Positions 1 to 64,000 of a stretch of 64,000 bases of DNA are shown one piece after another. Position 1 is the stretch's first letter, and each line of letters begins with the position of its first letter. Origin of the DNA: an uncultured Eubacteriales bacterium (lineage in GTDB: Bacteria > Bacillota > Clostridia > Christensenellales > Aristaeellaceae). The notes beneath the pieces were generated by a model that did not search any database, was not told where the DNA came from, and worked only from the letters and a program-made list of their open reading frames with translations. Made by a program: the position numbers and the translations under genes. The stretch spans positions 7,934-71,933 of the forward strand of contig ONHI01000001.1 in assembly GCA_900317565.1 (NCBI GenBank), given 5' to 3'.

Positions 1-49
1 GCGGCGCGGACGGCAGCTGGAGCGTCGGCACGCCGACGATGTGACGATG

Positions 50-82
50 AAAAGGGCATGGCGGAGCCGTGCCCTTTTCATC
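50..82 (+). terminator. Intrinsic terminator of a gene ending just inside the window
   Basis: 12-bp stem aaaagggcatgg/ccgtgccctttt (one G-U pair), 5-nt loop, then a T-run. Stop codons lie at 42-50 just upstream. Confidence 0.6.
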
Positions 83-100
83 ATATGGAGAGTGAAAGCC

Positions 101-736
101 ATGCAAAGCTATATCATAAGGCGCGCCTGCGCGCCCTTGCCGGGGCTGACCGGCGCGATCTTTGATCCCGCCGCAGAGCCCTTCTGCCGGGGGGAGTATG
201 CCCCCATCGACCGCTATGCCTGGGGCGGGGAATACCGCCCGGAGGCCCGGGCGTACCTCGCGTGGGACGAAGGCGGCATCGACGTGCTGCTGTGCGCCCG
301 GGAGGAGACCATCTCCGCCCGGACGACGGAATTCGGCGGCGACGTGTGGAAGGACAGCTGCCTGGAATGGTTCCTGCGGCCCTTTGAGGACGATCCCCGG
401 TACATCAACATCGAGACCAACGCCGCCGGGGCGGCGGTGATCGCCGTCGGGCCGGACCGGGAGCACCGGCAGAGGCTGAGCGCCTGTCCCGCGGGCATGG
501 ACATCCGCGCCTCCCGCCACGCCGGGGGCTGGTGGGCCGTGGCCTACCGGCTGCCCTTTGACCTGATCGGGGCGCTCTTCGGGCGGCGGCCGGAGGCCGG
601 TATGGCGTTCTTCGGCAACTTCTACAAGTGCGACGAGAGCCTGCATCCCCACTTCGGCAGTTGGAATCCCATCGAGGCCCCCGCGCCGGACTTCCACCGC
701 CCGGAGTGTTTCGGAAAACTGATGCTGGAGGCATAG
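101..736 (+). CDS. Carbohydrate-binding family 9-like (DOMON-like) protein
   Basis: ORF 41..736. ATG at 101 (MQSYII) lies after the terminator. Motifs WKDSCLEWFLRP and YINIETNAAG are typical of CBM9-like proteins. Confidence 0.6.
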   Translation: MQSYIIRRACAPLPGLTGAIFDPAAEPFCRGEYAPIDRYAWGGEYRPEARAYLAWDEGGIDVLLCAREETISARTTEFGGDVWKDSCLEWFLRPFEDDPRYINIETNAAGAAVIAVGPDREHRQRLSACPAGMDIRASRHAGGWWAVAYRLPFDLIGALFGRRPEAGMAFFGNFYKCDESLHPHFGSWNPIEAPAPDFHRPECFGKLMLEA

Positions 737-738
737 CC

Positions 739-1305
739 ATGGAATACTTTGACGTTTGCGACGCGGCGGGCGAACCCACCGGGGCGGTCGTCGCCCGGGA
801 CGTGGCCCATCGGGAGGGCATACGTCACCGCACGGCCCATGTGTGGGTGGTGCGGCGGGTCGGAGGCCGCTGGCAGGTGCTGCTGCAAAAGCGGGCCGCC
901 CACAAGGATTCCTTCCCCGGCAAGTATGACACCTCCTCCGCCGGGCACGTGCGTGCCGGGGACGCGCCGCTGGAGTCGGCCATCCGGGAGCTGGAGGAGG
1001 AGCTGGGCATCCGCGCTACGCCGGAGGAGCTGCGCTACGCGGGCAGCTTCGACATCAAATATGAGAAGGAATTCCACGGCAGGCTCTTCCGGGACAACGA
1101 ATTCGCCCAAGTGTACGTGTACGACCGGCCCGTGGACGTCGCCGCGCTGCGATTGCAGGCGGAGGAGGTGGAGCGGGCGGACTGGTTCGACCTGGAGCGG
1201 GTCTGGGCGGAGCTGCCCACCCGCCGGGACGTCTACTGCGTGCCCACCGAGGGCATGGCGGTGCTGAGGACGTATCTTGACAGGCTAATACTAATCTCAA
1301 TCTAA
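739..1305 (+). CDS. NUDIX hydrolase
   Basis: Start at MEYFDV (ATG 739), 3 nt after the previous stop. Nudix box GHVRAGDAPLESAIRELEEELGI. Confidence 0.85.
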   Translation: MEYFDVCDAAGEPTGAVVARDVAHREGIRHRTAHVWVVRRVGGRWQVLLQKRAAHKDSFPGKYDTSSAGHVRAGDAPLESAIRELEEELGIRATPEELRYAGSFDIKYEKEFHGRLFRDNEFAQVYVYDRPVDVAALRLQAEEVERADWFDLERVWAELPTRRDVYCVPTEGMAVLRTYLDRLILISI

Positions 1306-1447
1306 ATAGCAACCATCTGCGGGCATCTTTTCCGCCCTGCCGTTGCCTCGCTGCGGTCAACGATGCGCTGCATCGCCTCCCTCCGCTCGACTTAGGCAGA
1401 ACGAAAAATCTGCTCCGCATATGTTCACTTTTAGATTGAGCTTAGTA
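1289..1447. repeat. 159-bp element bounded by 18-nt inverted repeats (MITE-like or long hairpin)
   Basis: tactaatctcaatctaaa (1289-1306) versus the reverse complement of tttagattgagcttagta (1430-1447), 17/18 match. Fills the intergenic gap between the NUDIX and GNAT genes. Confidence 0.45.
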
Positions 1448-1469
1448 CGAGAACTGGAGGTGAAGGGGA

Positions 1470-2030
1470 GTGAACGCGCCCATCGACATCACCGGCGTCG
1501 TGCTGACCACGCCGCGGCTGGTGCTGCGCCCCTGGCGGGAATCGGATCTGAACGACCTCTTCGAGTACGCCCGGGTGGACGGCGTCGGCCAGATGGCGGG
1601 CTGGACGCCCCATAAGAGCATCGACGAATCCCGGGAGATCCTGGAGATGTTCATGCGGGAAAAGAGGACCTTCGCCCTGGAATTCGAGGGGAAGGTCGTG
1701 GGCTCGCTGGGAATTGAGACCTATGAGGAGGACCGCTATCCCGAATTGGACCTGCGGGACAGGCGGGGCCGGGAGATCGGCTACGTGCTGTCAAAGGACT
1801 ACTGGGGCCGCGGCCTGATGCCCGAGGCGGTCCGCGCCGTCATCCGCTGGCTGTTCGACGATGTGAAGCTGGATTTCATCATCGTGGCCCACTTCACCCG
1901 CAACGCCCGCTCCCGCCGGGTGATCGAAAAGTGCGGCTTCCATTATGTCAAGGCCATCCCCGCCCAAAGCCAATGCGGCAGGACGGAGGATTCGAGGGAG
2001 TATATACTGTACAAATCAGAGAGGGCGTAG
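1470..2030 (+). CDS. GNAT family N-acetyltransferase (RimJ/RimL-like)
   Basis: GTG start preceded by ggaggtgaagggga. TPRLVLRPWRESDLNDLFEY and the YWGRGLMPEAVRAVI acetyl-CoA motif. Confidence 0.85.
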   Translation: MNAPIDITGVVLTTPRLVLRPWRESDLNDLFEYARVDGVGQMAGWTPHKSIDESREILEMFMREKRTFALEFEGKVVGSLGIETYEEDRYPELDLRDRRGREIGYVLSKDYWGRGLMPEAVRAVIRWLFDDVKLDFIIVAHFTRNARSRRVIEKCGFHYVKAIPAQSQCGRTEDSREYILYKSERA

Positions 2031-2033
2031 CGT

Positions 2034-3137
2034 TCACTTCACCTGCCGTATGGCTTGAGCCTCGCGCTTGAAGCGTCCCGCTCGCATGGCGCGAAAGGTG
2101 CGATAGAAGGGCAGCAGGGGCAGCAGCAGCTTGTGTTTGTAGAACAGGGGATACATGCCGGCAAAGGCGGCGTAGCTCCTGTTCTTTTTGCTGACGGGCA
2201 CCAAAAAGCGGTCCAGCATGTAGCGGAGCTTGCCCCAACCGTGCTTGCGCATTCTGTTTTCTACTCTGTGGTTGATGGTGCCGTAGGTGCCGGAGGAGAG
2301 CATGTAATCCAGCATCTCCCCGTCCGCTTCGGAGAGCGCCTCGCCGCCCAGCAGCCGCAGCGCCAGCGCCCGGTTCTGCTGCTCAAATTCAGCGATCCCC
2401 AGCCTTTCCGCCTCGGCGGCGACATAGTTCATGTTCAGTGGCGCACGGTTCAGGAGGATATAGGTGTCCAACAGCGAGCGCAGACCGGTGCCGCCGCCGG
2501 AATAGTGCTTGTATTCGTGGGCCAGGAAATAGAGATAGAAGTCCTCCGGCGAGAAGCGCTTCTCGCAGCCCTCACCCAACAGGCGATCTTCAACGTTCCG
2601 GTAGTATTCATACAGCTTCTCGTCGTGGCTTGGCCCGAACAGCGCCGAATGCATCTCGAAATTGAGCACCGGGGGCTTGTGGTAGATGTCATGGTTGCTG
2701 GTGCCGAATCGCTCGGTGGTGAAGCCCAGCCCCTCCATGACGGCGCGCACGTCCCCAGCCCGGGTGGCGTCAAACAGTATGTCGTGGTCGGCGAATTCCC
2801 GCATGCCGTATTTCGGATAGTAGCTCTTCAGCACCGCGCCCTTCAGCGGCATATACCATATGCCCCGCGCCTCCAGCTGTGCCTTTATGTCGTTCCACGC
2901 CCTTTCAAACAGCGCGGTCTTGCGCATGGCTGCGGCGATGGCGGCGGCGGAACGGCTGTCACGGACGCCCGCGCTCTCCAGCGCATAGGCGATGGCCGCC
3001 CCGATCAGATGGCGGGCGGCGAGGGCATATACCGCGTCCAGATCCATGGTCCGGACCCTGTCGGCCTCCGGAACCGTACCGTTCACGGCGCAGGCTGCCA
3101 GATAGATCGCGTCCCGCGCGGTCCTGTTTTGCGTCAC
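2034..3137 (-). CDS. Nucleotidyltransferase family protein (PF14907/NTP_transf_5-like), last gene of the RiPP operon
   Basis: ORF 2034..3266 trimmed to GTG 3137, which has a ggag SD and sits 19 nt after the peptidase stop. MPLKGAVLKSYYPKYGMREFADHDILF and HSALFGP motifs. Confidence 0.75.
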   Translation of the reverse strand: MTQNRTARDAIYLAACAVNGTVPEADRVRTMDLDAVYALAARHLIGAAIAYALESAGVRDSRSAAAIAAAMRKTALFERAWNDIKAQLEARGIWYMPLKGAVLKSYYPKYGMREFADHDILFDATRAGDVRAVMEGLGFTTERFGTSNHDIYHKPPVLNFEMHSALFGPSHDEKLYEYYRNVEDRLLGEGCEKRFSPEDFYLYFLAHEYKHYSGGGTGLRSLLDTYILLNRAPLNMNYVAAEAERLGIAEFEQQNRALALRLLGGEALSEADGEMLDYMLSSGTYGTINHRVENRMRKHGWGKLRYMLDRFLVPVSKKNRSYAAFAGMYPLFYKHKLLLPLLPFYRTFRAMRAGRFKREAQAIRQVK

Positions 3138-3156
3138 GTTTGCTTCACTCCATAAG

Positions 3157-3540
3157 TCAGTGTCGGTTGCGCCTGATTCCCAGCCTTCTCGCCACCCGTC
3201 CCGCCAGGCGGCGGCAGCGGACGAGGCAAGCCCGCAGGGGATAGATCGCGTTCCAGAGGCGGGCATACCGCAGGTAATGGCGGTCCGACGCGCTGTACTG
3301 CCTGCCCTTGCGCACGAAGCCGGTCAGCACGCCGATCACGGCGCTGTCCGGCACGTGTTCGACGGCGTAGGTGTTGTCGCCGCGGATCAGATAGTGGTCG
3401 CCTTCCACGCCGATCACCCGGTGCAGCACGTAATCCTTGCCCCGCCGGTACAGCGCCACGTCATACTTTTTGAGACGTGAAACGGGGACCTGTATGATCA
3501 CCAGGTCCCGGTTCTGCCGCAGCATCGGCTCCATGCTCAC
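3157..3540 (-). CDS. S24/S26 superfamily peptidase (SipW/Sec11-like Ser-His type), start uncertain
   Basis: G-V-S-M-E-P nucleophile motif and VLHRVIGVEGD...IRGDN box. The homologous reading frame continues upstream to about 3603 without any ATG/GTG/TTG. Confidence 0.7.
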   Translation of the reverse strand: MSMEPMLRQNRDLVIIQVPVSRLKKYDVALYRRGKDYVLHRVIGVEGDHYLIRGDNTYAVEHVPDSAVIGVLTGFVRKGRQYSASDRHYLRYARLWNAIYPLRACLVRCRRLAGRVARRLGIRRNRH

Positions 3541-3601
3541 GCCCCGGGTCCTGTAGACGAGGCGTCCGTCCCGGGCGAGCAGCTCTTCAAAGGTCGTGGG
3601 C

Positions 3602-3862
3602 TTATTCCTCCAGCGCGTTGATCTTTCGCAGTGTGTCGATGATATTCGCCACGTCCCCGGCGATTTCCTGCCGTGGCGCGTCGTATTTTGCGGTCATGGC
3701 GTCCACGATGGCCGCCTGTGTGGTCTCCTGCTTCAGACAATCCACGATGAAGGCCGCGGTGCTGTTACTGCGCACGATGCCGCTGAACGCCTCCGCGCCC
3801 ACGGGCACCAGGAACTGGATGTCGTCGATGGTCTGGGTGATGAAATTGGATTTCAGTTTCAT
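3602..3862 (-). CDS. PqqD family peptide chaperone (RRE)
   Basis: 86 aa. FLVPVGAEAFSGIVRSNSTAAFIVDCL...AIVDAMTAKYDAPRQEIAGDVANIIDTL is typical PqqD architecture. Lies 11 nt after the rSAM gene. Confidence 0.85.
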   Translation of the reverse strand: MKLKSNFITQTIDDIQFLVPVGAEAFSGIVRSNSTAAFIVDCLKQETTQAAIVDAMTAKYDAPRQEIAGDVANIIDTLRKINALEE

Positions 3863-3873
3863 GATGTTTCTCC

Positions 3874-5193
3874 TTAGCAGATGGGGTTTTCCCCGTCGGT
3901 ATTTTCGCTTTCTTTCTTTTCCACCATGCGCTTGAGGGCGTCAATTGCCATCAGTTCATGCACCTGGCGGCAATGGGTGTCCTGTACGGGGCAGGTTGCG
4001 AAGCTGGTGCAGTCCGGCAGGAAGGGGCAGGCCTTGCACTTTTCCCGCGTCCTGTCCACGCGGCAGAATTCTTTTCTGGCGGCCGCGTCAGTGACGCCGT
4101 GCCAGATGTCCCCGAACCGGCTCTCCTCCGGGCAATGCTCGCAGGGGTACAGACTGCCCTCGGGTGTGATGACCACGCTGTCGCCATCGGCCATGCAGTG
4201 GTTGACGCGAAAACCAAGTCCCAGGCCCATAAAAGGCGCGCTCTTAAATCCCGCCTCCTCGATCAACCACCAGGCGTCCTTGATCTTTTCCCACATGGGA
4301 ACGTCGTTTTCACCCAGTCGCACGGCATTCAGCGGAGCCAGGTACACGCCCACCTTGTCCTTGTTCCGCACGTTCTCCCGCAGATCGGAAAGAAACCGGG
4401 GGATCCCGTCCCAGTTTTCCTCGTCCACATTGCAGCGAATGGTCACGTCAATGCCCGCCGCGCTCATGTCGCTGACCGCTTCCATGACATTGTGGTATTG
4501 ATCGTGGTCGGCGTAATAGCGCTTGCGGGAAATGTAATCCTGCTCCGCGCCGTCCATGGAGATCTGGATGTGGGAAAGGCGCCAATCGCCTGTCATCTTC
4601 GCCACGATCTCCGGGGTGATCAGGCTGCCGTTGGAGATCATGCTGGATTTATAATCGAGTCCTGCTTCCCGCAGCCCTTCGCAGACGCGGTCAATGGTCT
4701 TGACCCCCAGCAGCGGTTCCCCACCAAACCAACTCAGCTTCACCTTATCGCCTTCATGGGTATCGAGGATGTAGCGGATCACCTGCTCCACGATCTCCGG
4801 CGTCATGGTCACCTGCTTCATGCCCTCCTCGTAGCAGTAGACGCACCGGGCGTTGCAGCCGAAGGTGGGCAGGATGGTATAGCCCCGGATACCCTTTTTC
4901 CGGTTGTAGGCCCGCATGAGGGCGGAAATCTGGTTGTACCAGTTGCATTCGTCCTTGTTCTCAGGCACGAGGAATTGGGCTGCGATCAGATCGTCCCAGC
5001 CCTCTCCCGCCCTGGCCGATTCGGGCAGCACACCTTCGATGCACTGCTTGGTCAGATTGTGGAACACATACTGCTTCCCGCCGTGGTCGAAGGGCATAGC
5101 AAACTGGGAGGGAATGTAGTTGATATCAGAACGCGGACTGACAGGCGGGAGGAGCTTAGTCAGCGTCGCGTCGGGCTTGCGTATCTCGATCAT
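3874..5193 (-). CDS. Radical SAM/SPASM peptide-modifying enzyme
   Basis: CNARCVYC (CxxxCxxC) cluster, GGEPLL, and a C-terminal Cys-rich SPASM region (CMADG...YPCEHC...CKACPFLPDC...CPVQDTHC). About 100-aa N-terminal extension. Confidence 0.9.
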   Translation of the reverse strand: MIEIRKPDATLTKLLPPVSPRSDINYIPSQFAMPFDHGGKQYVFHNLTKQCIEGVLPESARAGEGWDDLIAAQFLVPENKDECNWYNQISALMRAYNRKKGIRGYTILPTFGCNARCVYCYEEGMKQVTMTPEIVEQVIRYILDTHEGDKVKLSWFGGEPLLGVKTIDRVCEGLREAGLDYKSSMISNGSLITPEIVAKMTGDWRLSHIQISMDGAEQDYISRKRYYADHDQYHNVMEAVSDMSAAGIDVTIRCNVDEENWDGIPRFLSDLRENVRNKDKVGVYLAPLNAVRLGENDVPMWEKIKDAWWLIEEAGFKSAPFMGLGLGFRVNHCMADGDSVVITPEGSLYPCEHCPEESRFGDIWHGVTDAAARKEFCRVDRTREKCKACPFLPDCTSFATCPVQDTHCRQVHELMAIDALKRMVEKKESENTDGENPIC

Positions 5194-5210
5194 TTCATAA
5201 CCTCAAAGGG

Positions 5211-5248
5211 GCATATGCAGCACACGGGATTGGCGTATGCTGCATATG
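5211..5248 (-). promoter_or_regulatory. Intercistronic stem-loop between the precursor genes and the rSAM gene
   Basis: gcatatgcagca (5211-5222) pairs with tgctgcatatg (5238-5248). 11-bp stem, 15-nt loop, no clear U-run. Confidence 0.5.
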
Positions 5249-5396
5249 TTTCGGACGGATCAATAGTTTTCGCTATCAATACGTACCAGTGCAAAAGTTG
5301 AAATTATCACCGCTTAAACAGATAACGGTATTCACCGGCGCCGAAAGAGCACCAAGGATAGCCCTATCTCTGAGCAGGAAAATGAGCCAGTATCCA

Positions 5397-5510
5397 TTAG
5401 CCAAACCAATCATCATATGCTGGTACATCAACAGGTGTACAGCTGGTCACGATCACATTCTCTCCGTTAAGTTCAATAACCTCAAGTTCAGGCTTCTCGT
5501 ACTTCTCCAT
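5397..5510 (-). CDS. RiPP precursor-like peptide A1 (37 aa), not in the ORF track
   Basis: Own translation: MEKYEKPELEVIELNGENVIVTSCTPVDVPAYDDWFG. GGAGGA SD 7 nt upstream of the ATG. TAA stop at 5397-5399. Confidence 0.8.
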   Translation of the reverse strand: MEKYEKPELEVIELNGENVIVTSCTPVDVPAYDDWFG

Positions 5511-5612
5511 GAGTATATCCTCCTTTCCCGCAAAATCATCTATGGCAATCTTGGCGCAAAGTAGCGTCAAGAATGTCCCTATTTGATTGAGAGGGAAAAG
5601 ATTTTTACTTCA

Positions 5613-5759
5613 TCAATCACCTTCACCACCCCACCATGGTACATCAACAGGTGTACAGCTGGTCACGATCACATTCTCCCCGCTCAATTCAACGATTTCC
5701 ATTTGGGGCTTAATGTACTTTACAGTACCCCCCCCGATTTGCGAACGCACGTTCTCCAT
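5613..5759 (-). CDS. RiPP precursor-like peptide A2 (48 aa), not in the ORF track
   Basis: Own translation: MENVRSQIGGGTVKYIKPQMEIVELSGENVIVTSCTPVDVPWWGGEGD. ATG lies 2 nt after the stop of the kinase-like gene. An internal Met (MEIVEL) is an alternative start. Confidence 0.75.
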   Translation of the reverse strand: MENVRSQIGGGTVKYIKPQMEIVELSGENVIVTSCTPVDVPWWGGEGD

Positions 5760-5761
5760 AT

Positions 5762-6508
5762 TCATTTCCTTTCTGCCCTTTCCGGGCTGTGTATTCCTTC
5801 CCAGGCTGTCAGAGCCGCTTCCGGCTCCATATTGCAGCCAAGGGTATAGAAATCAACTGCATCCAGCAGCTGTTTCTCCAATTCAATCACCCGCGCCATT
5901 GTCGCGGGATGCTTTGAGCCGAAGCACTGTTTCATCAGGACCGGAAAGGCATCCGCCCGGCTCATGTGCGCAATGTGGTTGCTTTCATCCCGGGTCAGGT
6001 TCACAATGGCTTTCAGCTTCGCGGAGGCGTTGCGGCTCAAATGGTGTTTCCCGTCCCAGGGCGTGCCGTACACCCTGATACCGGTTTCACCGATGCGCAG
6101 CATGGGCTTATCGTCGTTGATCATCCACACCCGATCCCCGAAGACCTCCCGCCAAAGCCGGGCGTGGGTGCTTTTGCCCGTGCCGGATTTAGCGGTGAAA
6201 ATGTACGCCTCCCCATCCATGCACAGGGCCGAGCCGTGCATCAGTAGCACGTTTTCCCAAACCAGCCTTTCCGCCAGCATAGAATGGATGGCATTGTTTT
6301 CCAGAAAGCCGTCCGTTCTCTTGTGCTTCGGAATGCCCTCCGCTTCGTCCGTCCGGTCGAAGTCCGCCTGCATTTGCGCCAGGTCCGCGTCGTCAGGCGC
6401 TATGGTGAAGGCTGGGTTCCCGTCCGAGGAGTAGTCCCGCAGGAAGACCTCGTTCTCCGGGAAGCGGCAGAGCACCTGTGCGGTCACGCCCGCAAGTTCA
6501 ACGATCAT
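5762..6508 (-). CDS. HPr kinase-like / ScmC-like P-loop protein
   Basis: LMHGSALCMDGEAYIFTAKSGTGKSTHARLW resembles the HprK C-terminal P-loop region. Start overlaps the TetR stop by 11 nt. Confidence 0.7.
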   Translation of the reverse strand: MIVELAGVTAQVLCRFPENEVFLRDYSSDGNPAFTIAPDDADLAQMQADFDRTDEAEGIPKHKRTDGFLENNAIHSMLAERLVWENVLLMHGSALCMDGEAYIFTAKSGTGKSTHARLWREVFGDRVWMINDDKPMLRIGETGIRVYGTPWDGKHHLSRNASAKLKAIVNLTRDESNHIAHMSRADAFPVLMKQCFGSKHPATMARVIELEKQLLDAVDFYTLGCNMEPEAALTAWEGIHSPERAERK

Positions 6509-7175
6509 TTCGGTTTTTCCTTTGCCCTTCCTGTCCGCAGTATTTGGCCAGCAGCAGCTCCTCCAGCATGATCAGCTCGCTCTCCGGGTCGGCGCCCTGC
6601 TCCGGAACGTATACCAAGCCGACGGCATAGCGCGTCACTGCCGCCAACATGATGTGGAACGAGCTGGATAACATAGCCGTCTCGGGAATGTCCGTGTTCA
6701 GCGTGCCGTCCCGCAGGCCGCGGACATACATCGCGTGGAACTGTGCAGAGAGCGCGTCTACCATGCGCATGTAAGGCTGCCGCTGTTCCGGACGACCCTG
6801 CTCGGTGCGCAGGAAGCTGTTGAAGTTGTAGTTGAAGCGCAGTATGTCGCTGTGGTTGCGGTAGAGGTCGAGGAAGGCGTCCAGGAAAAAGCGCAGGTAT
6901 TCCGCGGCGCTCAGCTGTTCAATGGCCTCCGCCGTCAGAAGCGTGTCGCGCGCCTCGATGTACTCCTCCCACTTCCACGCGCCGATGGCGACGACCAGGT
7001 CCAGCTTCGTGGCGTAGTAGCGATAGAGGGTTGCCCGCGCCACGCCGCCCTCCTGGGCCACCTCGGGCATGGTCACCGGCTCGATGCCCCGCTGGGAGAA
7101 CAGGCGAAAGCCCGCCTCCAGTATCCGGCGGCGCTTTTCCGCTCTCCACGGTGCTTCGGTTCGCACATCTTTCAT
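6498..7175 (-). CDS. TetR/AcrR family transcriptional regulator
   Basis: N-terminal HTH RRRILEAGFRLFSQRGIEPVTMPEVAQEGGVARATLYRYYATKLDLV. First gene of the operon. Confidence 0.9.
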   Translation of the reverse strand: MKDVRTEAPWRAEKRRRILEAGFRLFSQRGIEPVTMPEVAQEGGVARATLYRYYATKLDLVVAIGAWKWEEYIEARDTLLTAEAIEQLSAAEYLRFFLDAFLDLYRNHSDILRFNYNFNSFLRTEQGRPEQRQPYMRMVDALSAQFHAMYVRGLRDGTLNTDIPETAMLSSSFHIMLAAVTRYAVGLVYVPEQGADPESELIMLEELLLAKYCGQEGQRKNRNDR

Positions 7176-7210
7176 GTATTGGGTTCCTTTCCAGTATGGA
7201 ATGTGAAAAA

Positions 7211-7227
7211 TGAGACTTTACGTCTCA
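7211..7227 (-). promoter_or_regulatory. Candidate TetR operator
   Basis: Inverted repeat TGAGAC-n5-GTCTCA, located 2 nt downstream of the -10 box. Confidence 0.5.
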
Positions 7228-7228
7228 A

Positions 7229-7257
7229 ATTATATATCGGATTGCTATGCTTGTCAA
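7229..7257 (-). promoter_or_regulatory. Sigma-A type promoter of the RiPP operon
   Basis: On the minus strand: TTGACA (7257-7252), 17-nt spacer, TATAAT (7234-7229). About 50 nt upstream of the TetR ATG. Confidence 0.7.
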
Positions 7258-7285
7258 GGGAGAAATGTCATGTTTATCTAAAGAA

Positions 7286-7315
7286 CCGGGGGCCATCCGT
7301 GCGGATGGCCCCCGG
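7286..7315 (-). terminator. Intrinsic terminator downstream of the GH94 gene
   Basis: 13-bp GC stem ccgggggccatcc/ggatggcccccgg with a 4-nt loop, followed on the minus strand by ttcttt. Confidence 0.7.
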
Positions 7316-7423
7316 CGGGGAATGATGGGGGTTACTCCTTCCGGCCCTGCGGGCCACCTCCCTCATGGAGGGAGGCATATTGTAGTTCATATGGGACTTC
7401 CTTTATGGAGGTAAACCCATGCT

Positions 7424-9778
7424 TTACGCCAGCACGACCTCGACCTCGTGGGTGGCGGGGGCCTTGTCGGCGGGGATGACGTTGCCCTCGAGGGCCGCGC
7501 CGTCCACGGTCAGGCTCAGCTTGCCCTTCTCGTCGCCGGCCTTGTTGACGATGTGGATGTTGTAGGTGCTGCCGCGGAACTTGCGCACCAGGCGCAGGTC
7601 GGTCAGCTCCTTGGGCAGGCAGGGATCCAGCCTCAGGCCGTCATAATCCGGCTTGACGCCCAGTATGCCCTGGCTGATGGTGTAGAAGCTCCAGGCCGCG
7701 GTGCCGGTCAGCCAGCTGTTCTTGGCCTGGCCATAGTTGGGCGCGTAGGGACCGGCCACCATCTGGCTGTAGACATAGGGCTCGGTGTAGTGCAGCTGCT
7801 GGTCCTCGATCCAGGCGGGGCAGGTGCGGCGATAGATGTCGAAGGCCTTGCCACCGTGGCCCAGCCGGGCCTGCGCCAGCGCGATCCAGGGGTTGTTGTG
7901 GCAGAAGATGCCGCCGTTCTCCTTGTATCCCGGGGGATAGGAGCTGACCTCGCCCAGCTCCAGGTGATAGCGGGTGTAGGGCGGGGTCAGTATGGCGACG
8001 CCGTGCTCGCAGAGCAGGTGCTTCTCCACGCTGTCCATGGCCTTCTGGGCATAGCCCTCCTTCACGCCCACGCCGCCCATGACGACGAAGCCCTGGGGCT
8101 CGATGAAGATCTTGCCCTCCTCGCACTCGTGGCTGCCCACCTTGTTGCCGAAGGCGTCGTAGGCGCGCACGAACCATTCGCCGTCCCAGCCGTCGGTCAG
8201 TATGGCCTTCTCCATGGCGTCATACCAGCCGGACACCTGGTCGGCCTCCTCGTTCCAGCCGTACAGGCGGCACAGCGCCTCGTAATCCGGGCACACGCCG
8301 GTGAACATGCCGGCGATGAAGGTGGACTCCGCCGCGCCGGACTCGTTGTTCTCGGTGGTCTGGAAGCTCTCGCCGGGGGTGCTGGAGAAGCAGTTCAGGT
8401 TCAGGCAGTCGTTCCAGTCGGCGCGGCCGATCAGCGGCAGACCGTGGGGGCCGCGATGCTCCAGCGTGAAATGGATGCTGCGGCGCAGGTGCTCCATCAG
8501 CGGCTGGGCCAGCTTCTCGTCGTTGTCGAAGGGCACCATTTCCTTCAGGATGGACACGTCGCCGGTCTCCTTGATGTAGGCGGCCACGCCGAAGATCAGC
8601 CACAGCGGGTCGTCGTTGAAGCCGGAGCCGATGTCGTTGTTGCCCCGCTTGGTCAGCGGCTGGTACTGGTGATAGGCGCTGCCGTCCGGGAACTGGGTGG
8701 CGGCGATGTCCAGTATGCGCTCGCGGGCGCGGGCGGGGATCAGGTGCACGAAGCCCAGCAGGTCCTGGGTGGAATCGCGGAAGCCCATGCCGCGGCCGAT
8801 GCCGGATTCATAGTAGCTGGCGGAGCGGCTCATGTTGAAGGTGACCATGCACTGGTACTGGTTCCACAGGCCCGCCATGCGGTCCACGCGGACGTCGCCG
8901 CTGTCCACCTGGAAGGAGGAGAGCAGGTCCGCCCAGTAGGCGTTCAGCTCGGCAAAGGCGGCCTCAAACTGCGCGTCGGTCTTGAACTGATCCAGGATGG
9001 CGTAGGCCGGGGCCTTGTTGATCACGTTGGGCGCGGAGAACTTCTCCTCCTGGGGATTCTCGCAATAGGCCAGCACAAATATGAAGCTGGCGGTCTCGTC
9101 CGGGCCCAGGGTGCGCTTCAGGCAGTGGCTGGCGATGGGGGAGAAGCCGCTGGCGACGCTGTTTTTGCTGCGGTTCAGCGTAGGCACCTCCGGCTCGCCG
9201 AAGCCGTTGTAATAGCCCAGAAACGAGGCGCGGTCGGTGTCGAAGCCGTCGATGTCGGCGTTGACCGCGTACACCGCGAAGTGGTTGCGGCGCTCGCGGT
9301 ACTCGGTCTTGTGGTAGATGGCGCTGCCCTCGATCTCCACCTCGCCGGTGGAGAAGTTGCGCTGGAAGTTGGTGGACAGCTGCACGCGGGTCACCAGCGC
9401 GTTCACGCCCCGGGGCACGAAGGACAGCTGGCGCGCCTGCAGGCCGTCGCGCTCGCCGGTGATGCGGGTGTAGCCCAGGCCGTGGCGGCACTCATAGCGG
9501 TCCAGCGCCGCCTTCACCGGCATCCAGCCGGGAGTCCACAGGTTGCCGCCGTCGTTGATGTAGAAATACTGTCCGCCCGCGTCCGTGGGCACGTTGTTGT
9601 AGCGGTAGCGGGTGATGCGCAGCATGCGGGCGTCCTTGTAGAAGCTGTAGCCGCCGCCGGTGTTGCTCATCAGGGTGAAGAACGCCTCGCTGCCCAGATA
9701 GTTGATCCAGGGCGAGGGGGTGTCGGGGCGCGTGATGACGTATTCCCGCGCCAGGTCGTCGAAATGACCGTATTCCAT
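7424..9778 (-). CDS. GH94 glycoside phosphorylase (cellobiose/cellodextrin phosphorylase-like)
   Basis: Start at MEYGHFDD (ATG 9778, SD gaggagg). [35 protein letters not shown], and the catalytic-domain motif RADWNDCLN. Confidence 0.9.
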
Positions 9779-9803
9779 AGGCGTAGCCTCCTCTATGTGT
9801 GAT

Positions 9804-9831
9804 GTATATCGAAAACGTTTTCGATATACAC
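9804..9831. promoter_or_regulatory. Perfect 28-bp palindrome, LacI-family-type operator candidate
   Basis: TGTATATCGAAAAC|GTTTTCGATATACA with a central CG. Lies 26 nt upstream of the GH94 start. Confidence 0.55.
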
Positions 9832-10092
9832 TATTAAAACTCATGTTAATATATTAACCCGAATGTGGGAAAAAATCAAGGGGTTCCGAAAGGTTTTACA
9901 CGGGGAATGCCATTATTTATTTCCGAAAACCGCCTTTTTTGCGAAAATCGTGACCGCAAAGGAACAAAACCTGGTAATTTGCCGTCCAAGCGAAATAGAG
10001 GAAGGAATATTCCCCGCGGGCGGCGAATATTCCGTGGGATAAATCAGGTTTACTATGCACATACGCAGAACAATGCGCAGGAGGTCCTACAT

Positions 10093-13000
10093 ATGAACAG
10101 AAAGCATCGCATCGGAATACTGTGGCTGGCAGTAATCGTGTGCCTGACGCTGCTGGCGTCGGCGCTGCCGGTCCTGGCCGAGGGGGACGGGGGAGATCCC
10201 GCGCCTGATCCGACGACCTACAACTACACCTGGGTCTTCGGCAACGGCCAGGACAACGCCACCGAATCCACCACGGAGTCCCGCGTCGCGGGCGACAAGG
10301 GCACCCCGGAGTGGAAGGGCCACACCTTCAACGGCTGGTCCAAGTCCGAGGACGGCACGAACATCACCTACACCGCCCAGTGGACGGTCAACCAGTGTAC
10401 GGTGAAGTTCGTCTCCGAGGGCTCGGAGCTCAGCTCCAAGGCCTATGATTACGGCACCAAGGCCGGGGACATCGCCAAGCCTGCGGACCCCACCAAGGAG
10501 GCCACGGCGGAGAACAGCTATACCTTCGCCGGCTGGGATCCCGAGGTCGCGGACGTGACCGCGGATGCCACCTATACCGCGAAGTTTGACGCCGCCAAGC
10601 GCAGCTACACCATCACCTGGAAGAGCGACGACGGCTCGACCATCGAGACCACCACGGCGGAGTACGGCGCGACCCCGAGCCACGCCGACGCCACCAAGGC
10701 AGATACGGCGGAGTACACCTACACCTTCACCGGTTGGGATCCCGCCATCGCGGCGGTGTCCGGCGACGCCACCTATACCGCGAAGTTTGACGCCGCCAAG
10801 CGCAGCTACACCGTCACCTGGAAGAACGACGACGGCAGCGTCATCGACACCGCACCGGCGGAATACGGCGCGACCCCGAGCCACGCCGACCCGACCAAGG
10901 CCGAGGACGAGCATTACACCTACGCCTTCGCGGGCTGGACGCCCGCCATCGCGGCGGTGACCGGCGACGCCGAATACACCGCTTCATATAATAAGACCGG
11001 CAAGCCCTTCACCGTGAAGTTCGTGGACGAGGACGGCGCCACCTCCCTGGGCGAGACCTCCTATCCCTACGGCACCGCGGCGGCGGGCATCACCGCGCCC
11101 ACCGTGGCGGACAAGTCTGACGAGCACTACACCTATACCTTCGCGGCCTGGGAGCCCGCCCTGGCGGACGTGACCGGCGCTGCGACCTACAAGGCCACCT
11201 ACACCAAGACCGGCAAGCCCTGCACCGTGACCTTCGTGGATTCCGACGGCACCACGGTCCTGGGCACCGCCCAGTATCCCTACGGCACCGCGGCGGCGGG
11301 CGTCACCGCGCCCACCGTGGCGGACAAGTCGGACGAGCATTATATCGTCGCCTTCGCCGCCTGGGAGCCCGCCATCGCGGACGTGACCGGCGACGCCACC
11401 TACAAGGCGACCTACACCCAGACCGGCAAGCCCTGCACCATTACCTTTGTGGATGCGGACGGCACGACCGTGCTGAAGGAGGCCGCCCAGTATCCCTACG
11501 GCACCGCGGCGGCGAGCATCGCCCAGCCCGAGGCCCCCGTCAAGGCCGCGGACGAGACCAACACCTATACCTTCGCCGGTTGGGAGCCCGCGCTGGCGGA
11601 CGTGACCGCCGACGCGACCTACAAGGCCGTCTACACCGCGACGCCCATCGCGCCCCAGGTCGTGGCGATCGCCCAGTTCCAGGCCCTGCCGGCGACCGGC
11701 GAGAACCTGACCTACAAGCCTGCCATCGCGACGGAGCTGGCCAAGCTGCCCGCGGAGCTGGACGTGGTCCTGGCCGACGGCACCGCCGCCAAGGCCCCCG
11801 TGACCTGGTCCTGCGCAAATTACGACGCGGCCTATGACGGCGCGTTCGTGTTCACCGCCGCGCTGGCGGAGAACGCCCCCAACCCCGTGGCGGAGGGCGT
11901 GGCGATGCCCACCTTCACGCTGAACGTGGCCCCGGGCGTCTATACCGACGCGACCGGCGTCTTCGGCTACCGGCTGAACGAGCAGAACCTGGCGGCGATC
12001 ATCACCTTCGCGCCCACCACTGCCACCGAGGTCGTGGTGCCCGAGACGATCGAAGGCGCGCAGGTCACGAACATCGAGGCCGCGACCTTCAAGGATCAGA
12101 AGACCCTGACCAAGATCGAGCTGCCCAAGGGCCTGAAGGCCATCGGCGACAATGCCTTCGAGGGCTGCGTCGCGCTGGAGACCCTGGTCGTCCCGGATTC
12201 CCTGGAGACCCTGGGCGCGAACACCACGCTGAACGACGCGGCGCTGAAGCACCTCACCCTGCGCACCGATCTGGATTCCACCATGAGCGCCAAGGACACC
12301 GTGGATCACACCGTGACCGCGGAGGACGGCACGCAGACCCCCTACAGCATGAAGCTGCCCGCGAGCATCAACGACATCATCGTCAACGCCGGCACGCTGA
12401 CGCTGGATTGCAATTACACCGTGGGCAAGAAGAACAGCGTCACCGTCATCCAAGGCGCGACGCTGACCCTGCCGGAGAAGCGCACGCTGACCAACAACGG
12501 CACCGTCACCAATTACGGCACCGTGACCAACAACGGCACGATCATCAGCTGCGGCGGCACCTGGGGACAGAACGCCTCCACCCAGGGCAAGAAGGGCAGC
12601 TTCACCGACAAGCACGTGTATGAATCCGGCGTCTGCACCGTCTGCGGCGCGGAGGAGGAGTTCGTGGTCACCGACCTGACCATCGCCTACAAGGGCGCTG
12701 CGCTGACCAAGGTCTACGACAAGACCCGCAACGTCACGCTGAAGGGCTCCGATTTCAAGATCAGCGACACCCAGGAGGGCCACACCGCCGTGCGTATCAC
12801 CGCCATCAAGGCGGCCTACGACAGCGCGGATGTGGGCAAGCGCACCGTCTCCGTCAGCTTCACCATCGGCGGCGACGATGCCAGCCGCTATCGCACCAAG
12901 AGCATCAGCATCCCGGCCACGATCACGGCCAAGACGCTGACCATCACCCCCACCGAGGGCCAGAAGAAGGTCTACGGCGCGGCGGATCCCACCTATTTCA

Positions 13001-14700
13001 CCGGCAAGGTCAAGGGCCTGCTCTCCGGCGACACCATCACCGGGCGGCTGAGCCGTGAGGTCGGCGAGGACGTGGGCAAGTACAAGATCATCCAGGGCAC
13101 CATCGATCCCGGCGCAAACTACGCCGTGGAGGTGGGCGAGGCCTACTTCGAGATCGAGGCGAAGTCCATCAACAGCTCCGACGTGGGCCTGGTCACCATC
13201 GGCAACCAGCGCTACACCGGCAAGGCCATCGAGCCCGAGATCACGCTGCGCTTCGGCGCGAACACCCTGAAGAAGGACACCGACTTCAAGGTGGAGTATT
13301 CCGACAACAAGGAGCCCGGCACCGCCAAGGTGAAGCTGTCCGGTATGGGCAATTACACCGGCGAGCGCGAGACCACCTTCCGCATCCTGAACATCAACAG
13401 CGACGGCGGCTCCGGCTCCGGCTCCGGCAGCTCCGGTGGCAGCGGCGGCTCCGGCGGAAGCTATCGCCACAGCGGCTTCAGCGACGGCGATTACGAGGAC
13501 GCCGATGAGGACGACGACATCTTCGACGACGAGGATGACGACGACGAGGACGAGGAAGACGAGGACGAGGATATCGGCCGGCTGCTGCTGGACGACGTCG
13601 ACTACGGCACCGTGCTGTTCGACAGCGAGGGCGATCCCAAGGCCTTCGTGCTGTTCGAGGAGCAGCTGGGCACCCCCGAGGAGCCCGAGCGCATGCTGAC
13701 GATCATCCCCGAGCCCATGAAGGACGAGGAGACCGGCGCGAGCATCTACCTGGAGGAGGGCGGCCGCGAGAAGTACGAGGAGTCGCACCTGCGCCTGGGC
13801 ACGGCCCTGATCCAGACCCTGGAGGACAAGCAGGTCAAGGAGATCATCTATGAGATGGAGCAGGCCGACCTGCACATCCCGGTGGCCTCCCTGGTCAGCG
13901 AGATCCCGCTGGACGCCCCGGACGCCTCCGAGGGCATCGAGGCCACGGACGACACCGAGGAGCTGGAGATCGCGCCCAACACCCTGCAGGTGGCCGGCTA
14001 CGACATCTGCCTGGAGCAGTATGACGCCATCGAGCCCGAACAGCGCGAGCGCGAGGACGCCGTGCTGGAGACCTACGAGATGATCGCTCCCGCCTATCGC
14101 GTGCGCGTGCGCGTGATCCCCGAGGGCCAGGAGCAGCAGATCGAGGATCCCGGCCTGGCGATCGATCCCGAGCAAGAGGCGCTGACCGTCGAGGATGAGG
14201 AGGACGACGCGGAGGACGAGGACGAGGCCGTCGAGCCCGCTTCGCCCTACGAGAAGCTGCCGGAGGGCTGGTATCCCGAGGGCATGACGCTGATGCTGCT
14301 GCCCAGCGACGACCTGGAGCAGGCCCCCGAAGGCGCGGAGTCGGTCTACATCTCCATCATCGAAGATCCCGAGGATGTGGACGAGGTCCAGAACACGCCC
14401 GTGGAGTTCATCAACCAGGAGGGCATGCTCTACGCCAACATCCCGCTGTCCAGCGACGGCGTGTACACCGTGACCGCCCCCGAGGGCTGGAACGAGACCG
14501 GCGAATTCGCTGACCTGTCCGAGTATGAGGGCTCCGGCGAGGAGGAGGAAGGCGTGGACGATTTCGACATTGACGAAGGCGACGACGGCATGGAGGACTT
14601 TGACGAGGACTTCGATTTCGGCGGCGGCAGCTTCGGCAATCTGAGCGGCATCGGCTCCACCTTCGAAGTGGACGAGAACGGCAATCCCATCGAGCACTGA
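10093..14700 (+). CDS. Secreted multi-repeat surface protein (Listeria-Bacteroides repeats, BspA-type LRR, MBG/Ig-like domains, acidic tail)
   Basis: ATG 10093 with AGGAGG SD. Signal peptide MNRKHRIGILWLAVIVCLTLLASALPVLAEG. Repeated YTFAGWDP...DATYTAKF units. LRR segment IELPKGLKAIGDNAFEGCVALETLVVP. KVYGAADPTYF MBG-like segment. GS-rich then D/E-rich C-terminus. Confidence 0.85.
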   Translation: MNRKHRIGILWLAVIVCLTLLASALPVLAEGDGGDPAPDPTTYNYTWVFGNGQDNATESTTESRVAGDKGTPEWKGHTFNGWSKSEDGTNITYTAQWTVNQCTVKFVSEGSELSSKAYDYGTKAGDIAKPADPTKEATAENSYTFAGWDPEVADVTADATYTAKFDAAKRSYTITWKSDDGSTIETTTAEYGATPSHADATKADTAEYTYTFTGWDPAIAAVSGDATYTAKFDAAKRSYTVTWKNDDGSVIDTAPAEYGATPSHADPTKAEDEHYTYAFAGWTPAIAAVTGDAEYTASYNKTGKPFTVKFVDEDGATSLGETSYPYGTAAAGITAPTVADKSDEHYTYTFAAWEPALADVTGAATYKATYTKTGKPCTVTFVDSDGTTVLGTAQYPYGTAAAGVTAPTVADKSDEHYIVAFAAWEPAIADVTGDATYKATYTQTGKPCTITFVDADGTTVLKEAAQYPYGTAAASIAQPEAPVKAADETNTYTFAGWEPALADVTADATYKAVYTATPIAPQVVAIAQFQALPATGENLTYKPAIATELAKLPAELDVVLADGTAAKAPVTWSCANYDAAYDGAFVFTAALAENAPNPVAEGVAMPTFTLNVAPGVYTDATGVFGYRLNEQNLAAIITFAPTTATEVVVPETIEGAQVTNIEAATFKDQKTLTKIELPKGLKAIGDNAFEGCVALETLVVPDSLETLGANTTLNDAALKHLTLRTDLDSTMSAKDTVDHTVTAEDGTQTPYSMKLPASINDIIVNAGTLTLDCNYTVGKKNSVTVIQGATLTLPEKRTLTNNGTVTNYGTVTNNGTIISCGGTWGQNASTQGKKGSFTDKHVYESGVCTVCGAEEEFVVTDLTIAYKGAALTKVYDKTRNVTLKGSDFKISDTQEGHTAVRITAIKAAYDSADVGKRTVSVSFTIGGDDASRYRTKSISIPATITAKTLTITPTEGQKKVYGAADPTYFTGKVKGLLSGDTITGRLSREVGEDVGKYKIIQGTIDPGANYAVEVGEAYFEIEAKSINSSDVGLVTIGNQRYTGKAIEPEITLRFGANTLKKDTDFKVEYSDNKEPGTAKVKLSGMGNYTGERETTFRILNINSDGGSGSGSGSSGGSGGSGGSYRHSGFSDGDYEDADEDDDIFDDEDDDDEDEEDEDEDIGRLLLDDVDYGTVLFDSEGDPKAFVLFEEQLGTPEEPERMLTIIPEPMKDEETGASIYLEEGGREKYEESHLRLGTALIQTLEDKQVKEIIYEMEQADLHIPVASLVSEIPLDAPDASEGIEATDDTEELEIAPNTLQVAGYDICLEQYDAIEPEQREREDAVLETYEMIAPAYRVRVRVIPEGQEQQIEDPGLAIDPEQEALTVEDEEDDAEDEDEAVEPASPYEKLPEGWYPEGMTLMLLPSDDLEQAPEGAESVYISIIEDPEDVDEVQNTPVEFINQEGMLYANIPLSSDGVYTVTAPEGWNETGEFADLSEYEGSGEEEEGVDDFDIDEGDDGMEDFDEDFDFGGGSFGNLSGIGSTFEVDENGNPIEH
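10420..11640 (+). repeat. Intragenic tandem repeats (about 201-210 nt units) in the surface protein gene
   Basis: For example, gccacctataccgcgaagtttgacgccgccaagcgcagctacacc occurs at 10567 and 10768. GKP[FC]T[VI].FVD units recur three times. Confidence 0.8.
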
Positions 14701-14751
14701 TCTTTAAACCCGGAGGGCCCGCGACGCGCGTCACGGACCCTCCAAAAATAC

Positions 14752-14789
14752 AAAAAAACCGCGACGCCCGGAAGGCATCGCGGTTTTTT
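14752..14789. terminator. Bidirectional intrinsic terminator
   Basis: aaaaaaaccgcgacgcc-cggaa-ggcatcgcggtttttt, with an A-run and a T-run flanking a GC stem. Sits between convergent genes. Confidence 0.8.
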
Positions 14790-14793
14790 AATA

Positions 14794-15135
14794 TCAATCC
14801 TTGATGATGGCGGCGAGGATCACCAGGTCGGTGTCGCCGGTGTTTTCCACGCTGTGGCCGTGGCCGCTGAAGGTGGCCATGGAATCGCCCGCGCTGACGT
14901 CCACCGTCCTGTCGTCGTCCTGCACGCGGCCGTTGCCCTCCATGAAGTAGAACATCTCGGTCTCGTTTTCGTGGACGTGATAGCCGATGGAAGCGCCGGG
15001 GATCAGGGTCAGTATCGAGAACATGCGCATCTTCTCCGGCAGCCGGGTGGACAGCTCCGTGGTCTCCACCTGCTTCTTGCCGCCGCGCATGAATTCGCGT
15101 ATGCCATGGGATTGCTGCTCTTTGCGGGTAATCAT
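14794..15135 (-). CDS. Cupin domain protein
   Basis: GASIGYHVHENETEMFYFMEGNG...GHGHSVENTG, the two-motif cupin signature. Confidence 0.8.
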   Translation of the reverse strand: MITRKEQQSHGIREFMRGGKKQVETTELSTRLPEKMRMFSILTLIPGASIGYHVHENETEMFYFMEGNGRVQDDDRTVDVSAGDSMATFSGHGHSVENTGDTDLVILAAIIKD

Positions 15136-15243
15136 AGATAGGACCTCCTTTGCGAATCGCCCCTGCGGGCCATCCTTTGACTACAATGATTATAGTATGG
15201 TTTGTGCCCGTACACAAGTAAATTCTTTTTAACATTAAGAGGT

Positions 15244-15271
15244 TTGTTAAAAACGCTAATTATGCTATAAT
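15244..15271 (+). promoter_or_regulatory. Promoter of the ECF S-component/coaX operon
   Basis: TTGTTA, 16-nt spacer, TGcTATAAT (extended -10). Leaves a leader of about 85 nt before the ATG. Confidence 0.6.
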
Positions 15272-15362
15272 AGCGCTGTCGGCATCCACGGAGCCGAACA
15301 CGGTTTCCCTGTCACAAATTCTGTAGGGTATCACGCGATGAACTCGAACGGAGGAATGAAAG

Positions 15363-16022
15363 ATGAAGAACAATTCTGTCAACACCGTCGCCCGCGGCGC
15401 GTCCGCAAAGGTTGCCTTCGGCCTGACCAGCCGCGATTTCGTCATCCTCGCCATGCTCGTGGCGCTGGAGATCATACTGGGCCTGTGGAACATCCCCATG
15501 CCTGCCGGACTGTCGATCACCTTCAACATGATCCCCGTGGCCATCGCGGCCATCGCCATCGGCCCGAAGGGCGGCGCGATCATCGGCAGCGCCTTCGGCC
15601 TGATCAGCTTTTTGCAGTGCTTCGGCGTCATGGGCAGCAGCGGCCTGGGCATCGCGCTGATGCAGGAGGGCGCGAACCCGATCTTGATGTTCGTGCATCG
15701 CTTCGGCTCCCGGCTGCTGGACGGCCTGCTGCTGGGCTTTATATTCAAGGCGCTGCGGGGCAGGTGCAACCGCTTCGCCGCCTGCTCGGTCACCGGCTTC
15801 ATGGCGGCGTTTTTGAACACGCTGCTGTTCATGTCCACGCTGGTGCTGTTCTTCTCGAACACCGCGAAGATGCAGCAGAGCATGGCCGGCCGGGCGTTTT
15901 TCGCCTATATCGTCGCCTCGGTGGGCGTCAACGGCCTGATCGAGATGGCCGTCTCCACGATACTGACCGGCGCCATCGGCACGGCGCTGTTCAAGGCGGG
16001 CCTGATCCGCGACGGCAAGTAA
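15363..16022 (+). CDS. ECF transporter S component (possibly pantothenate-specific, given the coaX neighbour)
   Basis: Six predicted TM segments. FVILAMLVALEIILG...IPVAIAAIAIGPKGGAIIGSAFGLISFL is a typical S-component. Substrate inferred from context only. Confidence 0.75.
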   Translation: MKNNSVNTVARGASAKVAFGLTSRDFVILAMLVALEIILGLWNIPMPAGLSITFNMIPVAIAAIAIGPKGGAIIGSAFGLISFLQCFGVMGSSGLGIALMQEGANPILMFVHRFGSRLLDGLLLGFIFKALRGRCNRFAACSVTGFMAAFLNTLLFMSTLVLFFSNTAKMQQSMAGRAFFAYIVASVGVNGLIEMAVSTILTGAIGTALFKAGLIRDGK

Positions 16023-16044
16023 CGCAATTCCAGGGGGTACGCAC

Positions 16045-16821
16045 ATGATTCTCACCCTTGACATCGGCAACACCAACATGAAGACGGCGCTGTTCGACGG
16101 CGCGGAGATGAAGCAGTACTGGCGCCTGTCCACCAACCGCAACCGCACGTCGGACGAATACGGCATGGCCATGATGAACCTGCTGGACCACCACGGCATC
16201 GACCGCAAGCAGGTGCAGGGCATCATGATGTCCTCCGTGGTGCCGCAGATCAACTTCACCATCGAGCACATGTGCCGCAACTACTTTGGCATGGAGCCGA
16301 TGAAGATCGAGCCCGGCGTAAAGACCGGCATCAACATCAGGTACGAAAACCCCCGGGAGCTGGGCAGCGACCGCATCGCCAACGCCGTGGCGGCCTACGA
16401 GCTGTACGGCGGGCCCTGCATCACCATCGATTTCGGCACCGCCACGTCCTTCGGCGCGATATCGGCCAGGGGCGAGTTCCTGGGCGGCGCGATCTGCCCC
16501 GGCTTGAAGCTGGCCGCCGACGCGCTGACCGAGAACACCGCCAAGCTGCCCCGCTTCGAGCTGGTGAAGCCGGAGAGCGTCATCGGGCGCAACACCGTCG
16601 CCAACATGCAGGCGGGCATCGTCTACGGCTACATCGGCCAGATCAAATACCTGGTGGACCGCATGAAGCGGGAGATGGGCGTGCCCGGCATCAAGGTGAT
16701 CGCCACCGGCGGCCTGGCCGTGCTGGTGGCGGGGGAATCCAGCGTGATCGACGTGATGGACGGCCTGTTGACGCTGAAGGGCCTGCGACTGATCTACGAG
16801 AAGAACGCGGTGAAAATCTGA
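16045..16821 (+). CDS. coaX: Type III pantothenate kinase
   Basis: MILTLDIGNTNMK, GSDRIANAVAA, ITIDFGTATSF, GGLA motifs. Confidence 0.93.
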   Translation: MILTLDIGNTNMKTALFDGAEMKQYWRLSTNRNRTSDEYGMAMMNLLDHHGIDRKQVQGIMMSSVVPQINFTIEHMCRNYFGMEPMKIEPGVKTGINIRYENPRELGSDRIANAVAAYELYGGPCITIDFGTATSFGAISARGEFLGGAICPGLKLAADALTENTAKLPRFELVKPESVIGRNTVANMQAGIVYGYIGQIKYLVDRMKREMGVPGIKVIATGGLAVLVAGESSVIDVMDGLLTLKGLRLIYEKNAVKI

Positions 16822-16872
16822 TTTGCCTGGCAAATCAGATTTTCACGTATCATAACGATGGGAGGTGATCGC

Positions 16873-19068
16873 TTGTCCAAGTTTGAGGGCACCGTCGAGG
16901 ACATCGTGTTCCGCAACGACCAGAACGGCTGGACCGTGGCGGCCGTCAAGCTGGACGGCGATCGCAGCCGCATCAGCGCCGTGGGCGTCATGCCCTTCCT
17001 GTCCACCGGGGAACACGCCATATTCGACGGCGAGCTGACCGAGCACAAGGACTACGGCAAGCAGATCAAGGTCGCCTCCTACGAGGCCACCCGCCCGGAG
17101 ACCAAGTCCGGCGTGGAGCGCTTCCTGGGCTCCGGGCTGATCAAGGGCGTCGGCCCCGCCACGGCCAGGCTGATCGTGGATTACTTCGGCGCGCGGGCGC
17201 TGGACGTGCTGGAGAGCGAACCGGAGCGGCTGACGGAGGTGGAGGGCATCGGCCCCAAGCGGGCGGCCATGATCGCCGAATCCTTCGCCGCCCAGAACGG
17301 CATGCGCAACACGCTGATATTCCTTCAGGAGTACGGCCTGACGCCCACGCTGTCGATGAAGATCTACCGCGCCTTTGGGGACATGACCGAGAGCGTGCTG
17401 CGCTCCAATCCCTATCGGCTGGTGGACGAGATCAACGGCGTGGGCTTTCGCACGGCGGACGAGATCGCCATGAGCCTGGGCTTCGGCCGGGAGTCGGAAT
17501 TCCGGCTGCGCAGCGGCGTGAAATACGTGCTGTCCGAGGCGGCCAACGGCGCGGGCCACGTCTACCTGCCCCGCGAGCTGCTGGTGGAGTATGCCACGCG
17601 GGTCCTCGGCGCGACGCCTGAGCTGGTGGAGGACGTGGTGAAGGGCCTGGTGCTGGACGGCGAGCTGATCCACGAGCGCGCGGGGGAGGAGGACGCGGTC
17701 TACCTGCCCCGGCTGCACCTGGCCGAGAGCGAGACGGCGCGGCTGCTGCTGCGCCAGATCAGGAGCATCCGCCCGCCCAAGCGGGGCGACGAGGACGCCC
17801 GGGCCGAGCTGGAGGCCCAGGAGGCGGCGCTGGGCGTATCGCTCTGCGCCGAGCAGCGGGAGGCCGCGCTGGCGGCGATGCGGGAGGGCGTCTGCGTGAT
17901 CACCGGCGGCCCCGGCACCGGCAAGACCACCTCCATCAACGTCATCATACGGCTGCTGCGCCGCATGGGCGACGTGGAGCTGTGCGCGCCCACGGGCCGC
18001 GCGGCCAAGCGCATGAGCGAGGCCACCGGCTGCCCCGCCCGCACGATCCACCGGCTGCTGGAGTACAGCGGCGAGGGCCAGGGCTTCGCCCGGGACGAGG
18101 ACAACCCGCTGGACGCCGACGTGGTGATCGTGGACGAGATGAGCATGGTGGACATCTTCCTGATGCGCTCGCTGCTGTGCGCGCTGCGGCCCGGCACCCG
18201 GCTGGTGCTGGTGGGGGACGTGGACCAGCTGCCCAGCGTCGGCGCGGGCAACGTGCTGCGGGACCTGATTGCGGCGGATGTGCTGCGGGTGGTGCGGCTG
18301 ACGGAGATCTTCCGCCAGGCGGGCGAGAGCCAGATCGTCATGAACGCCCACAGGATCAACCGGGGCGAATACCCCGAGATCCGCACCAAGGGCACCGATT
18401 TCTTCCTGGAGCGCAAGCAGAGCCCCGCCGAGGTCGCGGCCTCCGTGGTGGCGCTGGTGCAGGCCCGGCTGCCGAAGTACATGGGGCTGGACAGCCTGCG
18501 GGACATCCAGGTGATGGCCCCGATGAAGCGGGGCGAGGTGGGCGTGTTCGCGCTGAATGCGCTGCTCCAGCAGGCGCTGAATCCCGCCGGGCAGGGCGTG
18601 CCGGAGCTGAACCACGGCGGCACGATATTCCGCCGGGGCGACAAGGTGATGCAGGTGCGCAACAACTACGACCTGGACTGGACCCGGGACGACGAGGACG
18701 GCCAGGGCGTGTTCAACGGCGACATCGGCTACATACTGGCCGTGGACCGCAAGGCCCGGGCGCTGACCGTGGAATTCGACGACGGCCGCGTGGCGGAGTA
18801 CGACGAATCGCTGCTGGACGACCTGGAGCTGGCCTACTGCATGTCCGTGCACAAGAGCCAGGGCAGCGAGTTCGACGCGGTGGTGCTGCCGCTGGTCAGC
18901 GGGCCGCCGATGCTGATGACCCGCAACCTGCTGTATACCGCGGTCACCCGGGCCAAGCGCCTGGTGGTGCTGGTGGGCCGGGAGGGCTGCGTGCGGGCCA
19001 TGGTGGACAACAACCACATCACCCGCCGCTACAGCGCCCTGGACCTGCGGCTGAGGGGCGCGCTGTGA
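16873..19068 (+). CDS. recD2: SF1B ATP-dependent DNA helicase RecD2
   Basis: TTG 16873 lies 7 nt after GGGAGG (ATG 16858 is an alternative). FEGTVEDIVFRNDQNGWTVA N-domain, Walker A GGPGTGKTT, VIVDEMSMVD, MSVHKSQGSEF. Confidence 0.9.
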   Translation: MSKFEGTVEDIVFRNDQNGWTVAAVKLDGDRSRISAVGVMPFLSTGEHAIFDGELTEHKDYGKQIKVASYEATRPETKSGVERFLGSGLIKGVGPATARLIVDYFGARALDVLESEPERLTEVEGIGPKRAAMIAESFAAQNGMRNTLIFLQEYGLTPTLSMKIYRAFGDMTESVLRSNPYRLVDEINGVGFRTADEIAMSLGFGRESEFRLRSGVKYVLSEAANGAGHVYLPRELLVEYATRVLGATPELVEDVVKGLVLDGELIHERAGEEDAVYLPRLHLAESETARLLLRQIRSIRPPKRGDEDARAELEAQEAALGVSLCAEQREAALAAMREGVCVITGGPGTGKTTSINVIIRLLRRMGDVELCAPTGRAAKRMSEATGCPARTIHRLLEYSGEGQGFARDEDNPLDADVVIVDEMSMVDIFLMRSLLCALRPGTRLVLVGDVDQLPSVGAGNVLRDLIAADVLRVVRLTEIFRQAGESQIVMNAHRINRGEYPEIRTKGTDFFLERKQSPAEVAASVVALVQARLPKYMGLDSLRDIQVMAPMKRGEVGVFALNALLQQALNPAGQGVPELNHGGTIFRRGDKVMQVRNNYDLDWTRDDEDGQGVFNGDIGYILAVDRKARALTVEFDDGRVAEYDESLLDDLELAYCMSVHKSQGSEFDAVVLPLVSGPPMLMTRNLLYTAVTRAKRLVVLVGREGCVRAMVDNNHITRRYSALDLRLRGAL

Positions 19069-19751
19069 ACGGCGGGCTGAAGCGCCTGGCGGACGGCCTG
19101 CTGGAGCTGGTCTATCCGCTGCGGGCGGAGTGCATGGGCTGCGGCACGCGGGCCGGCTTTCCCCGGCCCTGGCTGTGCGAGGACTGCCGACAGCGCCTGG
19201 CGGAGCGCTGGGTCGGCGCGCTGCCGCCGGAGGGCCCCTTCGACGGCGCGGCCTATGCCTATCGCTACGGCGGGCCCGCCGGAGGCATGGTGCGCAGCCT
19301 GAAGTACCGCGGCGTGGCGCGGCTCTCGACGGTCATGGGCCGGGCGATGGTCAAGGCTCTCGAGGGCATACAACCCATCGGCGCGGACGGCGTGGTTTCG
19401 GTGCCGATGCACAAAAAGCGGCTGGCCGAGCGGGGCATCGACCACGCGGGGCTGCTGGCGCGGGCGGTGGCCGGACAGCTGGCGCTGCCGGTGCTGGACG
19501 GCGCGCTGGAGCGCACGCGCAATACGCCCCAGCAGGCGCGGCTGGAGCCCGCGCAGCGGCGCAGAAACATGGACGGCGCGATTGCCCTGAGGGGCGACGT
19601 GGCCGGGCGGCGGATCCTGCTGGTGGACGACGTGCGCACCACCGGGGCCACCGCCAACGCCTGCGCCACGGCCTTGCGGGAGGGCGGCGCGGCGGCGGTC
19701 TATTTGCTGTGCTTCGCCATCGCGGGGGAAAAGGATGACGACAGGCAATAG
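19065..19751 (+). CDS. comFC: ComF family protein (ComFC, phosphoribosyltransferase-like)
   Basis: GTG overlaps the recD2 stop (GTGA). CMGCG...CEDC zinc-finger motif. PRT motif ILLVDDVRTTGAT. This is the last 228 aa of ORF 17982..19751. Confidence 0.85.
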   Translation: MNGGLKRLADGLLELVYPLRAECMGCGTRAGFPRPWLCEDCRQRLAERWVGALPPEGPFDGAAYAYRYGGPAGGMVRSLKYRGVARLSTVMGRAMVKALEGIQPIGADGVVSVPMHKKRLAERGIDHAGLLARAVAGQLALPVLDGALERTRNTPQQARLEPAQRRRNMDGAIALRGDVAGRRILLVDDVRTTGATANACATALREGGAAAVYLLCFAIAGEKDDDRQ

Positions 19752-19810
19752 GCAATAGGAGAGCCGAGGGAATAGGGGGTAGGGAATAGGGAGTAGGGAA
19801 TAGGAATAGT
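19746..19810 (+). repeat. G-tract microsatellite (AATAGGG/GTAGGG units)
   Basis: gggaatagggggtagggaatagggagtagggaatagg. Five G3+ tracts separated by 3-4 nt. Confidence 0.8.
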
Positions 19811-19827
19811 TCCAGGGGCGGTACAGC

Positions 19828-20022
19828 CTTCCCCTTCAGGGGAAGGTGGATCGGCGAAGCCGAGACGGAAGAGGTCGCCGCCCTCCCACAGCCTTCCCCC
19901 TTGGGGAAGGTGGCCGAGCGCAGCGAGGTCGGATGAGGTCGAATACATGCAACCTTCCTTGCTTAATCGCAAGGCAGGGATGACGGATTGCCACGTCGGC
20001 CTGGCGGCCTCCTCGCAATGAC
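19828..20022. repeat. Cluster of short palindromic elements, including an inverted copy of the 75-bp repeat core
   Basis: Hairpins ccttcccc-ttca-ggggaagg and ccttccccc-ttggggaagg. gatgacggattgccacg...ctcgcaatgac (19978-20022) is the reverse-oriented core of the downstream array. Confidence 0.7.
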
Positions 20023-20046
20023 ATCGTTCGATGCAAATTTGTACGT

Positions 20047-20460
20047 GTCATTGCGAGGCGCGAAGCGCCGTGGCAATCCGTCACCCCCCGCACGACATAC
20101 AGCGATACCGCATCGCACACTGTCATTGCGAGGCGCGGAGCGCCGTGGCAATCCGTCACCCCTCGCACGACATACAGCGATACCGCATCGCACATTGTCA
20201 TTGCGAGGCGCGAAGCGCCGTGGCAATCCGTCATCCCCCCGCACGACATACAGCGATACCGCATCGCACACTGTCATTGCGAGGCGCGAAGCGCCGCGGC
20301 AATCCGTCACCCCCCCGCACGACATACAGCGAACCGCATCGCACATTGTCATTGCGAGGCGCGAAGCGCCGTGGCAATCCGTCATCCCCCGCACGACATA
20401 CAGCGATACCGCATCGCACACTGTCATTGTGAGGCGCGAAGCGCCGTGGCAATCCGTTCC
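20047..20460. repeat. Tandem array, 5.5 copies of a 74-76 bp unit with an internal hairpin
   Basis: Units start at 20047, 20122, 20197, 20273, 20347 and 20423. Consensus gtcattgcgaggcgcgaagcgccgtggcaatccgtcaccccccgcacgacatacagcgataccgcatcgcacact. Only a few substitutions or 1-nt length differences between units, by eye. Confidence 0.9.
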
Positions 20461-20503
20461 CCATCCGAATCGAAATATGCGTTAATGCGTGGAGGTGTAT
20501 GCC

Positions 20504-21268
20504 GTGGACAGGATAACCAGCGCGAAGAATCCCGTCGTCAAGGGGTTGAAGGCCCTGCGGGAGCGCAAGGAGCGCGAGGCGGCGGGCCGCTTCCTGGTGG
20601 AGGGCGAGGTCATGCTGCGGGAGGCGCTGAAATGCGGGCTCACGCTGCGGGAGGCGCTGGCCGAGGACGATCTGGCCGCGCTGGCGGAGGAGCTGGAGGC
20701 CCTCGGCGCGCGGGCGTATGTCGCCCCCAGGAGCCTGCTGGAATCGGTGTGCGACACCAGGACCCCCCAGGGCGTGTGCGCGTCCTTCGACCTGCCCGCG
20801 CCGTTGCCCCTGGCGGACGCTCCGGCGCGGATCGTGGCGCTGGACGGCACCCAGGACCCGGGCAACGTCGGGACGATCTGGCGCACCGCCGACGCCGCGG
20901 GCTTCGGCGGCCTGCTGTTCGGCGGGGGCTGCGCCGATCCCCTCTCCCCGAAGGTGCAGCGCGCCGCCATGGGCTCCGGCTTCCGGGTGCCCTTCATGAC
21001 GGCGGAGGACCTGCCCGCAGCGCTGATCGAATTGAGCCGCCGGGGCTGGTCGGTGATTGCCAGCGATCTGCGCGGCGCGGACTTCTACAGCCGCCCGGAC
21101 CCCGGGGAGAAATATGTGCTGGTGATCGGCAACGAGGCCCGGGGCATCTCCGATGCCACCCGCCAGGCCGCCACCGCGCTGGTGAAGCTGCCCATGCGGG
21201 GCGGCGCGGAATCGCTGAACGCCGCCGTTGCCGCCGGGATCATGATGTATGAATTGACGCGGGTGTGA
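20504..21268 (+). CDS. TrmH/SpoU family RNA 2'-O-methyltransferase
   Basis: GTG 20504 lies 8 nt after GGAGG (GTG 20489 is an alternative). LDGTQDPGNVGTIWRTADA, LVIGNEARGIS, ESLNAAVAAGIMMYE. Confidence 0.88.
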   Translation: MDRITSAKNPVVKGLKALRERKEREAAGRFLVEGEVMLREALKCGLTLREALAEDDLAALAEELEALGARAYVAPRSLLESVCDTRTPQGVCASFDLPAPLPLADAPARIVALDGTQDPGNVGTIWRTADAAGFGGLLFGGGCADPLSPKVQRAAMGSGFRVPFMTAEDLPAALIELSRRGWSVIASDLRGADFYSRPDPGEKYVLVIGNEARGISDATRQAATALVKLPMRGGAESLNAAVAAGIMMYELTRV

Positions 21269-22231
21269 TCATCCGCACCGCCGCCGCCACGGTTCCGTGG
21301 CGGCGAAGTCTATCCGGGCCTTCCTGCGCACCAGCTTGAACAGCAGCGCCCGGGTTATCTTTCCGGGGATACGCACCATGGCCCTCATGGAGGTCTTCTT
21401 GCGAATCTGGCGCTGCATCCTCTGCTGGAAGGGGTCGGGATTCTCTCGCGTCATCAGCAGCCGGCTCATCGCCAGGAATTCGTCGGTGATGCGCTGCTGC
21501 CACTTGCTGTTGCCGCCGGAGGATATGCCGGTGCCGTACTCGTAGAACACGGTCTCCCGGGGATAGTAGCCGCCGCAGACGCCGTCGTACATCATCATGC
21601 GATAGATGTAATCCTCGCAGTACAGGTTGCCGATCCCCGCCAGCTCCCGGGCGTAGCGCAGCTTCGTGGCGGTCCGGCCCAGCAGCGTCGCGCCGAGGGC
21701 GGCGTCGTCCAGCACCGCGTAGTTCCAGCGGCACCTCTGCGCGTTTTTCCTGCGATAGCAATTCAAATAGACCGGAAAGGGCGGCGTCGGCAGCAGCTGC
21801 ATGCCGTCCGGAGCGTTCCGGTAATACAGCGCGTCGGAGAAGGTCCAGTCATAGCCCTCCCGCCGCGTGAAATCCAGCCAGCCCTTCAACACGTCGCTGC
21901 CGGTCAGGAAATCCCCGGGGCTGATGCACTTGGCGTATTCCCCGCGGGCGGCCTCCAGCCCGGATATGAAATTGGCAATGGTGCCGTGGTTTTCCGGGTT
22001 CAGCACCAGCTTGTAGTCGGAAAAGCCAAGCTTTGAGAACAGCGCCTCCATGCGCTCCCGGCAGTTGTCCGGCGAGCCGTCGTCCGCCACCACGATCTGA
22101 AGCCGCACGCCCTCCTGGAACACGGCGGAGCATATCGTCTGCCGCAGCTTGTCCCAATCGGGGTGGTAGGTGAGTATGATGACGCTGATTTCGTATTCAA
22201 ACGCGCCGCGCCGATCGCTTTCGCCCTTCAT
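21269..22231 (-). CDS. Glycosyltransferase family 2
   Basis: ISVIILTYHPDWDKLRQTICSAVFQ...IVVADDGSPDN. Confidence 0.85.
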   Translation of the reverse strand: MKGESDRRGAFEYEISVIILTYHPDWDKLRQTICSAVFQEGVRLQIVVADDGSPDNCRERMEALFSKLGFSDYKLVLNPENHGTIANFISGLEAARGEYAKCISPGDFLTGSDVLKGWLDFTRREGYDWTFSDALYYRNAPDGMQLLPTPPFPVYLNCYRRKNAQRCRWNYAVLDDAALGATLLGRTATKLRYARELAGIGNLYCEDYIYRMMMYDGVCGGYYPRETVFYEYGTGISSGGNSKWQQRITDEFLAMSRLLMTRENPDPFQQRMQRQIRKKTSMRAMVRIPGKITRALLFKLVRRKARIDFAATEPWRRRCG

Positions 22232-22258
22232 CTCGATCCCTCCCGTGCCTGTTTTCGC

Positions 22259-23245
22259 CTATTCGTCCCGCGCGGCGAGCAGCCGCAGCAGCGGTCGCGC
22301 CAGGCGCAGATGGTACAGCCGCGTAAAGCCCCAGACGCTCAACCGTATGGAGAGGGGCTCTCCCGGCGGGCCGGACAGCGATATCATGTCGTTTCTGTCA
22401 AAGCCCGGGTATTCCCGCTCCAGCCACGCCATCAGCCGGTCGTACTGCGCCGCCACCGTGGCCCTGGGCGTGCGCCGGACCGTGAACAGCAGATACCACA
22501 CCACATAGCGGTACATGAAGTATTGCAGACAGGTCCTGTCGATGTGCCCGTCGGCGGGCAGGTCCCGCTTCAATGCGTCCAGCAGTATGAACGGATCGAT
22601 GGCCTTGTCGGCCTTTTTTTGGTTGTGGTTGGAGTGGGACAGGGGATTGTCCACCCAGTAATAGCCGGTGTCAGGGATGGTGGCGATCCGGTCCGTGTAG
22701 GCATAGGCCAGCAGCGTGAAATACACGTCCTCGCCGATGGCGGTCTTCAGGTAGCGCACGGGATGCCGCTTCAGGAACGCCGTGCGATAGAGGTGCGCCC
22801 AGGGAGACACGACCACGAACCTGCCCCAGGGATCGTCCGTCAGCGAGACCCGCCGCAGCGCCTTGCCGTTCTCCGCGTCATAGCGCACATAGCCGCCGCA
22901 GACGATGTCGGCGCCGCTGGACTCCATGGCCCGGACGTAGCTTTCCAGGTAGTTGCTCTCGATGAAATCGTCCTGGTCGATAAAGCCGATGTACTCCGTG
23001 TCGGCCCGTTCGATGCCCGCGTTTCGGGTCTCGGCGACGCCCCGGTTCTCCTGGCGGATCAGCGTCAGCGCGAGCTCCGGGTGCTCCCGGCTGTATCGCT
23101 CGATCACCGCCGCGGAATCGTCCCGGGAGCCGTCGTCGAACAGCAGCACCTCGAAATCCCGATAGGTCTGCCGGAGGAGGCTGTCCAGGCAGCGCACGAT
23201 GTGGGCGCTGCCGTTGTATACAGGTATGACCAGTGTCAGCTTCAT
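22259..23245 (-). CDS. Glycosyltransferase family 2
   Basis: Start at MKLTLVIPVYNGSAHIVRCLDSLLRQTYRDFEVLLFDDGSRDDS. DQDD motif (FIDQDDF). Confidence 0.88.
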   Translation of the reverse strand: MKLTLVIPVYNGSAHIVRCLDSLLRQTYRDFEVLLFDDGSRDDSAAVIERYSREHPELALTLIRQENRGVAETRNAGIERADTEYIGFIDQDDFIESNYLESYVRAMESSGADIVCGGYVRYDAENGKALRRVSLTDDPWGRFVVVSPWAHLYRTAFLKRHPVRYLKTAIGEDVYFTLLAYAYTDRIATIPDTGYYWVDNPLSHSNHNQKKADKAIDPFILLDALKRDLPADGHIDRTCLQYFMYRYVVWYLLFTVRRTPRATVAAQYDRLMAWLEREYPGFDRNDMISLSGPPGEPLSIRLSVWGFTRLYHLRLARPLLRLLAARDE

Positions 23246-23466
23246 ATGCTCTCGACCTCTTGCACCGCGATGGGGATATTGCCGTACCAATACAGTACCA
23301 TATATTTGTTTATTTTTCAAGCCGGGCGGCCCGTGCATAAATAACAGGAAATAACCGCCCCGCACTTGAAAAACGGAATGGCGTATGGTATGCTTTATAA
23401 AATAGAGCAATTGTACCTGTCGGGCGCCGCGGCCCCCAAACCGGCAGGACCGGGCGATTCGACAGA

Positions 23467-23901
23467 ATGGAGCATACGATGCAGGTAATCAAATATGTGT
23501 TTCAGCCCCACGGCGACGATCGCGGGCAGCTGGTGGCGCTGGAGGAGTTCAAGGACATCCCTTTCCGGATCAAGCGGGTCTACTACATGTACGACACCGG
23601 GGCCGGGGTCACCCGGGGCTACCATGCCCACAAGAGCCTGGAGCAGATATTGATCTGCATCCACGGCAGCTGCAAGATCCGGCTGGACAACGGCCGGGAG
23701 AAGAAGGTCATACCGCTGGAGAAGCCCTATGAGGGGCTGTATGTGTCCAATGCCATGTGGCGGGAGATGTTCGATTTCTCCCCGGACGCGGTGCTGATGG
23801 TGCTGGCCTCGGAGCTGTATGACGAGCGGGACTACATCCGCAATTACGATGAGTTCCTGGCATTTGTGAACAAGGGCGGCGCGGCCGCCGCGGAGGAATG
23901 A
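23467..23901 (+). CDS. WxcM/FdtA-like dTDP-4-keto-6-deoxyhexose 3,4-ketoisomerase
   Basis: [13 protein letters not shown]...RVYYMYD...TRGYHAHK...[18 protein letters not shown]. FdtA and QdtA cannot be distinguished by eye. Confidence 0.75.
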
Positions 23902-25007
23902 GCATGAGCGTGAAGGTGCCGTTTGTATCGTTCCGTCCCATGGAACGGGAGCTGGACGACGCGCTGAAGGGCGCGTTCAACCGGGTGTTCGAGGCCTCCT
24001 GGTACATTGAGGGCCGGGAGGACGCTGCCTTCGAACAGGCCTTCGCCGACTATTGCGGCGCGAAATACTGCGTGGGCGTGGGCAACGGCCTGGACGCGCT
24101 GATGCTGTGCCTGAAGGCGCTGGGCATCGGCGAGGGCGACGAGGTGATCGTGCCCTCCAACACCTATATCGCCACGGCGCTGGCGGTGACCTATGTGGGC
24201 GCGAAGGTGGTGTTCGTGGAGCCGGAGCTGGAGACCTTCAACATCGACCCGGCCCGCATCGAGGCCGCCGTGACCGACCGGACCCGGGCGATCATGCCCG
24301 TGCACCTGTACGGTCGGGCCTGCGACATGGACCCCATCATGGACATCGCCCGCAGGCACGGCCTGCGCGTGGTGGAGGATTGCGCCCAGGCCCACGGCGC
24401 GACCTACAGGGGCCGCAGGGTGGGAACCTTCGGCGACGCCGCCGGCTTCAGCTTCTATCCCGGCAAGAACCTGGGGGCGCTGGGCGACGCCGGCGCGGTG
24501 GTGACCAATGACCGGGAGCTGGCGGAAAAGGTGCGCGCCCTGGGCAACTACGGCTCGGATTACAAGTATCATCACATCTATCTGGGGAACAACAGCCGCC
24601 TGGACGAGCTGCAGGCCGCCTTCCTGGCCGCGAAGCTGCCGCACCTGGAGCGCATGAACGCCGATCGCAGGCGCATCGCCGGGCGATACCTGGCGGAGAT
24701 GGACAATCCCCGGGTGGCGCTGCCCCGTGTCACCGAGGGCTATGTGCCGGTCTGGCATGTCTTCGGCGTGCGCTGCCAGGACAGGGATGCCCTGGAACAG
24801 TTCCTGAACAGGCGGGGCATCGGCACCAACAAGCACTATCCCATACCGATGCACCTGCAACAGTGCTACAGCTCCCTGGGCTTCCGCGAGGGCGATTTCC
24901 CCATCGCCGAGGAGATCAGCCGCACCGAGCTGAGCCTGCCCATGTACTACGGCATGACCGACGAGGAAATCGCCACCGTGATCTCGGCGGTGAACGATTT
25001 CCGGTGA
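23898..25007 (+). CDS. DegT/DnrJ/EryC1 family sugar aminotransferase (FdtB/QdtB-like)
   Basis: [44 protein letters not shown] (PLP lysine). ATGA overlap with the upstream gene. Confidence 0.88.
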
Positions 25008-25019
25008 GGATGCGCGCAT

Positions 25020-26056
25020 ATGGTCGCTCGGAACACACAAACGGCCCCCAGGCCTGCGCGGCAGTCCGGCGTTGAGCTGCTGCGCATACTGGCCGCGCTG
25101 GCCGTGGTCGTGCTGCACATCAACTATTATCCCGGCGGCGTGGGCGTCGCGGACGTGGCGACGGGCGTCGGCAGGACGGCGCTGGACCTGCTGGAGTGCC
25201 TCTGCATCTGCGCGGTCAACGTTTTTTTGCTGATCTCCGGGGCCTTTGGCAGCAGCGCCCGATCGGTGAAGGTCCGAAAGCTCGGCCTGCTGCTGCTGCA
25301 AACCTCGGCGTTTCGCGTGGCGGCGAACCTGGCGCTCAGCGCCTATGGCGGCGACTGGGACCTGCGGCGCATACTTGGCGCGTTTGTTCCCGTCAACTAC
25401 TATGTGATACTCTACGTCGCCCTGATGCTGCTCTCGCCCTACCTGAACGCGGGGCTGGCGCGGCTGAGCCGGGCGCGTTCTCGGTGTTCGCCACGGCGGT
25501 GGACGTGGCCAAAGAGGTTTCGGGCGAGGCGCTCTCCGGGCTGAGCCCCATCGGTATAGACGGCTCCATGGGCGGTTATACCATCGTCAACTTCGCCCTG
25601 GTCTACCTCCTGGGCGCGTGGCTGCGGCGGGAGGAGGCCGCGCTTCGGCAAAAGCTGCCGACGCCGCTGCTGCTCGTGGCCGTGGCGGCGCTGTGCCTTC
25701 TGCTGCTGCTCTGGCGCAAGACCCTGCCCGGGACGGCCTGGATGTACTCCAATCCGCTGGTGATCCTGGAGGGCTGCGCGGTGTTCCTGCTGTTCTCCCG
25801 GCTGCGCTTTTCCAGCGGTTGGATCAACAGGATCGCGCCGGCGGCATTCACCTGCTATCTGATCCACGGCTACGCGCTGAGCCTCGTCAGCCTGGAGCGC
25901 CTGGGCGTGCTGCCGCTGCCGCTGGTGCTGGGCGGGATGCTCGTCGGCGCGGCGGGGATATACGCCCTGTCCGTGGCCGTGCATTTCATCTGGAGCGCCG
26001 CCGTGGACCGCCTGTTCCGGCCGGGCACGGAGCGCCTGACGATTTCCGTTGATTGA
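25020..26056 (+). pseudogene. Acyltransferase family 3 (O-acyltransferase), frameshifted near 25465-25480
   Basis: ORF 25020..25544 carries the N-terminal TM region up to YLNAGLARLS. The continuation FSVFATAVDV...CYLIHGYAL is in frame +2 (ORF 25196..26056). Combined length about 343 aa. Confidence 0.7.
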
Positions 26057-26068
26057 CGGGGTGCAGAA

Positions 26069-27304
26069 ATGAAACACACGATCTGCCTGATGACGAATTG
26101 GTATCCCAGCGAGGAGAATCCCTACCGCGGCGTGTTCTTCAAGGAGCAGGCCTTTGCGGTGGCGGAGCGGTTCGACTTTGTGGTGGTGCGCTATACAGAG
26201 GTCTACGGCTTCGGCCCCTGGAACCGGCTGCGGGCCGGGAGACAAGCGGAGACGGGCAACACGGTGGAATACGAGGCGACCGTGAAGGTGCCCTTCCTGC
26301 TGGCGGCCTGGGACGAGATCTACAGCCTTTACATGAAATTCAGCGGCAAGAAGCGCGTGGACGGCGTGGGGAAGTATGTCAGCCCCATCCGCAGACGCTT
26401 CACCGAGCGCATGGTGGCGCGGGTCTTCGGCCATGTCAATGAGCATATCGACGCGCTGTACTGCGTGGACGGCCAGCTGGAGGCCTTCCAGACGGCCTGC
26501 GCGGCGAAGCTGCTGGGCGTGCCCTACGTCGTGGGGGAGCACGGCCCGGTGCCCTGGCCGGGGACCGGGGTCAGCGACCTCAACCGGGAGGCCTTCCAGA
26601 ACGCGGACCTGTTCCTCGCCATCAGCCAGGACAAGATCCGGCAGGTCATGCTGCAAAACATCCGCCTGCCCAGGACCGTCTACATCGGCAACCTGATCGA
26701 CGAGCGGACCATGACGCTGCCCGAGGGCAGGCCGGAGGGCGGCCCGAAGACGCTGCTGATCGTCGCGGCCCACTCCTTCTACAAGAATTATGACATGTTC
26801 ATCGACGTGATGAACCGCCTGACGGCGATGACCCGCGCGCCCTTCAGGGTGCTGATCGTGGGCTATGCCGCCAACAAGGGCTATTCCAAGGGCGTGGAGG
26901 CCTTTGAGGCGAAGATTCGCGCCAGCGCCTTCGCGGATCGGGCGGAGCTGGTGCGGGAGGTCGCCCACGCCGACATCGCCTCGGTGTACCACCGGGCGGA
27001 CGCGCTGATCATGACCTCCATACAGGAGGGACAGCCGGTGTCGGTGATGGAGGCGGCCTGCTGCGGCCTGCCCGCGTTTTCCACCCGCTGCGGCGGCGTG
27101 GAGGACTATCTGGACGCCGACATGGGCCGGGTCTACGCCGTGAACGACGCCGAGAGCATGGCCCGGGACCTGAAGGCCTTCGTGGAGGGCGAGCTGCGCT
27201 TCGACGCCCGGGAGATCCGCCGCCGCGTGGTGGCCCGCTTCGGCATGGAGGCCTTCACCCGCACCTTCTGCGAGGCCTTCGACGGGGTGATCCGCCATGG
27301 CTAG
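26069..27304 (+). CDS. Glycosyltransferase family 4
   Basis: C-terminal GT-B motif MTSIQEGQPVSVMEAACCGLPAFSTRCGGVEDY. Confidence 0.8.
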   Translation: MKHTICLMTNWYPSEENPYRGVFFKEQAFAVAERFDFVVVRYTEVYGFGPWNRLRAGRQAETGNTVEYEATVKVPFLLAAWDEIYSLYMKFSGKKRVDGVGKYVSPIRRRFTERMVARVFGHVNEHIDALYCVDGQLEAFQTACAAKLLGVPYVVGEHGPVPWPGTGVSDLNREAFQNADLFLAISQDKIRQVMLQNIRLPRTVYIGNLIDERTMTLPEGRPEGGPKTLLIVAAHSFYKNYDMFIDVMNRLTAMTRAPFRVLIVGYAANKGYSKGVEAFEAKIRASAFADRAELVREVAHADIASVYHRADALIMTSIQEGQPVSVMEAACCGLPAFSTRCGGVEDYLDADMGRVYAVNDAESMARDLKAFVEGELRFDAREIRRRVVARFGMEAFTRTFCEAFDGVIRHG

Positions 27305-28319
27305 GCTCAGCGTGGTCGTGCCGGTGTACAGGGTCGAGCGCTATCTGGACAAGTGCGTCGAAAGCATACTGGCCCAGGACCTGCGGGACATGGAGGTCAT
27401 ATTGGTGGACGACGGCTCCCCGGACGGCTGCCCGGCCCTGTGCGATGCCTGGGCGGCGCGGGATGCGCGGGTGAAGGTCATCCACCAGCAGAACGCCGGC
27501 TCCGTCATGGCCCGCCGGGCGGGCCTGCTGGCCGCGTCGGGGGCGTATGTCAGCTTCGCCGACGGGGACGACTGGCTAGCGCGAGAGCTGTACGCGCCGA
27601 TGCTGGCGCTGGCGGAGGAGCACCGCGCCGACGTGGTGATCAGCGGCTATTTGCAGGGCGACGAGGCCCGGCAGGCCGCCCGCGGCAACGCGGTGGAATC
27701 CGGCGTATACAGGGGCGAGGCGCTGGCCGGGCTTCGGGCCCGGGCGCTGTTCTCGGGCCGCTATTACGAGCCGGGCATCGTGCCCGCGCTGTGGAACAAG
27801 CTGATCCGCCGGGAGCTGCTCGTCTCCCTGGGGGATCTGGTCCACCCCTCGGTGCGCATGGGGGACGACGCCGCCGTCAGCTATCCGCTGATCCGCGCCG
27901 CGAAGTGCGTGGTGGTGGACAACGATCTGCGGGCATATGTCTACCGGGAAACGGCGGGCTCCCTGTCCCGCAGCCCCGACGGGCGCTATTTCGAGCGGCT
28001 GCATCGATTGATCGAGGGCTTGGAGAAGAACCTCATGGACGACGCCGCCATGCTGGACGGGCTGAATTACTATGTACTGTTCGTGCTGGAGGTGGGCTTC
28101 GGGCAGCTGATCGGCGCGGGCGGGAATCCGATGGCCACGCGAAGCGCGATCGCCGAGCAGATCGACCGCTTCGGGCTGCGCAGTCGGCTCGCCGCCATCG
28201 ACGATGCCGCCGTGGGCAGGCGCGTCATGCGCCGGGTCCGACTGCTGGCGCGGGGCGCGGCGGGCAGGTACATGATCGCCCGGGCCTTCGATATGGTCCG
28301 GGACAAGCTGGGAAGATAA
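27297..28319 (+). CDS. Glycosyltransferase family 2
   Basis: LSVVVPVYRVERYLDKCVESILAQDLRDMEVILVDDGSPDG...FADGDDW. Confidence 0.9.
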   Translation: MARLSVVVPVYRVERYLDKCVESILAQDLRDMEVILVDDGSPDGCPALCDAWAARDARVKVIHQQNAGSVMARRAGLLAASGAYVSFADGDDWLARELYAPMLALAEEHRADVVISGYLQGDEARQAARGNAVESGVYRGEALAGLRARALFSGRYYEPGIVPALWNKLIRRELLVSLGDLVHPSVRMGDDAAVSYPLIRAAKCVVVDNDLRAYVYRETAGSLSRSPDGRYFERLHRLIEGLEKNLMDDAAMLDGLNYYVLFVLEVGFGQLIGAGGNPMATRSAIAEQIDRFGLRSRLAAIDDAAVGRRVMRRVRLLARGAAGRYMIARAFDMVRDKLGR

Positions 28320-28328
28320 GCATAACCT

Positions 28329-29882
28329 ATGAAGACGACGCAAAAGGGTTTCTTCAACATCATATACGGGGCGCTGGGGCAGCTGTTGATCATCGCCTTC
28401 TCCGTGGTCACGCCATTGCTGGTCATGGAGAACTACGGCTCGGAGGTCAACGGCCTGCTCCATTCCACCGAGCAGATCTTCGCCTACCTGTCGCTGCTGG
28501 AGGCGGGCATCGGCTATGCCTCGCTCCAGGCGCTGTATCGGCCCGTGGCCGAGGACGACCGGCATGAGATCTCCGCCATCATGGCGGCGACCCGCATCTA
28601 TTACAACCGCACGGGCGTGCTCTACACGCTGGCGGTGGTGGCCTTCGCGTTCCTGTATCCCGTGCTGGTGTCCACCAGCCTGCCCTATTTCCTGGTGGTC
28701 GGGGTGGTGCTGTTTGGCGGCCTGGGCGGAAGCATCAATTACTTCTACCAGGGCAAGTACATGCTGCTGATGCAGGCCGAGGGCTACAGCTATGTGACCC
28801 AGAAGATCAACATACTGGTGAACCTGCTGGTCAACGCCGCCAAGATCGCGCTGCTGCTGCTCGGGTTCAACGTGCTGGCGGTGCAGGCCTCCTTCTTCGT
28901 GGCCCAGGTGGTGCGGGCGCTGCTGTACCATCGCTATATCCGCAGCAAGTATCTGGACATCGATTTCGGCGTGACCCCGGACTTCAAGGCCGTGTCCCAG
29001 AAAAACGCGGTGCTGGTCCACCAGATATCCTACATGATATTCAGCAGCACGGACATACTGCTGCTCACCTTCCTGACCCAGGATCTGAAGCTGGTCAGCG
29101 TCTACACCATCTACAACATGGCGGTGAACGCCCTGTTCACGCTGGCGCAGACCGTCTCCACGGGCTTCGATTTCAGGCTGGGCCAGATGTTCGCCACGGA
29201 CCGCGCGCAGTACGACCGGCTGTACCATGTGTTCGAGATATTTCACCTGACGCTGATCTTCTCGGTCATGTCCGCGCTGTACCGGGTCTTTCTGCCGTTC
29301 ATATCCACCTACACCCGATCCATCACCGACGTGGTCTACGTGCATCGCTGGTATCCGCTGCTGTTCGTGCTGGTGCCGCTGCTGACCCACGGCAGGACGG
29401 CGGCCAGCTCGGGCATCAACTTCGCCGGTCACTTCGAGCAGACAAAAAAATACGCCGTGCTGGAGGCGTGCATCAATCTGAGCGTCTCCATCGTGGGCAT
29501 ACTGGCCTTCGGCCTGCCCGGCGCGCTGATGGGCACGATCGCCGCCTCCCTCTACCGGACCACGAACGTCATCCGTTATTACTACCGAAATTTCAGCCCG
29601 GATTCGATCTGGCGGACCGTGAAGCGCTGGCTGGCCTGCTTCGCCGTGTTCGCGCTGGTGGTGCTGTTTGACGCGGCCCATCCGCTGGAGGTGAGCGGCT
29701 ACGGCCGGATCGCCGTCGCCGCGGCGCTGTCCGGCGTGGCGATGCTGGCGATCTACGGCGGGCTGCAATTCGCCATCAACCGGAGCGAGCGGCCGCTGAT
29801 AATCGACCTCGCACGCCCGATGGCGAACGCTGTGCTGGTCAAATTACACCTGAAGGGACGTGACGCCCGTGAAGACGAATGA
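28329..29882 (+). CDS. Polysaccharide flippase (Wzx-like, MOP superfamily)
   Basis: 517 aa, 12 or more hydrophobic segments. N-terminal GALGQLLIIAFSVVTPLLV...EVNGL pattern. Confidence 0.75.
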   Translation: MKTTQKGFFNIIYGALGQLLIIAFSVVTPLLVMENYGSEVNGLLHSTEQIFAYLSLLEAGIGYASLQALYRPVAEDDRHEISAIMAATRIYYNRTGVLYTLAVVAFAFLYPVLVSTSLPYFLVVGVVLFGGLGGSINYFYQGKYMLLMQAEGYSYVTQKINILVNLLVNAAKIALLLLGFNVLAVQASFFVAQVVRALLYHRYIRSKYLDIDFGVTPDFKAVSQKNAVLVHQISYMIFSSTDILLLTFLTQDLKLVSVYTIYNMAVNALFTLAQTVSTGFDFRLGQMFATDRAQYDRLYHVFEIFHLTLIFSVMSALYRVFLPFISTYTRSITDVVYVHRWYPLLFVLVPLLTHGRTAASSGINFAGHFEQTKKYAVLEACINLSVSIVGILAFGLPGALMGTIAASLYRTTNVIRYYYRNFSPDSIWRTVKRWLACFAVFALVVLFDAAHPLEVSGYGRIAVAAALSGVAMLAIYGGLQFAINRSERPLIIDLARPMANAVLVKLHLKGRDAREDE

Positions 29883-30936
29883 GCCTGTCTGGAGGAATCT
29901 GTGCGAAGCCTCCGATGCCGCGGCGATGTCTGCCTTCGCGCTGCCGAAGCGCCTGGTGGAGCGCGCCTCAAAGCTGGCGGGCGATCTGCCCGGAGGGGCG
30001 CTGTACCGCGGCGCAAAGGGGCTGACGGCGCGCCTGGGCCTGCGGTCCCTGGCGGGACTTTGCGATCTGAGGCGCTTTGCCTCCGGGCGGGTCCTGGAAT
30101 CGGAGATCCGCGGCTTCCGCCGGACAATGGTCATTCGCAAGGGCTATTACGACTATGAGTATTTCAACGTCTGCTTTTTGAACAATGTGCTGGCGCTGTG
30201 CCTGAAGGCCGTGTGCGCGGGCTACATCCCCCGGGTGGAGATCCTTAATTCCAAGGGGGAAAACATATGGGAGCGCTTCTTCGAGCAGCCCTTCGCCGAC
30301 GTCGACACGGCGGGCCTGCCGGCGCTGGATTACGACGAGCACGCGCTGGAGGCCTTCCCGGCCTGGAGCGACATCTATTATCCCCGGCGGCGGGCGGAAT
30401 TCGAGCGCCTGTACGGGGCCTTTGCCCGCCTCAATCCCCGGGTGCGGGCCTATGCGGAGGGCGAGATCGGGGAGCTGCTGGCGGGCAGGCGGGTGCTGGG
30501 CGTGCTGTGCCGCGGCACCGATTACACCGCCACGCGCCCGAAGGGCCATCCCATCCAGCCGGAGCGGGCGGACATGCTGAAAAAGGTGCGCGCCATCTAT
30601 GAGGCGGGCGGCTATGAATACCTCTACCTCGCCACGGAGGAGGGGGAGTACGACCGGCTGTTCCGGGGCGAATACGGCGACAGGCTGCTCATCAACCGCA
30701 GGAACTACTACGATCAGGTGTTTGCCGAGCAGAAGCTGACGCTCATCAAGGATGTCCACTTTGACCGCGAGGACGACGAGTACCTGAAGGGGCTGGAGTA
30801 CATCTCCTCGCTGCAAATACTGGCCCACTGCGACGGGCTGGTGGCCGGGAACTGCGGCGGCACCCAGGCTGCCGTGCTCTGGAACGGGGACCGGTATGGG
30901 GAAGCCCACGTATTTGACGCGGGCGAATATGCGTAA
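29860..30936 (+). CDS. Hypothetical protein, possibly a GT-B/fucosyltransferase-like sugar transferase
   Basis: VLGVLCRGTDY resembles the HxRRGDY motif of GT11-type enzymes. LYLATEE and the GNCGGT tail. An alternative start is ATG 30127 (MVIRKGYYDYEYF). Confidence 0.4.
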   Translation: MTPVKTNEPVWRNLCEASDAAAMSAFALPKRLVERASKLAGDLPGGALYRGAKGLTARLGLRSLAGLCDLRRFASGRVLESEIRGFRRTMVIRKGYYDYEYFNVCFLNNVLALCLKAVCAGYIPRVEILNSKGENIWERFFEQPFADVDTAGLPALDYDEHALEAFPAWSDIYYPRRRAEFERLYGAFARLNPRVRAYAEGEIGELLAGRRVLGVLCRGTDYTATRPKGHPIQPERADMLKKVRAIYEAGGYEYLYLATEEGEYDRLFRGEYGDRLLINRRNYYDQVFAEQKLTLIKDVHFDREDDEYLKGLEYISSLQILAHCDGLVAGNCGGTQAAVLWNGDRYGEAHVFDAGEYA

Positions 30937-30951
30937 GGAGGCGCCGGGATT

Positions 30952-31446
30952 ATGCGCTTGAGGGAGCTTCGGGCGGAGGACGCGCCGCTGATGCTGGAGT
31001 GGATGCACGATCCCTCCGTGGTGGGCCACATGAAGGCCCGTTTCGGGGAAAAGACGCTGGAGGACTGCCGGCGGTTCATCGACGATGCCCGTGCGGACGG
31101 GGACGACGTCCACCTCGCCGTTGCCGACGACGCGACCGACGAATACCTGGGCACCGTCAGCCTGAAGCACATCGACGGCGGCGCGGCCGAGTTTGCCATC
31201 ACGATGCGCAAATGCGCCATGGGCACCGGGGCCTCCCGGGACGGCATGCGGGCCGTGCTGGAGCATGGCTTCGAGCGCCTGGGCCTTTCGCGCATCTACT
31301 GGTGCGTCTCCCCGGAGAACGCCCGGGCGGTGCGCTTCTACGACAAGAACGGCTATCCCCGCGTCGACGTCCCCCCGGAGGCCCGGGGCTACACCGAGGC
31401 GGAGAAGCGGGGGTATATATGGTATGCCGTCGCGGCGGCACATTGA
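30952..31446 (+). CDS. GNAT family N-acetyltransferase
   Basis: LRELRAEDAPLMLEWMHD...RKCAMGTGASRDGMRAVLEHGFERLGLSRIYWCVSPENARAVRFYDKNGY. Confidence 0.85.
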   Translation: MRLRELRAEDAPLMLEWMHDPSVVGHMKARFGEKTLEDCRRFIDDARADGDDVHLAVADDATDEYLGTVSLKHIDGGAAEFAITMRKCAMGTGASRDGMRAVLEHGFERLGLSRIYWCVSPENARAVRFYDKNGYPRVDVPPEARGYTEAEKRGYIWYAVAAAH

Positions 31447-31482
31447 CGGCGAGGGGCTGTCCGGTTCGGACAGCCCCCCGAT

Positions 31483-31711
31483 TCATTCCATATCCTCCGT
31501 CCAGAACAGCTCGTCCAGCGTTCGGCCCAGGGCCTTGCAGATGGCGATGCACAGCTTGATGGTGGGGTTGTAGTCGCCCTTTTCGATGGCGTTGATGGTC
31601 TGGCGGGAGACGCCCACCGCGTCCGCCAGCTGCTACGCCCACCGCGTCCGCCAGCTGCTGCTGGGACAGGTCCCTGCCCGCCCGGGCGGCCTTCAATTTC
31701 AGATTCTTCAC
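31483..31711 (-). pseudogene. XRE-family HTH regulator disrupted by a 25-bp tandem duplication
   Basis: GTG 31711, MKNLKLKAARAGRDLSQQQLADAVGV, then a frame change. Removing one copy of acgcccaccgcgtccgccagctgct (31610-31634 = 31635-31659) restores a 67-aa ORF ...SRQTINAIEKGDYNPTIKLCIAICKALGRTLDELFWTEDME. Confidence 0.8.
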
Positions 31712-31712
31712 G

Positions 31713-32158
31713 TCAATCCTCCCCGGCCCGCCGGTCCATGGCCCGCTTGATCACCAGGCAGATCAGCGTCACCACCAGCAGCGCGCCCACGTACAGGTTC
31801 ATATTGCCGTACAGCTTGTCCCTGACCAGGTGCAGCACGCCGAGAGCCAGGTTGACCAGCCCGGCGGCGCAGATGATACGAACACCGCCAGGGACAGCAG
31901 CGCCCCGATCAGCACCGATTCGGGCTCCATGAAGAAGGACGTCTCGAGGCTGCGCATGATCATCCAGAACAGCAGGTAGAGCAGCAGCGTATAGTAGCCC
32001 ATGGCGTAGGCCTTGCCCCGGGCGGCCAGCTGCCGCTCGTCGAATTCGCCCTTGCCGCCGCCGTTCCTGCGCGCCATCTTCACCATGACGCCGCAGAGCA
32101 GCGCCACGAGCAGTATGCCCACCACGAAACCAATTGCCCAGGATGTACTTATACTCAT
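31713..32158 (-). pseudogene. Small membrane protein, partner of the XRE gene, with a 1-nt frameshift
   Basis: Frame 1 gives MSISTSWAIGFVVGILLVALL...IGALLSLAVF. A plausible TM continuation IICAAGLVNLALGVLHLV...KRAMDRRAGED ends at 31713 in another frame. Total length is 446 nt (3n+2). Confidence 0.6.
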
Positions 32159-32217
32159 GTCATGATCCTCCTATTATCGCATCGCCCGCATCGCGGGCAT
32201 TTCCTGTTGACGGGGAT

Positions 32218-32246
32218 ATCATAGCACATGCCAGACATAATGTCAA
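32218..32246 (-). promoter_or_regulatory. Promoter of the membrane protein/XRE operon
   Basis: On the minus strand: TTGACA (32246-32241), 17-nt spacer, TATGAT (32223-32218). Confidence 0.6.
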
Positions 32247-32303
32247 GCATATTTGACAAATTATCAAAAATAATTTTTTAATTGTCGGGTGTGCGATAAA
32301 AAG

Positions 32304-32333
32304 GAGCGCCTCCGGCAAAATGCCGGAGGCGCT
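32304..32333 (-). terminator. Intrinsic terminator of guaB
   Basis: gagcgcctccggca-aaa-tgccggaggcgct, followed on the minus strand by ccttttta. Confidence 0.8.
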
Positions 32334-32346
32334 GTTACTTGTATAA

Positions 32347-33849
<1,503 letters not shown>

Positions 33850-33920
33850 TTATTGTTCGACATTATATCAGCCCTTCGACAAGATCATTAGGGGGTTAGG
33901 GTTAATTTTTCGGCAAAATA

Positions 33921-33979
33921 GGGGAATAGGGATTAGGGATTAGGGATTAGGGATTATGGAGCAGGGAGTAGGGAGTAGG
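33921..33979 (+). repeat. (GGGATTA)n heptamer microsatellite with flanking GGGAGTA units
   Basis: ggggaatagggattagggattagggattagggattatggagcagggagtagggagtagg. Lies about 120-180 nt upstream of guaB. Confidence 0.85.
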
Positions 33980-34038
33980 AAAACCTTCGTAGGGGTGGCA
34001 ACCCGCAGGGCTGACGGAAGAGGTCGCCGCCCGCCCGG

Positions 34039-34746
34039 TCAGAAGGTCACCGGCTGGACGAGGACGGCGAAGAGCCAGAAGGCCCCGGCGCACAGCAGCG
34101 CGGTCAGCAGCAGCAGCGCGCCGCCGACGATCCGCGATACGCGCCGGTTCGACGCGGGTGCGCCGCCGGCCTCGGCCTCGAAGGCGCGGAACATCTGGGC
34201 GGGCTGGGGCAGGTTCGCCCCGGGCTGGGACAGCAGCCGCTTCATCCTGCGGGCGATGGCGGCCTCCGGCCGGGAGCGCTCCTGGGCGGACAGCCCCCGG
34301 CGGCAGCGGGACTCGAAGCGGGCCAGCTCGCCGCGCACCTGGGTGGGGGAGAGCCCCGTCAGCCGGGAGATGGCCCGGTGGGGCAGCCCGCAGCCGTAAT
34401 GCAGCATCACCTGCCGCTGCAGAGTGAGGTCCTCCCGGGCCAGCGGGGCCAGCACCGGGTCGCCCTCCCGGGAGGGCACGCCCGGCCAGGTGAACTCCGC
34501 CGAGAGGCCCTCCTCGGAGAGCGCCGCCTCAAAGGCCTCCCGCCGCAGCGCGCCGCGCAGGCGCTCCCGGAAGCCCATGCCCGCGGACACGCCCTGCAGC
34601 CACACGTCCAGTATGGCGCTGCGCAGCGCGTATTCGGCCATATCGTAGTTGCCGCACATGGCGTGGGCGGCGTTGAACAGCTCCGGATACACCGGCAGCA
34701 CCGCCTTGAACCAGGCGCGGAGCTGGTCGGACGAATTGCTTTGCAT
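34039..34746 (-). CDS. Sigma-70 (ECF-like) family protein with a C-terminal transmembrane segment
   Basis: Start at MQSNSS (ATG 34746). Region 2-like YPELFNAAHAMCGNYDMAEYALRSAILDVW. Region 4 HTH LPHRAISRLTGLSPTQVRGELARF. C-terminal IVGGALLLLTALLCAGAFWLFAVLV. Confidence 0.7.
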   Translation of the reverse strand: MQSNSSDQLRAWFKAVLPVYPELFNAAHAMCGNYDMAEYALRSAILDVWLQGVSAGMGFRERLRGALRREAFEAALSEEGLSAEFTWPGVPSREGDPVLAPLAREDLTLQRQVMLHYGCGLPHRAISRLTGLSPTQVRGELARFESRCRRGLSAQERSRPEAAIARRMKRLLSQPGANLPQPAQMFRAFEAEAGGAPASNRRVSRIVGGALLLLTALLCAGAFWLFAVLVQPVTF

Positions 34747-34784
34747 AGTAAACCCTTTCCGGTGAATTTCAAATGGAAAATGGG

Positions 34785-34830
34785 AGATGGGAAATGGGAA
34801 ATGATAGTCAGCCAAACCCATTTCCCATTT
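34785..34830 (-). terminator. Stem-loop 8 nt downstream of the FGGY kinase gene
   Basis: atgggaaatggg (34787-34798) pairs with cccatttcccat (34817-34828). A U-rich tract follows on the minus strand. Confidence 0.55.
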
Positions 34831-34837
34831 GACATTA

Positions 34838-36346
34838 TTACAGCGCCGCTATCCTGTCGTTCAGCGGCTTGATGCTGTCGTAGATGTCGGAATAGATGGC
34901 GTACACCCTCCCATATGCCTCCTGCCACTGGGGATTGACGGGGTGGGTGGAGCGGGCGGTGACCATGGCGGCGGCGTCGGTGTAGCCCGTGAACATGCCC
35001 ACGCCCACGCCCGCGGCGATGGCCGCGCCCAGGGAGGTGGTCTCGCCGGGGGTGCGGTGCACCTGGGTGGTCAGGTTGAAGATCGAGGCGAGCATGTCGG
35101 GCCAGAGGCCGCTGCGCGCGCCGCCGCCGGTGAGCATCATCGAGCGCATCGGCGCGTCGCACTGGGCCATCACCTCGGCGCAGGCGTTCAGCGCGAAGGC
35201 GATGCCCTCGTAGATCGCCCGGGCGATATGCCGCTGGTCGTGGTACAGCGAAAAGCCCATCAGGCAGCCCCGGGTGTTGGGGTCCCAATAGGGGGTGCGC
35301 CAGCCCATCAGCGTGGGCAGGAACAGCACGCCCTCCGCGCCGGGGGCGATCTGCCGCGCCATGTTTTCGACGATGGAGATGTCCGCGGACTGGTCGTGGC
35401 CGCCCAGCAGGTTCTTCAGCCCCCAGTCGAAGGCCGCCGCGCCGCACTGCACCGTGCCGCACACGTGGCAATCCTCGCCGTTCATGTCCAGGTAATTGAA
35501 TATCCGGGCCTTGGGGTCCAGCACCGGGCGGTCCAGTATCTGGGAGACCCAGGCGCTGGAGCCGATGTAGCAGTAGGCGCTGCCGGGGTCCACCACGCCC
35601 GCGCCCCGGGCCGTGCACGCGCCGTCGCCGCCGCCGATGGCCACCGGGGTGCCCGGCAGCAGCCCGGTCTGGCGGTAGACCTCCCGGGTGATCTTGCCCC
35701 GCACGTCGTGGCCCTTCAGCAGCGTGGGCATGCGGCTCTCGTCCAGCTGGAGGGATTGCAGCAGCTCCGAGGCCCAGCGGCGCTTGTTGATGTCCAGCGC
35801 GATGGTCAGCGAGGCATCCGAATAGTCGGTATAGCCGAAGCGCCCGGTCAGCTTGCCGTAGATGTAGTCCTTGATGTTCAGATACCAGCGCGCCTTGCGG
35901 TAGATGTCCGGCTGCTGCTCCTTGAACCACAGTATCTTCGGGAGGGTGTAGTGGGTGTCCGCCCGGTTGCCGGTGAGGCGGTAGAAATCCTCGAAGGGGA
36001 TCACCTTCAGTATCTCGCCCACCTGGGCCTCCGTGCGGCTGTCGGAGTGGATGATGTTGGGGTACAGCGCCTTGCCGGTCTCGTCCACCGGGATGCAGCC
36101 GTTCATCGTGCCGGACAGGCCCAGGCAGGCGATCCGCTGGGGATTGACCTGCATCAGCAGCTCCTTGATGCCGTCGAACATCGCGGCCAGGATCACGTCC
36201 GGGTCCTGCTCGGCCCAGTTGGGATGGGGATATTGGGTGGGATAGCTCCGCCGCACGGAGAAGAGCGCCTCGCCCTTCGGGTTGAACAGCGTGCATTTGA
36301 CGCCGGTGGTGCCGGTGTCACAGGTCAGGATCAGGTCTTTATCCAT
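34838..36346 (-). CDS. FGGY family carbohydrate kinase (xylulokinase-like)
   Basis: ILTCDTGTTGVKCTLF, AEQDPD, GGGDGACTARGAG, LTGGGARS motifs. Confidence 0.88.
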   Translation of the reverse strand: MDKDLILTCDTGTTGVKCTLFNPKGEALFSVRRSYPTQYPHPNWAEQDPDVILAAMFDGIKELLMQVNPQRIACLGLSGTMNGCIPVDETGKALYPNIIHSDSRTEAQVGEILKVIPFEDFYRLTGNRADTHYTLPKILWFKEQQPDIYRKARWYLNIKDYIYGKLTGRFGYTDYSDASLTIALDINKRRWASELLQSLQLDESRMPTLLKGHDVRGKITREVYRQTGLLPGTPVAIGGGDGACTARGAGVVDPGSAYCYIGSSAWVSQILDRPVLDPKARIFNYLDMNGEDCHVCGTVQCGAAAFDWGLKNLLGGHDQSADISIVENMARQIAPGAEGVLFLPTLMGWRTPYWDPNTRGCLMGFSLYHDQRHIARAIYEGIAFALNACAEVMAQCDAPMRSMMLTGGGARSGLWPDMLASIFNLTTQVHRTPGETTSLGAAIAAGVGVGMFTGYTDAAAMVTARSTHPVNPQWQEAYGRVYAIYSDIYDSIKPLNDRIAAL

Positions 36347-36350
36347 GCGC

Positions 36351-36713
36351 TCATCTCCTCGATTGTCTCGTGTGCTTCCGCTTGCCCCCGCGTTCCTTCA
36401 GGACCTGGCCCGCGGCCGCGCCCACCAGCGACAGCAGCGCCGTCAAAAGCCCCGCGCCGGGATTGGGGGAATAGCCCCACAGCGCGAAGTGCGCCGCGAA
36501 CAGGCACGCCGCGGGGGCGAGCCACGCCAGATAGTTGTTCAGGCCCCGGCCCACCGCCCGGCAGGCGGTCAACAGCCCCGCCAGCGGCACGACGCCCCAG
36601 AGCATCGCGGTGTACAGCGCCTCGTGCGCGCTTCGGGACAGCGCCGCCAGCGCCGATACCGCCAGCATCAGGGCGATCTGAAGGGCCCAGGCCCATATCC
36701 ATCCATGCTTCAT
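36351..36713 (-). CDS. Small hydrophobic membrane protein
   Basis: Start at MKHGWIWAWALQIALMLAVSALAAL. Four hydrophobic segments. 4 nt upstream of the kinase gene. Confidence 0.55.
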   Translation of the reverse strand: MKHGWIWAWALQIALMLAVSALAALSRSAHEALYTAMLWGVVPLAGLLTACRAVGRGLNNYLAWLAPAACLFAAHFALWGYSPNPGAGLLTALLSLVGAAAGQVLKERGGKRKHTRQSRR

Positions 36714-36832
36714 GCTTCTATTATAGCCTGAATTTTCGGGAATGACAATACTGCATTTATAATGGTAAATCGTTTGACTTGACAAATGGACCCCGTTCGG
36801 GATAGTATATGTATGGAAGGGGTGATCGCAAC

Positions 36833-37150
36833 ATGGATTACGGCAAGCTCGGCGTGCGCGTGCGGCAGCAGCGCGAATTGAGCGGATTGACCCAGGGACA
36901 GCTGGCAAAGCAGGTGGGCTGCTCCACCTCCTTCATCGGCCACATCGAGCGCGGCGAGAAGAAGGCCAGCGTGGAGACCGTGGTGGCGCTGTGCAACGCG
37001 CTGGCGGTGTCGCCGTCGGTGCTGTTGCAGGATTCCCTCACCGACGACGTGATGCAGAGCCAGCTGGCGCTGGACGAGAACAACATGGAGCTGATGAGCG
37101 GCCTGATGCACGTGCTGAGGGAGCACAGCAGAAAAGCGGAGTATAAATGA
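36833..37150 (+). CDS. XRE family HTH transcriptional regulator
   Basis: LGVRVRQQRELSGLTQGQLAKQVGCSTSFIGHIERGEKKASVETVVALCNAL. Confidence 0.85.
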   Translation: MDYGKLGVRVRQQRELSGLTQGQLAKQVGCSTSFIGHIERGEKKASVETVVALCNALAVSPSVLLQDSLTDDVMQSQLALDENNMELMSGLMHVLREHSRKAEYK

Positions 37151-37257
37151 CGGAATCTGTCGCTTCGCGTCCTTGACGTTTTCCTTTTCATACGGTATAA
37201 TTATATTACTGTATAAACATGATAAAACAATATCATGGGGATGGGGAGGTAAATGCC

Positions 37258-37563
37258 ATGTTTTCATCCAGACTGCAAAACGAGCAGACCGACAACCTGG
37301 CGCGGGCTTTCCTTGCGCTCAGCAGCATGGAGGACTGCTATCGCCTGTTTGAGGATCTGTTTACCATCCGGGAAATCCAGGACCTTTCCCAGCGGCTGGA
37401 GGTTGCCCAGCTGCTGCAGAGCCAGGCGACCTATACCGAAATCGTTGAAAAGACCGGCGTGTCCACCGCCACCATCGGCCGCGTGAACCGGGCGCTGAAT
37501 TACGGCGCGGGCGGCTATCAGCGGGTGCTGGAGCAGATACGCCAGAGGGACGCGGACGAATGA
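37258..37563 (+). CDS. yerC: YerC/YecD family TrpR-related protein
   Basis: FLALSSMEDCYRLFEDLFTIREIQDLSQRLEVAQLL...TYTEIVEKTGVSTATIGRVNRAL. Lies upstream of pcrA, as in Bacillus. Confidence 0.85.
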   Translation: MFSSRLQNEQTDNLARAFLALSSMEDCYRLFEDLFTIREIQDLSQRLEVAQLLQSQATYTEIVEKTGVSTATIGRVNRALNYGAGGYQRVLEQIRQRDADE

Positions 37564-39872
37564 TCGACCTGAATCAATTGAATCCCCAGCAGCGCGCCGC
37601 CGTCGAGCAGACGGAAGGCCCGCTGCTTGTTTTGGCCGGAGCGGGCAGCGGCAAGACCCGGGTGCTGACCTATCGGGTGGCTCACCTGATGGAGAAGGGC
37701 GTCGCGCCTTGGCACATACTGGCCATCACCTTCACCAACAAGGCGGCCCGGGAGATGGCCGAGCGCGTGCACGCCCTGGCGGGCCAGGCCTCCGAGGACG
37801 CCTGGATCTCCACGTTCCATTCCTGCTGCGCGCGGATACTGCGCCGGGACATCGAAAAGCTGGGCTACAAGCGCCAGTTCGCCATCTACGACGAGGACGA
37901 CCGCATGTCCGTCATACGCGCCGTGGCGAAGGAGCTGAACCTGTCGGACAAGGAATTCCCGCCCAAGCAGATCAAGGCGGTGATCTCCGACGCGAAGAAC
38001 AGGCTGCTGACCCCCACGGAGTGGCTGAAGGAATCGGAGGGCGATTTCCGCAGCCGCAAGCTGTACGAGGCCTACCGGCTCTACGAGCAGTCGCTGCGGG
38101 GCAACAACGCGCTGGACTTCGACGATCTGCTGATCAAGACGCTGGTGCTGCTGACAGAGCATCCCCCGGTGCTGGACTATTACCGGGACAAGTTCCGCTA
38201 CATACTGGTGGACGAATACCAGGACACCAACGCGGCCCAGTACATGCTGGTGCGGCTGCTGGCCGGGGACAGGCACAACCTGTGCGTGGTGGGCGACGAC
38301 GACCAGTCCATCTACGGCTGGCGCGGCGCGGACCTGCGCAACATACTGGACTTCGAGAAGGACTTCCCGGAGTGCGTGACCATCAAGCTGGAGCAGAATT
38401 ACCGCTCCACCGGCAATATACTGGACGCCGCCAACCAGGTGATCGCCCACAACCGGGGCCGCAAGGAGAAGGCGCTCTGGACCGAGGCGGGGGACGGCGA
38501 GCGCGTGGCGCTGTACCACGCCATGGACGAGCGGGACGAGGCCGCCTTCATCGCCGCCATGTCCCGAAAGCTGATCGCAGGCGGGGAGACCCCCGGCAGC
38601 ATCGCGGTGCTCTATCGCACCAACGCCCAGTCCCGCGTGCTTGAGGAGGCCTTCGTGCGGGGCGGCACGCCCTACAGGGTCTACGGCGGCCAGCGCTTCT
38701 ATGAGCGCAAGGAGGTCAAGGACCTGATCGCCTACATGCGCGCGCTGGTGAACCCCGACGACGACGTGTCCACCCGGCGCATCATCAACGAGCCCAAGCG
38801 GGGCATCGGCGACACCACCATCGACAAGCTGGCGGAGTACGCCCGGGAGAACGAAATGCCGCTGATGTCCGCGGTGCTGGACTATGAAAACGCGCCCCTG
38901 ACGTCGCGTCCCAAGAAGCTGCTGGGCGAATTCGCCGCGCTGATGATCGACCTGACGGAGCTGATGTACGAAAAGAAGCTGTCTGAGTTCGTGGAGGCGC
39001 TGATCGAGCGCACCGGCTACGTCGCGGCGCTGGAGGCCGCCAAGAGCGAGGAGAACGAGAGCCGCATCGAGAACATACAGGAGCTGCAAGGCGCGGTCTC
39101 CGAATTCGAGAAGCTGAACCCGGAGGGCGGGCTCAGCGATTTCCTGGAGAACGTGGCGCTGGTCTCCGACCTGGACGCCATGAACGAGTCCGGCGGCGCG
39201 GTGACGCTGATGACGCTGCACTCCGCAAAGGGCCTGGAGTTCAACGACGTGTTCCTGGCCGGCATGGAGGAGGGCGTGTTCCCGCTGACCCGGGCCGTGT
39301 TCGACGATGACCTGATGGAGGAGGAGCGCAGGCTGGCCTACGTGGGCATCACCCGGGCAAAGCGGCGGCTGTTCCTCAGCCACGCCCGGACCCGCGCGCT
39401 GTACAACACCCGCAGCGCCAACGAGCTGTCCCGCTTCGTCACCGAGATCCCCCAGCGGCTGATCGTGGACGGCATGGGAAGGACGGACACCCGCCGGGTG
39501 CCGCCACCCACCCAGCGGGGCGGCTGGGCCCAGCCCACCCGCTCGCCCTACAACAGCCAGTTCCGCTCCGGGCCCACCGGCGGCGGACAGACCACCGGCA
39601 GCGCCGAGCTGGACCGGAAGCTGGGCATCGCCGGGGTGCAGAAGGGCTCCTCCGGCGGCTTCAACTGGGACCGCGGGCCGCAGCCGCGGGTGACGAAGCC
39701 CGCCGCCGTGTTCCGGCCCGGCGACGCCGTGCACCACCGGGTGTTCGGCCGGGGCGAGGTCGTCGCCCTCTCCGGCCAGGGCGCGGAGCAGCGGGTGAAG
39801 ATCCGCTTCGCCAACGGCTCCGAGCGCACCTTTTCTGCCGTCGCCGCCCCGATCGTGAAGGTGGAGAAGTAG
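37560..39872 (+). CDS. pcrA: ATP-dependent DNA helicase PcrA (UvrD family)
   Basis: LNPQQRAAVE, Walker A AGAGSGKTRVLTYRVAHL, VDEYQDTN, VGDDDQSIYGWRGA, TLHSAKGLEF, YVGITRAK. Confidence 0.95.
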   Translation: MIDLNQLNPQQRAAVEQTEGPLLVLAGAGSGKTRVLTYRVAHLMEKGVAPWHILAITFTNKAAREMAERVHALAGQASEDAWISTFHSCCARILRRDIEKLGYKRQFAIYDEDDRMSVIRAVAKELNLSDKEFPPKQIKAVISDAKNRLLTPTEWLKESEGDFRSRKLYEAYRLYEQSLRGNNALDFDDLLIKTLVLLTEHPPVLDYYRDKFRYILVDEYQDTNAAQYMLVRLLAGDRHNLCVVGDDDQSIYGWRGADLRNILDFEKDFPECVTIKLEQNYRSTGNILDAANQVIAHNRGRKEKALWTEAGDGERVALYHAMDERDEAAFIAAMSRKLIAGGETPGSIAVLYRTNAQSRVLEEAFVRGGTPYRVYGGQRFYERKEVKDLIAYMRALVNPDDDVSTRRIINEPKRGIGDTTIDKLAEYARENEMPLMSAVLDYENAPLTSRPKKLLGEFAALMIDLTELMYEKKLSEFVEALIERTGYVAALEAAKSEENESRIENIQELQGAVSEFEKLNPEGGLSDFLENVALVSDLDAMNESGGAVTLMTLHSAKGLEFNDVFLAGMEEGVFPLTRAVFDDDLMEEERRLAYVGITRAKRRLFLSHARTRALYNTRSANELSRFVTEIPQRLIVDGMGRTDTRRVPPPTQRGGWAQPTRSPYNSQFRSGPTGGGQTTGSAELDRKLGIAGVQKGSSGGFNWDRGPQPRVTKPAAVFRPGDAVHHRVFGRGEVVALSGQGAEQRVKIRFANGSERTFSAVAAPIVKVEK

Positions 39873-40123
39873 CGGAGAATCCCCCCGGATTCGCCGCAAA
39901 TATGTGCTTGGTTGTTCACATTGAGTACATGTATCGGCGCTATACTGCAACCATCGGGGGTTCGCCACTCCCGTTGAAAATACATATCCACTGTTCCCCG
40001 CCGGACGGCGTCAACTTGCAAGGGCGTCGCAGCATGGCGGGGACAGACTATTTTTGGCGTTTGCCGCCTATTTTTCCGCTAAATGAGGTAAAAATATCCT
40101 CATGGAATGATAACACAAATGAT

Positions 40124-40152
40124 TTGACATCAATGAACCGTTACATTATAAT
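40124..40152 (+). promoter_or_regulatory. Consensus sigma-A promoter of the polysaccharide locus
   Basis: TTGACA (40124-40129), 17-nt spacer, TATAAT (40147-40152). Followed by an untranslated leader of about 240 nt. Confidence 0.7.
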
Positions 40153-40401
40153 ATAAGAGTATAGGCAGGATTACGATGCGATGCCTATACATTCACGGTT
40201 TACAGCGACAAGAAGGGGACGGAAGCGGCACCTGCTGGCATGGCGGGCCGACGAAGCCCGGAAGCATACAGCGGAGAAGGCGCAGGCCTGCCGGACGGCA
40301 TGGGGCCCGCGGTGGGCGAAGCTTTGCCCTTATGCGCCTTTTTGGAGGGCGCTTCCGCTGTGCGTGCGTCTTGCCGAAAATCATAGCGCAAGGATAAAAC
40401 G

Positions 40402-41847
40402 ATGTACAAGCGATCAGAGCAGGGCTGGCTCAAGCATCTGGACTTCATATTCCTGGATGTGCTGTGCGCACAGGTCGCGTTGATGCTGGCCTATGGCCTG
40501 CGGTTTGGTTTTACACAGTTCATATACGCAGACGAGGATTTTCGCAAGATGGCGATCTGGATGGCGCTGTTTTGCGTGATCATCGCCGTTGTGTTCAACA
40601 CGATGCACGACGTGCTGAAGCGGTCGCGCTTTGCCGAGATCCGGCATACGCTGACCCAGTGCTCGCTGGTGTTCGCGGCGGTCGTCGTGTTCCTGTATTC
40701 CGTCAAGGACGCGGAGAAATACTCCCGCCTGGTGGTTTGGGGCACGCTGCCGATCTACATGGCCATCACGCTGACGACGCGCATGCTGTGGAAGCGCTGG
40801 CTGCTGCGCCGCCGCGCCGCGGGCAACCAGCGCGGCATGCTGCTGGTCACCGACGCCGCCTCGGCGGCCGCCAGCGTGGAGCGCTTCGAGAGCCATCCCG
40901 TGGAGCGGGTCAACCTGTGCGGCATCGTGCTGACGGACCGGGACGGCAAGGGCGAGCAGATCGCGGGCGTGCCCGTGGTGGCGAACCTGGACGACGCGGC
41001 CCGCTACATCTGCCGGGAGTGGATCGACGAGGTCTTCATCGGCGTCTCCGATTCCGCGTCCACGCCCTACACGCTGATGGACCGGTGCAGGGAGATGGGC
41101 GTCACGGTGCATCTGCAGATCATGCCCACCGGCAGCCGCACCCAGTTCGTGGAGCGGATCGCCGGCGCGACCGTGGTGACCAGCAGCATGAACTTCGCCA
41201 GCCCCGTCCAGCTGTTCATCAAGCGCGCCATCGACATACTGGGCGGCCTGGTGCTGAGCCTGCTGGCGCTGCTGGCCATCGCCATCATCGGCCCCATGGT
41301 CAAGCACGCCTCGCCCGGGCCCGTGCTCTACAAGCAGGAGCGCATCGGCCAGAACGGGCGCAAGTTCAAGATGTACAAGATCCGCAGCATGCACGTGGAT
41401 GCCGACGCCCACAAGCAGGAGCTGATGGACCAGAACCGGGTGGGCAGCGGGCTGATGTTCAAGCTGGACTTCGACCCCCGCATCATCGGCAACGAGATAC
41501 TGCCCGACGGCACCCACAAGCGGGGCATGGGCGAGTTCATCCGCTGGTACAGCCTGGACGAGCTGCCCCAGGGCTTCAACGTGCTGCTGGGCCAGATGAG
41601 CCTGGTGGGCACGCGCCCGCCCACGGTGGACGAGTGGGAGCGCTATGAATACCACCACCGCGCCCGCCTGGCGATGAAGCCGGGCATCACCGGCATGTGG
41701 CAGGTGCAGGGGCGCAGCAAGATCACCGACTTCGAGGAGATCACACGGCTGGACACCGACTACATCGCCAACTGGGACATCGGCCTGGATTTCAGGATAC
41801 TGTTCAAGACCGTCTGGGTGGTCATTCAGCGCAAGGGCGCGATGTAG
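40402..41847 (+). CDS. Polyprenyl-phosphate glycosylphosphotransferase (WbaP/WsaP-type initiating sugar transferase)
   Basis: N-terminal TM segments. C-terminal bacterial sugar transferase domain KQERIGQNGRKFKMYKIRSM...DELPQGFNVLLGQMSLVGTRPP. Confidence 0.9.
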   Translation: MYKRSEQGWLKHLDFIFLDVLCAQVALMLAYGLRFGFTQFIYADEDFRKMAIWMALFCVIIAVVFNTMHDVLKRSRFAEIRHTLTQCSLVFAAVVVFLYSVKDAEKYSRLVVWGTLPIYMAITLTTRMLWKRWLLRRRAAGNQRGMLLVTDAASAAASVERFESHPVERVNLCGIVLTDRDGKGEQIAGVPVVANLDDAARYICREWIDEVFIGVSDSASTPYTLMDRCREMGVTVHLQIMPTGSRTQFVERIAGATVVTSSMNFASPVQLFIKRAIDILGGLVLSLLALLAIAIIGPMVKHASPGPVLYKQERIGQNGRKFKMYKIRSMHVDADAHKQELMDQNRVGSGLMFKLDFDPRIIGNEILPDGTHKRGMGEFIRWYSLDELPQGFNVLLGQMSLVGTRPPTVDEWERYEYHHRARLAMKPGITGMWQVQGRSKITDFEEITRLDTDYIANWDIGLDFRILFKTVWVVIQRKGAM

Positions 41848-41851
41848 CGCG

Positions 41852-42982
41852 ATGAAGAAGATCCTTCACATCTCAAAATACTACGCCCCCTTCAGCGGCG
41901 GCACCGAAAAGGTGGCCCGGGATTGCGTGCTGGCGCTGGCGGACGACTATGCCCAGCGGGTGATCTGCTTCAACCACGAGCCGGGCACCCGCACGGACGA
42001 GGTCGACGGCGTCGGGGTGGTGCGCGCGGGCTGCTTCGCCAAGGTGGCCTCCCAGTCCCTGTCCCTGGAATACGGCAGGCTGCTGCGGGAGGAGATCAAG
42101 AAGTTCGCACCGGACGCGATCATATTCCACTATCCAAACCCCTTCGTGGCCCGCTACCTGCTCAAATACATCCCCGACGGCACGAAGCTGGTGGTGTACT
42201 GGCACCTGGACATCGTCAAGCAGCGGCTGCTGAAGCAGCTGTTCCGGAGCCAGAACGAGCAGCTGGTGCGCAGGGCGGACGTGCTGGTGGCCACCAGCAG
42301 CGCCTATGCAAAGGGCAGCCCCCACCTCTCGGCGGCGGGGGAGAAGTGCCGCATTGTGCCCAACTGCATCGACGCCGGGCACCTGACGCCGGATGCGCGC
42401 TCGGAGCGCGTCGCGCGGCAGGTCCGCGCGGAGAACGCCGGCAGGACGATCTGCTTCGCCGTGGGCCGTCACACCCGCTACAAGGGCTACGATCATCTGA
42501 TCCGGGCCGCCGGATACCTGGACGACGGCTTTGTCGTCTACATCGGCGGGACCGGCGAGGAGACCCCGAAGCTCAAGCAGCTGACCGCGGGGAATGACAG
42601 GATACGCTTCCTGGGCCGCATCGACGACGACACGCTGAAGGGATACATGTCCGCGATGGACATATTCTGCTTTCCGTCGGTGACCAAGAACGAGGCCTTC
42701 GGCGTGGCGCTGGCCGAGGCGATGTACTTCGGCAAGCCCGCGGTGACGTTCACGATCCCGGGTTCCGGCGTCAACACCGTGTGCCTGGACGGCGAGGACG
42801 GCATCGAGGTGCCCAACGGGGACGCGAAGGCCTACGCGGACGCGCTCCGCAGGCTCGCCGCGGACCCGGATCTGCGCGCGCGGATGGGCGCGAACGCCCG
42901 GCGGCGCGTGGAGGAGCACTTCCTGTACGGCCAATTCAGCGAAAGAATCCGCGCGATGATGGATGAGCTCATCCGGCGGTGA
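41852..42982 (+). CDS. Glycosyltransferase family 4
   Basis: ILHISKYYAPFSGGTEKV...FPSVTKNEAFGVALAEAMYFGKPAV (E-x7-E). Confidence 0.88.
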   Translation: MKKILHISKYYAPFSGGTEKVARDCVLALADDYAQRVICFNHEPGTRTDEVDGVGVVRAGCFAKVASQSLSLEYGRLLREEIKKFAPDAIIFHYPNPFVARYLLKYIPDGTKLVVYWHLDIVKQRLLKQLFRSQNEQLVRRADVLVATSSAYAKGSPHLSAAGEKCRIVPNCIDAGHLTPDARSERVARQVRAENAGRTICFAVGRHTRYKGYDHLIRAAGYLDDGFVVYIGGTGEETPKLKQLTAGNDRIRFLGRIDDDTLKGYMSAMDIFCFPSVTKNEAFGVALAEAMYFGKPAVTFTIPGSGVNTVCLDGEDGIEVPNGDAKAYADALRRLAADPDLRARMGANARRRVEEHFLYGQFSERIRAMMDELIRR

Positions 42983-43010
42983 CGCCCGCGCTTGAGAAGA
43001 GGATGGACGC

Positions 43011-44102
43011 TTGAAGATCATTCAGCTGGCCACGAACCTGAACGTCGGCGACGCCATCGGCAACGAGATGCTGGCGATCCACCGGGCGCTGACGGGCGCG
43101 GGCTACGACTGCCGCATCATGGCGCTGACCATCCACCCGCAGCTGGCCCGGATGGCCTCCGCCGTGGATTTCTCCGCCATACAGCCGGAGGACCTGGTCA
43201 TATTCCACAAGATGAACGGCGACGCCTTCACCGAGCGCGTTGCGGCGCTGGACGCCAAAAAGGTGGTGCTGTACCACAACATCACCCCGGGCAAATTCTT
43301 CCTGGCCTACGACAGCGTCATGGCCTGGAACCTGTGGCGCGGGCGGCGGCAGCTGAAGCGCCTGGCGGGCCATGTGGACTACGGCTGGGGCGATTCCGAA
43401 TACAACTGCCGGGAGCTGGCGCAGGCGGGCTTTCCCCGGGAACGGCTGTCGGTGCTGCCGATACTGTTCGAGCCGGACCGGACGACGGTCCCGCCGGACG
43501 GTGCGGTGGCCGCGAGGCTGGCGAAGGCGCCCGGGACGAAGCTGCTGTTCATCGGCAGGATCGCGCCGAACAAGAGGCAGGAGGACGTCATCAAGGTCTA
43601 CTGCCGCTTTTTGCAGACGGTGGACAGCCGCGCCACGCTGTACCTGGTGGGCTCCTGGACGGGCTTTGAGAAGTACTACGCCAAGCTGAAGGGCTTCGCG
43701 GCGGACCTGGGGCTGTCGGACGAGCAGGTGGTGTTCACCGGGCTGGTGTCCGAGGCGGAGAAGGCCGCCTACCTGCATGGCGCGGACGCCTTTGTGTGCA
43801 TGAGCGAGCACGAGGGCTTCGGCGTGCCGCTGGTGGAGGCCATGCGCGTGGGATTGCCCGTGGCGGCCTACGCCTCCTCCGCGGTGCCGGAGACGCTGGG
43901 CGACAACGGGCTGCTGTTCGGGGAGAAGCGCTGGGACGAGATCGCCGGCAAGCTCGGGCAGCTGTGCCGGGACGCCGGCTTCCGCGCGGGCGTGCTGGAG
44001 CGGCAGCGGCAGCAGCTGGCCCGGTTCGAGGGCGACGGCACGCGGCAGAGGCTGCTGGCGCTGGTGGAGCGGGCGATCGCGGACGGAGGGACGAAGGCAT
44101 GA
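43011..44102 (+). CDS. Glycosyltransferase family 4 (paralog of 51488..52564)
   Basis: GDAIGNEMLAIHRAL, YHNITPGKFF, GRIAPNKRQEDVI, MSEHEGFGVPLVEAM. Confidence 0.85.
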   Translation: MKIIQLATNLNVGDAIGNEMLAIHRALTGAGYDCRIMALTIHPQLARMASAVDFSAIQPEDLVIFHKMNGDAFTERVAALDAKKVVLYHNITPGKFFLAYDSVMAWNLWRGRRQLKRLAGHVDYGWGDSEYNCRELAQAGFPRERLSVLPILFEPDRTTVPPDGAVAARLAKAPGTKLLFIGRIAPNKRQEDVIKVYCRFLQTVDSRATLYLVGSWTGFEKYYAKLKGFAADLGLSDEQVVFTGLVSEAEKAAYLHGADAFVCMSEHEGFGVPLVEAMRVGLPVAAYASSAVPETLGDNGLLFGEKRWDEIAGKLGQLCRDAGFRAGVLERQRQQLARFEGDGTRQRLLALVERAIADGGTKA

Positions 44103-44236
44103 GGCAAGACGCGCAGTTCAAGCCCCTCTGGCGCATCCACAACGCCACCTATCGCAAATACGTCAAGGGATATACCCTCAAGCGCTTTGCGCGCTATTTC
44201 ACGAAGCTCCGCAAGATACTGGGGATCCGGGGCTGA
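44099..44236 (+). CDS. Small basic ORF (45 aa), hypothetical
   Basis: ATGA start/stop overlap with the upstream GT4. MRQDAQFKPLWRIHNATYRKYVKGYTLKRFARYFTKLRKILGIRG. No recognisable family. Confidence 0.3.
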   Translation: MRQDAQFKPLWRIHNATYRKYVKGYTLKRFARYFTKLRKILGIRG

Positions 44237-44265
44237 GAATAACACAGCGAAAGCGAGAGATTCCA

Positions 44266-45336
44266 ATGAAGAAGACAGCACTGATCATGGCCGGGGGCCG
44301 GGGCGAGCGCTTCTGGCCGGAGAGCCGCATGGACATGCCCAAGCAGTTCCTCTCCCTGACCGGCGACGGCAGGACGATGATCCAGCTGACGGTGGAGCGC
44401 ATCAAGTCCCTGGTGGACATCGAGGACATATACATCGCCACCAACGAGAGCTACATGGAGCTGGTGAAGCGGCAGCTGCCCGGCCTGCCGGAGGAGAACA
44501 TACTCTGCGAGCCGGTGGGCCGCAACACCGCGCCCTGCATCGGCCTGGGCGCGGAGCACATCGCCCGGAAGTACGGCGACGCGCTGATGCTGGTGCTGCC
44601 CAGCGACCATCTGATCAAGTACAACGCGATATTCTGCCAGACGCTGGAGGACGCCTGCGCCGTGGCGGAGCAGGGTGGCAACCTGGTGACGCTGGGCATC
44701 ACGCCGGACAACCCGGACACGGGCTACGGCTACATCAAGTTCAACCCGGAGCAGATCGTGGGCCGCGCCTACGCGGTGGAGCGCTTCGTGGAGAAGCCGG
44801 ACCTGGAGACGGCGAAGGGCTATCTGGCCTCCCACGAATACCTGTGGAACAGCGGCATGTTCATCTGGAAGACCTCGTCGATCCTGGAGAACCTGCGCGC
44901 CTTCCTGCCGGACATGTACGAGGGGCTGGAGCGCATCCGCGCCGCCATCGGCACGCCGGAGCAGCAGGCGGCGCTGGAGCGGGAGTTCCGGGGATTCAAG
45001 TCGGTCTCCATCGACTACGGCGTGATGGAGAAGGCGAAGGACATCTACTGCCTGGCGGGCAACTTCGGCTGGGACGACGTGGGCTCCTGGCTGGCGGTGG
45101 GCCGCATCCGCAAGACCAATGAGTTCGGCAACGTTGTCAACGGCAACGTGGTCACCATCGACACCAAGAATTCCATCATACAGGGCAAGGACAAGCTGAT
45201 CGCCGCCGTGGGCCTGCGGGACATCGTGATCGTCGACACCGACGACGCCATACTGATCTGCGAAAAGGACAGCGCGGGGGACATCAAGAAGGTATTGGAG
45301 AACCTGAGGATCTGCAACAAGTATCAGTATCTCTGA
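44266..45336 (+). CDS. manC: Mannose-1-phosphate guanylyltransferase
   Basis: ALIMAGGRGERFWPESR...PKQFL, GYGYIK, FVEKPDLETAKGYL, WNSGMFIW. Confidence 0.9.
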   Translation: MKKTALIMAGGRGERFWPESRMDMPKQFLSLTGDGRTMIQLTVERIKSLVDIEDIYIATNESYMELVKRQLPGLPEENILCEPVGRNTAPCIGLGAEHIARKYGDALMLVLPSDHLIKYNAIFCQTLEDACAVAEQGGNLVTLGITPDNPDTGYGYIKFNPEQIVGRAYAVERFVEKPDLETAKGYLASHEYLWNSGMFIWKTSSILENLRAFLPDMYEGLERIRAAIGTPEQQAALEREFRGFKSVSIDYGVMEKAKDIYCLAGNFGWDDVGSWLAVGRIRKTNEFGNVVNGNVVTIDTKNSIIQGKDKLIAAVGLRDIVIVDTDDAILICEKDSAGDIKKVLENLRICNKYQYL

Positions 45337-45372
45337 TTTCAATACAACAAATAACAGCGAGGAGAGACAACC

Positions 45373-46410
45373 ATGAAAAAGGCATTGATCACCGGTATCA
45401 CTGGACAGGACGGCTCCTATCTGGCCGAGCTGCTGCTCGAAAAGGGCTATGAGGTGCACGGCATCGTGCGCCGCGCCTCCGTGGCGACCACGGGCCGCAT
45501 CGATCACATCATCGACAAGCTCCACATCCACGAGGGCGACCTCTCCGATTCCTCCAGCATCACCCGCATCGTGCTGAACGTGAAGCCGGACGAGATCTAC
45601 AACCTGGCCGCCCAGAGCCACGTGGGCGTCAGCTTCGAGGCCGCCGAGTACACCGGCGACGTGGACGCGCTGGGCGTGCTGCGCATACTGGAGGCGGTGC
45701 ACACCGCGGGCCTGGACAAGACCTGCCGCATCTATCAGGCGTCCACCTCCGAGCTGTACGGCAAGGTGGAGGAGTGCCCCCAGAACGAAAAGACCCCCTT
45801 CCATCCCTACAGCCCCTACGCCGTGGCGAAGCAGTACGGCTTCTGGATGATGAAGGAGTACCGCGAGGCCTACGGCATGTTCGCCTGCAACGGCATACTG
45901 TTCAACCACGAATCCGAGCGCCGCGGCGACAACTTCGTCACCCGCAAGATCACGCTGGCGGCGGGCCGCATCGCCTGCGGGCTGCAGGACCACCTGGAGC
46001 TGGGCAACCTGGATTCCCTGCGCGACTGGGGCTATGCCAAGGATTACGTGGAGTGCATGTGGCTGATCCTGCAGCAGGACGAGCCGGACGACTATGTCAT
46101 CGCCACCGGCGTGCAGCACACCGTGCGCGAATTCACCACGCTGGCCTTTGCCCACGACGGCATCGAGATCGAGTGGAAGGGCGAGGGCCTGGACGAGAAG
46201 GGCTATGACAAGAAGACCGGCAAGATGGTGGTCTGCGTCAATCCCCAGTGGTTCCGCCCGACGGACGTCGTGAACCTGTGGGGCGATCCCACCAAGGCGC
46301 GCACCAAACTGGGCTGGAATCCCCAAAAGACCAGCTATGAGCAGCTCTGCGCCATCATGGCCGAGCACGACCTGCAGAAGGCGAAGCGCGAAGCGAGGGA
46401 CAGGGCATGA
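45373..46410 (+). CDS. gmd: GDP-mannose 4,6-dehydratase
   Basis: [51 protein letters not shown]. Confidence 0.95.
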
Positions 46411-47321
46411 AAGCGCTGATCACCGGCAGCCTCGGCTTTGTGGGCAAATACCTGCGCGCGGAGCTGGAGCAGCACGGCTATGAGGTCGTGGGGCTGGACA
46501 TACAGCCCGGCGAGCAGACCCTGCGCGTGGACCTGATGGACGCGGAGCAGGTGGCCGGGATCGTGGCGACGGAGCGGCCGGACGCGATATTCCACCTGGC
46601 GGCACTGGCCGACGTGGGCAGGTCCTGGAAGCAGCCCCAGCTGACCATGCAACTGAACATCGTGGCCTCCATCAACCTGATGGAGGCCGTTCGCGCCGTC
46701 GATCCGAAGGGCATCCGCATGGTCATCGTGGGCTCCTCGGACCAGTACGGCAACCTGGGCGAATCCGGCGCCAGCGTCAGCGAGGACATGGAGATGCGGC
46801 CCCAGTCGCCCTACGCCATCTCCAAGCGGGCCCAGGAGGAGATGGCCCGGCTGTACGTGCGCAGCTATGGCATGAACATCTGCATGACCCGCTCCTTCAA
46901 CCACGGCGGCGCGGGCCAGCGTCCCGGCTTCCTGATCCCGGACTTCGCCTCCGGCATCGTGAAGATCGAGCGGGGCGAGGCCGAGGCGCTGAGCGTGGGC
47001 AACCTGTCCTCCCGGCGGGACTTCACCCACGTGAAGGACGTGGTGCGGGCCTACCGGCTGATCGCCGAAAAGGGCGTGCCGGGGGAGGTCTACAATGTGG
47101 GCTCCGGCAGGACCTACTGCGTCCAGGAGGTGCTGGACGCGCTGCGCGCCATGGCGAAGCGGGAGATTCCCGTGCGACAGGACCCGGCCCGCATGCGCCC
47201 CAGCGACACCCCCGTCATCCGCTGCGATCACAGCAAGCTGACCCGGGATACCGGCTGGGAGCCGGAATTGAAGATGGAGCAGATCCTCTCCGACACGCTG
47301 GAGTACTACAGGTCGCTGTAG
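46407..47321 (+). CDS. rmd: GDP-4-keto-6-deoxy-D-mannose reductase (Rmd-like SDR)
   Basis: ATGA overlap with gmd. [65 protein letters not shown]. These match my recollection of Pseudomonas Rmd and not the Fcl/WcaG pattern. Confidence 0.8.
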
Positions 47322-47354
47322 CATCGCGAAGGGCCTGTCAGAGGATCGTACCGA

Positions 47355-48578
47355 GTGATGAACGAGAACTGCAACAGGGAGAAGATCGCCTTCGTTTGCC
47401 AGCGCTACGGGCCGGAGGTCAACGGCGGCTCGGAGCAGTATTGCCGGCAGATTGCCGAGCGTCTGGCCGGGTTTTACGATGTGACCGTCTACACCACCTG
47501 CGCCACCGACTACATGACCTGGGCGAACCGATATGCGCTGGGGGAGGAGACGATCAACGGCGTGCGGGTGAAGCGCTACAGCGTGGCGCGGGAGCGCCGC
47601 AGGTGGCCCTTCCGCATACTCTCCGCGCTGGTGAAGCGCAATCCCTGGCACACGGACGCGGCGGAGGAGCGCTGGGTCGACGCCCAGGGCCCCTACTGCC
47701 CCGATCTGATTGACGCGCTGCGGGCGGAGCACGGGCGGTACAAGGCCGTGCTGTTCATGACCTACCTCTACTACACGACGGTGCGGGGCATCGCGCTGGA
47801 CATCGACAACGCCATACTGATCCCCACGCTGCACGACGAGCCCACGGCCTACCTGCGCTGCTACGGCAGAGTCTTTGGAAGGGCCGGGAGCATCGCCTGG
47901 AACAGCCCCGAGGAGCGGGCGTTCGCGCTGAAGCGCTTTCCGTTCCTCAAGGATACCCCGGGCGCGATGACGGGCCTGGGCATCGATGTGCCCGAGGGGG
48001 CGCTGCCGCCCCTGCCCGAGGGCCTGGAGGCGGGACAATACCTGGTCTACGCCGGGCGCATCGACCGGAACAAGGGCTGCGCCGAGATGCTGGAGATGTT
48101 CAGGCGCTACAAGCGGGAGCGCGGCGGCGACCTGAAGCTTGTGCTGATGGGCAAGGCCGAGATGCCGCTGCCCGACGCGCCGGACATCGTGCCCCTGGGC
48201 TATGTGCCGGAGGCAACAAAGTACGCTGTGATGGCCGGGGCGCTGGCGCTGACGCTGTTCTCCCGGTTCGAGAGCCTGTCCATCGTCGTGCTGGAGAGCA
48301 TGGCCATGGGGCGGCCCGTGCTGGTGACCGGGCACAGCGAGGTGCTCAAGGGCCACTGCGACAGAAGCGGCGCGGGGCTTTACTTCATGGATTACCCGGA
48401 GTTCGCCCGGGGCCTGGACAGGCTGCTGGCGGGCGGCGCGGCCTACGCGCAGATGCGGGAAAAGGGCCGCAGATATGTGGAAGAAAACTATCGATGGAAT
48501 GTCATCGTGGATAAATACAGGGCGCTCATAGAACGGGCGGCCGAAGGGAGCAGAGCAAGTGTTCAAAAAGATACGTGA
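47355..48578 (+). CDS. Glycosyltransferase family 4 (paralog of 53759..55054)
   Basis: KIAFVCQRYGPEVNGGSEQYCRQIAERLAGFYDVTVYTTCATDYMTWAN...SRFESLSIVVLESMAMGRPVLV. Confidence 0.85.
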   Translation: MMNENCNREKIAFVCQRYGPEVNGGSEQYCRQIAERLAGFYDVTVYTTCATDYMTWANRYALGEETINGVRVKRYSVARERRRWPFRILSALVKRNPWHTDAAEERWVDAQGPYCPDLIDALRAEHGRYKAVLFMTYLYYTTVRGIALDIDNAILIPTLHDEPTAYLRCYGRVFGRAGSIAWNSPEERAFALKRFPFLKDTPGAMTGLGIDVPEGALPPLPEGLEAGQYLVYAGRIDRNKGCAEMLEMFRRYKRERGGDLKLVLMGKAEMPLPDAPDIVPLGYVPEATKYAVMAGALALTLFSRFESLSIVVLESMAMGRPVLVTGHSEVLKGHCDRSGAGLYFMDYPEFARGLDRLLAGGAAYAQMREKGRRYVEENYRWNVIVDKYRALIERAAEGSRASVQKDT

Positions 48579-49335
48579 AATATACGGCTACCGCGAGATG
48601 ATCTGGATGCTCGTGCGGCGCGACCTGCGCGGGCGGTACAAGAGCTCGGTGCTGGGCTTTTTGTGGACCTTCCTCAATCCGCTGTTGCAGCTGGGCGTGT
48701 ACACGATCGTGTTCTCGATCATCATGCGCAACAACGTGGAAAAATACTATCTGTTCCTGTTCATCGCGCTGATCCCCTGGATGTTCTTCGCGACGTCCAT
48801 CCAGGGCGGCACCATGTGCGTGCTCGCCCAAAAGGACATGGTCACGAAGATACATTTTCCGCGCCAGGTGCTGCCCATCGCCCACGTCACCACCTGCTTT
48901 GTGAACATGCTGCTGTGCTTCATCGTGGTGTTCGCGGTCTGCGCGGTGGGCCTGGGATTGAGGCTGGCGGTGCTTCCGCTGCTGATCCCGGTGATGCTGA
49001 CGGAATACCTGCTGGCGCTGGGGCTGTGCTTCATCGTCTCCGGCGCGACGGTCTATTTCCGCGACCTGGAGCACATCATGGGCATATTCGTGATGCTGTG
49101 GCAGTTCCTCACGCCGGTCATGTATCCCGTGGAGCAGGTGCCCGAAAACCTGCGCGGCATATTCATGATGAATCCCATGACGTCGATCATCATGTGCTAT
49201 CGGGATATACTGTACTACAAGCAGGTTCCGCAGCTGAGCAACCTGCTGCTGGCCCTGGGCATGGGGGTGCTGTTCCTGCTGCTGGGGTGGTTCCTGTTCG
49301 ATGATTTGCAGAGGCGCTTTGCGGAGGAGCTGTGA
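48559..49335 (+). CDS. wzm: ABC-2 type polysaccharide export permease
   Basis: RDLRGRYKSSVLGFLWTFLNPLLQLGVYTIVFS. Six TM segments. Overlaps neighbouring genes on both sides. Confidence 0.9.
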   Translation: MFKKIREIYGYREMIWMLVRRDLRGRYKSSVLGFLWTFLNPLLQLGVYTIVFSIIMRNNVEKYYLFLFIALIPWMFFATSIQGGTMCVLAQKDMVTKIHFPRQVLPIAHVTTCFVNMLLCFIVVFAVCAVGLGLRLAVLPLLIPVMLTEYLLALGLCFIVSGATVYFRDLEHIMGIFVMLWQFLTPVMYPVEQVPENLRGIFMMNPMTSIIMCYRDILYYKQVPQLSNLLLALGMGVLFLLLGWFLFDDLQRRFAEEL

Positions 49336-50654
49336 TGGATAACAAGGATATTGCGATACACGTCGAGCACGTTTCCAAGGAATTCAAGGTCTATTTCGAC
49401 AAGGGCGTCTATCTGAAGGAGCGCGCGCTGTTCAAGGAGCGCAACCGCCATGAGATCCGGAAGGTGCTGAAGGACATCAGCTTCGATGTCAAAAAGGGCG
49501 AGGCCATCGGCCTTGTGGGCGAGAACGGCTGCGGCAAGAGCACCATGCTGAAGCTGCTGTCCCAGATCATGTATCCGGACGGCGGCAGCGTGCAGACCCA
49601 CGGCCGCCTCTCGGCGCTGATCGAGCTGGGCGCGGGCTTCCACCCGGACATGAGCGGCCGGGAGAACATCTACACCAACGCCGCGATCTTCGGCCTCACG
49701 AAGGCGGAGATCGACCGCCGCCTGCAGACCATCATCGACTTCTCGGAACTGGGCGACTACATCGACAACCCGGTGCGCACCTATTCCTCGGGCATGTACA
49801 TGCGCCTGGCGTTCTCGGTGGCCATCAACGTGGACGCGGACATACTGCTGATCGACGAGATCCTCGCCGTCGGCGACGTGGCCTTCCAGGCGAAGTGCTT
49901 CAACAAGCTGCGGGACATCAAGCGCAAGGGCACCACCATCGTCATCGTGTCCCATTCCCTCGGCCAGATCGAGCAGATCTGCGACAAGAGCTACTGGATC
50001 GAGGGCGGCCTGGTGCGCGCCGAGGGCAATCCGGTGGATGTCCACCAGAAATACCTTCGCTATATGAGCGAGCGCACGGGCACGCTGAGCGAGAATGTGG
50101 CCGAGGAGGAGGCGCCCGCCGCGCCGGCGGCTCCTGAGACGCCGGAGGCAGGCGTTGTAGAGGCCGCCGAGGCTGCCGCCCCGCAGGGCGGTGGCGAGGA
50201 ACCTACGCCCGTCGCGCCTGTGGACGACGGCAAGCGCTGGGGAAGCAGGGACGTCGTCTTTGAGTCCATCTCGCTGTTGGATGAAACGGGAAAGGCGACC
50301 TCCAACATCGAATCGGGGAAGCCCTTCAGGATCGCCATGCGCTATAAGGTCAACAAGCCGGTGGAGGATGTCGCGTTCGGCATCGCGATCTATCGCAACG
50401 ACGGTATCGCGGTCTATGGCACGAACACGAACCTGGATCACTTCCAGTGCCAGCTCCAGGGCTCGCAGGGCACGATGGAATTTGACGTGGACTACAATGG
50501 GCTGCTGGAGGGCGTGTATACGCTGGATGTCGCGATTCACAGGCCGGATGGGTTTGCCTATGATTTCTTCAGGGAATGTATGACCTTTACGGTGTATTCG
50601 ATCATAAAAGATGTTGGCATTATGCGACTGAAGCACACTTGGCGGATCAACTAG
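49332..50654 (+). CDS. wzt: Polysaccharide ABC transporter ATP-binding protein with a C-terminal Wzt_C-like domain
   Basis: Walker A GLVGENGCGKST, signature YSSGMYMRLAF, Walker B LLIDEILAVGD. A/P/E-rich linker. About 150-aa C-terminal beta-rich domain (FESISLLDETGKATSNIESGKPFRIAMRY...). Confidence 0.9.
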   Translation: MMDNKDIAIHVEHVSKEFKVYFDKGVYLKERALFKERNRHEIRKVLKDISFDVKKGEAIGLVGENGCGKSTMLKLLSQIMYPDGGSVQTHGRLSALIELGAGFHPDMSGRENIYTNAAIFGLTKAEIDRRLQTIIDFSELGDYIDNPVRTYSSGMYMRLAFSVAINVDADILLIDEILAVGDVAFQAKCFNKLRDIKRKGTTIVIVSHSLGQIEQICDKSYWIEGGLVRAEGNPVDVHQKYLRYMSERTGTLSENVAEEEAPAAPAAPETPEAGVVEAAEAAAPQGGGEEPTPVAPVDDGKRWGSRDVVFESISLLDETGKATSNIESGKPFRIAMRYKVNKPVEDVAFGIAIYRNDGIAVYGTNTNLDHFQCQLQGSQGTMEFDVDYNGLLEGVYTLDVAIHRPDGFAYDFFRECMTFTVYSIIKDVGIMRLKHTWRIN

Positions 50655-50671
50655 AGTGGGGGGTATCGACT

Positions 50672-51472
50672 GTGGCGAAGACCATCATACCGGTGGATGT
50701 AGAGAGTATCATGCACGAAATCCGTGCGGAGATTCGGCGCGAGCACGGCATGGCTCCGGAGGACACCGGCGCGGAGCTCGCGAATGCTTCGGCGCTCGGC
50801 AATGACGGCGAGCTGGATGTCAAGCAGATCATGCGCGAAATCCGGGCGAGCATCAAAACTGCGTCGACTGAACCCGTGCCCCCCTTCAACGCGATGCAGG
50901 GCGTTCCGCAGGCGGTGGTTCCGATCGGACAGCCCGTGCAATATACCGGGCCGAACAGCGCCATAGAGACGCAGATCGCCAATGAGGCGCAGTATCTGAA
51001 GGGCAGCCACTATATCTCCTATTATTGGGATTACGGTCGCGGTCCGAAGGCCTTTATCAAGAAGATCGTCAGAAAGCTGAATCGCAGCATACTGTTGCCG
51101 ATCAACGAAAAGCAGAATGATTTCAATCTCCACGCGGCCAATGGGGTGGACGCGCTTCGCATCGGCATGGAATACCAGCAGTCCCAGATCGGCGGTCTGC
51201 ACGCGGCCCTGCAGCAGCTTGGCGGCATACAGGCCATGGTCGAGAACATCCGGGAACAGGTCGAGGGCCAGTGGAGCGCCATCGAGGTCATGCAGGAGCA
51301 GATGAACCGCATCGAGGCGGAGAGCGCGCTGCAGAGCGACAATAAGATGTCCGATCGCCTGCGCAAAATGGAGACGCAGATGAAGAAGCAGAGACAGGAG
51401 CAGTTTGCGCTTGAGGACAGTCTGCGGGCGCTGCAGGATGGTCTGGAAGAATACAAGACCAAAATCCGCTGA
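50672..51472 (+). CDS. Coiled-coil protein with duplicated IM.EIRA.I motif, function unknown
   Basis: GTG 50672 is the first start after the wzt stop (ATG 50711 is an alternative). ESIMHEIRAEIRR and KQIMREIRASIK. The C-terminal approx. 90 aa are heptad-rich (QAMVENIREQVEGQWSAIEVMQEQMNRIEAE...). Confidence 0.65.
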   Translation: MAKTIIPVDVESIMHEIRAEIRREHGMAPEDTGAELANASALGNDGELDVKQIMREIRASIKTASTEPVPPFNAMQGVPQAVVPIGQPVQYTGPNSAIETQIANEAQYLKGSHYISYYWDYGRGPKAFIKKIVRKLNRSILLPINEKQNDFNLHAANGVDALRIGMEYQQSQIGGLHAALQQLGGIQAMVENIREQVEGQWSAIEVMQEQMNRIEAESALQSDNKMSDRLRKMETQMKKQRQEQFALEDSLRALQDGLEEYKTKIR

Positions 51473-51487
51473 TTCGGGGAACAGATT

Positions 51488-52564
51488 ATGCGAGTCATAC
51501 AATTATTGCCCACGATCGCCTTTGGCGATGCCGTGGGAAACGATACCCTGGCGATACGTGATATTCTTCGGGAACAGGGTTATGACACGGGCATATACGC
51601 CGAGAACATCGACAGTCGCCTCCCCTCCGGGACGGCCCAGAGAGTGGGCCAGATGCCGGAGCTGAAGGCTGACGACGTGCTGATCTATCATGCCTCGATG
51701 GGCACCCAGCTCAATTTCGAGGTGTCGAAGCTGCCGGGGAAGAAGATGATGATCTATCACAACATCACCCCGGCGGGCTTTTTTGAGGAATACTCCACCG
51801 AGGCGGTGCGCCTGACGCAGTTTGGCTATGAGGGCATGCGGTACCTGGCGGACAAGATGGATTATTGCGTGGCGGATTCCGAGTATAACTGGCGGGAGCT
51901 GCGCGGCATGGGCTATACCTGCCCCATCGATGTCTGCCCGATCATCATTCCCTTCGAGGACTACGAGAAGAAGCCGGATGCAAAGGTCATGCGGCAATAT
52001 TCAGATAGGGAATGGACGAACCTGCTGTTTGTGGGCAGGATCGCCCCGAACAAGAAGCACGAGGACATCATTCGCGCCTTCTATTGCTATCATCGGGATT
52101 ACAATCCCAAATCCCGCCTCTTCCTGGTGGGAAGCAGCAGCGGCATGGAGCGATACGAGGCGCGCCTGAAGGATTATATCCACAGGCTCGGGCTGGACGA
52201 TTGCGTGATGCTTCCGGGCCACATCAAATTTGACGCGATACTGGCCTATTACCATATAGCGGATGTGTTTGTATGCATGAGCGAGCACGAGGGCTTTTGC
52301 GTGCCGATTGTCGAGGCCATGTATTTTGACAAGCCCATCGTGGCCTATCGCTCCACCGCGGTTCCGGAGACCATGGGAAATGGCGGAATGCTGCTGGAGG
52401 ACAAAAACCCCTTCATGGCGGCGGCGGTCATAGACCGGATCGTGCGCGACGAGCGCCTGCGCGCCTATATTTCAGAGCAACAGCACAAGCAATTGGAAAA
52501 GTTCAAATATGACACGGTGAAAAAACAACTGCTGTCCTGCCTGGATGAGATACTGCGGACATAG
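51488..52564 (+). CDS. Glycosyltransferase family 4
   Basis: GDAVGNDTLAIRDIL, YHNITPAGFF, GRIAPNKKHEDII, MSEHEGFCVPIVEAM. Confidence 0.85.
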   Translation: MRVIQLLPTIAFGDAVGNDTLAIRDILREQGYDTGIYAENIDSRLPSGTAQRVGQMPELKADDVLIYHASMGTQLNFEVSKLPGKKMMIYHNITPAGFFEEYSTEAVRLTQFGYEGMRYLADKMDYCVADSEYNWRELRGMGYTCPIDVCPIIIPFEDYEKKPDAKVMRQYSDREWTNLLFVGRIAPNKKHEDIIRAFYCYHRDYNPKSRLFLVGSSSGMERYEARLKDYIHRLGLDDCVMLPGHIKFDAILAYYHIADVFVCMSEHEGFCVPIVEAMYFDKPIVAYRSTAVPETMGNGGMLLEDKNPFMAAAVIDRIVRDERLRAYISEQQHKQLEKFKYDTVKKQLLSCLDEILRT

Positions 52565-52577
52565 GAGTTGATCGACG

Positions 52578-53762
52578 GTGAAAAAGATTGGCTTTGTCTC
52601 TCCCTGGTACGGCAAGGAGAGCAGGGGCGGGGCCGAAACCGAGCTGCGCGAGCTGGCCCAACATCTGAATGCGGCGGGCATGAAGCTGGAGGTGCTCACC
52701 ACCTGCTGCAGGAGCTTCAAGGACGATTGGAGCGTAAACCACTTCAAGCCGGGCCTGCGCAGCGAGGAGGGCATTCCGGTCCGGAGATTCCCCGTCAGGA
52801 AGCGGGATACCGCGGCGTTCGATGCCGTCAACGCAAAGCTGATCCACGGACAACAGGTATCGAAGGCCGAGGAGGAGATCTTCTGCCGGGAGATGATCAA
52901 CAGCCCGCAGATGTACGATTATATCAGCGAGCACAAGGGCGATTACGAGGTCTTTGTGTTTATACCCTACATGTTCGGAACGACGTTTTACGGCTGCCAG
53001 GCATGTATGGAGAAGGCCGTACTGATCCCGTGCCTGCATGACGAGAGCTATGCGTACATGCAGTGCTTCCGGGAGGTCTATTCAAAGGTCCGGGGCATGG
53101 TCTTCAACGCCGATCCGGAGCGCAAACTGGCGGAGCGCTTGTATGGCGTAAAGGGCGATTCCTTTGTGACCTTCGGCATCGGCATGGATACCGACTGGAG
53201 CTTCGATGCAAAGCGCTTTCGCCGGAAGTATAAGATCGACAGCCCCTTTATGCTGTACGCCGGACGAAAGGAAGCCGGGAAGAAGGTCGACATGCTCGTA
53301 CAGTATTTCGCCGAGTACAAGAAGAAGCATGACGATGATCTGAAGCTGGTCATGATCGGCGGCGGGCAGATTGATATCCCCGACAGGCGCAATACCGTGG
53401 ACCTGGGCTTTGTGGATGCGCAGGACAAGTACGACGCCTGTGCGGCGGCAACGCTGTTCTGTAATCCCTCGCAGATGGAGAGCTTCTCTCTGGTCATCAT
53501 GGAGAGCTGGCTGGCGGGACGTCCCGTGCTGGTGAACGGGAAATGCGCGGTGACGAGGGACTTCGCCGTGCAGTCAAACGGCGGTTTGTATTTTGAAAAC
53601 TATCCCGAATTTGAAAAGTGCATCGAGTATATGCTGTCCCACCGCGATGTATCGGACCAGATGGGCGAGAACGGCGGCGCGTATGTGAGGGATCACTTCT
53701 CATGGGAGGTCATCATCGAACGCTATAACAGGTATTTCTCCGGAATAGGTGCGACGGTATGA
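52578..53762 (+). CDS. Glycosyltransferase family 4 (paralog of 62700..63881)
   Basis: GTG start. IGFVSPWYGKESRGGAETELRELAQHL...NPSQMESFSLVIMESWLAGRPVLV. Confidence 0.85.
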   Translation: MKKIGFVSPWYGKESRGGAETELRELAQHLNAAGMKLEVLTTCCRSFKDDWSVNHFKPGLRSEEGIPVRRFPVRKRDTAAFDAVNAKLIHGQQVSKAEEEIFCREMINSPQMYDYISEHKGDYEVFVFIPYMFGTTFYGCQACMEKAVLIPCLHDESYAYMQCFREVYSKVRGMVFNADPERKLAERLYGVKGDSFVTFGIGMDTDWSFDAKRFRRKYKIDSPFMLYAGRKEAGKKVDMLVQYFAEYKKKHDDDLKLVMIGGGQIDIPDRRNTVDLGFVDAQDKYDACAAATLFCNPSQMESFSLVIMESWLAGRPVLVNGKCAVTRDFAVQSNGGLYFENYPEFEKCIEYMLSHRDVSDQMGENGGAYVRDHFSWEVIIERYNRYFSGIGATV

Positions 53763-55054
53763 GCAAAAAACTGATGTGGAAGGACAAGCGCGCGAAGACT
53801 CCCCGGGCAGAAAGCGTCAACCGGGCTTTGCAAGCAGACAGCGCGCCGCGCGGGGAAGCCCCCGGGCGCACAACTGCCGGGGGAAAGATCGCCTTTGTCT
53901 GCCAGCGCTACGGGCTGGAGGTGAACGGCGGCTCTGAGCTGTACTGCCGTCAGGTTGCGGAAAGGCTCGCCGGAATCTATGATGTCACGGTCTACACCAC
54001 CTGTGCGTTGGATTACTCCACCTGGGCCAATAAATATGCCCCCGGGGATGAGGACATCAACGGCGTGCATGTGAAGCGCTACAGGGTGCAGAAGGAGCGC
54101 AAGCAGAGGGAATTCGGACGCCTCTGTGAGATCGTCGCCCTCGACCCCGCCCACACCGATTCCCAGGAGGACGAATGGGTGGATATGCAGGGACCGCTTT
54201 GCCCCCAACTGATCGAAGCGCTTGAGCGGGAGCACGGGCAGTACCGGGCCGTACTGTTCATGACCTATCTGTACTATACCACCGCCAAGGGCCTGCCGCT
54301 GGGATTTGACAACGCGATACTGATTCCCACCGTTCATGACGAGCCGTGGGTCTACCTGCGCTACTTCGACAGGGTGTTCTCCGCCGCGAAGGCGATTGCC
54401 TGGAACACGCCGGAGGAGCGCGCTTTCGCGCTCAAGCGGTTTCCGTTCATCGACGGCATGCCGGAGGCCATGACGGGCATCGGGGTTGACATGCCTGAGG
54501 GCGAACTGCCGCGGATACCGGAGCAGCTTGTCAACGAGCGGTACATCGTCTACGCCGGCCGCATCGATGAAAACAAGGGCTGTCGCGAGATGTTTGAGTA
54601 CTTTCGCCGGTACAAGGACGAGGTCGGCGGCAATTTGAAGCTCGTGCTGATGGGCAAAGAGGTTCTGGAAATCCCGAGGGATCCGGATATCGTCTACCTG
54701 GGCTTTGTATCCGAGGAGATGAAATATGCCGTTATGGCGGAGGCGGTCGCGCTGGTCCTGTTTTCCCGCTTTGAGAGCCTTTCGATGGTCGTGCTTGAGA
54801 GCATGCTCATGGGCCGGCCCGTGCTGGTCACGGAGCACAGCGAGGTGTTGAAGGGCCATTGCGAGCGCAGCAACGCCGGCTTGTACTTCGCGGACTATCC
54901 CGAATTCAGGGCGACGCTGGATTATCTGCTGACGCATGCGCCACAGTACGGGATCATGTGCAGAAACGGCAGAAAATACGTGGAAGAGAACTACAGATGG
55001 GATGTTATCGTCAGGAAATACAGCGATCTGATTGAGAACATCGGCCAGGCCTGA
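53759..55054 (+). CDS. Glycosyltransferase family 4
   Basis: KIAFVCQRYGLEVNGGSELYCRQVAERLAGIYDVTVYTTCALDYSTWAN...SRFESLSMVVLESMLMGRPVLV. Confidence 0.85.
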   Translation: MSKKLMWKDKRAKTPRAESVNRALQADSAPRGEAPGRTTAGGKIAFVCQRYGLEVNGGSELYCRQVAERLAGIYDVTVYTTCALDYSTWANKYAPGDEDINGVHVKRYRVQKERKQREFGRLCEIVALDPAHTDSQEDEWVDMQGPLCPQLIEALEREHGQYRAVLFMTYLYYTTAKGLPLGFDNAILIPTVHDEPWVYLRYFDRVFSAAKAIAWNTPEERAFALKRFPFIDGMPEAMTGIGVDMPEGELPRIPEQLVNERYIVYAGRIDENKGCREMFEYFRRYKDEVGGNLKLVLMGKEVLEIPRDPDIVYLGFVSEEMKYAVMAEAVALVLFSRFESLSMVVLESMLMGRPVLVTEHSEVLKGHCERSNAGLYFADYPEFRATLDYLLTHAPQYGIMCRNGRKYVEENYRWDVIVRKYSDLIENIGQA

Positions 55055-55157
55055 GGGGAAGCGGCTATCGCCGGCATCGCTTTGGGTTCGATATGACATG
55101 AACTTGTCGCCATAATGGACAACCTGAGGGCTTTACCCGGACAGGAGGGCGTGGGTT

Positions 55158-58037
55158 TTGAAAAAAAAGGCATCCGAAATAAGGAATAGGGATTCTGAAA
55201 TGCTCAGGAAGATGAAGGATGATATCTCTTCGGAGGCGGACAGGATCAGAAGCAATCGCGTCCGGTCCGACAGCGGCCTGGAGGCGCGGGAGGATGTTCG
55301 CGGTACGCGGCTCAGCATCGAAGCACTGATGGCGCTCGACGATATACGCTTCATCGAGGCCGCCTATCAGAAGCTGCTGCTCAGGGATGCGGATGCCGAC
55401 GCGGCGTCGGAACTCCTGGCCCAGCTGCGCAGCGGGGAAATCACCAAGGAGCAGCTTCTGTTCAACCTGTCCAATACGGATGAGGGCAGAAAATGCCACG
55501 TGAGCGTGGAAGGCTTCATATTGTCGGAGCCGAAGGCGGAGTGGTTTGGAATACTGGAGGAAAACACGTTCATCGAAGCCCTGTTCGTGTGGCTGTTGGG
55601 GCGCCAGGCGGATGAAGGCGCCAAGGCAAATCTGCGCAAGCAGCTGGAATCCGGCATGACGAAGGCAGATGTTTTTGACGCGATCGTCAATTCCGCCGAG
55701 CGCAAAAAGGCGCTGAGGATGTTGAGCCTTCAAAGGGAGGAAAGCGCTCCCGGACGCAGCGTTCGATATGAGGACCTCGTGCAGCCCGACGACGCTGATT
55801 TTATTGAAAACGCCTATCGCCGTCTGCTGCTGAGGGATGCCGTCGATATCGGGGCGGTGGAATTCCTGCTCAGCTTGCGTCGCGGCACGAAATCCAAGAG
55901 CAGGATACTGTTTGAACTGAGCCTGTCCGAAGAGGGCAGAAGGGCGGATGTATACATCGAAAACGCACTGTACGGAGAAGCCGACCTGTCCAATCTTGCC
56001 TCGGTCAAGGGCTCCGATTTCATCCGGTGCGCATTCATGTGGCTGCTGAACCGGGGGGCGACCCAGGATGAGAACAGCCACTTCCTGTCCCTCATGCGCC
56101 AGGGTGTGTCCAAGCGGCGCATACTGGAGGAGATTCAAAGGATCCCTGCGGCTTCGGCGCGCGCGGCGGAGAACGATGCGATCCGCGCCACGGTCCACGA
56201 CGCGCCCGAGGAGGAGGGCGTGATCGGTGCGCTGGCCCGTCGCGAGGCGGATTCGGCGCTTCACAGTGCCGTGAATGCCTTCAAGCTCAGAGAGGAGTTC
56301 AGCCGCACGCGGTACTTCGCCACGCGGGACGCCTTCGATATCATCGAGATCAAGAGGCGCGTGAACCGCATCGAGAGCAGCATCTCCGCGACGCAGGATC
56401 GGATTGACGGATTGTGCCGCCAGGTGACCGAGAGCGTTGATGAAATGCGCCGGGAGACGACGCAGGCGATCGAGAGCGCGATGGATCGATTGGGCGATAT
56501 TGTCACCGGGTTGAGGCAGCAGATGGAGGCCGCCATCACCGAGACGCAGATCAGCACGACCGAGAGGCTGACCGATCTGGGCGCTCAGATAGCCTCGGAG
56601 GCGCGCTTTTCCCGGGAAAGCCGCTCGGGCATCGATGCGCTCAATACGGGCCTCGCGGCGATCCGGCAGAGCATGGATGAGAGCCGGCGGATGCTGGAGG
56701 AAGCGCGACAGGGCCTGGCAGCGGTCGAGCAGAATGCACAGGCCGACCGGCAACTGACGCAGCAGACCCGATCCGACCTGGAGCAGACCCGGTCCGATCT
56801 GGCGCAGACCCTTGAGAATGAGCGTCAGCGGATTCGTGAGCAGCTCGATGACAAGGCGAGCGCTTCCGTGGTCGATAAGATGACGGAGGATATTGGCGCG
56901 GTTTCCAGGGAGGTCATGCTCGCAAAGTGGAAGCTCATCGACCACCTGCGCAAGGATACGGAACTGCCGAGCGACGTGCTGGTGTGCAATGTGTGCGGCA
57001 GTTCGCGTCAGCGCTCCGAATACAAGACCATGGAGTCGGATTGCATATTCAACGGCGGACACCTGACGCGCTATATCTGCCCGGAGTGCGGCGTGGTATT
57101 CGGGCCTTCCAAGTTCGTCGATCAGGGCCAGAAGGGCATCGACGAGGACTATTGGGTCCACTACCTCGGCTTCTCGGAGGGCGATTCCGAATACAAGGAG
57201 GAACGCGCGTTCCGACTGCTGGAGCCCAGGAAGGACAAGGTATACCTGGACTACGGCTGCGGGAAGTGGTCCAAGACGCTGCAAAAGCTGCGCGCCGAGG
57301 GCTACAATGTGTATGGATATGAGCCCTATGCGCCGGAGATGGACAATCCGTATATGATCACGCGCAAGGAAGACCTGGTTCGCATGCGCTTTGACGGCAT
57401 CTTCTCCAACGATGTACTGGAGCACTTCGTCGATCCCGTCGAGGACATGAAGTTCATGGCGTCGCTGCTGATGGACGAAAAATCCAGGATGGCGCACTGC
57501 ACCGCTTGCTATGTCTACAGGTATGAGTATACGCGCTTCCACACGCACTTCTTCCTGGGCAATTCCGTGAATGTCCTGGCCGAAAAGGCGGGGCTGAACG
57601 TCACCGGCTATGTGAACGACCTGGAGGACAATGATTTCATCTGCTATATCTATGCGCCGAAGCAGGTCGAGGTCAAGCAGGACTTCCTCGATCGCGTCAT
57701 CGGCCTGAATCAGACGGAGCGGCACGGAAGCGCGCTGAGGATCTATGAAGGCGGAAGGATGTGCGGTCCCTATTACACCCTGCCCGCCGGCGCATACAGC
57801 GCGCAGCTGCACATTGAAGATCTGTCGGGCGAAGCTGAACAGGTCGCGGATTACAAGATAACCGCGGAAAAGGGCAACAAGCTCATCGCGCAGGGCAAGC
57901 TGAAGCGCGGGGACAATAAGCTCAGGTGGCACAGCGAGTGCAGGGTCGATGATTTTGAGCTCGTGGTTACGGCGACGAGCGACATGGAAATCGACAAGCT
58001 GATCGTGGAAAAGACAGAGGGCCGGGGGAATAGGTGA
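55158..58037 (+). CDS. Multidomain DUF4214-repeat / coiled-coil / zinc-ribbon / class I SAM methyltransferase protein
   Basis: Four FI(E/R)xxxxxLLxR(D/G/Q)A repeats. Approx. 250-aa heptad-rich segment. CNVCG...CPECG. Methyltransferase motifs VYLDYGCGKW and FDGIFSNDVLEHF. TTG start (ATG 55200 is an alternative). Confidence 0.8.
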   Translation: MKKKASEIRNRDSEMLRKMKDDISSEADRIRSNRVRSDSGLEAREDVRGTRLSIEALMALDDIRFIEAAYQKLLLRDADADAASELLAQLRSGEITKEQLLFNLSNTDEGRKCHVSVEGFILSEPKAEWFGILEENTFIEALFVWLLGRQADEGAKANLRKQLESGMTKADVFDAIVNSAERKKALRMLSLQREESAPGRSVRYEDLVQPDDADFIENAYRRLLLRDAVDIGAVEFLLSLRRGTKSKSRILFELSLSEEGRRADVYIENALYGEADLSNLASVKGSDFIRCAFMWLLNRGATQDENSHFLSLMRQGVSKRRILEEIQRIPAASARAAENDAIRATVHDAPEEEGVIGALARREADSALHSAVNAFKLREEFSRTRYFATRDAFDIIEIKRRVNRIESSISATQDRIDGLCRQVTESVDEMRRETTQAIESAMDRLGDIVTGLRQQMEAAITETQISTTERLTDLGAQIASEARFSRESRSGIDALNTGLAAIRQSMDESRRMLEEARQGLAAVEQNAQADRQLTQQTRSDLEQTRSDLAQTLENERQRIREQLDDKASASVVDKMTEDIGAVSREVMLAKWKLIDHLRKDTELPSDVLVCNVCGSSRQRSEYKTMESDCIFNGGHLTRYICPECGVVFGPSKFVDQGQKGIDEDYWVHYLGFSEGDSEYKEERAFRLLEPRKDKVYLDYGCGKWSKTLQKLRAEGYNVYGYEPYAPEMDNPYMITRKEDLVRMRFDGIFSNDVLEHFVDPVEDMKFMASLLMDEKSRMAHCTACYVYRYEYTRFHTHFFLGNSVNVLAEKAGLNVTGYVNDLEDNDFICYIYAPKQVEVKQDFLDRVIGLNQTERHGSALRIYEGGRMCGPYYTLPAGAYSAQLHIEDLSGEAEQVADYKITAEKGNKLIAQGKLKRGDNKLRWHSECRVDDFELVVTATSDMEIDKLIVEKTEGRGNR

Positions 58038-59098
58038 TGAGCATGCAAATTGTCATCCTGCGCCGGAGTGTGGGTCAACGCGACGCCATCGACAGGGAGA
58101 TCGAGAGGATGCATGCAATACTGCGTCCCAAATACAACTGCCGGGTGTTCGCGGAGGAGCGGCACAACCCAAACGTGTCGTATATAGCGCGCGGCGAATT
58201 CGAAGAGCTGGCCGCTGTGCCCGATCTGCTGCTGGTTTGCTATCCGGAGGCGGATTGGAAATTCGGGATCGAGGCGATGCGCCGCGCCAAGGGCAAGGTC
58301 GTCGTCAGGTGCTGTGCCGGGAGCGAAGCCGCGAAGCAGGGCGACGGGCAGAGTCTTGCCGAGGCAATCCACAAGGCGTGCCCCGGTGCCTATTGGCTCT
58401 GCGATTCCCGGACGGTTGCGGAGCAGCTGCCTTTGGGTCCCGCCGGACGCACGGGCGTGTGTGCGATGCTTGGCCAGCTGTCCCGATGGGATGGCACGCT
58501 GCCCGACGAGGACAGCTTGGGCGACCTGATAGAGACCGATCGGGTCAACATCCTGGCGGTGGGCGGCCCGGGCCCCGATGGGAGGCTGCATGAGCTGCTG
58601 GATGTTGCGTGCACTTACTGCGACAGCTATTCCGCAAATATCGCGTTCGACATCGTCGAAAGCATTGACGCTGAAACGCGGGAATATCGGGAAGCGGTTC
58701 AGACCAGGATCCGCTCATATGGCATTGAGGACCAGGTGGCGTTTGTTGAACCGGACGACGCGGCCGCGATGATGGCCTGCTTGCTCGGGTGCGACGCGCT
58801 GCTGTATCTGGCTCCGGATGGGGAGAGCGTCGATGCGCTGATTGCGGCGCAGCGCGCGGGTCTGCCGGTGATTGCCCTGAAGACGGACTATACCGCTGAG
58901 CTTCTGGGAAGCGATCAGCTGTGCCTTCAGGATGATATCTGCCTGCTCACGGCGGCAATCAGGCAGATTGCGGAGAGCGAGGCCTACAGGCGATGCCTCA
59001 GAAAAGCCGGCTGGGCCAATTACGAGCGACGGTTTTCCGATGCGCAGCTTCAAAAGCGCTTCCTGGAAGCGATCGAAGAAGCCGCGGCTGCCATCTGA
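58034..59098 (+). CDS. Divergent GT-B (GT4-like) protein with a degenerate catalytic motif
   Basis: C-terminal LYLAPDGESVDALIAAQRAGLPVIA occupies the position of the E-x7-E motif, but the second Glu position is Gln. Start overlaps the upstream stop. Confidence 0.55.
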   Translation: MMSMQIVILRRSVGQRDAIDREIERMHAILRPKYNCRVFAEERHNPNVSYIARGEFEELAAVPDLLLVCYPEADWKFGIEAMRRAKGKVVVRCCAGSEAAKQGDGQSLAEAIHKACPGAYWLCDSRTVAEQLPLGPAGRTGVCAMLGQLSRWDGTLPDEDSLGDLIETDRVNILAVGGPGPDGRLHELLDVACTYCDSYSANIAFDIVESIDAETREYREAVQTRIRSYGIEDQVAFVEPDDAAAMMACLLGCDALLYLAPDGESVDALIAAQRAGLPVIALKTDYTAELLGSDQLCLQDDICLLTAAIRQIAESEAYRRCLRKAGWANYERRFSDAQLQKRFLEAIEEAAAAI

Positions 59099-59113
59099 TA
59101 CGAGGACGGAGGA

Positions 59114-60310
59114 ATGCTTGTGGGTAGAAAGACAATGCTCTATGCCAGCCCGCTGCCGCCTGTTCCCAGCGGCATTTCGGATTATTCGGCTGTCCTGGTG
59201 CGGGAGCTGTCCAAGGATTACGACATCACCCTGTACATCGAGGATTACGATGTGGAGGATCCCTGGCTGCGGCGGCTTCCCAAGCTGCGCTATGGCATTG
59301 ATCGCGTCGATTGGGACAGCTTTGACTATTGCGTCTACAACATGGGGAATCATTCCGGCTTTCATTCGTATATCTATGAAACGGCTCTGCAACATCCCGG
59401 AATGGTCATACTGCACGACATAAGCCTGTTTGATTTCCTGCGCGGATATTACAGCGACAGAGGTCAGCTGTACTCCAAGGTGTTCCAGGTGGGCGGCGCA
59501 GCTTGCCTGCAGGAGTTGAAGGAGGCGTTGAAGAGCGGTGAGATCGCCCAGAGAGGCACCCGCCTCGCGCTGGAATATCCCCTGAATCGCGAGCTCATCG
59601 AATCCGGCAACAAGATCATGGTCCATTCGGAATTCGGACGCAGAATGGTGCTGTCCGGTGGCCGGATCGCCCCCGAACAGGTGCGGAAGATCAGCCAAAT
59701 CGCGCCGATCCTGGATGGCGAGGCGCCATCGGGCTCCAAGCGCGTGCTGCGCGGCAAGTATGGGATCCCGCAGGACGCGCTGATGATCGCATCGTTTGGC
59801 ACCATACTGGACAAGAAGCTGAACCGGGAGATCGCGACGGCGGTGAAGAACCTGGCGCGCGAAGGCGGGCGAAAGCTGTGCTATGTCATGGTGGGCGAGG
59901 GACATTATGCGGATGATCTGTTGGAAAGGAATCTGGTGATCAAGACGGGCTTCACCCCGCTGGACGAATTTAACGGCATGATCGATTGCGCGGACATCGT
60001 CGCCAATATGCGCAACCCCTCCCACGGCGAGACCTCCGCGGCCATGCTGCGCATCCTGCAGAAGGGAAAGCCCTGCATCACCAACGACGGCGGATGGTTC
60101 ACGGAGATCCCCGACGATTGTGTTTGCAAGGTGGCCCTGGAGAATGTGGAGAATAACATCGAGAGGGCTTTGCGCGAGCTGATCCGGAACGCAGGCAAAC
60201 GGGAAGAACTGGGAAAGAACGCCATGCGCTACGTGCGGGACAATTGCGCACCGGAGAAGATACGCAGGGAAATTGGCCGATTCCTGGCCGGGAATCAGGC
60301 CTTGACATAG
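59114..60310 (+). CDS. Glycosyltransferase family 4
   Basis: MLYASPLPPVPSGISDYSAVLVREL...NMRNPSHGETSAAMLRILQKGKPCI. Similar to the C-terminal half of the next gene. Confidence 0.75.
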   Translation: MLVGRKTMLYASPLPPVPSGISDYSAVLVRELSKDYDITLYIEDYDVEDPWLRRLPKLRYGIDRVDWDSFDYCVYNMGNHSGFHSYIYETALQHPGMVILHDISLFDFLRGYYSDRGQLYSKVFQVGGAACLQELKEALKSGEIAQRGTRLALEYPLNRELIESGNKIMVHSEFGRRMVLSGGRIAPEQVRKISQIAPILDGEAPSGSKRVLRGKYGIPQDALMIASFGTILDKKLNREIATAVKNLAREGGRKLCYVMVGEGHYADDLLERNLVIKTGFTPLDEFNGMIDCADIVANMRNPSHGETSAAMLRILQKGKPCITNDGGWFTEIPDDCVCKVALENVENNIERALRELIRNAGKREELGKNAMRYVRDNCAPEKIRREIGRFLAGNQALT

Positions 60311-60320
60311 GAAGGGTTGT

Positions 60321-62687
60321 TTGATTATGAGGATACTAATTGACGGGCAGACCTTTGAATCCCCTGAAATCGACCGGGGCATTGGCGTATACACCAAGAA
60401 CGTCATCAACCGCATGATAAACCAGAGCTATGAGCATGAATGGTATATCGCGGTATCCAATACAAGAAACCTGAAGAAGCTGAATCCCTGGGCGCAGAGC
60501 CAGCTGCGCGTGATCGTCTCGGATGAATTCAATCCGGGCAGCGACTATGAGCGCAACCGCGCCTATACGGACCGGCTCCAGGAGATCATAGACGAGCACA
60601 ACATCGATGCGCTGTGGATACCCAATCCCCTGATGGTGAACGTGCTCTTCCTGGCCGAGGCGGTATCCTGTCCGACCTTCGTGACGATATACGATATCAT
60701 TCCTCACATCTTCCCGATCAAGGAATGGCCGGAGCCGATCACGAGCGAGTACCAGCGCAGGCTCGGCATGATCAAGGCGGAGAAGAACATCAACCTGGTG
60801 ATGATCTCCGAGGCCACCCGGAAGGATTGGGTGGAGAACCTGAACGACACCAGGAGCAACATGGCGGTGACACTGCTCTCCGCCGATCCCCGGCTTTTCT
60901 ATGCGCCGCGCACCAAGAAGACGTCGGACGAGCCCTATATCCTGTTTACGGGCGGTTTTGACTATCGCAAGAACATCGACGGCGCGATCGAGAGCTTCGC
61001 GCTGGCGCGGAAGAAGCACGCCAAGGACGCGGATTTCCTCAAGTACAGGCTTGTCATCGTCGGAAAGTACGACCAGCCCACCAAGGAGAAGTATGAGGAT
61101 TTCATCGACGGCAAAGGATTGACCGGCCACGTGGAATTGACCGGCTTTGTTTCCGACGCGCGCCTGGCACAGCTGTATCAGGAGGCGGATATCTTCTTCT
61201 TCCCCTCCAAGTACGAGGGCTTCGGCCTGCCGCTGCTGGAGGCCATGCTGGCGGGCGATTTCGTGGTCAGTGCGGACAACTCCTCACTCCCCGAGGTGTG
61301 CGGCGGGCTGGCCGAGCTGTTCAATGCGGACAAGATGGACCAGATGGCCGAGGCGCTGTATCGCGGCTACACCAAGCACAAGGCGGAGACGACGGCGGAC
61401 ATGCGCCGCCGGCAGGACTACGCGCTGGGCTTCAGCTGGAGCAAGACGGCCAGGGAGACCCTGGAAATGATCGAGCGCTGTGCGATGCCCGGGATCGAGG
61501 ACGGCAAGCGGCCCAGTCTGGCGCTGTTTTCCCCTTGGCCAAACCAAAAGACAGGCATTGCCAATTACGTGGTTAAGCTGACTCCATTCCTGAAGAAGTA
61601 TTTTGACATCACGATTTTTACGACGGCGGAGGGAAAGGAAATCCAGAAGCTGGATGGCGTGCCGGTCAGGAACATCCAGGACTTCGCCAAGTCGCAGAAG
61701 AAGTTTGACTACAAGCTGTACCAGATCGGCAACAACGAGGCCTTCCACAAGGAGATATTCAACATACTTGAGGAGGAGGGCGGCATTGCCGAGGTTCACG
61801 ATTTCATACTGACCGCCTTCTTCTATATCAGTTATTTCAAGAAGGGCGAGCAGGAGCACTTCAGGGAGCTGCTGGAGGCGGGTTATGGCGCAGACGCCGG
61901 CTCGGATTTCTATGAGCAAACGCTGAAGCTTGGCAACCACCCGGATATCTTCGATTGCCCCATGGCGCATTCCGTGGTGGCCAAGGCGCAGAAGACGATC
62001 TTCCATAACCACTGGTGTACGGACCAAATCGGGGACGAGTCAGTATATACAGTTCCTCATCCGTCCTTCCCAATGCCTCTGCCGGATAGGGATGTGATGG
62101 AGGGCAGTCGAAAGAAACTCCAGCGTCTCATTAAAAAAGGGAACAAGGACGTGGTCGTGGGCTGCTTCGGCTGGGTCAACAACAATAAGCGCCCCCGCAT
62201 CGTCATCCAGGCGGTGCAGAAGCTGGTTGAAAAGGGATATAATGTCAAGCTGGCCTTCTGGGGAGAGAACGGGATCGAAGACCTGCCCGACTTCATCCGG
62301 GAATGCGGGCTGGAGAACCGGGCGTTTATTTCGGAATATTTAACCTGGAATGAATATTATGCGGCTCTGGAAATGTCGGATATCGTGGTAAACTTGAGAT
62401 ATCCCTCCATGGGGGAAGCGTCTGGTACGCTATGTGAGGCGTTCCAGGCGGGGAAGCCGGTAATCGTCAGTGAAATGAACCAATATCGGGAGTATCCGGA
62501 CGAGGTTTGCTGGAAGCTGCCCGTGGACGAGACGGAGGTCGACCTGCTCTGCGCCTACATCGCCCATCTGATCGACCATCCCAATGTCAGGCAATCGTTG
62601 GGGCAGAACGCAAGGGCCTATGCGAACTATGTGCTTGACCCCGCGCGCATTGCGAAGCAGTACTATCACATCATTACCGGAAAGTAG
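60321..62687 (+). CDS. Two-domain glycosyltransferase (tandem GT4 modules, WbdA-like architecture)
   Basis: Module 1: RILIDGQTFESPEIDRGIGVYTKN...FPSKYEGFGLPLLEAM. Module 2: LALFSPWPNQKTGIANYVVKL...NLRYPSMGEASGTLCEAFQAGKPVI. Confidence 0.85.
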   Translation: MIMRILIDGQTFESPEIDRGIGVYTKNVINRMINQSYEHEWYIAVSNTRNLKKLNPWAQSQLRVIVSDEFNPGSDYERNRAYTDRLQEIIDEHNIDALWIPNPLMVNVLFLAEAVSCPTFVTIYDIIPHIFPIKEWPEPITSEYQRRLGMIKAEKNINLVMISEATRKDWVENLNDTRSNMAVTLLSADPRLFYAPRTKKTSDEPYILFTGGFDYRKNIDGAIESFALARKKHAKDADFLKYRLVIVGKYDQPTKEKYEDFIDGKGLTGHVELTGFVSDARLAQLYQEADIFFFPSKYEGFGLPLLEAMLAGDFVVSADNSSLPEVCGGLAELFNADKMDQMAEALYRGYTKHKAETTADMRRRQDYALGFSWSKTARETLEMIERCAMPGIEDGKRPSLALFSPWPNQKTGIANYVVKLTPFLKKYFDITIFTTAEGKEIQKLDGVPVRNIQDFAKSQKKFDYKLYQIGNNEAFHKEIFNILEEEGGIAEVHDFILTAFFYISYFKKGEQEHFRELLEAGYGADAGSDFYEQTLKLGNHPDIFDCPMAHSVVAKAQKTIFHNHWCTDQIGDESVYTVPHPSFPMPLPDRDVMEGSRKKLQRLIKKGNKDVVVGCFGWVNNNKRPRIVIQAVQKLVEKGYNVKLAFWGENGIEDLPDFIRECGLENRAFISEYLTWNEYYAALEMSDIVVNLRYPSMGEASGTLCEAFQAGKPVIVSEMNQYREYPDEVCWKLPVDETEVDLLCAYIAHLIDHPNVRQSLGQNARAYANYVLDPARIAKQYYHIITGK

Positions 62688-62699
62688 TGTGAAGCACAG

Positions 62700-63881
62700 A
62701 TGAAACCCTACGCTTTTGTGATACCGTGGTATGGGGATGATATCCGGGGAGGCGCAGAATCCGAGTGCAACCAGCTCGCCCATCTGCTCAAATCGAAGGG
62801 CGTGCCGGTTGAGGTGCTGACCACCTGCGTCAAGCAGGCCTCGGATGACCGCGGCGCGAACACGCTGCCGGCCGGTGTGTTCGATGAATCCGGGATAAAG
62901 GTTCGCCGCTTTCCGGTCAAGCCCCAGAACATGGAGCGCCTGGTTCCCGCGAACCTGAAGCTCTTCCGCGGCGAGCCGACGACGCCCGAGGACGAGAGCG
63001 CCTATTTGCAGGAGGACATCAACAGCCCGGAGATGTATCGGTATATCCGGCAGCATCGCAGGGAATACGAATACTTCATCTTCCTGCCCTACCTCTACGG
63101 TCCGACCTACTTCGGCTCGCTGGAGTGTCCTGAAAACGCGGCGATCATGCCCTGCCTGCACGACGAAGGGTATGCGCACATGGAGCTCATGAAGGAGCGC
63201 ATGCGGCACTTCAAAAAGATGATGTTCCTCTCCAAGCCGGAAAGCGACCTGGCCCATGAGCTGTACGATCTGTCCGGCGTCGACAACATGGTGATGGGCG
63301 CCTATGTGGAATCCGGCTGGGAGAATGAGCTGCACCCGGACCGTTTCAGGCGAAAGTTCGACATTGATCAGCCGTTCATACTGTGCGCCGGAAGAAAGGA
63401 ACCGGGCAAAAAGACGGACATGCTGCTGGATTATTTCTGCCAATACAAGCGGCGGCGTCCCGAAAGCACGGTCAAACTGGTGTTTATCGGCGGCGGGGAG
63501 ATCGACATCCCGGCGGCGCATAGCGCCGATGTCTACGATCTGGGCTTTGTGAGCCAGCAGGACAAGCGCGACGCCTATGCGGCGGCGTATATGCTGTGCA
63601 ATCCCTCCTTTTTCGAGAGCTTCTCCATCGTCATCATGGAGAGCTGGCTGGCAAAACGGCCCGTGCTCGTCTCCGAGCAGTGCAAGGTCACGACCAACTT
63701 CTGCCAGGAAAACAACGGCGGGCTGTGGTTTGACAGCTATCCGGTCTTTGAAGGCTGCCTGGATTACATGCTTTCGCATCCCGCGCAGATGGAGCAAATG
63801 GGCAGGAATGGCGAAAAATATGTGAAGCAGCATTTTGTGGCAGAGGCGATCTACAAAAAGTTCAGGGGCTTTATGGGCTAG
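62700..63881 (+). CDS. Glycosyltransferase family 4
   Basis: YAFVIPWYGDDIRGGAESECNQLAHLL...NPSFFESFSIVIMESWLAKRPVLV. Confidence 0.85.
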   Translation: MKPYAFVIPWYGDDIRGGAESECNQLAHLLKSKGVPVEVLTTCVKQASDDRGANTLPAGVFDESGIKVRRFPVKPQNMERLVPANLKLFRGEPTTPEDESAYLQEDINSPEMYRYIRQHRREYEYFIFLPYLYGPTYFGSLECPENAAIMPCLHDEGYAHMELMKERMRHFKKMMFLSKPESDLAHELYDLSGVDNMVMGAYVESGWENELHPDRFRRKFDIDQPFILCAGRKEPGKKTDMLLDYFCQYKRRRPESTVKLVFIGGGEIDIPAAHSADVYDLGFVSQQDKRDAYAAAYMLCNPSFFESFSIVIMESWLAKRPVLVSEQCKVTTNFCQENNGGLWFDSYPVFEGCLDYMLSHPAQMEQMGRNGEKYVKQHFVAEAIYKKFRGFMG

Positions 63882-63964
63882 AGAGAGTGCCTGTTGGTAA
63901 TATGATTTGAATCGCGAGCCTCAACGGCAGTTATGTGATTCTTTATGAAAAGGGGCTATGTAAT

Positions 63965-64000
63965 ATGGGCAAAAAAAGGGAAAAACGTGCGATTCCTGTG
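63965..64000 (+). CDS. 5' end of an unidentified ORF running off the window
   Basis: ATG 63965 after aaaagggg. Only 12 codons (MGKKREKRAIPV) are visible. Confidence 0.25.
   Translation, partial: MGKKREKRAIPV

Follow-up and report, generated by a model that had tools for sequence, protein, structure and literature searches.

A probable TetR-controlled operon for a ranthipeptide-like radical SAM peptide with lasso-style processing and tailoring genes

In the freyrasin/PapB ranthipeptides of Paenibacillus polymyxa, a radical SAM (rSAM)/SPASM maturase acts on a leader-dependent precursor with six Cys...Asp motifs, PapB joining Cys to the beta-carbon of Asp in C-X3-D and tolerating n = 0-6 as well as Glu (PMC9413430). 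CteB, of the SCIFF/thermocellin system of Clostridium thermocellum, is likewise a thioether-forming SPASM enzyme, and the antiSMASH ranthipeptide rule depends on the model TIGR03973 (PMC13289728). Lasso peptide clusters (paeninodin PadeK, ThcoK; pseudomycoidin PsmK/PsmN, B1/B2) employ an HPr-kinase-family peptide kinase that requires a His-Lys-Asp-Asp set (PMC9266682) and an 'uncharacterised nucleotidyltransferase' in which a DxD is essential, PsmN requiring D134/D136 to place hexose on phospho-Ser (PMC6993621). Finally, the SynChlorMet (SCM) cassette of Haft (ScmC, ScmD, ScmE, ScmF) contains a Pfam ScmC HPrK-like protein, a PqqD-family protein and two rSAM/SPASM enzymes.

The window analysed here, a stretch of 64,000 nucleotides from an uncultured Eubacteriales bacterium, carries eight genes, all on the minus strand, that we consider probable, on balance, to form a TetR-controlled operon for a leader-dependent, ranthipeptide-like rSAM RiPP with lasso-style processing and tailoring. 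The features are as follows:

7288..7313, minus strand: terminator-like hairpin, GGGGGCCATCC-GCAC-GGATGGCCCCC then GGTTCTTT, read directly from the sequence
7229..7257, minus strand: sigma-70-type promoter, TTGACA-17 nt-TATAAT, 12/12 consensus match
7211..7227, minus strand: palindrome TGAGAC-GTAAA-GTCTCA, directly downstream of the -10 box
6498..7175, minus strand: TetR-family regulator, 225 aa (PF00440, E 1.3e-14)
5762..6508, minus strand: HPrK/PEPCK-fold P-loop kinase-like protein, 248 aa (PF27840 ScmC, precomputed Pfam annotation)
5613..5765, minus strand: precursor A1, 50 aa from an ATG overlapping the kinase stop codon, 48 aa from ATG 5759
5397..5510, minus strand: precursor A2, 37 aa, leader MEKYEKPELEVIELNGENVIVTS, core CTPVDVPAYDDWFG
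5194..5396, minus strand: structured spacer of 203 nt between precursor gene and rSAM gene, including a 14-bp hairpin CAUAUGCAGCAUAC...GUGUGCUGCAUAUG
3874..5193, minus strand: radical SAM/SPASM peptide maturase, 439 aa (Radical_SAM, Fer4_12 and SPASM domains)
3602..3862, minus strand: stand-alone PqqD-family RiPP recognition element (RRE), 86 aa (PF05402, E 9.8e-14)
3157..3597, minus strand: S24/S26 (signal-peptidase/LexA-fold) Ser/His peptidase, 146 aa from ACG 3597-3595, 127 aa from GTG 3540
2034..3137, minus strand: PF14907 (NTP_transf_5) nucleotidyltransferase-fold protein, 367 aa (PF14907, E 1.8e-39)

The rSAM peptide cluster is real and intact. Its eight co-directional genes lie where the preliminary description had placed them, and the identities proposed there for the TetR, kinase-like, rSAM, PqqD, peptidase and PF14907 proteins are borne out by domain searches and AF2 fold matches. 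The hairpin at 7288..7313, absent from the list of the automated scan, closes the upstream GH94 gene; it is where the operon is bounded on its upstream side. The single consensus promoter proposed earlier also stands: as a consensus match only, 7229..7257 is the sole perfect one within 1400-7500. The adjoining palindrome is a candidate TetR operator, given its position and the TetR gene coming first in the operon, and TetR would repress the operon through it; since a TetR gene neighbours the cassette in only two to three related loci, it is a lineage-specific regulator. The packing into overlaps or very short gaps holds for most of the operon (the kinase gene overlaps the TetR gene by 11 nt) but not around the second peptide, where the gaps amount to 102 nt (pepA1-pepA2) and 203 nt (pepA2-rSAM). 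The latter spacer is predicted to fold with an MFE of -70.5 kcal/mol versus -53.1 +/- 4.2 for shuffles (z -4.1; 0/200 as stable), matches no Rfam family and may serve as an attenuator or stabiliser. An exporter gene is lacking from the operon in the window, which counts against the preferred reading.

The two short peptides, rightly described as paralogous, are 69% identical over 35 aa, each consisting of a conserved leader of ~23 residues (…KYEKPxMEVIELxxxxVIVTS) and a 14-residue core. The leader of A1 ends in ...VKYIKPQMEIVELSGENVIVTS and is followed by the core CTPVDVPWWGGEGD; A1 corresponds to the 48-aa gene called on public contigs. A2, with the RBS AAAGGAGG 8 nt upstream of its start, was missed by public gene callers. 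A leader HMM retrieved both (A2, E 3.7e-15; A1, E 2.5e-13), and the match is not due to chance because the next-best ORF in the 64 kb window reached only E 1.3. No NCBIfam model covers the precursors: the leader is of a different family from that of freyrasin, and, unlike SCIFF, neither peptide has a TIGR03973-type match, so that the family would escape the ranthipeptide label of antiSMASH. Both cores read C-T-P-V-D, that is, the C-X3-D motif of PapB with freyrasin-type spacing, although with one motif per core against six in freyrasin.

Conserved short ORFs are kept in homologous loci. Across 78 related genome loci, mostly from rumen Clostridia and with rSAM identities of 35-100%, 98 short ORFs located beside the rSAM gene share one common leader, M-[EK]-K-Y-E-K-P-x-M-E-V-I-E-L-x-x-D-V-I-x-T-S, ahead of hypervariable cores in which G, D, C, P and T are abundant. 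Within the precursors, Tyr10 is conserved in 97/98, Ser28 in 78/98 and the first core Cys in 78/98. The Ser at the leader end is also kept in clades without kinase and peptidase nearby, which speaks against the preferred reading.

The accessory genes invite comparison with the lasso systems, with which the family shares a PqqD-type RRE, a leader protease and, in some loci, an ABC exporter. The operon in the window, as noted before, has neither a lasso cyclase nor a B2 transglutaminase-type protease; their slots are taken by a single rSAM and a Ser/His S26 peptidase, respectively. The AF2 model of the kinase-like protein (pLDDT 91.9; P-loop AKSGTGKST) retrieved only ATP-PEPCK and HPrK/P in a Foldseek search against the PDB. 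Whereas Pfam assigns the protein to ScmC, unlike the lasso kinases, no ScmC-type NCBIfam model matches it at E <= 0.01, and the HprK-related TIGR04352 does so only at E 0.003. The invariant residues comprise H91, the P-loop S108-G-T-G-K112-S-T and D132-D133, so that the required His-Lys-Asp-Asp set of the lasso kinases is represented by H91, K112, D132 and D133, on which we base the analogy. In the PF14907 protein, K100-G101, D118-x-D120 and D151 are invariant among 16 homologues, and D118-x-D120 is the counterpart of the pair required in PsmN. The start of its gene is most likely GTG 3137 (GGAG 10 nt upstream), because the same call is made on public contigs and homology begins there; ATG 3266 of the longest ORF (2034-3266) is probably not the start. 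The three accessory enzymes (kinase, peptidase and nucleotidyltransferase) keep intact catalytic motifs. The SynChlorMet cassette differs in its rSAM enzymes (ScmE 45 bits versus a cut-off of 400, with ScmF outside the top matches), occurs in other taxa, and lacks the S26 peptidase and PF14907 protein that the window adds.

In most related loci, 5-30 nt separate the rSAM gene from the PqqD gene downstream of it, and the two genes are adjacent in 58/79. Full flanks are available for 33 loci, of which 17 carry the kinase, 19 the peptidase and 12 the nucleotidyltransferase, none of these without PqqD. Moreover, Sarcina sp. DSM 11001 has a detached kinase-PqqD-peptidase operon, and a Eubacteriaceae MAG has one that also includes an ABC exporter; neither has an rSAM or a precursor within 7 kb, so this trio looks like a separable leader-directed module. 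We infer the chemistry of cross-linking and tailoring. PqqD would bind the conserved leader and present it to the accessory enzymes, the kinase would phosphorylate the precursor on Ser or Thr, and the PF14907 enzyme would then attach a hexose or nucleotide, on the model of PsmK and PsmN; the module, with or without the ABC exporter, could act in trans on any precursor with this leader.

The same detached operons also fit an explanation that we regard as possible but distinctly less probable, namely that the kinase-like and PF14907 proteins leave the final peptide undecorated. The kinase-like protein, PqqD and peptidase (with or without ABC) would then be a machine for leader processing and export, the P-loop protein using ATP to drive unfolding or gating, or else licensing cleavage through a transient phosphorylation, and the nucleotidyltransferase would act on another substrate, for instance in self-resistance or on a cell-surface molecule. 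It must indeed be the conserved leader, and not the hypervariable cores, that the accessory enzymes recognise; the precursors have no conserved C-terminal Ser, the target of the lasso kinases, which also counts against kinase tailoring by analogy; and the nucleotidyltransferase is associated with the peptidase (p 0.027) more strongly than with the kinase (p 0.17, not significant), again to the detriment of the preferred reading, as is the occurrence of the kinase-like gene alone in one locus (L088). Decoration of the peptide is nevertheless favoured by the invariance of the complete phosphotransfer set, by the same pair of enzyme types decorating the product in lasso clusters, and by the presence, in different loci, of the kinase without the peptidase and the peptidase without the kinase.

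The motif CNARCVYC of the rSAM (residues 113-120) and its Cys-rich C-terminus, both pointed out previously, contain invariant Cys: C113-x3-C117-x2-C120 and seven C-terminal residues (C333, C351, C386, C389, C395, C401 and C408). The highest-scoring NCBIfam models are TIGR04463 (127 bits), Clo7bot (107), geopeptide (107), PapB (102) and CefB (101), all scores being far under the curated cut-offs (102 versus 340 for PapB; 127 versus 525 for TIGR04463), as is that of the SCIFF maturase model (55 versus 425); no curated model covers any clade of this enzyme. The closest PDB structure is the thioether synthase CteB (5WGG, E 9e-11, residues 95-391), which likewise comes from the Clostridia. The nearest relatives are thioether (ranthipeptide-type) maturases, represented by TIGR04463, PapB and CteB. 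We know of no discrete PqqD, kinase, S26 peptidase or nucleotidyltransferase, all found in the window, from the pap cluster. The earlier view that the locus maps to no characterised RiPP class holds for the family and its gene combination, whereas in its scaffold (leader, core with Cys and Asp, enzyme of CteB/PapB-like type) the locus is most similar to the known ranthipeptide class. In the preferred reading, the rSAM would abstract a hydrogen beside the Asp carboxylate and bond this site to the thiol of core Cys1, yielding a single small Cys1-Asp5 thioether ring of the ranthipeptide type. The N-terminal domain of the rSAM has no detectable similarity to PqqD, a point against the preferred reading where recognition of the leader for this step is concerned.

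A different rSAM chemistry within the same cluster and leader logic, either sactionine (Cys S to alpha-carbon) or a C-C/aryl cross-link through the Trp/aromatic tail (streptide-, darobactin- or cyclophane-like), is rather unlikely. The cores themselves argue for Cys-to-acidic ring formation: Cys is present in 91/96, D/E occurs at Cys+3 in 83 cases versus 38 expected over all cores (z 9.0), and C-x-x-[DE] is found in 44/91 cores versus 31.8 +/- 4.2 in shuffles (0/500 reach 44), with no enrichment in the reverse orientation. The tolerance of PapB for other spacings and Glu matches this family-wide enrichment. The fit is imperfect, however, given that the enrichment is at Cys+3 and the motif in the window, retained in its clade as C-T-P-x-D, is at Cys+4, and that only 110/231 Cys have D/E at +3 or +4. 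Furthermore, three of the five Cys-less cores (L005, GSSSDGPSVPFWGGEGG; L008, QDPFYPSAEGEEGWDDDN; L023, QIIGSQGEGVGDDWGD) belong to loci with an rSAM sharing 71-84% identity with that of the window, and they retain the Trp/acidic tail, which would allow a different cross-link there; the tail P-[WF]-W-G-G-E-G-[GD] is kept in L001, L005, L010, L011 and L015, and models of DynA (67 bits), AmcB (50) and the sactipeptide enzyme StsB (38) match the rSAM as well. Against this stand the thioether-type top scores, CteB as the nearest structure, the first core Cys kept in most precursors and the directional spacing.

The peptidase resembles the S26B signal peptidases with a Ser-His pair (ER/archaeal/SipW-type) in the SM-x-P-x-L serine box, H-R-[VI] in place of K-R and the G-D-N box, with S21 (SMEP), H59-R60 (LHRV) and G73-D74-N75 invariant and H59 opposite the catalytic Lys in the alignment to signal peptidase 4NV4. 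Its HMM matches are weak, the best in NCBIfam being an archaeal-type signal peptidase I model (26.5 versus a cut-off of 51.85), but the AF2 model (pLDDT 83.7) found SpsB, SipA, LexA, UmuD' and lambda cI as sole PDB fold matches, and homologues of 145-158 aa are named 'S24/S26 family peptidase' at NCBI. Unlike signal peptidases, this protein of ~146 aa has no N-terminal membrane anchor, ends in a long basic C-terminal helix, is encoded directly after PqqD and presumably cleaves a cytoplasmic RiPP leader rather than a Sec signal peptide. Its ORF abuts the PqqD stop codon in 22/34 pairs, which indicates that the two are translationally coupled in most loci. The peptidase would cut off the leader after V-T-S, a site that conforms to the rule of small residues at -1 and -3 known from signal peptidases.

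Conservation at the N-terminus of the peptidase begins 19 codons before the listed ORF (3157-3540), at 3597, where the window has no canonical start codon, a point against the preferred reading: codon 3597-3595 is ACG, and loci L006, L015, L041 and L042 carry ATG before TFEE. It is conceivable, albeit unlikely, that the cluster is partly decayed in this genome, ATG-to-ACG leading to poor translation or to a truncated, misfolded peptidase, with the leader removed by another protease or the pathway inactive. The 19 missing residues are conserved across the family and gene callers yield products of 122 or 127 aa; yet every other gene is undamaged and has a good RBS, no stop codon interrupts the upstream frame, and the ACG has a GGAGGA 8 nt ahead of it. 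Identical sequence occurs on four independent metagenome contigs and the 127-aa form comprises 26 member sequences, suggesting that the ACG variant is maintained.

It is highly improbable that this is not a RiPP cluster, with an anSME-like, protein- or cofactor-modifying rSAM and spurious short ORFs, because, although anSME models match the rSAM core (62 bits; PDB 4K37, E 9e-7), peptide maturase models (101-127 bits) score about twice as high, and the conserved leader-bearing ORFs beside the rSAM and the frequent adjacency of PqqD already contradict it. The rSAM falls with neither anSME nor another non-peptide enzyme, and both attempts at refutation by computation, on rSAM placement and short-ORF conservation, came out in favour of the preliminary description, which is supported as a whole.

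HPr kinases and SPASM enzymes are not linked in any searchable paper. The cluster in the window is no isolated case: it belongs to a large, uncharacterised family of modular make-up in rumen Clostridia, and dozens of genomes of these bacteria contain the same building blocks. In the window, a thioether-type rSAM is paired with a kinase, a protein that binds peptides, a protease resembling signal peptidases and a nucleotidyltransferase, a set that has so far been described for lasso peptides only.

The genes between 2034 and 7257 on the minus strand form a single compact transcription unit, in which A1 and A2 denote two paralogous precursor peptides, each with a leader and a 14-residue core:

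7313-7281: terminator-like GC-rich hairpin with a T-rich stretch, closing the upstream GH94 gene
7257..7229, minus strand: promoter TTGACA-17-TATAAT, a 12/12 consensus match and the sole such match in the region
7227-7211: 6+6 palindrome TGAGAC-GTAAA-GTCTCA (TGAGACGTAAAGTCTCA) directly after the promoter, candidate TetR operator
6498-7175, minus strand: TetR, first gene, domain assignment firm
5762-6508, minus strand: P-loop kinase-like protein, 248 aa, with an 11-nt overlap with TetR
5613-5765, minus strand: peptide A1, its ATG overlapping the stop codon of the kinase-like gene
5397-5510, minus strand: peptide A2, with ribosome-binding site AAAGGAGG
3874-5193, minus strand: radical SAM/SPASM enzyme (rSAM), 439 aa, domain assignment firm
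3602-3862, minus strand: PqqD protein, 86 aa, domain assignment firm
between the PqqD and PF14907 genes, minus strand: S24/S26-type peptidase
ending at 2034, minus strand: PF14907 nucleotidyltransferase-fold protein, domain assignment firm

The flanking genes, encoding a GNAT acetyltransferase, a NUDIX protein and a CBM9-like protein on one side and the GH94 phosphorylase and a large LRR surface protein on the other, have housekeeping or surface functions and are unrelated to the cluster; each cluster gene is present just once in the 64 kb window, and A1 and A2 are its only precursors. Under a looser criterion, the region contains 3 promoter-like sites against 2.9 expected by chance. Because TetR is the first gene and the palindrome lies over the transcription start region, the simplest reading would be autoregulated repression by TetR, a regulator present in only 2-3 related loci. 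The 203 nt separating A2 from the rSAM gene (5194-5396, minus strand) contain a 14-bp hairpin without a U-tract and fold far better than shuffled sequences (z -4.1); an Rfam search of the operon, spacer included, detected no known RNA family. Hairpins located after precursor genes in other RiPP operons set the precursor-to-enzyme ratio, and by analogy the structured spacer may do the same here. The operon itself lacks an exporter gene; among the related loci, ABC_membrane+ABC_tran exporters are encoded by ten genes across nine loci.

The preliminary description presented the locus as an unclassified radical SAM/SPASM RiPP operon with kinase-like and nucleotidyltransferase genes, and it is indeed a real operon of this kind, as indicated by the motifs of the enzyme, its SPASM Cys residues and 98 leader-bearing precursors. 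The CX3CX2C motif (C113-N-A-R-C117-V-Y-C120; PF04055, E 1.4e-16) is invariant among 16 homologues, and the seven SPASM Cys (C333-x12-G-x4-C351, C386-x2-C389-x5-C395-x5-C401...C408) are invariant as well, so that together with an adjoining precursor of leader and variable core the full set of features of a radical SAM/SPASM RiPP maturase is present. Model searches for SPASM, PqqD and PF14907 all yielded matches above cut-off (PF13186, 22.7 bits vs 21.5; PF05402, 51.9 vs 23.4; PF14907, 136 vs 31.2). The top family matches of the rSAM are the RiPP maturases TIGR04463, Clo7bot, geopeptide, PapB and CefB (100-127 bits), and the nearest solved structure is that of the thioether synthase CteB; similarity to PapB and CteB is remote. 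Curated equivalog cut-offs were missed (PapB NF047865, 102 vs 340; SCIFF TIGR03974, 55 vs 425; TIGR04463, 127 vs 525), and four other clades of the rSAM family also fall below the curated NCBIfam cut-offs. Profile-profile comparison of the N-terminal 105 residues of the rSAM with the PqqD family revealed no relationship (probability 10%, with only a 10-column FLVP match).

An rSAM alignment search limited to one genome per species identified 78 related loci, almost all in MAGs of rumen or gut Clostridia, with a single cultured representative, Sarcina sp. DSM 11001; at E <= 1e-20, the enzyme has >1000 protein clusters (90% clustering). Neighbour genes were scored by tblastn, as greedy six-frame ORF clustering picked up antisense shadow ORFs, the DNA being GC-rich. 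The cluster is one member of a large family in rumen Clostridia that lacks curation, and not a categorically new system.

An iterated profile search of ORFs near the related rSAM genes, seeded with the two window peptides, detected 98 short ORFs adjoining rSAM genes in the 78 loci, which agrees with the idea that short ORFs are conserved at homologous loci. These peptides share the leader M-[EK]-K-Y-E-K-P-x-M-E-V-I-E-L-x-x-D-V-I-[LT]-T-S, in which Tyr is conserved in 97/98, Pro in 80/98 and the final Ser in 78/98, and the same leader accompanies rSAM enzymes with as little as 35% identity. The cores (9-57 residues) are hypervariable, with a high content of Gly, Asp, Cys, Pro and Thr; a Cys stands one or two residues past the final leader Ser in 78/98 precursors, and the C-terminal residue, D or G in the window cores, is variable family-wide. 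A2 is MEKYEKPELEVIELNGENVIVTSCTPVDVPAYDDWFG (computed monoisotopic mass 4227.991); public gene calls miss its gene and instead place a 60-aa antisense ORF there (L003:4272-4454). In a distant Ruminococcus/Clostridiales clade, the same leader precedes Thr/Pro-rich cores: rSAM genes and precursor ORFs occur in tandem arrays, four of each at L080:1000-7269 (Ruminococcus) and two of each at L078:4364-7299, and neither locus has a PqqD, kinase or peptidase gene nearby.

Among 96 distinct cores, D or E occurs at Cys+3 in 83 cases against 38 expected (z 9.0). The C-x-x-[DE] pattern is found in 44/91 Cys-containing cores vs 31.8 +/- 4.2 in shuffles, a value reached in 0/500 shuffles, and the reverse spacing, with the acidic residue before Cys, is not enriched, so that the signal is directional. 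The window cores contain C-T-P-V-D, and C-T-P-x-D, a form of C-X3-D, is retained in the window clade; the cores thus have a Cys donor and an acidic acceptor at a recurring spacing, as in ranthipeptides. Given this conserved C-X3-D and the chemistry of PapB, which joins Cys to the beta-carbon of Asp in C-X3-D motifs and also accepts Glu and other spacings (PMC9413430), we infer by analogy that each 14-residue window core would carry one Cys1-Asp5 thioether ring. An acidic residue is available at +3 or +4 for only 110/231 Cys, and Cys is absent from 5/96 cores, three of these in loci with an rSAM 71-84% identical to that of the window. The thioether model does not explain the Cys-less cores, and a Trp-centred cross-link in place of the thioether is a live rival: the Cys-less cores at L005:259-477, L008:3202-3339 and L023:2841-2975 follow a normal leader and keep a Trp/acidic Gly-rich tail resembling the ...PWWGGEGD of the window.

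The view that this combination of genes matches no characterised RiPP class also stands: the rSAM and the peptides score below every curated NCBIfam cut-off, and we found no paper describing this cassette. At E <= 0.01, NCBIfam returned no match for either window peptide or for the precursors of three relatives, and hence none to the SCIFF precursor model TIGR03973 (six Cys in 45 residues). SynChlorMet cassettes combine the paired rSAM/SPASM enzymes ScmE and ScmF with ScmC and ScmD, whereas the window operon has a single rSAM, scoring 45 bits vs the ScmE cut-off of 400; its kinase-like protein is similar to ScmC only at the level of the Pfam family (PF27840). The accessory arrangement of the family follows the logistics of lasso peptides (RRE B1, protease B2, kinase K, nucleotidyltransferase N, exporter D), but the slot of the lasso cysteine protease is taken here by a Ser/His S26 peptidase and that of the cyclase by the rSAM. 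A lasso cluster can be rejected because domain searches of the eight products detected no Asn-synthetase-like cyclase and no transglutaminase-like B2 protease, confirming these absences, as well as the single rSAM, noted in the preliminary description. The rSAM likewise lies outside anSME, an anSME-like reading being rejected since RiPP maturase models score about twice as high as that of the anaerobic sulfatase maturase. The most fitting description of the cluster is a ranthipeptide-like radical-SAM RiPP system, with predicted chemistry throughout, that carries a lasso-style, RRE-centred kinase/peptidase/nucleotidyltransferase module.

The kinase-like protein has >7700 relatives (E <= 1e-5, 90% clustering). 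It gave no match in a local Pfam library that does not contain PF27840, apart from a PEPCK_ATP trace at E <= 10, and in NCBIfam only a P-loop-sized match to HprK-related kinase A (E 0.003); public precomputed annotation assigns it, together with thousands of relatives, to PF27840 'ScmC'. Sequence searches against PDB retrieved nothing for the kinase-like or the PF14907 protein, the kinase fold search alone being informative: an AlphaFold2 model (25 homologues; pLDDT 91.9, pTM 0.87) matched significantly only ATP-dependent PEP carboxykinases and HPr kinase/phosphorylases. The invariant His91, P-loop Lys112 and Asp132-Asp133 are spaced as His-21-Lys-20-AspAsp, which we take to mirror closely the spacing in L. 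casei HPrK/P. The same His-Lys-Asp-Asp set is essential in lasso-peptide kinases (PMC9266682). The protein accordingly possesses both the HPrK/PEPCK fold and the His/Lys/Asp/Asp residues of a lasso-type tailoring kinase; the conserved C-terminal Ser of lasso-kinase substrates is absent from the precursors. A 62%-identical kinase-like gene (L088:7001-7729) is solitary: its neighbours are unrelated metabolic genes, and PqqD, peptidase, rSAM and precursor genes are all absent within 7 kb of it.

In the PF14907 protein, most likely translated from GTG 3137 (367 aa) and not from ATG 3266, G101, D118-x-D120 and D151 are invariant among 16 homologues and make up the G-[SA]...D-x-D...D motif of the Pol-beta nucleotidyltransferase fold. 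In the case of pseudomycoidin, PsmK (poly)phosphorylates the precursor, and PsmN, an 'uncharacterised nucleotidyltransferase' with essential D134/D136, is needed for attachment of a hexose to the phosphate (PMC6993621). Going by the description of PsmN, the PF14907 protein may resemble it in its D118-x-D120. Against simple transfer of the PsmK/PsmN mechanism count the lack of a conserved C-terminal Ser, the non-significant association of the kinase-like and nucleotidyltransferase genes, and the sometimes solitary kinase-like gene.

Signal-peptidase HMMs matched the peptidase only below their cut-offs. In an alignment with the B. anthracis signal peptidase (4NV4), its Ser lies in the SM-x-P-x-L box and His59 aligns with the catalytic Lys; Ser21, His59-Arg60 and Gly-Asp-Asn73-75 do not vary across 26 sequences. 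Foldseek comparison of an AF2 model (pLDDT 83.7; only 54 around residues 21-30, near the nucleophile) returned SpsB, SipA, LexA, UmuD' and lambda cI only, all with probability 1.00. These fold matches, the invariant Ser/His and the signal peptidase alignment identify the protein as a predicted small, anchor-less Ser/His member of clan SF (S24/S26), with >3000 relatives (E <= 1e-5, 90% clustering). SipW, Sec11 and archaeal signal peptidases catalyse with a Ser/His pair. Because the leader end V-T-S fits the preference of signal peptidases for small residues at -1/-3 of the cleavage site, leader cleavage is provisionally placed between Ser23 and Cys24 of A2. In 35 loci, peptidase homology extends 19-22 codons upstream of the listed GTG at 3540, through the conserved M-x-x-F-E-E-L-L-A-R-D-G-x-L-V-Y-K-T-R-G. 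The window has ACG (3597-3595, minus strand) at the position of the homologues' ATG, with the frame open, 19 conserved codons kept and GGAGGA 8 nt before it, a variant common to all four metagenome contigs with this exact cluster; public gene calls give truncated products of 122 or 127 aa, whose N-terminus falls at the catalytic Ser or beyond it. Translation either starts at the ACG or yields a truncated enzyme.

The PqqD protein has the character of a stand-alone RRE, with leader binding only predicted, and its gene adjoins the rSAM in 58/79 loci. In the 33 loci with full flanks and rSAM identity >= 42%, PqqD is encoded in 31/33, the peptidase in 19/33, the kinase-like protein in 17/33 and PF14907 in 12/33. 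The latter three never occur without PqqD in these 33 loci; since PqqD is nearly universal, this co-occurrence is on its own not statistically informative. Pairwise associations of the kinase-like (K), S26 peptidase (S) and PF14907 nucleotidyltransferase (N) genes are weak (K-N, p 0.17; K-S, p 0.11; S-N, p 0.027), and no precursor feature among leader-end residues, C-terminus and Ser/Thr apparently tracks their presence. In 22/34 PqqD-peptidase pairs, the start of the peptidase ORF abuts or overlaps the PqqD stop codon. Furthermore, Sarcina sp. DSM 11001 carries an isolated three-gene operon for the kinase-like protein, PqqD and the peptidase (L084:7001-8611, FNFZ01000006), and neither an rSAM nor a precursor gene is found within 7 kb of it; the two rSAM+precursor loci of this strain (L022, L064), with four predicted cores between them, lie on other contigs without accessory genes. 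The Eubacteriaceae MAG GCA_017536805.1 (L086:7001-10147) has an isolated four-gene operon of kinase, PqqD, peptidase and ABC exporter, and here too rSAM and precursor genes are absent within 7 kb. Accessory genes thus lie apart from rSAM and precursors in two genomes, which makes the set a separable unit; the conserved leader, not the variable cores, must be what it reads, and it can presumably act in trans.

Seven cassettes (L040, L043, L049, L052, L057, L058 and L062) encode an STT3/PglB/AglB-type oligosaccharyltransferase of ~790-870 aa in which the WWD[DY]G motif is intact (for example, L058:7823-10258 and L040:7645-10312), usually right after the precursor gene and near the ABC exporter. 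Core N-x-S/T sequons are present in 6/6 precursors of the STT3 loci vs 13/92 elsewhere (Fisher p 2.6e-5). The STT3-type gene and the sequons in all 6 precursors suggest N-glycosylated radical-SAM peptides in Clostridia. At L009:7342-8307, a family-2 glycosyltransferase gene (PF00535, E 3e-41) is located between the rSAM and precursor genes, another pointer to recurrent glycosylation among these peptides.

A tentative reading, which we regard as somewhat unlikely, is that the kinase-like protein, PqqD and S26 peptidase, with the ABC exporter and PF14907 as additions, constitute an unrecognised portable, leader-directed processing/tailoring module that works partly in trans and serves rumen-wide radical-SAM peptides with the KYEKP...TS leader; the window product would then be a phospho- and/or glyco-/nucleotidyl-decorated mini-thioether peptide, and sister clusters would add STT3-type N-glycosylation. 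If true, this would provide the first RRE-guided leader protease of the Ser/His signal-peptidase type and a PEPCK/HPrK-fold peptide kinase outside lasso peptides.

The family offers many natural substrates for a thioether-forming enzyme class that already serves to macrocyclise peptides. Its leader peptidase may represent a new type, cutting at a simple V/T-x-S site, and the family also makes a test case for the lasso kinase/nucleotidyltransferase tailoring pair as a general, RRE-driven tool. RiPP clusters whose function is unknown abound in rumen Clostridia. Of ranthipeptides, standard mining rules pick out the SCIFF type alone (PMC13289728), and the KYEKP-leader family consequently goes unseen. 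The cultured host, Sarcina sp. DSM 11001, is a place to look for products. These small acidic, Trp-rich peptides may be signals, not antibiotics, and such a role, if true, would bear on communication within the rumen microbiome.

Follow-up and report, generated by a model that had tools for sequence, protein, structure and literature searches.

The DNA analysed here, referred to as the window, is a stretch of 64,000 nucleotides from a rumen Clostridia genome. On its minus strand lies an operon with the gene order TetR regulator, HprK/ScmC-like kinase, two small peptides called A2 and A1, rSAM/SPASM maturase, PqqD, S26-like peptidase and NTP_transf_5. The close relatives L080, L082 and L083 carry the same operon. 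All features described below are on the minus strand, and their coordinates are positions in the window.

The first gene encodes the TetR-family regulator (6498..7175; PF00440, E=1.3e-14), which is at the same position in the three relatives. Upstream of it is a perfect sigma-70-type promoter, TTGACA-17-TATAAT (7229..7257), which matches the consensus at 12 of 12 bases and probably drives the operon. Directly downstream of this promoter sits the palindrome TGAGAC-N5-GTCTCA (7211-7227), a candidate TetR operator.

Read from the minus strand, A2 (5613-5759) is MENVRSQIGGGTVKYIKPQMEIVELSGENVIVTSCTPVDVPWWGGEGD and A1 (5397-5510, stop codon included) is MEKYEKPELEVIELNGENVIVTSCTPVDVPAYDDWFG. These are the same translations that an initial annotation of this DNA had given. 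A2 has 48 codons and consists of a long leader and then the core CTPVDVPWWGGEGD. A1 has 37 codons, with a short leader, MEKYEKPELEVIELNGENVIVTS, and the core CTPVDVPAYDDWFG. A strong Shine-Dalgarno sequence had also been ascribed to A1, and AAAGGAGGA is indeed found 8 nt 5' of its ATG. For A2 a further in-frame ATG lies at 5765, overlapping the stop codon of the upstream gene, and existing gene calls use both starts, leading to proteins of 48 aa and 50 aa. Given that AAAGGA is located 7 nt ahead of the 5759 ATG, this is the more likely start.

The initial annotation stated that its six-frame track shows only antisense ORFs here. For an ORF list with a 60-aa threshold this is correct, since that list has only plus-strand ORFs across the A1/A2 stretch. 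It does not hold at a threshold of 30 aa, where the minus-strand ORFs of A1 and A2 both appear. When the whole 64-kb window is searched with the leader HMM described below, A1 and A2 are the sole matching ORFs. Neither can be placed in a family from Pfam and NCBIfam, as none of the models tested reaches its curated cutoff. The only library match is a sub-threshold one, of A1 to the lasso_PadeA_fam (paeninodin-family) leader.

Both spacers around A1 are structured. In the A2-A1 spacer (5511..5612) the RNA folds into a stable hairpin, in which CUUUUCCC is paired with the A1 Shine-Dalgarno sequence. The folding energy is -35.5 kcal/mol (z=-5.2), which none of 200 shuffles equals. This spacer is 96/101 identical in L083, where it precedes another short-leader precursor. 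The structure between tandem precursors is not conserved in the distant loci L008 and L023. The hairpin is thus not family-wide, being kept in the close relative L083 only. The A1-maturase spacer (5194..5396; folding z=-3.3) has a GC hairpin behind the stop codon of A1, and an inverted repeat that forms a 15-bp perfect hairpin at 5212-5248, just 5' of the maturase RBS. This spacer may have a role in the ratio of precursor to enzyme transcript.

A1 and A2 are two of more than 200 small peptides that make up a family found mainly in rumen and gut Clostridia. Its leader is conserved, with consensus M-x-K-Y-x-K-P-x-[LM]-E-[VI][IV]-x-[LI]...V-T-S. The cores are hypervariable, and rich in Cys, Asp, Gly and Pro. 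A homologue search with A2 gave 14 called homologs with a common leader and varied cores, and a profile search delivered 132 clusters at 50% identity, nearly all of 30-70 aa. The leader HMM found about 88 precursors in roughly 70 of the 83 loci examined. In these loci the ORFs are conserved beside homologous maturases, which supports the earlier proposal that A1 and A2 are paralogous RiPP precursors serving the adjacent rSAM and PqqD genes.

Synonymous-biased conservation had been named beforehand as the check on this proposal, and that is what is seen. The pooled pN/pS of the precursors is 0.30 over 23 codons and 0.18 within the repeated block discussed below, with pS at about 0.5. A1 and A2 are real ORFs, under purifying selection as protein. 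A small ORF beside a modifying enzyme, with a conserved leader, a hypervariable core and coding-type conservation, is what generically marks a RiPP precursor, and A1 and A2 have all of these.

From the kinase-like gene to NTP_transf_5, the other genes of the operon recur with this family as a cassette with conserved catalytic residues. Across 79 reference-genome loci a PqqD is present in 46, a kinase-like gene in 32, a peptidase-like gene in 30 and an NTP_transf_5 gene in 19, and the order is conserved. Only some cassettes have an ABC transporter. The maturase, PqqD, kinase-like protein and peptidase-like protein all score far below every curated family cutoff.

Taken together, A1 and A2 are best read as translated precursors of an uncharacterised RiPP family, modified by the rSAM/SPASM enzyme encoded in the same operon, by the mechanism set out below. 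Roughly, we put the probability of this reading at 0.7. The most likely product would be a 14-residue peptide, thioether-linked in a ranthipeptide-like way at a C-x3-D motif and released after the Ser at position -1.

The enzyme that would make this link is a peptide maturase of 439 aa (3874..5193; PF04055, PF13186) with an extra N-terminal domain. More than 1000 homologs have E <= 1e-20, some of them perhaps from neighbouring rSAM families, and the best 120 show identities of 58% or higher. Among NCBIfam models the best match is TIGR04463, which gives 127 bits where the cutoff is 525. PapB (NF047865) gives 102 bits (cutoff 340), and SCIFF (TIGR03974) 54.6 (cutoff 425). The nearest curated families are TIGR04463, Clo7bot, geopeptide, PapB and CefB, all of which act on Cys-rich peptides. 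Membership of Clo7bot, TIGR04463, CefB and FlmE/OhkG is rejected on the curated cutoffs. SCIFF is rejected on its score and because the core has one Cys and not six, and PapB/freyrasin on its score and because there is a single C-x3-D without repeats. The best sequence match in the PDB is CteB (5WGG, E=9e-11). When a model of the maturase is compared by Foldseek, TigE and CteB come out on top (E=2.5e-14), with a TM score of 0.63 for TigE.

At least one Cys is present in 186 of 211 family cores, and in 145 of the 211 the first Cys is at core position 1 or 2. Across the family, Cys makes up 10% of core residues. A1 and A2 have one Cys each, at core position 1, where CTPVD provides a single C-x3-D unit in each peptide. 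The closest clade keeps C-x3-D while the residues in between vary. C-x3-D is the motif cross-linked by PapB. From this we infer that the rSAM/SPASM enzyme would most likely form a thioether between core Cys1 and a residue close by, with Asp5 as the likeliest partner, as in ranthipeptides.

There are further likenesses to the ranthipeptide/SCIFF systems (freyrasin PapA/PapB; thermocellin CteA/CteB). In both, the rSAM/SPASM maturase has an N-terminal domain of the peptide-binding type, and the core is acidic and contains Cys. In addition, CteB comes nearest of the solved structures in sequence and is joint best by fold. The A1/A2 system however has one Cys where ranthipeptides have six, and it adds a discrete PqqD, a lasso-like leader, an S26-like peptidase, and kinase-fold and NTP_transf_5 genes.

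The precursors could also be genuine and the modification of another kind. The tail rich in Trp, Tyr and Phe might receive a C-C or C-O cross-link, as in streptide, the triceptides and darobactin. Cyclopropanation as by TigE, or epimerisation, are other options, and the Cys would then have some other role. Some 12% of the family cores (25 of 211) are without Cys, which means that a thioether is not the universal reaction of this family. TigE, which is level with CteB as best structural match, makes cyclopropyl groups and not thioethers (PMC10878394). Tails in the close clade keep their aromatic residues (WW, YDDWF, WxxW). These aromatic tails are however limited to that clade and are not found family-wide, while a Cys is present in 88% of cores, mostly as residue 1 or 2, and Cys-rich peptides are the substrates of all the nearest curated maturase families. 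The likeness to the TigB/TigE cyclopropylglycine RiPPs is that both have RS-SPASM RiPP maturases from Clostridia (PMC10878394). The maturase is only 15% identical in sequence to TigE. That enzyme modifies aliphatic residues in repeat peptides, and A1 and A2 have no such repeats. A non-thioether product seems rather unlikely, and the thioether at Cys1 is retained as the favoured chemistry. The thioether, C-C cross-link and O-phosphorylation that the initial annotation put forward are all plausible as predicted chemistries.

Release of the core would fall to the S24/S26-like Ser/His peptidase (3157..3540), a candidate leader peptidase. The scores for this assignment are low: a sigpep_I match at E of about 5e-6 is below cutoff, NCBIfam models give around 26 bits against cutoffs of 47-52, and the Pfam S24 match (PF00717) is weak at E=0.008. 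Its SMEPM and LHRVIG boxes align to the Ser and Lys boxes of SPase I, and Ser23 and His61 are invariant in 34 of 34 family members.

The closest parallel is with ER/SipW-type type I signal peptidases (S26). Both have a Ser box G-x-S-M-x-P, and both have His in place of the general-base Lys, in a [VL]-x-R-[VI]-I-G box. The substrate junctions are also alike, in that position -1 holds a small residue and position -3 a small or aliphatic one. In the precursor family, the -1 position is Ser in 200 of 211, -2 is Thr in 162, and -3 is V, T, L, I or A in 202, where it should be noted that these statistics were drawn with a regular expression that partly fixes positions -1 to -3. As a sequence pattern, the V-T-S junction fits a signal-peptidase-type site. 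The peptidase differs from signal peptidases in that it has no N-terminal membrane anchor and scores below the curated cutoffs. As its gene lies within a RiPP operon, its substrate would be a cytoplasmic leader and not a secretion signal. The leader would then be cut after the Ser(-1) of V-T-S, which would leave the acidic, aromatic 14-residue peptides CTPVDVPAYDDWFG and CTPVDVPWWGGEGD.

This peptidase also has a problem in this strain. The ancestral ATG, which relatives use, is expected near 3605 but has been lost; the sequence there is now ATA, with an indel. The first in-frame start is the GTG at 3540, just before the catalytic Ser, for a form of 127 aa, against 154 aa in L082. Separately, the ABC transporter that is present in L080 and L083 is absent from the cluster in this genome, as it is from L082. 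For these two reasons the pathway may be impaired, and one could go further and hold that the cluster is decaying here, with intact precursors in an unproductive pathway. Every other gene is of full length, however. Five independent metagenome assemblies also contain the locus with 100% identity, which marks the strain as an established one. That L082 likewise does without the transporter suggests that such an architecture is viable, and many loci of the family have no peptidase-like gene at all. Decay is on balance an unlikely description of this locus.

Leader recognition would be the task of the PqqD-type RiPP recognition element (3602..3862), a discrete protein of 86 aa (PF05402, E=1e-13). 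Its best NCBIfam match is lasso_PqqD_Strm, at 34 bits and below cutoff, and its only near-significant match in the PDB is the lasso B1 protein TfuB1 (E=0.11). By analogy with the lasso peptides of Firmicutes, PqqD would bind the leader (Y-x-K-P-x-[LM]-E-[VI]-[IV]-E-L...V-I-V-T-S) and present the C-terminal core to the rSAM/SPASM enzyme.

The leader does look like that of a lasso peptide. It has a YxxPxL-type RRE-binding motif (Y-E-K-P-E-L) and Thr at -2 (V-T-S|C), the features by which lasso leaders are recognised. Conversely, 6 of 7 real lasso precursors outscore all 200 shuffles when compared with the leader HMM.

The next two proteins continue this theme. The HprK/ScmC-like P-loop kinase-fold protein (5762..6508) has 248 aa, and a precomputed Pfam match to PF27840 (ScmC) that is marked weak. 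The match to NCBIfam HprK_rel_A (E=0.0026) is below cutoff. Among PDB sequences nothing significant turned up, and only the fold search is informative. The AlphaFold2 model (pLDDT 92.6) has PEP carboxykinase and HprK/P as top Foldseek matches, with E of about 1e-6. Across 31 homologs there is no variation in the P-loop S108-GTGKST-114 or in the Asp pair D132-D133. With its HprK/PEPCK fold, Walker A motif and metal-binding Asp pair, this protein has the marks of a PadeK/PsmK-type kinase; in PsmK the equivalent Asp pair is essential (PMC6993621). The homologous lasso kinases phosphorylate a C-terminal Ser, which is absent from A1 and A2. They end in Gly and Asp respectively, and C-termini are not conserved across the family.

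The NTP_transf_5 nucleotidyltransferase-fold protein (2034..3137; PF14907, E=1.8e-39) probably starts at the GTG at 3137, for 367 aa, although the longest ORF reaches 3266. This start and the N-terminus agree with those of relatives, and the K-G...D160-x-D162 motif is invariant in 19 of 19. By analogy with PadeK/PsmK and PsmN, the two proteins would probably add a phosphate-based decoration.

A comparison with Firmicutes lasso clusters that have a tailoring module (paeninodin and pseudomycoidin; rumen Butyrivibrio and Ruminococcus) is therefore natural. Shared are the leader, M-K-x-[WY]-x-x-P-x-[LIM]-E-x-[LI]-[ED]-I...T at -2, the small discrete PqqD-type RRE, an HprK-family kinase with P-loop and Asp pair, an uncharacterised nucleotidyltransferase and, in some loci, an ABC transporter. 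Different are the core enzymes, where the cyclase gives way to an rSAM/SPASM enzyme and the B2 cysteine protease to a Ser/His S26-like peptidase, and the A1/A2 cores, which have no C-terminal Ser for phosphorylation.

It might be argued from the leader, from the lasso B1 proteins that top the PqqD matches, and from kinase and nucleotidyltransferase genes typical of such clusters that A1 and A2 are themselves lasso precursors, but this is very improbable: a lasso cyclase (Asn-synthetase-like) and a B2 transglutaminase-like peptidase are absent from the operon and related cassettes, every operon gene is otherwise accounted for, and core positions 7-9 (Pro7, Ala/Trp8, Tyr/Trp9) lack the ring-forming Asp or Glu, with Asp8 found in the L089 allele only.

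The SynChlorMet cassette is another partial likeness. It too has an HprK-like protein of the ScmC family (PF27840) together with a PqqD-like protein and rSAM/SPASM enzymes (ScmC, ScmD and ScmE/ScmF). It differs in having two rSAM enzymes and not one, and in its precursors and taxa. Membership is rejected, with ScmC (TIGR04249) at 13 bits against 125 and ScmE (TIGR04250) at 45 against 400, so that the weak PF27840 match is the sole link. To our knowledge, the SynChlorMet product is itself uncharacterised.

Finally, there is the similarity between A1 and A2 at the DNA level. A repeat search finds a direct repeat of 84 nt, 5421-5504 and 5637-5720, with 82% identity. Its first 42 nt are identical (5421-5462 = 5637-5678), as had been reported earlier, and the identical stretch is exactly 42 nt, since the next base differs on each side. 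The initial annotation described it as an identical 14-aa block. The identity stands; the block is however not a shared core, since it encodes ENVIVTS|CTPVDVP, the end of the leader and the first seven residues of the core.

In the 14 leader codons that adjoin the block there are 15 differences between A1 and A2, several of them synonymous. A block that is 100% identical next to these could suggest that it functions as RNA or DNA (riboswitch-like, as a protein-binding site or as a recombination signal) and is not primarily coding, something the initial annotation saw as fatal to its own proposal. This is hardly tenable, given that most changes to the block in orthologs are synonymous (pS 0.48, pN 0.087), that it has no RNA fold (z=+1.2) and no match in Rfam, and that a mosaic A1 accounts for the identity. 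The A1 and A2 blocks match at 42/42 positions, where orthologs reach 36-38/42. A1 is a mosaic gene, and because of this the DNA identity is put down to recombination or gene conversion that took place between the tandem paralogs. The same process also shuffles leaders and cores across the precursor family.

No description of this precursor family was found in the literature, although most subscription-journal papers were outside the search, so this absence is no proof of novelty. The main texts of the rSAM compendium paper and of the RaS-RiPP review do not mention an architecture of the A1/A2 type.

A wider interpretation is possible, if tentative. The family may be a distinct and abundant RiPP class of rumen and gut Clostridia, beyond the ranthipeptides, in which recombination has joined a lasso-type module of leader, RRE, kinase and nucleotidyltransferase to an rSAM/SPASM maturase and to a leader protease of its own, a cytoplasmic Ser/His enzyme that resembles signal peptidases. 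Its products would be short, acidic and cross-linked, and possibly bear phosphate or phosphoglycosyl groups. Since some members are Cys-free, the cross-link chemistry may be new.

Gene calling often overlooks small precursor genes of this kind, or puts antisense ORFs in their place, and in this way whole natural-product families stay hidden. The leader HMM, combined with the junction rule (V/T/L at -3, T at -2 and S at -1), is a practical handle for annotating such genes. The operon is an example of modular RiPP evolution, as a lasso leader, recognition and tailoring kit is paired with another core enzyme and another leader protease. The recombination footprint in A1 shows the leader and core shuffling that diversifies the products. 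The rumen microbiome is the main home of this family, and peptide antimicrobials and signals there bear on fermentation, methane and feed efficiency.

On the minus strand, two small open reading frames, A1 (5397-5510; MEKYEKPELEVIELNGENVIVTSCTPVDVPAYDDWFG) and A2 (5613-5759; MENVRSQIGGGTVKYIKPQMEIVELSGENVIVTSCTPVDVPWWGGEGD), are most likely RiPP precursors. The translations in the initial annotation were matched exactly when the minus strand was read again over 5300-5900. A repeat search finds one direct repeat, 5421-5504 / 5637-5720, of 84 nt and 82% identity. Over the first 42 nt the two copies are identical, as had been claimed, and the bases flanking this stretch differ. The Shine-Dalgarno sequence described for A1 is also present (AAAGGAGGA, 8 nt upstream). 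For A2, AAAGGA precedes the ATG at 5759 by 7 nt, and a further in-frame ATG at 5765 overlaps the stop codon of the upstream gene. The remark that only antisense ORFs are visible here holds as well: at 60 aa or more, the ORF list is plus-strand only in this region. The exact A1 and A2 sequences exist in a public protein collection, without a name, and gene callers in some assemblies missed them or annotated an antisense ORF in their place.

With A2 as query, a search of 5.8 billion proteins retrieved 14 called peptides. All 14 have the same leader through ...ENVIVTS, followed by differing cores: CTPVDVP-DYDDWF, CTPTDGVP-WWGGEGG, duplicated CTPN-TSCTP units and multi-Cys cores. A profile of the close peptides, run against 1.84 billion representatives, gave 132 clusters (E <= 1e-3), nearly all of 30-70 aa with a common leader and hypervariable cores.

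The loci compared were 79 from reference genomes, found via maturase alignment, and 10 from metagenomes. A leader HMM applied to all 24,055 stop-to-stop ORFs yields about 88 precursors in about 70 loci. The initial annotation had proposed to look for the leader beside rSAM and PqqD genes in other genomes, and the precursors indeed almost always adjoin the maturase, on the same strand. Within the 64-kb window this HMM finds A1, A2 and no other ORF. The proposed test of coding, conservation with a synonymous bias, also came out in favour: over ten close paralogs and orthologs (23 gap-free codons) pooled pS is 0.51 and pN 0.15, a ratio of 0.30, and for the block codons ENVIVTSCTP the values are 0.48, 0.087 and 0.18.

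Besides the precursors upstream of the maturase, extra ones lie downstream of PqqD in the close relatives L080 (5597-5746) and L083 (4165-4383), and in loci L003 (8289-8891) and L006 (7623-7757). Some precursors have duplicated TSCTPN units (P0007-P0009, and in L082), and P0258 (130 aa) resembles two precursors fused as one ORF.

The identical 42 nt (5421-5462 and 5637-5678) might be thought to act as a nucleotide element. This is ruled out because orthologs differ there at synonymous positions (ATC/ATT, ACC/ACG/ACA, AGC/AGT, CCT/CCA/CCG, GTT/GTG/GTA), the block folds into no RNA structure (z=+1.2), and its region has no Rfam match.

Segment-wise comparison instead shows A1 to be a mosaic. The spacer ahead of it shares 96/101 positions with that of L083 (2353-2453), which likewise precedes a short-leader precursor. 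Block identity is 42/42 with the neighbouring A2, versus 36-38/42 with orthologs. In its tail, A1 agrees better with the DYDDW-type cores of L080 (20/24) and L082 (18/24) than with A2 (9/24). Other combinations of leader and tail occur among homologs, for example in P0012 and P0004. Together these indicate that the DNA identity was left behind by recombination or gene conversion between the tandem paralogs. Since family-wide conservation stops at ...V-T-S and variability starts at the following residue, the 14-aa block joins the final seven residues of the leader to the first seven of the core.

The window locus occurs at 100% identity across five independent metagenome assemblies. A sixth (L089), a variant of the same strain, has the A1 core ...VPDYDDWFG versus ...VPAYDDWFG in the window, through two adjacent base changes equivalent to window 5418-5419. 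As the ...VPDYDDWFG form occurs in other relatives, the window allele is the derived one.

A1 and A2 sit within a minus-strand operon. A sigma-70 promoter with a perfect TTGACA-17-TATAAT (7257-7229) lies ahead of a TetR regulator gene (6498-7175). Then come a kinase-like 248-aa P-loop protein (5762-6508), A2, A1, a radical SAM/SPASM maturase (3874-5193), PqqD (3602-3862), an S24/S26-like peptidase (3157-3540) and an NTP_transf_5 protein (2034-3137), whose GTG start is supported by comparison with relatives. The upstream neighbour is a GH94 phosphorylase, and a convergent GNAT gene together with NUDIX and CBM9 genes bounds the operon downstream.

Directly downstream of the promoter, ahead of the TetR gene, a palindrome TGAGAC-N5-GTCTCA (7211-7227) is a candidate TetR operator, in which case the operon would be autoregulated. 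The spacer between A2 and A1 (5511-5612, minus) folds as a long hairpin (-35.5 kcal/mol, z=-5.2) in which CUUUUCCC pairs with the Shine-Dalgarno of A1; it was not found in distant loci, and may regulate translation of A1 or make the mRNA more stable. A 15-bp perfect hairpin (5212-5248, minus) sits just ahead of the maturase RBS, and a GC-rich one follows the A1 stop (about 5340-5360, minus). Together they could attenuate read-through, giving more precursor mRNA than enzyme mRNA. Elsewhere in the window, a 1611-aa plus-strand ORF (9865-14700) combines BspA-type leucine-rich repeats with Listeria-Bacteroides repeats and an Ig-like domain, and its long C-terminal part is of low complexity and rich in Asp and Glu. 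It probably encodes a cell-surface protein, with no relation to A1 and A2.

At E <= 1e-20, homologs of the maturase number more than 1000, the best 120 all at least 58% identical. Matches in reference genomes come nearly all from MAGs of rumen or gut Clostridia (Ruminococcaceae, Oscillospiraceae, Lachnospiraceae, Christensenellales), with a few isolates: Sarcina sp. DSM 11001, Ruminococcus flavefaciens YL228 and Ruminococcus sp. YRD2003. With the window proteins as queries, tblastn detects PqqD in 46 of 79 loci, the kinase-like protein in 32, the peptidase-like protein in 30 and NTP_transf_5 in 19, many of these loci being truncated contigs; gene order is conserved. In L080 (6207-7859) and L083 (4857-6509), a gene for a 550-aa ABC transporter separates the peptidase-like gene from NTP_transf_5. 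It is absent from L082 and from the window cluster, for which export or immunity must therefore be supplied from elsewhere, or have been lost.

All enzyme assignments score below curated cutoffs. The maturase carries PF04055 and SPASM domains, and its best curated families (TIGR04463, Clo7bot, geopeptide, PapB, CefB), every one scoring far under cutoff, are all maturases of Cys-rich peptides. Among solved structures, the thioether synthase CteB is nearest in sequence (E=9e-11). An AlphaFold2 model (pLDDT 81) matches TigE and CteB over its full length (E=2.5e-14), followed by anSME, ChlB, SkfB and SuiB. The predicted fold is that of a RiPP SPASM maturase. It does not fix the reaction, because TigE, matched alongside CteB, is a cyclopropyl synthase (PMC10878394).

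PqqD matches PF05402; its best NCBIfam match, the lasso PqqD chaperone model, and its sole near-significant PDB match, the lasso B1 protein TfuB1, are both weak. The kinase-like protein has a precomputed Pfam ScmC match (PF27840), and its AlphaFold2 model (pLDDT 92.6) matches PEP carboxykinase and HprK/P in Foldseek (E ~1e-6). Its P-loop SGTGKST and Asp pair D132-D133 are invariant among homologs; the pair corresponds to D158/D159, essential in the lasso kinase PsmK (PMC6993621). The NTP_transf_5 protein matches PF14907 (E=2e-39), with an invariant K-G...D-x-D motif.

The peptidase-like protein weakly matches signal-peptidase I. Its G-V-S-M-E-P aligns with the Ser-nucleophile box and its L-H-R-V-I-G with the V-K-R-I-I-G box, where His replaces the general-base Lys, which is the ER/SipW-type arrangement. 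In 34/34 homologs Ser23 and His61 are unchanged. In relatives the peptidase ATG overlaps the PqqD stop; the window gene lacks it (ATGAAC... to ATAAGC... plus an indel, 3540-3605, minus). The frame is still open, with its first in-frame start a GTG immediately before the catalytic Ser, giving 127 aa versus 154 aa. This suggests a possible loss of function; the cluster also has no exporter, so this strain may have an impaired pathway.

The leader pattern Y-x-K-P-x-[LM]-E-[VI]-[IV]-x-[LI] resembles Firmicutes lasso leaders, such as MKKDWTIPTLEVLDINMTMA|G and MKAWNTPVIETLEINETAA|G (PMC7533575). The leader HMM scores 6 of 7 real lasso precursors above all 200 shuffles, and the single library match of A1 is a paeninodin-family leader. 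On these grounds the discrete PqqD is proposed to bind the leader, as lasso B1 proteins bind theirs.

Of the 211 precursors parsed, 200 have Ser at position -1, 162 have Thr at -2 and 202 have V/T/L/I/A at -3, the regular expression used partly constraining these positions. Type I signal peptidases require small residues at -1, and small or aliphatic ones at -3. The junction fits, which makes the co-encoded Ser/His peptidase the candidate leader protease; it would cut V-T-S|C.

Gly, Asp, Cys, Pro, Thr and Glu are abundant in the cores. Cys is present in 186/211, with the first at core position 1-2 in 145/211. The close clade keeps C-x3-D while the residues between vary (CTPVD, CTPTD, CTPMD, CTPID, CTSMD, CVTAD, CKPVD). 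As this is the unit cross-linked by PapB in freyrasin, the best guess for A1 and A2 would be a single Cys1-to-Asp5 thioether. Thioether formation may not be the family-wide reaction, given that 25/211 cores (about 12%) behind a canonical leader lack Cys (for example P0279, P0301, P0307, P0345, and in L054). These are acidic and Pro-rich, like NEPPWYDDELD. Either they are non-substrates, or the maturase family does Cys-independent chemistry.

PsmK and PsmN phosphorylate the C-terminal Ser of pseudomycoidin, and both are required to add hexose onto the phosphate (PMC6993621). The kinase-fold and nucleotidyltransferase-fold proteins may be a parallel pair. A1 ends in Gly and A2 in Asp, so the site would have to differ.

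Most likely the system works like a ranthipeptide or sactipeptide pathway, although membership of the SCIFF, PapB, Clo7bot, TIGR04463, CefB and SynChlorMet families failed in every case at NCBIfam cutoffs. Leader type, RRE type and tailoring genes are shared with Firmicutes lasso peptides, but A1 and A2 are not lasso peptides, because the defining cyclase, B2 protease and ring-forming acidic residue are all absent. No description of the peptides, gene combination or domain set was found in the literature searched, mainly papers outside subscription journals. The sole published trace found of a comparable architecture is in RRE-Finder, where about 300 proteins from the discrete lasso RRE model adjoin rSAM enzymes and are taken as false positives (PMC7470986).

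Uncharacterised rSAM RiPP families turn up regularly. A1 and A2 most likely belong to an rSAM-modified RiPP system with an unusual, modular gene set, and the family is real, widespread and unannotated.
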